DNA of 64,000 nucleotides, from the sequence record MZ779063.1, one strand, 5' to 3'. The translations under genes and the position numbers were made by a program. The notes under the pieces are model-generated. The model had not been told where the DNA came from and did not search any database. It saw only the letters and a list, made by a program, of their open reading frames with translations. Numbering within the stretch: the stretch's first letter is position 1; the number at the start of each line of letters is the position of its first letter. Source of the DNA: Staphylococcus phage vB_SauM-UFV_DC4. Of the stretch, positions 1 through 64,000 are shown piece after piece.

Positions 1-26936: not shown

Positions 26937-26955
26937 TTAGGAGAGTGAAGAGGAT

Positions 26956-27345
26956 ATGGGAAGTTTAATAGGTTTAATTATACTAATAGTAAATTCACTA
27001 TTAGCATCAATTTTTATTTTTAGTAACTTAGGGAAAATGGGTAAATTTAAAAACAGTTTATGGGTTCCAATTGAAAGAGAAATAAAAAATAGAATGAAAT
27101 TCTTAATGACTATTAATTTTATTCTATTTCTATCATCATTAATATTATTATTTAAAAATATTATATCAGCTCAAGTATCATTATTATCAATAATTATATT
27201 TGGGGGAGTATTTATATTCTTTTTATTTAAGTTAATGAGAGACAATCAGCATTTTAGTAAGAGTAACAAATTTTACAATGTAATATACATGTCAAGTTTA
27301 TTTTTAGTAACGGTAGATGTTTTACTATCATTCTATAACCTATAA
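26956..27345 (+). CDS. membrane protein (3-4 TM)
   Basis: Leader TAGGAGAGTGAAGAGGATATG; multiple hydrophobic helices. Confidence 0.6.
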   Translation: MGSLIGLIILIVNSLLASIFIFSNLGKMGKFKNSLWVPIEREIKNRMKFLMTINFILFLSSLILLFKNIISAQVSLLSIIIFGGVFIFFLFKLMRDNQHFSKSNKFYNVIYMSSLFLVTVDVLLSFYNL

Positions 27346-27378
27346 AAGATTAAAGAAATATATAAGTTAAATAAAGAT

Positions 27379-27409
27379 GAGGTAATGGCAAATTATATGT
27401 CATTACCTC
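27379..27409 (+). promoter_or_regulatory. hairpin GAGGTAATGGCA-N7-TGTCATTACCTC (family copy 4), preceded by a degenerate promoter motif TATATAAGTTAAATAAAGATGAGG
   Basis: Stems identical to the other copies. Confidence 0.5.
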
Positions 27410-27434
27410 CAATATACTATAAGGAGAGTTTAAA

Positions 27435-28526
27435 ATGAAAAAATCATTAATAACAGCATCATTATTAAGTACGGTAATACTGTTGGGAGCATGTGGAAAC
27501 GAAGGATCATCATCAGAGAATAAAGGGTCAAACTTAAAACCAGAAAAGCAAGAAGAAATTTATTCTAAAGAAGCAAAATTATTAGGTAAAGCAATAAGTA
27601 ATGAAGATGCTATGGATGATTCTACAAATAAAGTTTCAGATGATTTTAAGAAATCTTTAGACAGATATGAAGATAAAACTAAAAATTTAGATAGCGTAGA
27701 TACTCAAGTTGGTGATTTAACTTTAAGAGTTGGAAAATCTATTGAAATCATGAGTGAACGCATGTATGAATTAGATAAGTTCAATAAAGATAATCCAGAT
27801 AAAGAAATGGAATACAATCTAGCTCTTGTTGATGTTGGAATTAATACTGCTCAATCTCTAGAAAGTATAAATGAAGATTATGAATCAATCGATGTATCAT
27901 ATAAAAATGAAACTATCGGTAAGAAAGCTAATGAAGAAGTAACTGATGTTTTATCAACTTTCCCAGCATATGAACTTGATGAATTGATAGATGATTATGG
28001 AACTGGCATTGTTGGAAATGATGAAACAGATCTAACACAAGAACAACAAAAAGTATTATCAGACACTAAATATCGAGATGAACTTAAAAAAGAAGTAATG
28101 ACTCAAGAAGAACCAGACACTTCTAAAAATGAATATAATGAATCTGTGAATATGTTTAATAAATTTGCACCAGAATTCCTTCATTATAAAGAAGTAGATG
28201 AAATGGTATCTTCAACAGAAAATAACAATATGATGGATATCAGAAATGCTGTTGTAAGTGCTAATACAGATGCTGGAGTAGATAGTTATGAAGATATGGA
28301 AGAAGATGCTGAATCATTAGAAGATGATACTGAGAGTATCGAAGATGAAGAAAGCTCAGATGACGAAGGATATGATATTGATGGCTGGTCTGCAGAATCT
28401 TATAATGAATTAGTAGATGAATATAACGCTCTTACCGATGGTGAAAAAATGGATCACGTAGATGAAGATGTATCTAATATTGAATATGAACAATTAGAAG
28501 AAAGAGTCGCAAAATTAGAAGAATAA
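27435..28526 (+). CDS. lipoprotein with acidic C-terminal region
   Basis: MKKSLITASLLSTVILLGACGNEG with lipobox LGAC; D/E-rich tail. Confidence 0.65.
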   Translation: MKKSLITASLLSTVILLGACGNEGSSSENKGSNLKPEKQEEIYSKEAKLLGKAISNEDAMDDSTNKVSDDFKKSLDRYEDKTKNLDSVDTQVGDLTLRVGKSIEIMSERMYELDKFNKDNPDKEMEYNLALVDVGINTAQSLESINEDYESIDVSYKNETIGKKANEEVTDVLSTFPAYELDELIDDYGTGIVGNDETDLTQEQQKVLSDTKYRDELKKEVMTQEEPDTSKNEYNESVNMFNKFAPEFLHYKEVDEMVSSTENNNMMDIRNAVVSANTDAGVDSYEDMEEDAESLEDDTESIEDEESSDDEGYDIDGWSAESYNELVDEYNALTDGEKMDHVDEDVSNIEYEQLEERVAKLEE

Positions 28527-28539
28527 CGGAGGAAATTAA

Positions 28540-29946
28540 ATGAAGAGAATCTTTAAAAGTTTAACTCTTTATATCTTTTTATTTGTTTTAGCTTCTTTAA
28601 CCTTATTTTTAGGGTTTAAAGAAGCTATTAATTATATCATATTGGGATTATTAACTTTCTTATTAATCCTTTCTTTTTACTTCTTATTAAGTTATGCATA
28701 TAATTTAATTATATCATTATTTGGATATAAGAAATTAAAAAGAGATTATGATATTATAGCACCTAAAACTAGATTTTTAATAATGGTAGCTGCTCATAAT
28801 GAAGAGACCGTTATTAGAGAAACTATTAAAAATCTTAAAAAGATTAATTATGACAAAAGCATGTTTGATATCTGTATAGTTTCAGATAATTCTACAGATA
28901 ATACAACAAATATTGCTTTAGAAGAAAATGTTATTGTTGTAGATACGATTAAAGGAAGATTTGAAAGAGAAGGCGTTGGAAAACCAGCAGGATTACAATA
29001 TGCATTAAGAGAATTAGGATTTGAAAGTATAAAAAATAAATACGATTTAGTAATGGTATTGGATGCAGATAATTTTGTTAGTCCTAATATATTAAGAGAA
29101 GTAAATTCTCAATATATCGCTAAGAATAAACCTGAAGCAATTCAAGTCTATTTAGATAGTAAAAATTATGATAGTATGATGTCTTTAGCATATAGTGCAG
29201 TATTTTGGACTAATAATAAATTTATTCAAGCGGCTAAATATAGATTAGGTTTACCGAATTCAATCGGAGGAACAGGTTTCTCAGTTAGATCAGATTATCT
29301 TATTGATAGTGGAGGATTTAACTATGAATCATTAACAGAGGATTTAGAAATGGAAGTTGAAATAGTTAGCAATGGTGGAAGAGTTTTATGGAATGATTTT
29401 GCGTCTATTTATGATGAAAAACCAGAAGGATTGAAAGTTTCTATGGTCCAACGTTTGAGATGGGCTAAGGGTCATTTTTACGTAGGATATAAAAATTTCT
29501 TTCCATTATTAAAATTATTCGCAAAGACATTTAATATTAAATATATAGATAAAATAGTTTTCCTTATGACAATGGGAAGAAGTTTACATTTAGCATTAAT
29601 GTTATTAGTTATATCATTGCAAGGGTTATATTTATATTTAAATAATAAAACAGAAATTATCATAAATAATTTTCATTATCCAACTGTATTACAATTATTA
29701 AATGATAATTTCTTATTTTTAGGAATTTTTAATGCTATTCTATTAAGTTACAGTTTCTTATTTTTACCATTATATTCTATATATAATAAAATAAAGAGTA
29801 AAAATATAATTAAGAATGCAATATCATTTTTATATTACGTAGTAACTGATTTTATAGTTCAAACTCAAGCAATATTTGTTTGGAAAGAACAAAAGAACTG
29901 GGTAAGAACTCCTCATGATAAAAATAAAATAAAAACAGACAAATAA
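28540..29946 (+). CDS. integral-membrane processive family-2 glycosyltransferase (IcaA/PgaC/NodC/HasA-like synthase)
   Basis: LIMVAAHNEE, CIVSDNSTDNT, LDADNF, GGTGFSVRS, LTEDLEMEVE and QRLRWAKG (QxxRW) in order; 2 N-terminal and several C-terminal TM helices. Confidence 0.75.
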   Translation: MKRIFKSLTLYIFLFVLASLTLFLGFKEAINYIILGLLTFLLILSFYFLLSYAYNLIISLFGYKKLKRDYDIIAPKTRFLIMVAAHNEETVIRETIKNLKKINYDKSMFDICIVSDNSTDNTTNIALEENVIVVDTIKGRFEREGVGKPAGLQYALRELGFESIKNKYDLVMVLDADNFVSPNILREVNSQYIAKNKPEAIQVYLDSKNYDSMMSLAYSAVFWTNNKFIQAAKYRLGLPNSIGGTGFSVRSDYLIDSGGFNYESLTEDLEMEVEIVSNGGRVLWNDFASIYDEKPEGLKVSMVQRLRWAKGHFYVGYKNFFPLLKLFAKTFNIKYIDKIVFLMTMGRSLHLALMLLVISLQGLYLYLNNKTEIIINNFHYPTVLQLLNDNFLFLGIFNAILLSYSFLFLPLYSIYNKIKSKNIIKNAISFLYYVVTDFIVQTQAIFVWKEQKNWVRTPHDKNKIKTDK

Positions 29947-29975
29947 TATTTATAAATTAAAGGGGATATTTTGAT

Positions 29976-30584
29976 ATGCATATTAAAAAATTTAATGATT
30001 CACAATTACACTTTATATCTAAAATGATTGACATAGGTTATAATAATAAAATTATTCTCGTATTATTCAAAAAAGAGTTCAATGTAGAAACAATATCTAC
30101 TTATATAACACAAGTTCGTAGAGGACATCAAGGAAAGGATATTAGTCAAAATTATAAATTTGCTATTGACGGAAACTATCCAACTTACTATGAATGGGTA
30201 GAATATTTAATTGAGAATGATATCTATTATGGGACTAAATTTGAAGAATTTGGAAATTATATTAAAAATAAAATTGAAGAAGACAATTTATTTTTAATTA
30301 CTAAAAGTAATACATTTAAATTGATTGCATATTTACAAGAAACTGATAACGGATTTAAAATAGTAAAATCAATAGATGATAAAGTAATTGATGAAAAATT
30401 TACACATGATGTTGAAATTAAAGTTGATAATATGAATAAGGTAAATCTAGAAAATAAAAATTCTTATATACTTTTAAATATTGACATTTCAGATAAATAT
30501 ATGGTACTAATGTATATACTTTTATATTCAATTAAAGGCATTGATTCTATAATAAATTATCATTTATATAACGACAAAAATTAA
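29976..30584 (+). CDS. hypothetical protein
   Basis: 202-aa ORF, RBS AAAGGGGA. Confidence 0.55.
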   Translation: MHIKKFNDSQLHFISKMIDIGYNNKIILVLFKKEFNVETISTYITQVRRGHQGKDISQNYKFAIDGNYPTYYEWVEYLIENDIYYGTKFEEFGNYIKNKIEEDNLFLITKSNTFKLIAYLQETDNGFKIVKSIDDKVIDEKFTHDVEIKVDNMNKVNLENKNSYILLNIDISDKYMVLMYILLYSIKGIDSIINYHLYNDKN

Positions 30585-30599
30585 TTAAGGAGAGATTGA

Positions 30600-30917
30600 A
30601 TGTTTTCAATAACTATAATATTAATGATAGCACTATTAGTAGTGCTATCATGTTATACTCATAAATTAAATAAAGAGAATAAAGATGTAGATTTAACCGA
30701 AAATATGCCTAGATATGCTATGGCAAACAGAAATGCTAAATTAATCTATATTAAAGCAGATTCTAAAAGTTATTTAAACTATCAGATTAACGAATTCAAA
30801 AATAATAAAAGATTCAAAGATTATGGTTACGAAATTGATAAAGTTGATTGGAATGGAAATATTGTTCATGAGAGTAGAGATAGTGACCTCAAATTAATTA
30901 AAGATCGGAGAAAATAA
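30600..30917 (+). CDS. small membrane-anchored protein
   Basis: N-terminal TM ITIILMIALLVVLSCY; RBS AAGGAGAG. Confidence 0.55.
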   Translation: MFSITIILMIALLVVLSCYTHKLNKENKDVDLTENMPRYAMANRNAKLIYIKADSKSYLNYQINEFKNNKRFKDYGYEIDKVDWNGNIVHESRDSDLKLIKDRRK

Positions 30918-30919
30918 TT

Positions 30920-31462
30920 ATGGGATTAATAGTAATTACATTATCCTTCACTACACTTATTCTTATTGTAATTATTCTCTTACAAGCAAATCAAATAAAA
31001 AATATTAATAAAAATAATAACAGATATTTTAAAGAAGACGAATTTCATAATAGCCAAGATATTTTTGGGTATAATGAAAAAGGAATTATGGGTTTTTTAA
31101 ATATGTCTTTTGCATTAGTTTCAGAATATGATAAAAAAGAAAGATTGTATGCAGGTCATTATTTATTAAAAAATATGGATGCGAAATTTTTGATATTTGA
31201 TCCTAACCATGAAACATATAAAGAAGTAACTTCAAAAGAACTACTGTTAGAAAAAGATAAAAGAGAATATCTTTTTTCAAAACAAATAGAAAGACCTAAA
31301 TTTTATGATCATTGGTCTAATTTAATTCAAACTAATAAAAAACTTAACGTTAAGAATTTGAAAAAATTAACGAATAAATACGACAATATTCTAAAACAAA
31401 AATTTGACTTAGAACAGATTAATGAATTTAAAGATTATATGGAAGGAAGAATTACTTTATGA
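30920..31462 (+). CDS. membrane-anchored protein, paralog of 24917..26092
   Basis: N-terminal TM; conserved blocks as listed for 24917; preceded by repeat AAAGATCGGAGAAAATAATTATG. Confidence 0.6.
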   Translation: MGLIVITLSFTTLILIVIILLQANQIKNINKNNNRYFKEDEFHNSQDIFGYNEKGIMGFLNMSFALVSEYDKKERLYAGHYLLKNMDAKFLIFDPNHETYKEVTSKELLLEKDKREYLFSKQIERPKFYDHWSNLIQTNKKLNVKNLKKLTNKYDNILKQKFDLEQINEFKDYMEGRITL

Positions 31463-31599
31463 CAGTATTAATAATATTATCCATAATGACTTTTTTAGTT
31501 GTAGCATTTGGCATTATTGAGAAAGATGTTGATATCCTTGCAACTGGAGCTTTAATTGCATGTTTGGCATTGTTTTACGTAGCTTTTGAGATAATCTAA
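31459..31599 (+). CDS. small membrane protein (46 aa); not in the track
   Basis: ATG overlaps the upstream TGA (ATGA); MTVLIILSIMTFLVVAFGIIEKDVDILATGALIACLALFYVAFEII. Confidence 0.4.
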   Translation: MTVLIILSIMTFLVVAFGIIEKDVDILATGALIACLALFYVAFEII

Positions 31600-31632
31600 A
31601 AAAAAAAAATAAAAAGATCGGAGAAAATAATT

Positions 31633-31806
31633 ATGATTATAGCACCTATTTTATTGATAATATCTGTTTTTCTAATAATAGCTTCATTGATATCTTTTGT
31701 TATAACAGTTATAACTTTTAATGAAGGGTTAGTCTCTTTAATAATTGCAGTTGCAGGAGGTATAGTTTTCTTATTATCTTGTGTATTTGGAATAATGGGT
31801 TTATAA
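31633..31806 (+). CDS. small membrane protein (57 aa); not in the track
   Basis: Preceded by the repeat AAAGATCGGAGAAAATAATTATG; two hydrophobic helices. Confidence 0.45.
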   Translation: MIIAPILLIISVFLIIASLISFVITVITFNEGLVSLIIAVAGGIVFLLSCVFGIMGL

Positions 31807-31830
31807 AATTAAAGATCGGAGGAAATAATT

Positions 31831-32022
31831 ATGGGTACATTTTTGGCGATATCACTCTTAGTGTCTTTTGGATTAACTTTAATCTTCTTTTTATTAATAG
31901 CTGTATTTGATGATTCGGACATATTATTAGCGATAACTATTATTTTGGCTATAATAACTGTAGTATTATTTATAGCATTAGGTATATTTGCTATACTTGA
32001 CGAAAGTCAATTCTATTATTAA
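31831..32022 (+). CDS. small membrane protein (2 TM)
   Basis: Preceded by the repeat AAAGATCGGAGGAAATAATTATG. Confidence 0.55.
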   Translation: MGTFLAISLLVSFGLTLIFFLLIAVFDDSDILLAITIILAIITVVLFIALGIFAILDESQFYY

Positions 32023-32051
32023 GAGTAAATATTAAGAGAGGATGGTTAGAT

Positions 32052-32321
32052 GTGAATTTATTTAATTTATTTAAAAAAGAAGATAAAAGATTAGCATTAA
32101 TAAGAAATAAATTTGATGAAGAAAAAATTACTGCAGTAGTCAGACAAGAAGGTAAAAAAATTGAAGTGGAATATTTATTGTTTAATGATGAAAATTGCAT
32201 GATGAGACCTTCTTATTATTCTGAAGAAGATCGTTTAGAAGTAGAAAACAAAATAAAAGCTGTTATGGCATATTATGGTTATTTAGATAATGACTTTATT
32301 ATGTATGCAGATGTAATTTAA
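32052..32321 (+). CDS. hypothetical protein (GTG start)
   Basis: 89-aa ORF, RBS AGAGAGGATGG. Confidence 0.45.
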   Translation: MNLFNLFKKEDKRLALIRNKFDEEKITAVVRQEGKKIEVEYLLFNDENCMMRPSYYSEEDRLEVENKIKAVMAYYGYLDNDFIMYADVI

Positions 32322-32346
32322 TTATATTAAAAGAGGTGTTTAAGTA

Positions 32347-32430
32347 ATGATAACGACATACATCATATTTTCAATTTTAGTACTAGTTTTAGTTAATATT
32401 ATTTCATACAAAAAATCAAAAGCAAAATAA
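32347..32430 (+). CDS. tiny hydrophobic peptide (27 aa); not in the track
   Basis: RBS AAAAGAGGTG; MITTYIIFSILVLVLVNIISYKKSKAK; immediately followed by a strong terminator. Confidence 0.3.
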   Translation: MITTYIIFSILVLVLVNIISYKKSKAK

Positions 32431-32440
32431 ATTAAAAATT

Positions 32441-32473
32441 GGAACTAACCTTTTTATATGAGAGGTTAGTTCC
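32441..32473 (+). terminator. strong intrinsic terminator GGAACTAACCT/AGGTTAGTTCC followed by a T9 run
   Basis: Stem read directly, followed by TCATATTTGATTTTTTTTT. Confidence 0.8.
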
Positions 32474-32580
32474 TCATATTTGATTTTTTTTTATAAAAAA
32501 TAGAGATTGATTATTTATTTTATAAGTGTATATTAATTTCATATACTTAGAAAAAACTTTTAATTTTTAAGGAAAATTTC

Positions 32581-32609
32581 TAGCTTTTTTATAAAAAATT
32601 TGTTATAAT
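32581..32609 (+). promoter_or_regulatory. sigma-A-like promoter: TAGCTT - 17 nt - TATAAT with extended -10 TGtTATAAT, inside conserved element CTAGCTTTTTT
   Basis: Consensus -10 with TGn; the same upstream element recurs at 49131-49163. Confidence 0.45.
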
Positions 32610-32654
32610 AAATAACGTTATAGTATTAAATAATTTTTGGAGAGTGAATGTTAA

Positions 32655-33956
32655 ATGTCAAAATTAACTAGCAAAATTAATGATTTGATTAAATCAAATC
32701 CATCAGTATACGGTAAAGAAGATAATTACACACCTATGTATGAATCAGGAATTGACTTATTAGATTATAGAAATGGTTTCTTAAACACTGTTACAGATGA
32801 TGAACGCATTGGATTAATGGGTGGTAAAGTAACTACATTTATCGGTGGATCTGGTTCAGGTAAAACAACACTTGCTATTCAAGCAGCAGCAAGAATTGTT
32901 GAAAAATATGAGAACTCAAGTGTTATTCATTATGACTTTGAAGATGCAACTACTGATGAACGTATTTATCAAGTAACAGGTTGGTCTAAAGAAATGAAAC
33001 AAGAAAAATACACTAAATTAAATAAAAAGATTAGTTTAGATTCAGTAGATCAATTAATTCGTGGTATCCGTGATACTAAATTAGAAAATGAAGAAGAATT
33101 CACTATCCATACAGATAAAATTGATCCAGAAACTGGTGAAAAAGTTTCATTCATGGCTCCAACAGTAGTTATCATTGACTCTGTTGCTACAATGGCTTCT
33201 AAAGAAATTGATGATAAAGACGGTGAAGGTGGACAAATGAATGCCACTAAACAAGCTAAAGATAATACAACATTCATTAAACGTATTATCGGTTCATCTA
33301 CATTAAATTCAGCGAATATTATGCTTATTTTAATTAATCATATTACAACTAAAATTGATATCAATCCATATGCAGCTACACCTAAAGAATTAAACTATCT
33401 TAAACAAGGTGAAGCATTACCAGGTGGTAAAGCAATCAACTATATGGCAAATAACATGTTTAAAATTAGTCCTTCACAAGCTTTAGATCCAGAAGGAAAT
33501 TCTAATCAAGCTAAATATGGAATTAAAGGTTTTATCAATACAGTTGAAGTTATTAAATCACGTTCAAATGCAGCTGGTGCTAAATTTGATTTAATCTTTG
33601 AACAAAAGAATGGTTTTAATAACGCTTTATCAAATCTATTGTTCTTACAAAGTGAAAAAATGCTTAAAGGTAATCCAAGAGCATATCGTATTGATGGCTA
33701 TGATGATGTTAGCTTTACACTTAAAACATTTATGGATAAATATGAGAGTAATAAAGATTTTAAAGAATACTTTGACAAATATGTTAAAGGTATTTATAAA
33801 GAAAAATTCTTAGCTAATATTGAACATGAATCTAGTTTGGATAATGAAGAATTAGAATTGGTTGAATTAGTTAATAAAGATGAAGATATTTGGTTAGGTT
33901 CAGATGGCAATTATTATGATTCTGATAAAAATGCTATAGAAGTATCTAAAGATTAA
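32655..33956 (+). CDS. UvsX/RecA-family recombinase
   Basis: Walker A GGSGSGKTT in a RecA-like context (LMGGKVTTFIGGSGSGKTTLAIQAAARIV); YDFEDATTDERIY and LILINHITT parallel T4 UvsX blocks. Confidence 0.7.
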   Translation: MSKLTSKINDLIKSNPSVYGKEDNYTPMYESGIDLLDYRNGFLNTVTDDERIGLMGGKVTTFIGGSGSGKTTLAIQAAARIVEKYENSSVIHYDFEDATTDERIYQVTGWSKEMKQEKYTKLNKKISLDSVDQLIRGIRDTKLENEEEFTIHTDKIDPETGEKVSFMAPTVVIIDSVATMASKEIDDKDGEGGQMNATKQAKDNTTFIKRIIGSSTLNSANIMLILINHITTKIDINPYAATPKELNYLKQGEALPGGKAINYMANNMFKISPSQALDPEGNSNQAKYGIKGFINTVEVIKSRSNAAGAKFDLIFEQKNGFNNALSNLLFLQSEKMLKGNPRAYRIDGYDDVSFTLKTFMDKYESNKDFKEYFDKYVKGIYKEKFLANIEHESSLDNEELELVELVNKDEDIWLGSDGNYYDSDKNAIEVSKD

Positions 33957-34109
33957 TTTTTCAAAAGGGATAATTCCAATGAAGATAATATACTTCATTG
34001 GAACCCTTTAATTCAAATTTTGGTTCAAATATATATTATAAGATTGTAGAATATTAAGAGCATGATATTCTATAAATATATTCATTATTATAGGAGAGTG
34101 TATTAAGAT

Positions 34110-36251
34110 ATGACAAAAGACAAAACACAAAGAATGGTAGAAATTGAAGATAAGCGAAGTCATGAGTTTTTATCAGAACCTCTATTAATGCCTAATGTTA
34201 ATAGAACTAATGGTAACAGATCTCAAATGTTTACATCTCACATTGGTCAATGTATTCAATTAACTGGAGCTGAACCACCTTTGATTCAAACTGGTTTTGA
34301 AAATCAAGTAGGTAAATATTCAACTGGATACAAAAAAGCTAATAGAGATTTTGAAGTTATTTATAAATTTGAAAAGAATAAGTACGTTAATTACTATTTA
34401 ATTAAGTACAAAGATAATGATGAATATGATGTAATTATTAGAGAAGAAGCTAATCATTTAGCTGAGAAGTTCGGAAATAAATATAATAATGATGAAATTG
34501 ATAAACTAAAAGTTGGAGATACAGTTAGTAAAGAAACTGTATTATTTAAGGATCAAAACTATGATGAAGATAATAATTTCCAATATGGTGCTAATGCAAC
34601 TTCTGTATTCTTACCATTCAAAGGCATGACGAATGAGGACGGAATTGTAGTATCAGAATCATTAGCAGAGAAAATGTCAAGTTATTTTGTAAATGTAATC
34701 AATATCACTATCAATACAAACGATATTCCTTTAAATTTATATGGAAATGAAGATGAGTATAAATCATTTCCAGATGTAGGTGAAGAAGTTCAAAATGGAG
34801 TATTGTGTGCAACTCGTAGATTGAATTACGATGAGATTATTCATAAATTTAAAAATGAAATGCTTACTAAAACATTAGAAGATGATAATGCTTATAAAGT
34901 TCACGGTAAAGTTATTGATATTGATGTACTTAATAATGAAGATATTGAAAAATTAGAAAATCAAAAATATTCAGAGCAATTTGTTAAGTATATTAAAGAA
35001 TTAAGACACTTTTATAAAACATTTGTAACTGTTACAGATGATATTGTACGTAAAAAGAAATTTAGTAATGATTTAATTAGAATTCATAATAAATTTAAAG
35101 GTTATATTGATAATAATGCTAAATTAGTTTATGATAATAATCAATTTGATAAAATCATCTTCAGAGTTAAAGTTTTAGAAAAGAAACCTTTAGTTCATGG
35201 ATCGAAAATCACCACACGCTATGGGGGTAAAGGAGTCGTAGCTGAAATTGTACCTGATGATCAAATGCCAATGATCACAGAGTTCGATGGAGAAGACTTC
35301 ACTAAAGATTCTACTAAAACACCAATTAGTAAACGAGTAGATTTAATCCATAATAATATGGGTATCATTAACCGTGGAAATCCATCAGCTTTAATTGAGT
35401 TAGAATTAAATCATGTATCAAATGTAATAAGACATCGTATAAGTAAATTAGATGATGTTAATCAACAGAAAGAATATCTATTAGGATATATTAAAGATGT
35501 AGATAAAATTTCATATGATAATTATGTTAAATTATTTAATCAATTAGATTTATCTGAAACTAAAGAAGCTATTAATGAAATTATTAAAGAAGGTATTGTA
35601 TTACATCAAGCACCATTCTTTGGTAATATTGATTCAGAACAATTAAGATACGTATTTAATAAATATAATATTAAGAAAAATAGATTAAACATAAGTAATA
35701 GAACGTTCATGGTTGGAGATTTATATCACTTAAAACTTAAACACGAACCCTCAGGGAAATTAAGTGCAAAATCTCTAGACTTTAACAATTACAGTGGAAT
35801 ACCTACTAGAACCCCTGATAGTAAAAAGTACTTGTCAAGAATTAATAATAATCCACTCAGAATTGGCGAGATGGAAACGTCTAATATGATGATCGGTGGA
35901 TCTATTAAAGCAATCAATCAATTAACGAATATGTATTCAAATAACCCAGATATGCGTAAACGTTTATTAGTTGAATTGTATACAGGTAATCCATTTAAGA
36001 TTAATACAGAGAGTATACAAAAACGAACTCAAAATAATAATACTAAAGTACTTAATGCTTACTTTAGTCCATTGAATGTTAGTATGACATTTGATGAACC
36101 TGAAGAAGATGAATTACTAAATATTATGGATTTAAATGAAGATCAATTAGAATTCTTAATGGAAAAATACGAAAATTTAGATGATATCAATGATTTAACA
36201 CCTCAAGAAATAAATGGTTTAGTTAAAGAAATTATTGAAGAAAGTAAATAA
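34110..36251 (+). CDS. multisubunit RNA polymerase beta subunit, C-terminal fragment
   Basis: TRYGGKGVVAEIVPDDQMP resembles beta RHGNKGV; NPLRIGEMETSNM resembles beta GQRFGEMEVWAL. Leader ATAGGAGAGTGTATTAAGATATG. Confidence 0.75.
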   Translation: MTKDKTQRMVEIEDKRSHEFLSEPLLMPNVNRTNGNRSQMFTSHIGQCIQLTGAEPPLIQTGFENQVGKYSTGYKKANRDFEVIYKFEKNKYVNYYLIKYKDNDEYDVIIREEANHLAEKFGNKYNNDEIDKLKVGDTVSKETVLFKDQNYDEDNNFQYGANATSVFLPFKGMTNEDGIVVSESLAEKMSSYFVNVINITINTNDIPLNLYGNEDEYKSFPDVGEEVQNGVLCATRRLNYDEIIHKFKNEMLTKTLEDDNAYKVHGKVIDIDVLNNEDIEKLENQKYSEQFVKYIKELRHFYKTFVTVTDDIVRKKKFSNDLIRIHNKFKGYIDNNAKLVYDNNQFDKIIFRVKVLEKKPLVHGSKITTRYGGKGVVAEIVPDDQMPMITEFDGEDFTKDSTKTPISKRVDLIHNNMGIINRGNPSALIELELNHVSNVIRHRISKLDDVNQQKEYLLGYIKDVDKISYDNYVKLFNQLDLSETKEAINEIIKEGIVLHQAPFFGNIDSEQLRYVFNKYNIKKNRLNISNRTFMVGDLYHLKLKHEPSGKLSAKSLDFNNYSGIPTRTPDSKKYLSRINNNPLRIGEMETSNMMIGGSIKAINQLTNMYSNNPDMRKRLLVELYTGNPFKINTESIQKRTQNNNTKVLNAYFSPLNVSMTFDEPEEDELLNIMDLNEDQLEFLMEKYENLDDINDLTPQEINGLVKEIIEESK

Positions 36252-36258
36252 AACAAAT

Positions 36259-36291
36259 TGGAGTAATGATCATTATTTTGATCATTACTCC
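36259..36291 (+). terminator. intrinsic terminator GGAGTAATGATCA/TGATCATTACTCC
   Basis: 13-bp stem right after the RNAP beta-C gene. Confidence 0.6.
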
Positions 36292-36305
36292 TATATTTAA
36301 AGGAT

Positions 36306-36860
36306 GTGTTTAAAATTTATCCTGATTATGATGAATTTTTAAAGAAAGAGTTGGATCGCTTTGGAATTGATACAGATAACGTAGCTTATCATTCTAATAT
36401 TAATTATCGTTATTGTAAAGAGGAATTAGAATCACTTGAAAAGGAAGTTGAAGAAATGGAAATTAATTATTTGAATTTAGAAGATATATCTTTAAATAAA
36501 GAAGAGACAAGTGGAGTTATGACTATAAGAGAATTAGTAAATACTATTGATCACTTGATATATACAGAAAATGAAGTTACACCTTTATACTACTTCTTTA
36601 TGGATAAAATTGATTCACTTCCTATGATTAATATGATTACTTATAAAAAGGCAGCTAACACATTCTATGAAGAATATAAAAGATATAACACTGAAAATCA
36701 TTCAGCTTATATAAATATTAAAGGAGAATGGAAACAGTTATCATTTAATCAATTTAAAGAATCTTTAAAAGAAGTTTTATTATCTTCACATAAAGAAAGC
36801 AATGTTGATAAATTATTTAAAGAGTTAAATAATTTAGCTGTAAAAGATAATTTTTCATAA
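36306..36860 (+). CDS. hypothetical protein (GTG start; start uncertain)
   Basis: 184-aa ORF with no clear RBS. Confidence 0.45.
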   Translation: MFKIYPDYDEFLKKELDRFGIDTDNVAYHSNINYRYCKEELESLEKEVEEMEINYLNLEDISLNKEETSGVMTIRELVNTIDHLIYTENEVTPLYYFFMDKIDSLPMINMITYKKAANTFYEEYKRYNTENHSAYINIKGEWKQLSFNQFKESLKEVLLSSHKESNVDKLFKELNNLAVKDNFS

Positions 36861-36887
36861 TTGCTCTTAGATCAAAATTAGTAATAA

Positions 36888-36936
36888 GCATATATTATAA
36901 ATATGAGACAATGTTCATTAACTTGATCATTGTCTC
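36888..36936 (+). promoter_or_regulatory. promoter-like GCATATATTATAAATATGAG plus hairpin GAGACAATG...CATTGTCTC
   Basis: Cassette architecture; lies inside the spurious N-terminal extension of track ORF 36911. Confidence 0.5.
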
Positions 36937-36979
36937 ATATATTGTTTTATTTTTTATAAATAAGGAGATGAATTGGATA

Positions 36980-38857
36980 ATGGAAAATAATACATTAAAT
37001 TCGTATATAAAGGAAGATTTTAAATATTTTAAAGATGATAAATTAGAAATTGATGAAATATTTAACTTTAAAGATGATAAGACTAAAGAAAAATTTGAAA
37101 CGTTTTTTAATGGAGTTATATACACATTGAAAAATTTGAATTATGTTGAATTATCTGAAATGTATAATGAATCAATTAAAGAGAAAGGTAATACTCAAGT
37201 TAAAGCTGAAAGTTATATAGATTATTTAAATAATGAATTGAAAAATAAAAGACTAAATAAAGAAACTAAAAAACTTTATAAAGATTTATTAATGACTTTA
37301 GAAGATGATTTGAAAAGATATAATGCTAATTTAGATGACAGCATTATAAATAAATTATTCAAAAATAAGTATATATCAATATCTTATTATAGTTTAATAG
37401 TACCGTATAATATTGCTAACGAAATTGAATTTAATAAAAACTATTATAGTTTTCTTGAATTAGAAGATTTTGTTAGATTCATAGTATTTCCGTATTATCA
37501 GCTTTTATATCTATCTAAAGATAATTTAAGAAATATTTATATAAAGAATACAGATATAAATCTTCATGATTATTTTATTGATATAATAAAGAGTTATATT
37601 AAAAATTTAATAGATAATAAAGATGTAGATACACTAAAGGATTTATTAGATGTGTTAACAAATGAGCACGAATATCTAAGATCCCCAAAATATACAGACT
37701 ATAGAAAAGGTAATGGTAGAAATTTATTTGAGTTGCTAATAGATATGAATTTCAATGAATTTAAAGACTTATTATATGAAATGATATATATTATAATGAA
37801 TAATAATCTAAAAAAAGAATTACAAGTAGAAATGAATTATGATATATACAAACACAATATATTTTTAATAAGTTTAATGAATGATGAAGTAGAAAGTCAT
37901 AGACAACCTAAATTTAATGATAAATTTTTAATAGAGAGTAATAATACAATTAGAGCTACTGCAAGTGCAGATTTATACAGTAAAAATAATTACTACCAAA
38001 ATAACTTATTAGGTCACTATATTAATGATCTATATGTAAATAAAAATAAAATAAATAAATTTAAAAGGGTTAATAAAGTTAGAAGTCTTAAATCTTTTAT
38101 TTATTTAACTAACCAAAGATGCATTATCGGTGGTGAGTCATATTATAAATATCTATATAAATATTTATTTGATCCAAGTAACTTAACTAGAGAAGAGTTT
38201 GAAGTATCTACATTATTAATTAAATTGATAACTTGTAAGTCTAGTAATCAATTAAAGAAAGTTATGGAGAATGCAAAAACCAACTCTATATTAAATAATC
38301 TTTTATTTGAAACAGAAATTAATGATATAATTAAAATTGGTATAGAAATGAATATTAATACTATATTCAATGAAAAGGGTTTAAGTAAAATTAATACAGT
38401 TGATTTAACTGTAGGAAATATTGTAAAACCTTTGTTATATAATAACGCAAATGATTATGAAGAACAAACAGAAATCATTAATTCAATATTTAAAAATTTT
38501 ACTTATGATATAGATATCAATTTTGATAAATATCATTATAAAGATTTAGATGAATATTTTGAAAGTAGATTAAATTTAGGTCTTTTAAAAGAATCAAATA
38601 TAGATATTAGTATTAATATTAATTATAGTAAAATTGCAAAAACTATTGTAAATAATATTAAAGATAAACTTAGAGGAAAATATGATTTTGAAAAGAATGA
38701 GTTTATTATTACTTATGATAAGATGAATATTACTCGTTTAACTTCTACAGAGTTTTGTAATGGGTTATGTGAATATTTAAGTAAATACTTCCCAGAAGAA
38801 GCTAAAAAGTTAAATAAGAGTTTTAGAGCTGAAATTGTAAATACAATGTTTAGATAG
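36980..38857 (+). CDS. large hypothetical protein
   Basis: Leader ATAAGGAGATGAATTGGATAATG; the track start at 36911 runs through the promoter/hairpin and is unlikely. Confidence 0.65.
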   Translation: MENNTLNSYIKEDFKYFKDDKLEIDEIFNFKDDKTKEKFETFFNGVIYTLKNLNYVELSEMYNESIKEKGNTQVKAESYIDYLNNELKNKRLNKETKKLYKDLLMTLEDDLKRYNANLDDSIINKLFKNKYISISYYSLIVPYNIANEIEFNKNYYSFLELEDFVRFIVFPYYQLLYLSKDNLRNIYIKNTDINLHDYFIDIIKSYIKNLIDNKDVDTLKDLLDVLTNEHEYLRSPKYTDYRKGNGRNLFELLIDMNFNEFKDLLYEMIYIIMNNNLKKELQVEMNYDIYKHNIFLISLMNDEVESHRQPKFNDKFLIESNNTIRATASADLYSKNNYYQNNLLGHYINDLYVNKNKINKFKRVNKVRSLKSFIYLTNQRCIIGGESYYKYLYKYLFDPSNLTREEFEVSTLLIKLITCKSSNQLKKVMENAKTNSILNNLLFETEINDIIKIGIEMNINTIFNEKGLSKINTVDLTVGNIVKPLLYNNANDYEEQTEIINSIFKNFTYDIDINFDKYHYKDLDEYFESRLNLGLLKESNIDISININYSKIAKTIVNNIKDKLRGKYDFEKNEFIITYDKMNITRLTSTEFCNGLCEYLSKYFPEEAKKLNKSFRAEIVNTMFR

Positions 38858-38873
38858 AAAGGGGAAATTAAAG

Positions 38874-39428
38874 ATGGATGTTAAAAGAACGTTTAATGTA
38901 GATATTATGCAGACAGATAGAAGAATTTTCTATAACATTATTAACGTAGAAATGTCTATTAGTGATAAAAGAAAAATGTATAATAAAGTCAATGATGAAA
39001 ATGAGGTTTTAACATATGTATTTGATAGTTACACAGATTACGTATTGATGGAAAATGAAGGTATAATGACTATGGCAAAAGATTTAAATGATTTCATTAA
39101 ACATTCTATTTTCGATTACCATTTTTCCTCTTTAATAAAACAATTTTTACCTTCGACCAACTTCCGGAATTTTGGAGAGTTTGTCCGTATGTTAGAAAGA
39201 GAATTATTTGTACCTAATCAAGAAACTTTAAGTCAATTTTCTTCAAAAGAAGATATGATTTATGTGTATTATAATACTACTCTAAATAGAATAATCATTG
39301 TTGATCACATTATGTACTTAAAAGCACTAATGGAGTATGTTAAAGAAGAAAAAGAATTCTATGGAGATTTATCTATAGAATTTGAAAAAGAAGTTAAAAA
39401 ATATTTAGTTAAAAATAATCTTAAATAA
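38874..39428 (+). CDS. hypothetical protein
   Basis: 184-aa ORF, RBS AAAGGGGAAA. Confidence 0.6.
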   Translation: MDVKRTFNVDIMQTDRRIFYNIINVEMSISDKRKMYNKVNDENEVLTYVFDSYTDYVLMENEGIMTMAKDLNDFIKHSIFDYHFSSLIKQFLPSTNFRNFGEFVRMLERELFVPNQETLSQFSSKEDMIYVYYNTTLNRIIIVDHIMYLKALMEYVKEEKEFYGDLSIEFEKEVKKYLVKNNLK

Positions 39429-39445
39429 AGGAGAGATAATATTTA

Positions 39446-40180
39446 ATGAATGGATATGGCAAAATTAATAAAAAAGTTTTTAATATAGATCGTAGCAACT
39501 TTGAAGTAGTTTTAATGGACTACATGGATACTAAACAGATGAAAAATAATTACAATAGAGATATAACCGATCAAGAAAAAATTGATCGGTTAATACCTTT
39601 AATTAAACAACAAGAAAATGAACAAGATGAGGGCAAAATATTTGAAAATGCTAGAAGATATGAACTTCTTTTAGCTAAAACATTTGAATACTCTCTTAAT
39701 GGAAAATTAGAATTATACAAATTAAAAGAAGTATTAAATTATTACGAAGAAAAAAATCTTTTTAATATAGTATATCCAAATTTTAGATACACTTTTAATG
39801 TAGAATCTCCTAGTAAAGAGTATTCCTTATTATCTTTAAAAACTAAAATATTTTTAATTATAGAAACTATTATAGATTTTATTAAAAATGATTATGTAGA
39901 AGATAATCTTTCTATTAAGTTAATTTTAAATTCAGAAGAAATAATGATTGATACACTTGATTTAAACGAAAAATCTTTGTGTAATACCTTTAGTCTACAA
40001 TATACAAATGAATTGTTATCTTATAATGGAGCTTATTTATTCTCACATGATCAAGTAAAAAGTATAGAAAATATAAATAATATTTTATTTAAAGATATAT
40101 ATAAAGACAAAGATAAAGAAATCTTAGAATTTATATCTAAGAAAGTAAAAAATAAATATATTTCAAAATATTTTAAATAA
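39446..40180 (+). CDS. hypothetical protein
   Basis: 244-aa ORF, RBS AAGGAGAG. Confidence 0.6.
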   Translation: MNGYGKINKKVFNIDRSNFEVVLMDYMDTKQMKNNYNRDITDQEKIDRLIPLIKQQENEQDEGKIFENARRYELLLAKTFEYSLNGKLELYKLKEVLNYYEEKNLFNIVYPNFRYTFNVESPSKEYSLLSLKTKIFLIIETIIDFIKNDYVEDNLSIKLILNSEEIMIDTLDLNEKSLCNTFSLQYTNELLSYNGAYLFSHDQVKSIENINNILFKDIYKDKDKEILEFISKKVKNKYISKYFK

Positions 40181-40197
40181 ATAGGAGTGAATAGGAT

Positions 40198-41367
40198 ATG
40201 TCAAATTTAACTATGCAAGAAAAAGACTTAATTATGATTGAAAATAAGTATAATAGATTTTTAGATAAAAAGGAAAAGATAATGAATAAAGAATCAGACT
40301 TTATTAAAATTGCATTTGAAGAATTAATGGACTTCGTTGTACATTTTGGACATAATAAATTCTTTAAATCAGACACAATATTTTATAGAGAATATGATGA
40401 GATGTTAGAGAATTATAAAATGGAATTAAATAAAATATCTAAAGTGGAAGATGATTTAGTACTAACGTATTTAAATAAAATTATTAATGATACTGATAAA
40501 GTTGAATTCTATAATAACATGAAGAAAATTTCAGAAAGTTATAGTAAAGAAAAATTAATCGTATCTATATCATATATAAAAGCTTTGGACTTCTATATAC
40601 ACATGATGCGAAATGAAGAATTAATGAGTGATATGGGATCTCTTACAGTTCATCCTTATGATTTTAATAAACGATTAATAAGTGAATATAAAAAAGATAA
40701 TATATTTTGGAGAAAACTAAGTGATGAAGAAAAGTCAAATGCAATTCAAATGTCTAATATATATTTTGAAGGTATTGAAAATAAAGAAATTGGTAGATTT
40801 ACCACTGAACATATAAACAGTGAAAAAGAAGGAACTGTATTTAATTTTAATATAAATACATTTCATAAATTTTTCGATCAATTTGTATCTTTGGATATAG
40901 CTTATACAGATGGTTTAATATTTAACTTAATGATGAACAGTAATATCAGTAAATATTATGAGAAATACTATAAAGAAATAGAACATGATATCTTCAATGC
41001 TAGTTATATTTCTGATAAATATGACTATGAAAACTTAGAAGAAGATAAATTTTTAAAAATCTTAAATCGTATAGATATGTTTTATAATGTGAATATACCT
41101 TTATATATTTATAATAGTGGAGAAACATCAAATAAAAAATACTATAATTATCTAACTGCTATGAAGTCTTTTGCTTTAAATGATCTTGTTAATCGTTATT
41201 ATGATTCTTATGAATATATAGAATATTTTAGCGAAGTTAGTGTCAATGATTCTTTCACGTTAGATATGTTAAGTGACGATGATGAAAGTGAATCAAATTA
41301 TTTTGGAGAATTGAATAAAAAAATAAAGAAAGAAAATGAAGAAAGACAATGGCTACAAGCTTTTTAA
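40198..41367 (+). CDS. hypothetical protein
   Basis: Leader ATAGGAGTGAATAGGATATG; 389 aa. Confidence 0.65.
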   Translation: MSNLTMQEKDLIMIENKYNRFLDKKEKIMNKESDFIKIAFEELMDFVVHFGHNKFFKSDTIFYREYDEMLENYKMELNKISKVEDDLVLTYLNKIINDTDKVEFYNNMKKISESYSKEKLIVSISYIKALDFYIHMMRNEELMSDMGSLTVHPYDFNKRLISEYKKDNIFWRKLSDEEKSNAIQMSNIYFEGIENKEIGRFTTEHINSEKEGTVFNFNINTFHKFFDQFVSLDIAYTDGLIFNLMMNSNISKYYEKYYKEIEHDIFNASYISDKYDYENLEEDKFLKILNRIDMFYNVNIPLYIYNSGETSNKKYYNYLTAMKSFALNDLVNRYYDSYEYIEYFSEVSVNDSFTLDMLSDDDESESNYFGELNKKIKKENEERQWLQAF

Positions 41368-41397
41368 AATTTATTTAAAGAGAAGAGGAGACAATTT

Positions 41398-41601
41398 ATG
41401 ATATTTTTAATTGGTATATTAATCATTATTTTAATTTGGTTGGAGATAATATCATTTTCTTTATTTATATCAAGTCTGATAAGTTTACCATTTTCAATAT
41501 TTGACACAGGAACAAGTGATTTTATTAAAGAAGATATAATAACAGCGTTTCTATCAGGTTTATCTACCGTCATAATCTTTTTCATATTATCATCGTTCTA
41601 A
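41398..41601 (+). CDS. small membrane protein (2 TM)
   Basis: RBS AGAGAAGAGGAG; hydrophobic. Confidence 0.5.
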   Translation: MIFLIGILIIILIWLEIISFSLFISSLISLPFSIFDTGTSDFIKEDIITAFLSGLSTVIIFFILSSF

Positions 41602-41619
41602 TAAAAAGGAGAGAACATT

Positions 41620-41847
41620 ATGTTTGCTTTATTGGGAATATTAGCAATAATATTTTTATTATTAATATTTATAGGTTTACCTTTATTTGTCATGGGAGTG
41701 GCTTGCATATTTATGTCACTTTATGAAATCTTTGTGGAAAAAGAAAAAGATATTGACATGCTACTGACATCGACTTATATAACACTTGGGTCGTCACTTG
41801 CATTAGGTTTAGCTATCTTTATATCATTTTGTGTTGAAAATATGTAA
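41620..41847 (+). CDS. small membrane protein (2 TM)
   Basis: RBS AAAGGAGAG; hydrophobic. Confidence 0.5.
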   Translation: MFALLGILAIIFLLLIFIGLPLFVMGVACIFMSLYEIFVEKEKDIDMLLTSTYITLGSSLALGLAIFISFCVENM

Positions 41848-41874
41848 TCATTTAAAATAAAAAGGAGAAATATT

Positions 41875-43863
41875 ATGTTAAAATTTAATGAAATTAATGA
41901 AAGTAATTTAGATGAAGTACAAAAATATTTAGAAAACCAATCTTATGTATACTATAATACATCAGATCAGCCAGAATTAACTGACGAAGAGTTTGATAAG
42001 TTATTAAGAGAATATGAAAAGTTCCGTCCATTTAATGGCGGAGCTTTACCTTCTAAAGGTAAAAAATTAGTAGATGTTTCACATGAATATCCTGAATTAG
42101 TAGGAACAGTTTCTAAGGTTAATTCAGTTGAAGAATTAGCTGAATGGATTGAAGAAAAAGGATTAATTAATAGAGAATTATTAATTACTCAAAAATATGA
42201 TGGCAATTCAGTATTAGTTATTTTAACTACTAAAGGGGATTATTTAGTAACTAAATCAGCATTAACTAGAGGTAAAGATGGTAAAGGTGCTGACTTAACT
42301 GATTTCTTCAGTCATATTAAAATTAAAAAATCAGATGTAGATATTAATGCAGTTGATTTATCTGAAGATGATATTGATATTGCTATTAAGTGTGAAGCAG
42401 TAATGAGTTATAGTAACTTTAATAAGATTGATGAAGAGTATGCTAATCCTAGATCAATCGTTGCAGGATTATTAAACTCAGATGATGGATATAAGAAACG
42501 TAAGTTAATTAATTTATTACCTTTAAGAATTAATATTAGTAATAAAGAATTAACTCGACAAGAAGAATTAAATTTAATTTCAGCAATTACTAGTCATAGT
42601 ACTGTATTTGATCAACTTGATCCACAGTATAATTTTGTTATGGAAGATGAACACGATTATAAAGACTTTAATGAATTATATCATCAAATAGCTGATGAAA
42701 GAGAGTATTATGAATACATGATCGATGGATTAGTTATTGAAGCTCTTGATGAAGATGATAGAAATCGTTTAGGTAGATTAAATGACCGTAATAAGTTTGA
42801 TGTAGCATTGAAATTCCCATATATGACTAAAAAGACTAATGTAATTGATATTGAGTTTGACGTATCTGAAAATGGTACAGGCAGATATACTCCAGTAGTT
42901 AGATTTGAACCTGTTTACTTTAATGGAGCTAAATGTGAAAGAGTTTCAATTGCTAACTATAAAAGATTTAAAGAACTTCAATTAGTAAAAGGTCAAGAAG
43001 TTATTATTGAATATCGTAATGATGTTTTAAGTTATTTAACTCCATCTCCCACTAATGAAATTACTGGAGAACCTATACCTTTCATTAAAGAGTGTGTATA
43101 CTGTGGTGAAGAACTTGAAGTTAATGAAAATGAAACATTTGTATCATGTATTAACAACGATTGTGAATGCAGAGTATTAGGTATTATTAATAACTATGTA
43201 GATAAAATGGATATTAAAGGAATTGAATATTCTACTATTAATAAACTTTATAAAGGTAACAAACTACCTAACGGAATTAAAAGTTTATATGAAATTGATA
43301 AAAACGATATTATGCAAGTAGATACATTTAAAGAAAAATCAGCTCAGAATATTATTAATACAATTCATAAAAATAAAGAATATTATGACTATGATGTATT
43401 AGGTTCATTAGGATTAAACGGAGTTGGAAGAACTACATTTAAATTAGTTACTAAAGTCTATGATCCGCAAGAAATAGATTATGTAGATTTAAGTATTAAA
43501 GATTTAACTTCTATTAAAGGAATCGCTGATATTACTGCTGAGATTATTATTAATGGTTATAAACAGAATAAAGATTTAATTGAATTCTTATTTAATGAAT
43601 TAGATGTTAAATCACTTAAAAAAGAAATGGAAGCTAATAAAGATAATTCAGTTGAGCCAATGAATATTGTATTTAGTGGATTTAGAGATGCTGAATTTAA
43701 AGAACAGTTAGAACTTAAAGGTCATAAAGTAACTTCATCTGTTTCAGGTAAAACTGATTTATTAGTTACTCCGGATCCAAATTCAGGTTCATCTAAAATT
43801 AAGAAGGCTAAGGAAAAAGGTATTAGAATTATTAACATTGAAGACGCTAAGGAGGAATTATAA
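41875..43863 (+). CDS. ligA: NAD-dependent DNA ligase
   Basis: Adenylation motif KYDGNSV (KxDG); Zn finger CVYCGEELEVNENETFVSCINNDCEC; C-terminal BRCT-like IVFSGFRDAEF...LLVTPDPNSGSSKIKKAKEKGIRIIN. Confidence 0.85.
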   Translation: MLKFNEINESNLDEVQKYLENQSYVYYNTSDQPELTDEEFDKLLREYEKFRPFNGGALPSKGKKLVDVSHEYPELVGTVSKVNSVEELAEWIEEKGLINRELLITQKYDGNSVLVILTTKGDYLVTKSALTRGKDGKGADLTDFFSHIKIKKSDVDINAVDLSEDDIDIAIKCEAVMSYSNFNKIDEEYANPRSIVAGLLNSDDGYKKRKLINLLPLRINISNKELTRQEELNLISAITSHSTVFDQLDPQYNFVMEDEHDYKDFNELYHQIADEREYYEYMIDGLVIEALDEDDRNRLGRLNDRNKFDVALKFPYMTKKTNVIDIEFDVSENGTGRYTPVVRFEPVYFNGAKCERVSIANYKRFKELQLVKGQEVIIEYRNDVLSYLTPSPTNEITGEPIPFIKECVYCGEELEVNENETFVSCINNDCECRVLGIINNYVDKMDIKGIEYSTINKLYKGNKLPNGIKSLYEIDKNDIMQVDTFKEKSAQNIINTIHKNKEYYDYDVLGSLGLNGVGRTTFKLVTKVYDPQEIDYVDLSIKDLTSIKGIADITAEIIINGYKQNKDLIEFLFNELDVKSLKKEMEANKDNSVEPMNIVFSGFRDAEFKEQLELKGHKVTSSVSGKTDLLVTPDPNSGSSKIKKAKEKGIRIINIEDAKEEL

Positions 43864-43865
43864 TT

Positions 43866-44759
43866 ATGAAATATTATAAATTAAACCAGACAGGAATTGC
43901 TGAAGTATTAGGTATTAGCGGTGAAATGATTTATTGTTACAATCATGTATTTAGGGAAGATGAACTATATCTTAGTGAAGATGAGGAAATTAAACTATCA
44001 GAAATGATTACTAATTACAAAGCAATACCAAAGTATTCAATTGAAAGCATAAATGAAAAAAATATAATAATCACTGCTTATATGGAAGTTGATATGGATG
44101 AAATGGGTACTTTCAGAATAGCTTCTGAAAATTTTAAGTTTGATAAAAAATGTACAGTTGAGGATATCTATAAAATTGTATCTGAAAAAGTATTAAATAA
44201 ATATTTCTCATTTAGTGAAATGAAAGATAAATTGTATCCATTTCATTATGAGGAAGTGACTGAAGAAGAATATAAAAAATATAAAGGAGAATTAATTATG
44301 AATTATTACAAACTAACAGACGAAGGTATTGCAGAAATATTTGATATTAGTGGATTAGATTATGAATTTATGGATTTTACTGAAGATAATAATCAAATAT
44401 TCAGAAATGAAAGTCTTTATTTAAGAGAGGATGAAGTAATACCTCTCTTCAGTATTATTGGATATAGTGTTACTAAAGAATGTGTAATAACTAAAGAAGA
44501 CGATAAATTAGTTGCAAAGGGTGAAACTAAAATATCTGTAGAAGATGGATATGCTAATTTAAGTGTCATTGATTTAGATTTTGATGAAAATAATACAAGT
44601 TTAAAAGATCTATATAAACAATTAGATGAATATTGTAGAAATGAGAAATTTAATATTATTGATTATATAGAAAAAAGAAATTTAAAAGAAGGATATGATT
44701 ATAGATTAGTTACAGAAAAAGAATATAAATATAATAGAGATGAAGAAAATTTTAAGTAA
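43866..44759 (+). CDS. MKYYKL-family protein, internal tandem duplication (two domains)
   Basis: Domains begin MKYYKLNQTGIAEVLGISG and MNYYKLTDEGIAEIFDISG; domain 1 ends EEEYKKYKGELI. Confidence 0.65.
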   Translation: MKYYKLNQTGIAEVLGISGEMIYCYNHVFREDELYLSEDEEIKLSEMITNYKAIPKYSIESINEKNIIITAYMEVDMDEMGTFRIASENFKFDKKCTVEDIYKIVSEKVLNKYFSFSEMKDKLYPFHYEEVTEEEYKKYKGELIMNYYKLTDEGIAEIFDISGLDYEFMDFTEDNNQIFRNESLYLREDEVIPLFSIIGYSVTKECVITKEDDKLVAKGETKISVEDGYANLSVIDLDFDENNTSLKDLYKQLDEYCRNEKFNIIDYIEKRNLKEGYDYRLVTEKEYKYNRDEENFK

Positions 44760-44775
44760 AAGTAGGTATTAAATT

Positions 44776-45234
44776 ATGAAATATTATGAATTTAATAAAA
44801 AGGGAATTATTAAAATATTAGGATTGGACACAGCTTATTTAAAAGAAGATGAAGACATTTTTAGAGAAGGGAATCTTTATTTAAAAGAAAATGAATCAAT
44901 AAAGATAAAAGATATTATAACAAATAAAAAAGATATGGAGTTTAATTGCAGTATTTATGAAGGGTCTGAAGATAACTCATTAATGAAAGCTAATTTAAAT
45001 TTCAGACATGGGTCAGGACAACTTTTATTAAATATTGAATATATTGATTTAAAAGAAATAAAAGATCGCACTGTTGAAGAAGTTTACAGATACGCTAAAG
45101 ATTTAGTTTTAAATAAAACATTTTCTTTTAATAAAGCTGAAGAGCTTGGTATATGTTTATATGAAGGAAAAGAATATGAAGAAATTACTGAGGAAGAATA
45201 TAAAAAATACAAAGTAGAAAATACTTTTAAATAA
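44776..45234 (+). CDS. MKYYKL-family paralog
   Basis: MKYYEFNKKGIIKILGLD...EEEYKKYKVENTFK. Confidence 0.65.
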   Translation: MKYYEFNKKGIIKILGLDTAYLKEDEDIFREGNLYLKENESIKIKDIITNKKDMEFNCSIYEGSEDNSLMKANLNFRHGSGQLLLNIEYIDLKEIKDRTVEEVYRYAKDLVLNKTFSFNKAEELGICLYEGKEYEEITEEEYKKYKVENTFK

Positions 45235-45254
45235 TGAAATGAGGTGTTATTGTT

Positions 45255-45704
45255 ATGGACAAATATTATAAATTAACAGCGGAAGGTATATTTGATGTTT
45301 TCAAATTAGATAAAAAACACATTATATTCCCAGAAGATAAAAATACAATAATAGATTTCAGATCAAAGGAAGAACGTATAGAGAAAATTAATGAACTTAT
45401 ATACTTTAAAGATAATCAAGAAATAACAATAAACTCATTATCTAATTTAACAGACAATATTGTAATAGATAAATCAGGTTCTAAATATACATTTAACCAT
45501 TTAATAGAAATATCATTCACTACCTTTAGTCATAAAAAAAGATATAACAAAACAATCAATGTACCGAATGTATTTAACGGAACTGTAAGAGAAAATAGTA
45601 GTAGAAGTGACTTAGATATACCGATAGATATCAACAATATTGATAAAATAGAATTAACATTTAAAGAATATAGAGATCTAGTAATAAAAGAAACTTTTAA
45701 ATAG
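45255..45704 (+). CDS. MKYYKL-family paralog
   Basis: MDKYYKLTAEGIFDVFKLD...EYRDLVIKETFK. Confidence 0.65.
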   Translation: MDKYYKLTAEGIFDVFKLDKKHIIFPEDKNTIIDFRSKEERIEKINELIYFKDNQEITINSLSNLTDNIVIDKSGSKYTFNHLIEISFTTFSHKKRYNKTINVPNVFNGTVRENSSRSDLDIPIDINNIDKIELTFKEYRDLVIKETFK

Positions 45705-45716
45705 GAGATATTATAA

Positions 45717-46166
45717 TTGAAATATTATAAATTAAATAAAGATGGTTATATTAAATTTTTAGGATTAGATGTTATGCCTGGACTTAAAACCCCAATTATT
45801 GAAAAAGAAATAAAAAATAAAAACTTCATTGTCAAATATTGTAATGGAGCAGATTTTTGTTTTACATTAGATGAAATTAATAAAATGAAAAACAAAGATA
45901 TTTACCCTAAACTTGGATTTGAAAGTTTAACTGAAAAAGTTAATCATGAAATAGAGAATAATCCAATAGTATTTGTTAATAGAAAATATGAAGATGCTAA
46001 ATCTTTAATGCATGTAGATTTAATTATCAATAATGAAGAAATTACAGTAATGACTATGGCAAGATTTAATATTAATTTTTTAAATGATAATTTGTATATG
46101 AAATACTTTGATGAAATAACAGAGAAACAGTATAAAAATATTATAGTAAAAGATTCATTTAAGTAA
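45717..46166 (+). CDS. MKYYKL-family paralog (TTG start)
   Basis: MKYYKLNKDGYIKFLGLD...EKQYKNIIVKDSFK. Confidence 0.6.
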   Translation: MKYYKLNKDGYIKFLGLDVMPGLKTPIIEKEIKNKNFIVKYCNGADFCFTLDEINKMKNKDIYPKLGFESLTEKVNHEIENNPIVFVNRKYEDAKSLMHVDLIINNEEITVMTMARFNINFLNDNLYMKYFDEITEKQYKNIIVKDSFK

Positions 46167-46176
46167 AACTCAATTT

Positions 46177-46226
46177 AAATATATATTATAAAATTGTGAA
46201 AGATGTATGATATTTATACATCTTTC
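46177..46226 (+). promoter_or_regulatory. promoter-like AAATATATATTATAAAATTGTG plus hairpin GAAAGATGTATGA/TACATCTTTC
   Basis: Cassette architecture. Confidence 0.5.
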
Positions 46227-46248
46227 TAAAATATTTATTTAAAGAGAG

Positions 46249-46677
46249 GTGAAAAAGATAATGGGTTCTAATTTTAATTATTATATATTGCAATCGAGTA
46301 TTTCAGAAGCTAGAAAAAGGATTAAGAATAATCTAGATGTAAATGGATATATGGTTATAAGACAAATATTTTTCAGTCATTTAGATTATAAAGATTATTA
46401 TAATATGTATCATAAAGTAAATAATGTAGAAGATTATTACAATGATATTATATTAGAAAGTATTAAGGATATTATATTTGATGAAGAAGGTAAACTTAAT
46501 GAAGAAGTAGCATTTAGTTTAATTAAAGGTTCTAATTCGAATATATGTGCTTTAATTAAAGATAATAAAGGTAATTACAAAATTTATAAAAAAGATAAAT
46601 ATGTAATTAAAGCTATAGAAGATTTATTATCTGAGAAAGATTATAAAAGAATATTGGTTAAAAATACTTTTAAATAA
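46249..46677 (+). CDS. divergent MKYYKL-family member (conserved C-terminal ...DYKRILVKNTFK)
   Basis: Shares the C-terminal E.EYK....K.TFK motif; N-terminus diverged. Confidence 0.55.
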   Translation: MKKIMGSNFNYYILQSSISEARKRIKNNLDVNGYMVIRQIFFSHLDYKDYYNMYHKVNNVEDYYNDIILESIKDIIFDEEGKLNEEVAFSLIKGSNSNICALIKDNKGNYKIYKKDKYVIKAIEDLLSEKDYKRILVKNTFK

Positions 46678-46722
46678 TTTGAAAGTGGATGCAACTTACT
46701 TTTATTATATTACAAGTGAGAG

Positions 46723-56399: not shown

Positions 56400-56678
56400 A
56401 TGACAGAATTTGAAAATGAAATTAAAGTATCAAAAGAGGAGAAGAAGATTAAAAGATTTATTGATCAAGGTATTGATAATTTATCTGATACTGTAGGAGA
56501 GAATATTGAAGGTATTCCATTATCTTTAACTGATTATTTTCCTAAAATAAAGAAATTAATTATTAAATTAATTGATCGAGAAGAAAGTGATGAAATTAAA
56601 ATGACAAATGAATTAGGTGAAGTATTTAAATTTAATAGAACTTCACACGATATTTATTTAACATCAACTAAATTTTAA
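56400..56678 (+). CDS. hypothetical protein
   Basis: RBS AAAGGAGAAA; 92 aa. Confidence 0.55.
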   Translation: MTEFENEIKVSKEEKKIKRFIDQGIDNLSDTVGENIEGIPLSLTDYFPKIKKLIIKLIDREESDEIKMTNELGEVFKFNRTSHDIYLTSTKF

Positions 56679-56724
56679 TGAAAACTTTCTATGATCCAAC
56701 AATAAAATTAAAGGTGTGGTATGT

Positions 56725-57348
56725 ATGATTAAAGTCAATGAGCTATTAACAGAAGTTAAGGAAATAAAAACAAATGACAGTTATACGAAATTAATAAATG
56801 AGTATAGAGATATTATTAATGAAGAATATATATCTTATAAACCGTTAAAAGATTATTACAATTTTATTATATATTATCTAGAGAAATCTAGAAATCAAGC
56901 ATTGGAATCTAACAACTTTAATGAATCCAATTTAAATATCAAATTATTAATAGAAGATCTAATGATATTAAAAGATATTGTTAAATCTAATATTTTTGAT
57001 ACTAAAGAAGTAATCAGATCTACTGGGTTTAAATTAACAAATGGTAGTACATTTGATAGAGTTATCAAATACATTAAAGATAAACTAGATGAATTAATTA
57101 TAGAAATAAATTCAAATAATTATAAATATCAAAATATCTATTTCTATCTACCTGAACTAAATAATCTATTGCATAATACAATTCATATAGAACGTGTTTT
57201 AGATAAATATAAGAATAATGTAGATATTATTAATATAAATAAATATAATTTATTTGAAATGATGCCTTGTAATGATATTATGGATAAAGATGAATTTTAT
57301 ATAATGGTTAATCATTTATATGATTTAGGTGTTTTAGAAAAAGCGTAA
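56725..57348 (+). CDS. hypothetical protein
   Basis: RBS AAAGGTGTGG (track start 56716). Confidence 0.55.
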   Translation: MIKVNELLTEVKEIKTNDSYTKLINEYRDIINEEYISYKPLKDYYNFIIYYLEKSRNQALESNNFNESNLNIKLLIEDLMILKDIVKSNIFDTKEVIRSTGFKLTNGSTFDRVIKYIKDKLDELIIEINSNNYKYQNIYFYLPELNNLLHNTIHIERVLDKYKNNVDIININKYNLFEMMPCNDIMDKDEFYIMVNHLYDLGVLEKA

Positions 57349-57408
57349 CATGTAATAAAATAAGTATATATTATAATTATGAAGAAAGATAAAGTATTAA
57401 TATCTTTC
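57338..57408 (+). promoter_or_regulatory. repeated promoter module 2: AAAAGCGTAACATGTAATAAAATAAGTATATATTATAATTATGAAGAAAGA plus hairpin GAAAGAT/ATCTTTC
   Basis: Overlaps the 3' end (LEKA) of the upstream gene. Confidence 0.55.
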
Positions 57409-57435
57409 TAAATAAATCAAATGGAGGAATTTAAA

Positions 57436-57606
57436 ATGAAAAAGAATTTATTATTAAAATCAGCAGTGGGATTTGGGTTAGGTATTGTATTAGGTGTAGT
57501 AAGTAATAAAATTGATGAAATGGTTATGCAGAAGGAAATGGAAAAGCAAATCTTTAAAAGAGCTTCAGAAATAACTTTTGAACATCCATTCAATAATCTA
57601 AAATAA
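57436..57606 (+). CDS. small membrane peptide (56 aa); paralog of 58134..58238
   Basis: RBS ATGGAGGAATTTAAAATG, identical to the one at 58865; shared GFGLGIV core. Confidence 0.5.
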   Translation: MKKNLLLKSAVGFGLGIVLGVVSNKIDEMVMQKEMEKQIFKRASEITFEHPFNNLK

Positions 57607-57687
57607 AGGAGGAAAGAGGATAATTGTTTTAAAGACCTAATGGACAAGGATCAAGTTCATTAGGTCTATAATTTTCTATGATCCAAA
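57605..57687 (+). repeat. conserved ~85-nt structured non-coding element, copy 1: AAGGAGGAAAGAGGATAATTG, hairpin AGACCTAATGGAC/GTTCATTAGGTCT, then TTTTCTATGATCCA
   Basis: About 90% identical to 58236-58322; contains nested inverted repeats GGATCA/TGATCC. Confidence 0.55.
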
Positions 57688-57709
57688 AAATAAAAAGGAG
57701 CTAAAATCA

Positions 57710-58024
57710 ATGAATAACAAAACTAAATTAGCAGAATTAAGAAAAGAATTAAAAATCGTATATTCGGATATACAATTGAGCAAAACAAGTACTATAGAAG
57801 AAAGACTTCACAAGAAAAAGGAAAGACTAATTAAAGAAATTAATGAACTATTAGAAAAAGATCAAAATGTTTTCGATAGAGAAAAACATATAGCAAAAGT
57901 TAAAGATCAGAATAACGATAACATTCACAAGGGATCAGATGAATTTTCTAAGGCAGGTAGACTCCATAGAAAATATCAGAAGCAAGATAAACACAACATT
58001 TTCAATAATCCAGTACAAGATTAA
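57710..58024 (+). CDS. hypothetical protein; paralog of 58536..58841
   Basis: Shared C-terminus ...SDEFSKAGRLHRKYQ / ...SDYAKAGRLHQSFQ. Confidence 0.6.
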   Translation: MNNKTKLAELRKELKIVYSDIQLSKTSTIEERLHKKKERLIKEINELLEKDQNVFDREKHIAKVKDQNNDNIHKGSDEFSKAGRLHRKYQKQDKHNIFNNPVQD

Positions 58025-58037
58025 AAAGTTGAATTTG

Positions 58038-58107
58038 AAAAAGCGTAACGTAAGATATTTTAATTATATATTATAATAATGAAGAAAGAGATTATCATTA
58101 ACTCTTT
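58038..58107 (+). promoter_or_regulatory. repeated promoter module 3: AAAAGCGTAACGTAAGATATTTTAATTATATATTATAATAATGAAGAAAGAG plus hairpin GAAAGAG/CTCTTTC
   Basis: Third copy of the module. Confidence 0.55.
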
Positions 58108-58133
58108 CTAATAAATTAAAAGGAGAAATTATT

Positions 58134-58238
58134 ATGAAAAACTTAGTATTGAAATTAGTAGCAGGATTTGGATTAGGAATTGTGATGGCAGTTGTTTTAG
58201 ACAAGATTGAAGAAATGACGTTCTCTAATTTAAAATAA
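58134..58238 (+). CDS. small membrane peptide (34 aa); not in the track
   Basis: RBS AAAAGGAGAAA; MKNLVLKLVAGFGLGIVMAVVLDKIEEMTFSNLK, paralog of 57436..57606. Confidence 0.4.
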   Translation: MKNLVLKLVAGFGLGIVMAVVLDKIEEMTFSNLK

Positions 58239-58322
58239 AGGAGGAAAGAGGATAATTGATTTAAAGACCTAATGAACATAATGGATCAAGTTCATTAGGT
58301 CTATAATTTTCTATGATCCAAA
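58236..58322 (+). repeat. conserved ~85-nt structured non-coding element, copy 2
   Basis: AAGGAGGAAAGAGGATAATTGATTTAAAGACCTAATGAACATAATGGATCAAGTTCATTAGGTCTATAATTTTCTATGATCCAA. Confidence 0.55.
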
Positions 58323-58353
58323 CTAAAACTAAAAATAAAAAGGAGAAATTAAA

Positions 58354-58530
58354 ATGTTAGAATTAAATGGAATTGAATTTGTAAATGAAAAGGAAATTAA
58401 AGAAGAGGAATTATTATTTAATTATTCAGATGAAGCAAGATATCCATCTGAACAGGCTTATAGAGAAGTAGATTTAATCATTGAGAGCTTCGACAATACA
58501 GCTTTCGGATTAAGAAAATGGGGAGTGTAA
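58354..58530 (+). CDS. small hypothetical protein (58 aa); not in the track
   Basis: RBS AAAGGAGAAATTAAAATG; MLELNGIEFVNEKEIKEEELLFNYSDEARYPSEQAYREVDLIIESFDNTAFGLRKWGV. Confidence 0.4.
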   Translation: MLELNGIEFVNEKEIKEEELLFNYSDEARYPSEQAYREVDLIIESFDNTAFGLRKWGV

Positions 58531-58535
58531 TTAAA

Positions 58536-58841
58536 ATGGTCAGAGAAGAAAAAATCAAACAAATGAAACAAGAATTACAAGCAATTTTAGACAAAGAAAT
58601 TAGGTTTAATGGTAAACCAATTTCAAATAAACAATTTGAGAGAAAATTAGAACTAATGAAACAAATAGAAAAGTTAAAATTTGACATTAGATCAGAAAGA
58701 TATCTGAGAAATGTCAAAAAGAATAAAATCACTGAGTTTAAGGGTAAAAGTGATTATGCGAAAGCAGGAAGACTACATCAATCTTTCCAAAGTAAAGAAG
58801 AGCATAAAATATGGAAAGACGATTTATTAGTAATTCAATAA
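58536..58841 (+). CDS. hypothetical protein; paralog of 57710..58024
   Basis: RBS GGGGAG 10 nt upstream (track start 58518 lies inside the upstream ORF). Confidence 0.55.
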   Translation: MVREEKIKQMKQELQAILDKEIRFNGKPISNKQFERKLELMKQIEKLKFDIRSERYLRNVKKNKITEFKGKSDYAKAGRLHQSFQSKEEHKIWKDDLLVIQ

Positions 58842-58864
58842 TATATTAAATGGAGGAATTTAAA

Positions 58865-59059
58865 ATGAAAAAGATTATTAAATTAAAAACTGAGTATGCA
58901 TTAATTTTAGGAATGTTAGTTGGACTATTATTAGGATTATTAACTATGAATTTCTTTTTAGCGTTAGATATTATGTTCATGACAACTTTAGCATTTGTAG
59001 GTATGAATCATTATATCGGTGAAAAAAGAATGAATAATAGAAAAGGGGAAGTAAATTAA
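58865..59059 (+). CDS. small membrane protein (2 TM)
   Basis: RBS ATGGAGGAATTTAAAATG (track start 58850 is the ATG inside the SD). Confidence 0.55.
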   Translation: MKKIIKLKTEYALILGMLVGLLLGLLTMNFFLALDIMFMTTLAFVGMNHYIGEKRMNNRKGEVN

Positions 59060-59060
59060 T

Positions 59061-59255
59061 ATGCAGAATAAAATTAAGATAAAACCATGGATAGTATTTT
59101 GGACCGTATTTATTATTGGATTTATAGTTGGAGAAATTCTAGGTTATGTAGAAGGTAAATCATTGTTTGTAGGTATCGTATCAGCATTTATTTGTTTAGG
59201 AATTAATTATATGGTTGGAGAAATTAGAAGAGATATTATTAGAAATAGAAAATAA
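59061..59255 (+). CDS. small membrane protein (2 TM)
   Basis: Start overlaps the upstream stop (TAATATG); hydrophobic. Confidence 0.55.
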   Translation: MQNKIKIKPWIVFWTVFIIGFIVGEILGYVEGKSLFVGIVSAFICLGINYMVGEIRRDIIRNRK

Positions 59256-59288
59256 AAATTAATTAAATTATAAGGAGTTGAATTGGAT

Positions 59289-59396
59289 ATGTTATTAGAA
59301 AACTTCATTACAATTATCGTGTTACTTGGCTTAATGAAATTTACAGGTTGTTTCAAATTTATGAAAGAAATCTGGTCTAACAAAGGTAACAAATAG
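59289..59396 (+). CDS. small peptide (35 aa); not in the track
   Basis: Leader AAGGAGTTGAATTGGATATG (conserved initiation motif); MLLENFITIIVLLGLMKFTGCFKFMKEIWSNKGNK. Confidence 0.4.
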   Translation: MLLENFITIIVLLGLMKFTGCFKFMKEIWSNKGNK

Positions 59397-59474
59397 CAAT
59401 AAAAGAGTGGATTATTTTCTATGATCCACTCTACATATTTAAATTAAAAAAAAAAACGAAAAGAGGAAATTAAA

Positions 59475-59981
59475 ATGAAAAAATTATTAATGACATTAGC
59501 ATCAATCGCTTTAATCGCAGTTATCGGAGCAGCAGGGATATTTGGTTATAGTAGTTTTAAAAGCTTAACAGTCAATAAAGAAGATAGTAAGACTGAAGAA
59601 GTATCTAAAAAGAAAGAAGACAAAAAAGAAAAGAAAGAACAAGAAGAATCAGATAATGTAGAAGTAAATCAACAACAAGATCAAACTCAAGAAGTAAATA
59701 ATAATGAACGACAAAATCAAACTACAGAAGATAATAATACAAATGTACAACAAAATCAACAACAAGAACCAGTAGTTGAAGAGAAAACTCAAGTAACAGA
59801 TAATGAAGGTAATAATATAGATGATATGGATTCAGAAGAATTTATTTCTAAATATACGGAAGGAATGGATGAAGAAGAAGCTCAAACAGTAAAAGACATG
59901 GCTGAAGAAGATTCAGGATATGAAGATTTCTTACGTGGACAAGTAGAAGCTAGACAAAATGGTCAAGGCGGAAATTACTAA
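59475..59981 (+). CDS. membrane-anchored Q/N/E-rich protein, paralog family A1
   Basis: MKKLLMTLASIALIAVIGAAGIFGYSSFKSL followed by a disordered acidic Q/N-rich region. Confidence 0.65.
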   Translation: MKKLLMTLASIALIAVIGAAGIFGYSSFKSLTVNKEDSKTEEVSKKKEDKKEKKEQEESDNVEVNQQQDQTQEVNNNERQNQTTEDNNTNVQQNQQQEPVVEEKTQVTDNEGNNIDDMDSEEFISKYTEGMDEEEAQTVKDMAEEDSGYEDFLRGQVEARQNGQGGNY

Positions 59982-60004
59982 TAAGAAGAAAAGAGTGAAA
60001 TGAA

Positions 60005-60472
60005 ATGAAAAAAATCTTAAGTATTTTAACAGCGATAGCTTTAATCACAGTTATCGGAGCAGCAGGAGTATTCGGATATAGTAGTTTTAAAGAATTAAAT
60101 AATAGTAAAGATAGTCATAAAGTTGAAACAAGTAAAAAACAAAAAGAATTAGATGATAAAAATAACACTCAACAACAAGAACAAAATACATCAAAAGAAA
60201 ACAACAATATCCAACAACAATCAAATGAAGATAGCCTAACAGAAAATATGGATGAAGAATATAAAAAACAACAGGAAATGTATGAAAGGCAATCAAAAGA
60301 TGAAGCTCCAGAACCGGATTCTATAATTGGCAACCCACCAAAAAATTATGAAACTCCAGAAAAAGATAAAATAACTATAAGTGAGTTAAGAGAAGTTTTA
60401 GGCGATGATATTGATGAAAGTAAAATTGATGAAGCAAAAGCGTCTGGCGAATATATTAATGATGAAGAATAA
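60005..60472 (+). CDS. membrane-anchored Q/N/E-rich protein, paralog family A2
   Basis: MKKILSILTAIALITVIGAAGVFGYSSFKEL. Confidence 0.65.
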   Translation: MKKILSILTAIALITVIGAAGVFGYSSFKELNNSKDSHKVETSKKQKELDDKNNTQQQEQNTSKENNNIQQQSNEDSLTENMDEEYKKQQEMYERQSKDEAPEPDSIIGNPPKNYETPEKDKITISELREVLGDDIDESKIDEAKASGEYINDEE

Positions 60473-60503
60473 AAAATAAATAAAAAGAATAGAGGAAAAT
60501 AAA

Positions 60504-60980
60504 ATGAAAAAATTATTAGTATCATTATCAATCTTAGCAGTAATTGTAGTATTAGTAGCGGCAGGTGTGTTTGGATATTCAAAATATAAAGAAGTAGAAA
60601 TGAAACAACAGAATTTAGAAACACAATTAGAAGAAAAAAATTCCAATGAGCAAACTAATGAAAACGATCAACAACAAGAACAAGCAAATACAAATGAATC
60701 TCAAAATCAAGAAAATAGTTCAACAAAAAACAATAACGACAATAAACAAAAAGTATCTAGAGACAATGTATTTGACTATGCTTTAGCTGCAGTAAATGAA
60801 GTAGGTGACGCTGATTTAATGAAATTCCAAGAACCTTCTTACAGTGATGGTGTATGGACAATTGACACTAATAATAAATCTGGTTCAGGATCTAATACTA
60901 TAAAAGTATACGATGATGGCTGGGTACAGATATATGATGGATCTGGTGAAATAGCTCATGAAACAAAAATAGAACTATAA
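60504..60980 (+). CDS. membrane-anchored protein, paralog family A3, with a globular C-terminal domain
   Basis: MKKLLVSLSILAVIVVLVAAGVFGYSKYKEV. Confidence 0.65.
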   Translation: MKKLLVSLSILAVIVVLVAAGVFGYSKYKEVEMKQQNLETQLEEKNSNEQTNENDQQQEQANTNESQNQENSSTKNNNDNKQKVSRDNVFDYALAAVNEVGDADLMKFQEPSYSDGVWTIDTNNKSGSGSNTIKVYDDGWVQIYDGSGEIAHETKIEL

Positions 60981-61000
60981 TTATTAAGGAGTGTTGATGA

Positions 61001-61246
61001 ATGATTAAAACAGAAACAAAAAATGAACATTTATTTTTCAAATTTATTTCAGAATTAGGACTAACTAACGTGTATGATAACTTTATTGTAAGTGTTCCTT
61101 CAGGTCCTAAATTCATTAGATTAAATGAATTTGATGAAATAGAAGTATATGAAAAATGTAATGAAAATTTACTGAAAGTAGTCAATATAGATCCTAAATT
61201 TGATGATGTATTTTCGTTATTTTTCAAAATAACGAAAGGAATTTAA
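61001..61246 (+). CDS. hypothetical protein
   Basis: 81-aa ORF, RBS AAGGAGTG. Confidence 0.5.
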   Translation: MIKTETKNEHLFFKFISELGLTNVYDNFIVSVPSGPKFIRLNEFDEIEVYEKCNENLLKVVNIDPKFDDVFSLFFKITKGI

Positions 61247-61253
61247 AATATTA

Positions 61254-61287
61254 TAGTCATGAATCTATTTATGTAGATTCATGACTA
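61254..61287 (+). terminator. intrinsic terminator TAGTCATGAATCTA/TAGATTCATGACTA
   Basis: 14-bp stem followed by TTAATTATATATTTTTTTAT. Confidence 0.65.
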
Positions 61288-61324
61288 TTAATTATATATT
61301 TTTTTATAAATATAAGAAAGAGAG

Positions 61325-62026
61325 ATGACATTAATTGTGTATGAAATTTCAATAGCTTTAATGTTTTTAATTGTAATATATTTTTCATTCAATACAATAT
61401 ATAAAACATTAGTAAGTGCGTATAACGAAAAATTAAAAGGAAAGTTCTTTTCCACAACGTTTTTTACATTTAGTTTATTATTTCCAATAATGATTATTGT
61501 ATTTTACAATATAGATGGAATAAATATTAAAATAGAATATGTTTTATTTTATTTCCTGTTGTTAATAATTAACTTTGCATTAAATAAATTTCTTAAAGTT
61601 CATGATATTATAGTATATACGTCATTATTCTATTCTTTATTTATAATGAATTACCATTATGAAATAGCTAATGACTTATATTTTGCTATATTTATTGTAA
61701 TAATCAATTTGATAATTCCATTAATTAAAATTGAATTTCAATTAATTGAAATGGCAATTCAAACTGATGGAGAATATAAAGATATAGATGTAAAAAAGAA
61801 TATAGTAAGACAGAATTTAAAAATAGTTAATTTAAATGATAATAATACACAATTCTCATTAGATGATTTTCTTGAAAGTAAATTTAATAATGATGAAGAA
61901 TCAATAAGTGTCTTCTTAGATGAAATGATTGAAAGAATATATTCTGAAAGAATAAATATAAAATTGTATTGTTATCATATATTAATGGGATTATTAACTA
62001 TATACTTTTTATTATCTCAAATTTAA
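61325..62026 (+). CDS. polytopic membrane protein
   Basis: Five or more hydrophobic helices; RBS AAGAAAGAGAG. Confidence 0.6.
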   Translation: MTLIVYEISIALMFLIVIYFSFNTIYKTLVSAYNEKLKGKFFSTTFFTFSLLFPIMIIVFYNIDGINIKIEYVLFYFLLLIINFALNKFLKVHDIIVYTSLFYSLFIMNYHYEIANDLYFAIFIVIINLIIPLIKIEFQLIEMAIQTDGEYKDIDVKKNIVRQNLKIVNLNDNNTQFSLDDFLESKFNNDEESISVFLDEMIERIYSERINIKLYCYHILMGLLTIYFLLSQI

Positions 62027-62070
62027 ATATATATTATAAAAATGAGTAATATTAATTAATATTACTCAAA
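62027..62070 (+). promoter_or_regulatory. promoter-like ATATATATTATAAAAATGAG plus hairpin GAGTAATATTAAT/ATTAATATTACTC
   Basis: Cassette architecture. Confidence 0.5.
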
Positions 62071-62091
62071 AAAAATAAAGGAGTTTTTATC

Positions 62092-62622
62092 ATGGAAAAT
62101 AATTATTATGCAGTTGCACAGTTCCAAAATCAAAGAGAGTTTAAAGGAAAAGAGTATATTTATAAAGTGCCAGAATATTTATTAACGAAAGAAAATTCTT
62201 ATTTCCACAAATACGCATTAGTTTCTAATTTAAATTTAAATGAAGTTAATTTAAATGATGATGGAGTTCATAAAGATGATTTAGAAAAATTTGCAAGTTC
62301 AGTTAAAGTTGTTAAAGTATTAAAAATTATGAATGAAGAAGAATTTATACAATCAGAATATGTAAACTCTGCAGAGGATTTAAATCAAAGAATTAATCGA
62401 GAAGGAGAATCTTTTGAATATAAAAATATCGTATCATTCTTCGATAATGAATTAAAAACACATATTGATTATATTTCTGAAAGTAACAGAAAAGAAAAAT
62501 TAGAAAAATTAATGAAAATCAGAATGGAAAAATTAAATAAAGAAAAGGACTTAAAAGAAAGAGTAAGTGAATATAACGATAAAGAATTAGATAAATTATT
62601 TATCGAATATAAAAAATTATAA
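62092..62622 (+). CDS. hypothetical protein
   Basis: 176-aa ORF, RBS AAAGGAG. Confidence 0.6.
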   Translation: MENNYYAVAQFQNQREFKGKEYIYKVPEYLLTKENSYFHKYALVSNLNLNEVNLNDDGVHKDDLEKFASSVKVVKVLKIMNEEEFIQSEYVNSAEDLNQRINREGESFEYKNIVSFFDNELKTHIDYISESNRKEKLEKLMKIRMEKLNKEKDLKERVSEYNDKELDKLFIEYKKL

Positions 62623-62630
62623 ATACATTA

Positions 62631-62660
62631 TCCCAATGAGATGAATTATTCTCATTGGGA
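62631..62660 (+). terminator. intrinsic terminator TCCCAATGAG/CTCATTGGGA
   Basis: 10-bp stem followed by TTATTTAATT. Confidence 0.55.
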
Positions 62661-62694
62661 TTATTTAATTACTTAATTAGGAGATGAAAAGGAT

Positions 62695-63525
62695 ATGTAT
62701 AACAATAAAAATTTTATGTCAAGTTTAAATTTAAGTGAAACGAAATTGAGTGAATTTATAAATAAAGAAGATATAAATTCTGATGTGTCTAAGAAAGTGT
62801 ATTATGAGAAAGTTATTGATTTATATATGGATCAAATATTTAATGTAGATAATGAATTCTTAAAAAGTCTAATTGACTTTGATGATTTAAAATATACTAA
62901 AGATGAATTAGATTATATAATATATGAAGAAATGGGAGTAAATAGAAATAATAAAAAAGACTTATCTTTAATTCTTAATAGAGTATATGAATCTTATAAA
63001 GAATCTAAATCAGATAAAAATTATTATTTAATGAAATATTTATTACCGTTTACTCTATATAATGATAGAATTTTTAATAAAAACTTTTATTTACATTTTG
63101 GAGCTAATAGATTTTTTAAAAATGAATTTATAGATGCAATTACTGATACTTTTATGTATATTAGAGATAATAATATAGAATGTGAAGTTATAGAATTATT
63201 ATTTAACGATATACTCACTAAATTATATGTGCACAGTAATGAAGTAGTATCTAGAATTTTAGTTAGAATAGCTAAAAAGGATTCTAGTTTATTATTTACC
63301 AATGATACTATATTTAATATACTATATTCTTTATATTCGCATCAAACTATTAAGAAAATAAAAAGAAATATAAGTATAGAAAGTATCGAAAAAATTATTA
63401 AAATGAATAGATATACTTATATTGAAAGAATTGAAAAAGCTATAGGAAGACAATTATCTTTTTATGATAATCCAAACGGTAAAGAAATAAAGAATATGAT
63501 AAAAGAATTTAAAAATAATAAATAG
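62695..63525 (+). CDS. hypothetical protein
   Basis: Leader TTAGGAGATGAAAAGGATATG; 276 aa. Confidence 0.65.
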   Translation: MYNNKNFMSSLNLSETKLSEFINKEDINSDVSKKVYYEKVIDLYMDQIFNVDNEFLKSLIDFDDLKYTKDELDYIIYEEMGVNRNNKKDLSLILNRVYESYKESKSDKNYYLMKYLLPFTLYNDRIFNKNFYLHFGANRFFKNEFIDAITDTFMYIRDNNIECEVIELLFNDILTKLYVHSNEVVSRILVRIAKKDSSLLFTNDTIFNILYSLYSHQTIKKIKRNISIESIEKIIKMNRYTYIERIEKAIGRQLSFYDNPNGKEIKNMIKEFKNNK

Positions 63526-63540
63526 GGAGTTGAAACGGAT

Positions 63541-64000
63541 ATGTTAAAAAATAAAAATATTGAAATTAACCAAGATATTATTAATAATGAATTAATGAAA
63601 ACAAAATATATGGAAGAGGCGATGTTAAAAGTGTTAAATCAAGACCTAGTAATCAATTTAAGATTTTTAAAAGATAATCTACTATCTGGATGGGAATTTG
63701 AAAATAATGTAGCTGAATTTAAAGAAATAGAAAAATTCTATGATCCGTCATTAAAAATAAGACTAATTTTTAAAGTTAATGAAAAAGAAATCAAGTATAC
63801 ACTTAATGAAGATATTCAAGATATGTTAGAGAATTTCATGATTAAGAAAGCTGATGATGAAAGAGCATGTGAGATTATTAAATCTGTTATTGAGTATGAA
63901 TTCTTTAAGAAAGAAAATAAAAAAGATCATGAACTTGATATGAATACAATAGATTTATTAATGGGTAAAGTTAATGAATTAAAAATTAAATACAATATCA
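63541..64000 (+). CDS. hypothetical protein, 3' partial (runs off the window; not in the track)
   Basis: Leader TAGGGAGTTGAAACGGATATG; no stop codon through nt 64000. Confidence 0.55.
   Translation, partial: MLKNKNIEINQDIINNELMKTKYMEEAMLKVLNQDLVINLRFLKDNLLSGWEFENNVAEFKEIEKFYDPSLKIRLIFKVNEKEIKYTLNEDIQDMLENFMIKKADDERACEIIKSVIEYEFFKKENKKDHELDMNTIDLLMGKVNELKIKYNI

Follow-up and report, generated by a model that had tools for sequence, protein, structure and literature searches.

In a Staphylococcus jumbo phage, a structured non-coding element occurs in two copies, each of which we interpret, with slightly less than even confidence, as the 3'-end or intercistronic module of a duplicated early cassette that combines a terminator-like hairpin with a clade-wide boundary signal, the invariant 12-mer TTTCTATGATCC (hereafter M). 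The hairpin is genuine and works on the sense strand, presumably as RNA; the phage is unusual, but an element of this kind is not, while the 12-mer appears to be new and undescribed. A broader proposal, possible but on balance doubtful, is that AR9/PBS1-type jumbo phages use M as a sequence-specific signal for the boundaries of transcription units, one not recognised before. Under this proposal M would be a terminator or insulator for multisubunit phage polymerases, or the DNA site of a roadblock factor, and the duplicated element in the window (the whole 64,000-nt stretch of Staphylococcus phage vB_SauM-UFV_DC4 that was analysed) would be one composite form, made up of an RNA hairpin and the signal. 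To our knowledge, no account exists of how the multisubunit RNA polymerases of jumbo phages, virion and non-virion, end transcription and of how early and late units are kept apart; only promoters have been defined, and those only for AR9 and phiKZ. M, which is ~100-fold enriched and found beside terminators across host genera, is a concrete, testable candidate for such a boundary signal.

The element within a duplicated early cassette

The region surrounding the element is 99.6% identical to Staphylococcus jumbo phage S6 (LC680885), and homologues of the region were found only in Staphylococcus jumbo phages, eight of them besides S6 (PALS_2, MarsHill, Madawaska, Machias, PB50, AH12, LY01, and SA1); a plasmid collection searched with the region gave no match. 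AR9/PBS1-type phages, including the S6-like phages, encode both a virion and a non-virion multisubunit RNA polymerase. The G+C content of the window is 24%, the annotated genes around the element lie on the + strand, and the cluster that holds the element sits just downstream of the DNA primase gene. Searches of PHROGs and Pfam with ten flanking proteins returned no informative family.

The two copies (57605-57687 and 58236-58322) match at 81 of 87 aligned positions (93%, against the roughly 90% given in the initial annotation), and each lies between genes of a duplicated unit, as had been recognised. The duplication had been described as ~85 nt long; the copies are real, but they are not confined to that length, as repeat analysis and alignment place them in a tandem cassette with a unit of ~630-700 bp, of which the element is the best-conserved segment. 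The order of the cassette is AAGCGTAAC, 15 nt, TATATATTAT-N6-G, a 5' stem-loop, a small membrane-protein ORF, the element, and the next gene or genes (Table 1). From the promoter to the start of the next gene the two units are 66% identical, while the two small ORFs are 67% identical over 27 aa and the downstream paralogues (57710-58024 and 58536-58841) are 35% identical over 43 aa. The 93% identity of the element versus 66% for the unit and 35% for the paralogues indicates that the element has been kept by selection or gene conversion, rather than being the product of a recent duplication.

Table 1. Features in and around the two element copies, with positions in the window.
Feature	Position	Strand	Remarks
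Early promoter P2	56331-56347		Drives ORF 56400-56678
M without hairpin	56686-56697	+	8 nt past stop of ORF 56400-56678; no structure on folding
Upstream promoter element AAGCGTAAC	57341-57349	+	15 nt before TATATATTAT
Early promoter P3, TATATATTAT-N6-G (TATATATTATAATTATG)	57365-57381	+	AR9 consensus match; opens copy 1 cassette
5' stem-loop AGAAAGATA...TATCTTTCT	57383-57409	+	-7.6 kcal/mol; starts 2 nt past predicted start
Small membrane-protein ORF, 56 aa	57436-57606	+	Annotated S6_2300; TAA stop overlaps start of copy 1
SD-like purine tract AAAGGAGGAAAGAGGA	57605-57620 (copy 1), 58237-58252 (copy 2)	+	Overlaps TAA of upstream ORF
Copy 1 hairpin, 13 bp, 9-nt loop	57633-57667	+	-17.1 kcal/mol alone; arms AGACCTAATGGAC (57633-57645) and GTTCATTAGGTCT (57655-57667)
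M of copy 1	57673-57684	+	5 nt past hairpin, 25 nt before ATG at 57710
Gene downstream of copy 1, 104 aa	57710-58024	+	No known family
Early promoter P4 (TATATATTATAATAATG)	58065-58081	+	AR9-type; opens copy 2 cassette
Paralogous small membrane-protein ORF, 34 aa	58134-58238	+	Ends at copy 2; S6 without annotation
Copy 2 hairpin, 13 bp, 12-nt loop	58265-58302	+	-17.3 kcal/mol alone; arms AGACCTAATGAAC (58265-58277) and GTTCATTAGGTCT (58290-58302)
M of copy 2	58308-58319	+	34 nt before ATG at 58354
Genes downstream of copy 2	58354-58841	+	58-aa ORF 58354-58530, then 101-aa paralogue 58536-58841
Unrelated hairpin GAGTGGATTAT...ATGATCCACTC	59404-59432	+	M (59416-59427) in loop and 3' arm

The early promoters of AR9 have been mapped experimentally and share the consensus AAATATATATTAT-(6N)-G+1 (PMC5312081). 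Promoters P3 and P4 fit this definition of an early (virion polymerase) promoter, an assignment that concerns the cassette and not the element, and they match the consensus exactly, including the G at the start, which for P3 is predicted to be the G at 57381. The S6 genome contains 28 TATATATTAT-N6-G sites, nearly all of which are followed by a 5' hairpin, and the same early-promoter motif was found using MEME upstream of 29 MarsHill genes (bioRxiv 10.1101/2020.12.14.422802). The predicted early start is 224 nt (copy 1) or 156 nt (copy 2) upstream of the element, which places the element inside that transcript. The suggestion that the element is a free-standing small RNA gene is not supported: no early-promoter match was found between the small ORF and the element, which appears to have no promoter of its own and sits inside the predicted P3 and P4 transcripts.

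A sense-strand hairpin and an orphan Shine-Dalgarno-like tract

Both copies contain the 13-bp hairpin described in the initial annotation, with the predicted stabilities given in Table 1. Regions of ~100 nt around them fold at -24.8 and -24.0 kcal/mol (z = -4.9 and -3.8, respectively), with 0 of 200 shuffled sequences being as stable, and folding thus exceeds chance in both copies. For a comparison of structure, 12 element copies from eight phages were aligned. This revealed that 98.7% of the cells in the hairpin are paired, with compensatory changes in three pairs and G.U or U.G variants in five, for which the opposite strand would have A.C mismatches, while register-shifted controls of the hairpin all dropped to 15-42% paired. 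The near-complete pairing, the sense-only G.U variants and the collapse of the shifted controls together indicate that the hairpin is real and belongs to the sense strand, and the view of the element as a conserved, structured non-coding sequence is borne out. The difference between the hairpins of the two window copies, previously read as a nearly compensated change, is structure-neutral, with a G/A substitution in the 5' arm that turns a G.U pair into A-U.

A search of other genomes with a covariance model of the whole element, as had been proposed at the outset, recovered S6 copies only, with the two known copies in each S6 genome and none in LPJP1, a Listeria phage, or AR9. This silence suggests that the full element is restricted to S6-like phages and that only M travels further. 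Rfam 15 gave no match in the 64-kb window at the gathering threshold and none on the element at E<=1. An integron attC-like site was also considered and rejected, as the core motifs are absent.

The hairpin resembles the intrinsic (Rho-independent) terminators and intercistronic attenuators of Firmicute phages in that it is a stable sense-strand stem-loop 26 nt past a TAA stop codon, is followed by a U-rich stretch (AUAAUUUUCU), and closes a short promoter-proximal unit; at other places in these phages, M abuts textbook hairpin-T-run terminators. It differs from them in the size of its loop (9 or 12 nt, where 3-8 nt is expected) and in AUAAUUUUCU, an interrupted rather than unbroken U tract, and a consensus terminator scan did not call it. 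Unlike ordinary terminators it is also joined to an invariant 12-mer, and the polymerases involved are non-canonical phage enzymes, for which we know of no characterised termination signals. This atypical form counts against our preferred interpretation of the hairpin as terminator-like.

Each copy begins, as the initial annotation stated, with a strong SD-like sequence, AAAGGAGGAAAGAGGA, that overlaps the TAA of the upstream ORF and precedes no usable ORF. Within it, AAAGGAGG is a perfect match to the 16S rRNA 3' end and is followed only by TTG-N-stop. In the 12-copy alignment, (A)GGAG is found near a TAA triplet in every copy and a conserved GAAARRGATA block comes next, with the triplet confirmed as the stop codon of the upstream small ORF only in the two window copies. 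The annotation suggested that this orphan SD would be sequestered by structure, making the element a leader or attenuator that controls the downstream paralogues, or else a discrete small RNA, and a sensed leader peptide would be a variant of the same idea. Stable predicted folds do pair the SD tract with the 3' tail, and a mini-ORF of 7-8 codons (MDKDQVH or MNIMDQVH, the copies differing in length by 3 nt) runs across the hairpin. Across the aligned copies, however, this outer helix is only 81% paired, every departure being an uncompensated break. The inverted repeat GGATCA...TGATCC, in which the hairpin had been said to be nested, does exist, but this helix between loop and tail does not covary and its few departures are unpaired, so that it gains no comparative support. 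Nor is the downstream RBS occluded: in the MFE folds it is free of pairing in copy 2, while in copy 1 it pairs only weakly, with sequence further downstream. The mutually exclusive conserved structures typical of an attenuator or riboswitch-like leader were not found. The mini-ORF is rejected, as it has no SD at a workable distance and its ATG and TAG are by-products of the palindromic arms. A leader dedicated to the downstream paralogues also sits badly with the relatives, in which the same element precedes genes of differing size (the gene sequences were not compared, and their relatedness is unchecked), and with the most conserved part of the element being a genome-wide motif. Given these points, together with the missing promoter and Rfam family, we consider control by an SD-sequestering leader, a leader peptide or a small RNA hardly probable at all.

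A second reading assigns the element to RNA stability or processing. STAB-SD elements (GAAAGGAGG) stabilise Bacillus mRNA without starting translation, and that of Bacillus thuringiensis cryIIIA lies in the 5' UTR near the 5' end of the transcript. By analogy, a 30S subunit on the orphan SD would block 5'-to-3' decay by RNase J1, the hairpin would block 3' exonucleases, and M would be a putative cleavage or protein-binding site separating messages. The tract does resemble the cryIIIA element as a near-perfect orphan SD (AAAGGAGG versus GAAAGGAGG) with no translation start, an SD-like tract lacking a usable start codon is kept in every aligned copy beside the TAA triplet, and the hairpin is selected on the RNA strand. 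Its location differs, however, as the tract is internal, overlapping a stop codon 224 or 156 nt past the predicted start, where a STAB-SD would be near the 5' end. Moreover, M is antisense at some sites and at others lies between facing terminators, where it is probably untranscribed, which makes it ill-suited as an RNA-level site. We therefore regard this reading as decidedly unlikely for the element as a whole; a STAB-SD-like stabilising role for the orphan SD is a possibility, in a position that is wrong for that family.

Distribution and context of motif M

In the element, M comes after TATAA. The two copies had been reported to end in TTTTCTATGATCCA, which they do, but this sequence is not private to them: it occurs four times in the window (56684, 57671, 58306, and 59414), and at 56684-56697 and 59414-59427 the upstream sequence differs from that of the two element copies. 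At the last of these sites M forms part of an unrelated hairpin (59404-59432; -16.8 kcal/mol, z = -5.8), conserved in all relatives, that sits between ORF 59283-59396 and the gene at 59475. At every position of the cluster M is letter-perfect in eight relatives, including sites at which the flanks are ~70% identical. M was also counted in the assembled complete genomes of S6 and LPJP1, where there are 10 and 9 exact copies versus 0.10 and 0.087 expected, respectively, while one-mismatch variants are only ~2-fold enriched; M is the most over-represented 12-mer common to the two phages. AR9 has a single exact copy, which suggests that the signal is not universal in the group.

Scanning IMG/VR for M followed by an A-run yielded 14 loci, 12 of which lie in contigs of 134-262 kb with 30-43% G+C. 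One of these contigs carries a gene for a virion-polymerase beta homologue that shares 31-33% identity with its counterparts in S6, LPJP1, and PBS1, and another encodes a portal protein that matches only AR9-like phages. M is thus present in metagenomic AR9-like jumbo contigs with only ~30% protein identity, and is exact from Staphylococcus and Listeria phages to these gut-metagenome relatives. Among the matches listed for the bare 14-mer in IMG/VR almost all were chance or coding (e.g. FFYDPK), and a scan with an 8-T prefix gave chance matches only. No mention of M was found in the searchable literature, and a full-text search gave only unrelated primer sequences.

M usually adjoins terminator hairpins and T- or A-runs, in either orientation. 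The order hairpin-T-run-M is seen at LPJP1 4626, 52850, and 104045, and the two copies in the window are a weaker version of it; M-A-run-hairpin-T-run is seen at S6 132435, at LPJP1 14744 and 216396, at locus L060, and in the L149/L153 family. At L145, L148, L151, and L156 the order is hairpin-T-run-M-GAAAAAAG-hairpin, with M between two terminators that face it, and at window position 59416 and S6 115128 M lies inside a hairpin. In the L149/L153 family both of the tandem genes around M have it in antisense orientation (terminator-T6-C-revM-60 nt-SD). The single AR9 copy has the same kind of junction: it follows the g153 stop codon directly (TAA-TTTTC-revM) and precedes the early g154 unit. 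At S6 44464 and LPJP1 167190 M lies between divergent early promoters, with no incoming co-oriented gene, and a few copies, among them S6 165551, 196465, and 246107, lie within coding sequence. A manual tally puts 15 of the 19 S6 and LPJP1 sites in the same orientation as the local genes, and ~13 of ~17 intergenic sites at most 100 nt downstream of a co-oriented stop codon. The occurrence of M in both orientations relative to the adjacent terminator makes it unfit as a simple polar RNA-level terminator signal.

Could M be a promoter? On this account the element would be a terminator-promoter junction, in which the hairpin ends the early unit and M, as a promoter of a minor, hitherto unrecognised class for a phage polymerase, restarts transcription for the next gene. 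M in the window is 25-47 nt upstream of start codons, directly after hairpins; locus L152 reads M-A7-SD-ATG and L148 terminator-M-hairpin-gene; at S6 44464 and LPJP1 167190 M points from the divergent early promoter toward a gene; and M contains TATG, the core of phiKZ late promoters (cited in PMC5312081). At no fewer than six sites, however, M faces a convergent gene or leads directly to a bidirectional terminator (S6 132435; LPJP1 4626, 14744, 104045, and 216396; L145), and its antisense placement in the L149/L153 family is equally awkward for a promoter. None of 159 AR9 start sites lists M within -50 to +1, though AR9 has one exact M, and the one-mismatch AR9 variant TTTCTAAGATCC is found at -57 to -46 from the mapped g020 start, and hence not at a start. 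The late (non-virion polymerase) promoters of AR9 have the consensus AACA-(6N)-T-A/G (PMC5312081, PMC5449584), which M does not fit: the four bases at the AACA position vary (TAAT, AAAC, TTAT, and others), and M as an AR9-type late promoter is rejected. With ~10 copies per genome, M is also too rare for a general late promoter. Together these observations make the promoter account unlikely.

Under the promoter account, the repeated module would work in the manner of the promoter-stem-loop cassettes found around shuffled genes of T4-type phages, the PeSL (promoter-early stem-loop) cassettes that Arbiol et al. reportedly described in 2010. Both are repeated modules of a stem-loop plus a signal, and both flank early ORFs that are small, variable and often paralogous, within a plastic region of the genome; both are also far better conserved than the intervening genes, a pattern consistent with recombination and shuffling. 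They differ in that PeSL cassettes carry a sigma-70-type early promoter inside the module, while here none is embedded and the promoter of mapped type lies 240-310 nt upstream. M is also kept across phages of different host genera at ~30% protein identity, unlike recombination linkers.

Three other identities for M were rejected. A host sigma-A promoter could account for the TATGAT/TATAAT boxes, but a -35 box and a TG extension are both absent, TTTC and CC, which are conserved in M, are left unexplained, and AR9-type transcription is independent of the host polymerase. Pairing of M with the 16S rRNA 3' end (UGAUCC/GGAUCA) would involve only 6-7 nt and misfits the antisense and 3'-end copies. 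An rRNA boxA-like antitermination site would bear only a weak resemblance to M, and we know of no phage polymerases that use Nus factors.

M may instead be a DNA site with no part in transcription, serving replication, nicking, topoisomerase action, packaging or recombination and placed in transcription-free gaps, in which case the hairpin would be an ordinary terminator duplicated along with it. The strict, all-or-none recognition implied by the 12-mer, its occurrence in both orientations, its position between two facing terminators at L145 and L148, and the proximity of the cluster to the DNA primase gene would all suit such a site. Against it stand the co-orientation of 15 of 19 S6 and LPJP1 sites with local genes (manual tally) and the scatter of ~10 irregularly spaced sites per genome with no iteron-like array; no candidate protein was identified. 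We take a purely non-transcriptional role to be very unlikely. The reading of M as a marker of unit boundaries appears to be the one that fits most M sites, while the copy at 56686, which is without any hairpin, those between divergent promoters (S6 44464 and LPJP1 167190), and some in coding sequence count against it.

Proposed course of transcription and organisation of the early region

In the interpretation we favour, transcription would begin at an AR9-type virion-polymerase promoter (57365-57381 or 58065-58081), and the polymerase would pass the 5' stem-loop and the small membrane-protein ORF before it meets the hairpin. There, the sense-strand stem-loop and AUAAUUUUCU would act as an intrinsic-terminator-like stop or attenuator, and the hairpin may also be a protective 3' structure for the short early transcript. 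M, which comes next, would be a separate signal that marks the limits of transcription units throughout the clade. It would probably be recognised in its DNA form, whether by the phage polymerase itself or by some conserved phage factor, and would reinforce termination or insulate the next unit. The downstream genes could be reached by read-through or by later transcription. Both central steps, termination at the hairpin and recognition of M by some factor or polymerase, are what we infer from the arrangement of the sequence.

Short sequences with such a function are known from other specialised polymerases: sequence-specific termination or boundary signals include the vaccinia early U5NU, the T7 class II ATCTGTT, and the T-rich element with a Reb1/TTF-I roadblock of Pol I. 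Like them, M is short and strictly conserved, and stands at the ends of units whose transcription depends on a virus-packaged or specialised polymerase; it resembles the Pol I signal in the T-run immediately before the site as met by the approaching polymerase. It differs from all three in having no sequence similarity to them and in its varying orientation to the terminated transcript. Compared with the AR9 promoters, neither the element nor M fits the early consensus or the late AACA-N6-TA/G.

Beyond the element, the cassettes bear on the organisation of S6-like early regions. One to three full copies of the element were found per S6-like locus examined, and the module is better conserved than the genes. 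The plastic early regions of these phages are made up of repeated promoter/small-ORF/hairpin modules. The promoter element AAGCGTAAC is also found at 56307-56315 and 58041-58049, has a counterpart at near-identical spacing in LPJP1 (AAAGCGTAA-N16-TATATATTAT), and resembles ACCGTATTAAAA, which is found upstream of nine AR9 early promoters (AR9 Table S2). The CGTA-type upstream element, present in a subset of AR9 early promoters and also in the cassette, is common to a subset of early promoters in AR9, S6, and LPJP1. Finally, the short membrane-protein ORF at 58134-58238 is absent from the S6 annotation, an annotation gap; PALS_2 and PB50 do have annotated short ORFs at the corresponding position.

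Upstream elements and tandem membrane-protein genes

Of the four early promoters clustered in the window, three carry AAGCGTAAC 15 nt 5' of TATATATTAT, the Listeria phage LPJP1 has AAAGCGTAA at almost the same spacing, and ACCGTATTAAAA lies at a similar position in 9 of the 41 mapped early promoters of AR9 (Table S2). Judged from sequence, this looks like an upstream element common to the window, LPJP1 and AR9 that marks an early-promoter subclass. Early promoter P1 (56026-56042) is directly preceded on its 5' side by a 19-bp hairpin; the GGATAATGATCA...TGGTCATTATCC within its stem recalls the loop of the duplicated element, which contains GATC.

The short membrane-protein ORF at 58134-58238 shares 67% identity with its paralogue at 57436-57606; it is absent from the annotation of the Staphylococcus jumbo phage S6, and the related phages PALS_2 and PB50 have short ORFs annotated at the equivalent place. 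AR9 likewise encodes two small membrane proteins in tandem, g047 and g048 (L158 39420-39960), and each gene has an early promoter to itself together with the ACCGTATTAAA upstream element, a layout analogous to that of the window's cassettes, although the AR9 pair lacks both the hairpin and M, the invariant 12-mer that closes each element copy. Further downstream, the three tandem paralogues of region 59450-60980 all encode proteins with a membrane anchor at the N-terminus and a Q/N/E-rich stretch of low complexity, and the first 132 nt of these genes, 67-77% identical, constitute a direct-repeat family.

Coordinates of the features described
Feature	Location	Remarks
Upstream element AAGCGTAAC	window 56307-56315, 57341-57349, 58041-58049	15 nt before TATATATTAT
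Upstream element AAAGCGTAA	LPJP1, L135 3063-3071	spacing 16 nt
19-bp hairpin then ATTTTCTTTTTTTT	window 55948-55991	terminator in MarsHill annotation
Membrane-protein ORF, 34 aa	window 58134-58238	good SD
Three tandem paralogous genes	window 59475-59981, 60005-60472, 60504-60980	
Exact M within coding sequence	S6 165551, 196465, 246107	L132 15551, L132 46465, L133 46107
Exact M within coding sequence	LPJP1 109097, 134544	
M-carrying hairpin, 59416 type	S6 115128	L131 15128-15139, minus strand

Copies of M in S6 and LPJP1

Exact copies of M also occur within coding sequence of S6 and LPJP1, in sense or antisense orientation. With a total expectation of ~0.1 copies of M per genome, chance is an unlikely explanation for them. 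One M-carrying hairpin of S6 is located on the strand opposite the phage tRNA-Asn gene, 22 nt upstream of that gene. In the sequence of the tRNA strand its loop shows M's complement; the hairpin might be an antisense partner.

Loop variation between strains

In the S6 reference (L133 33401-33503) the hairpin loop is GGACAAGG in both element copies, whereas copy 2 of the window (58230-58335) has GAACATAATGG. Strains that are nearly identical thus differ in their element copies, pointing to gene conversion or a recent change.
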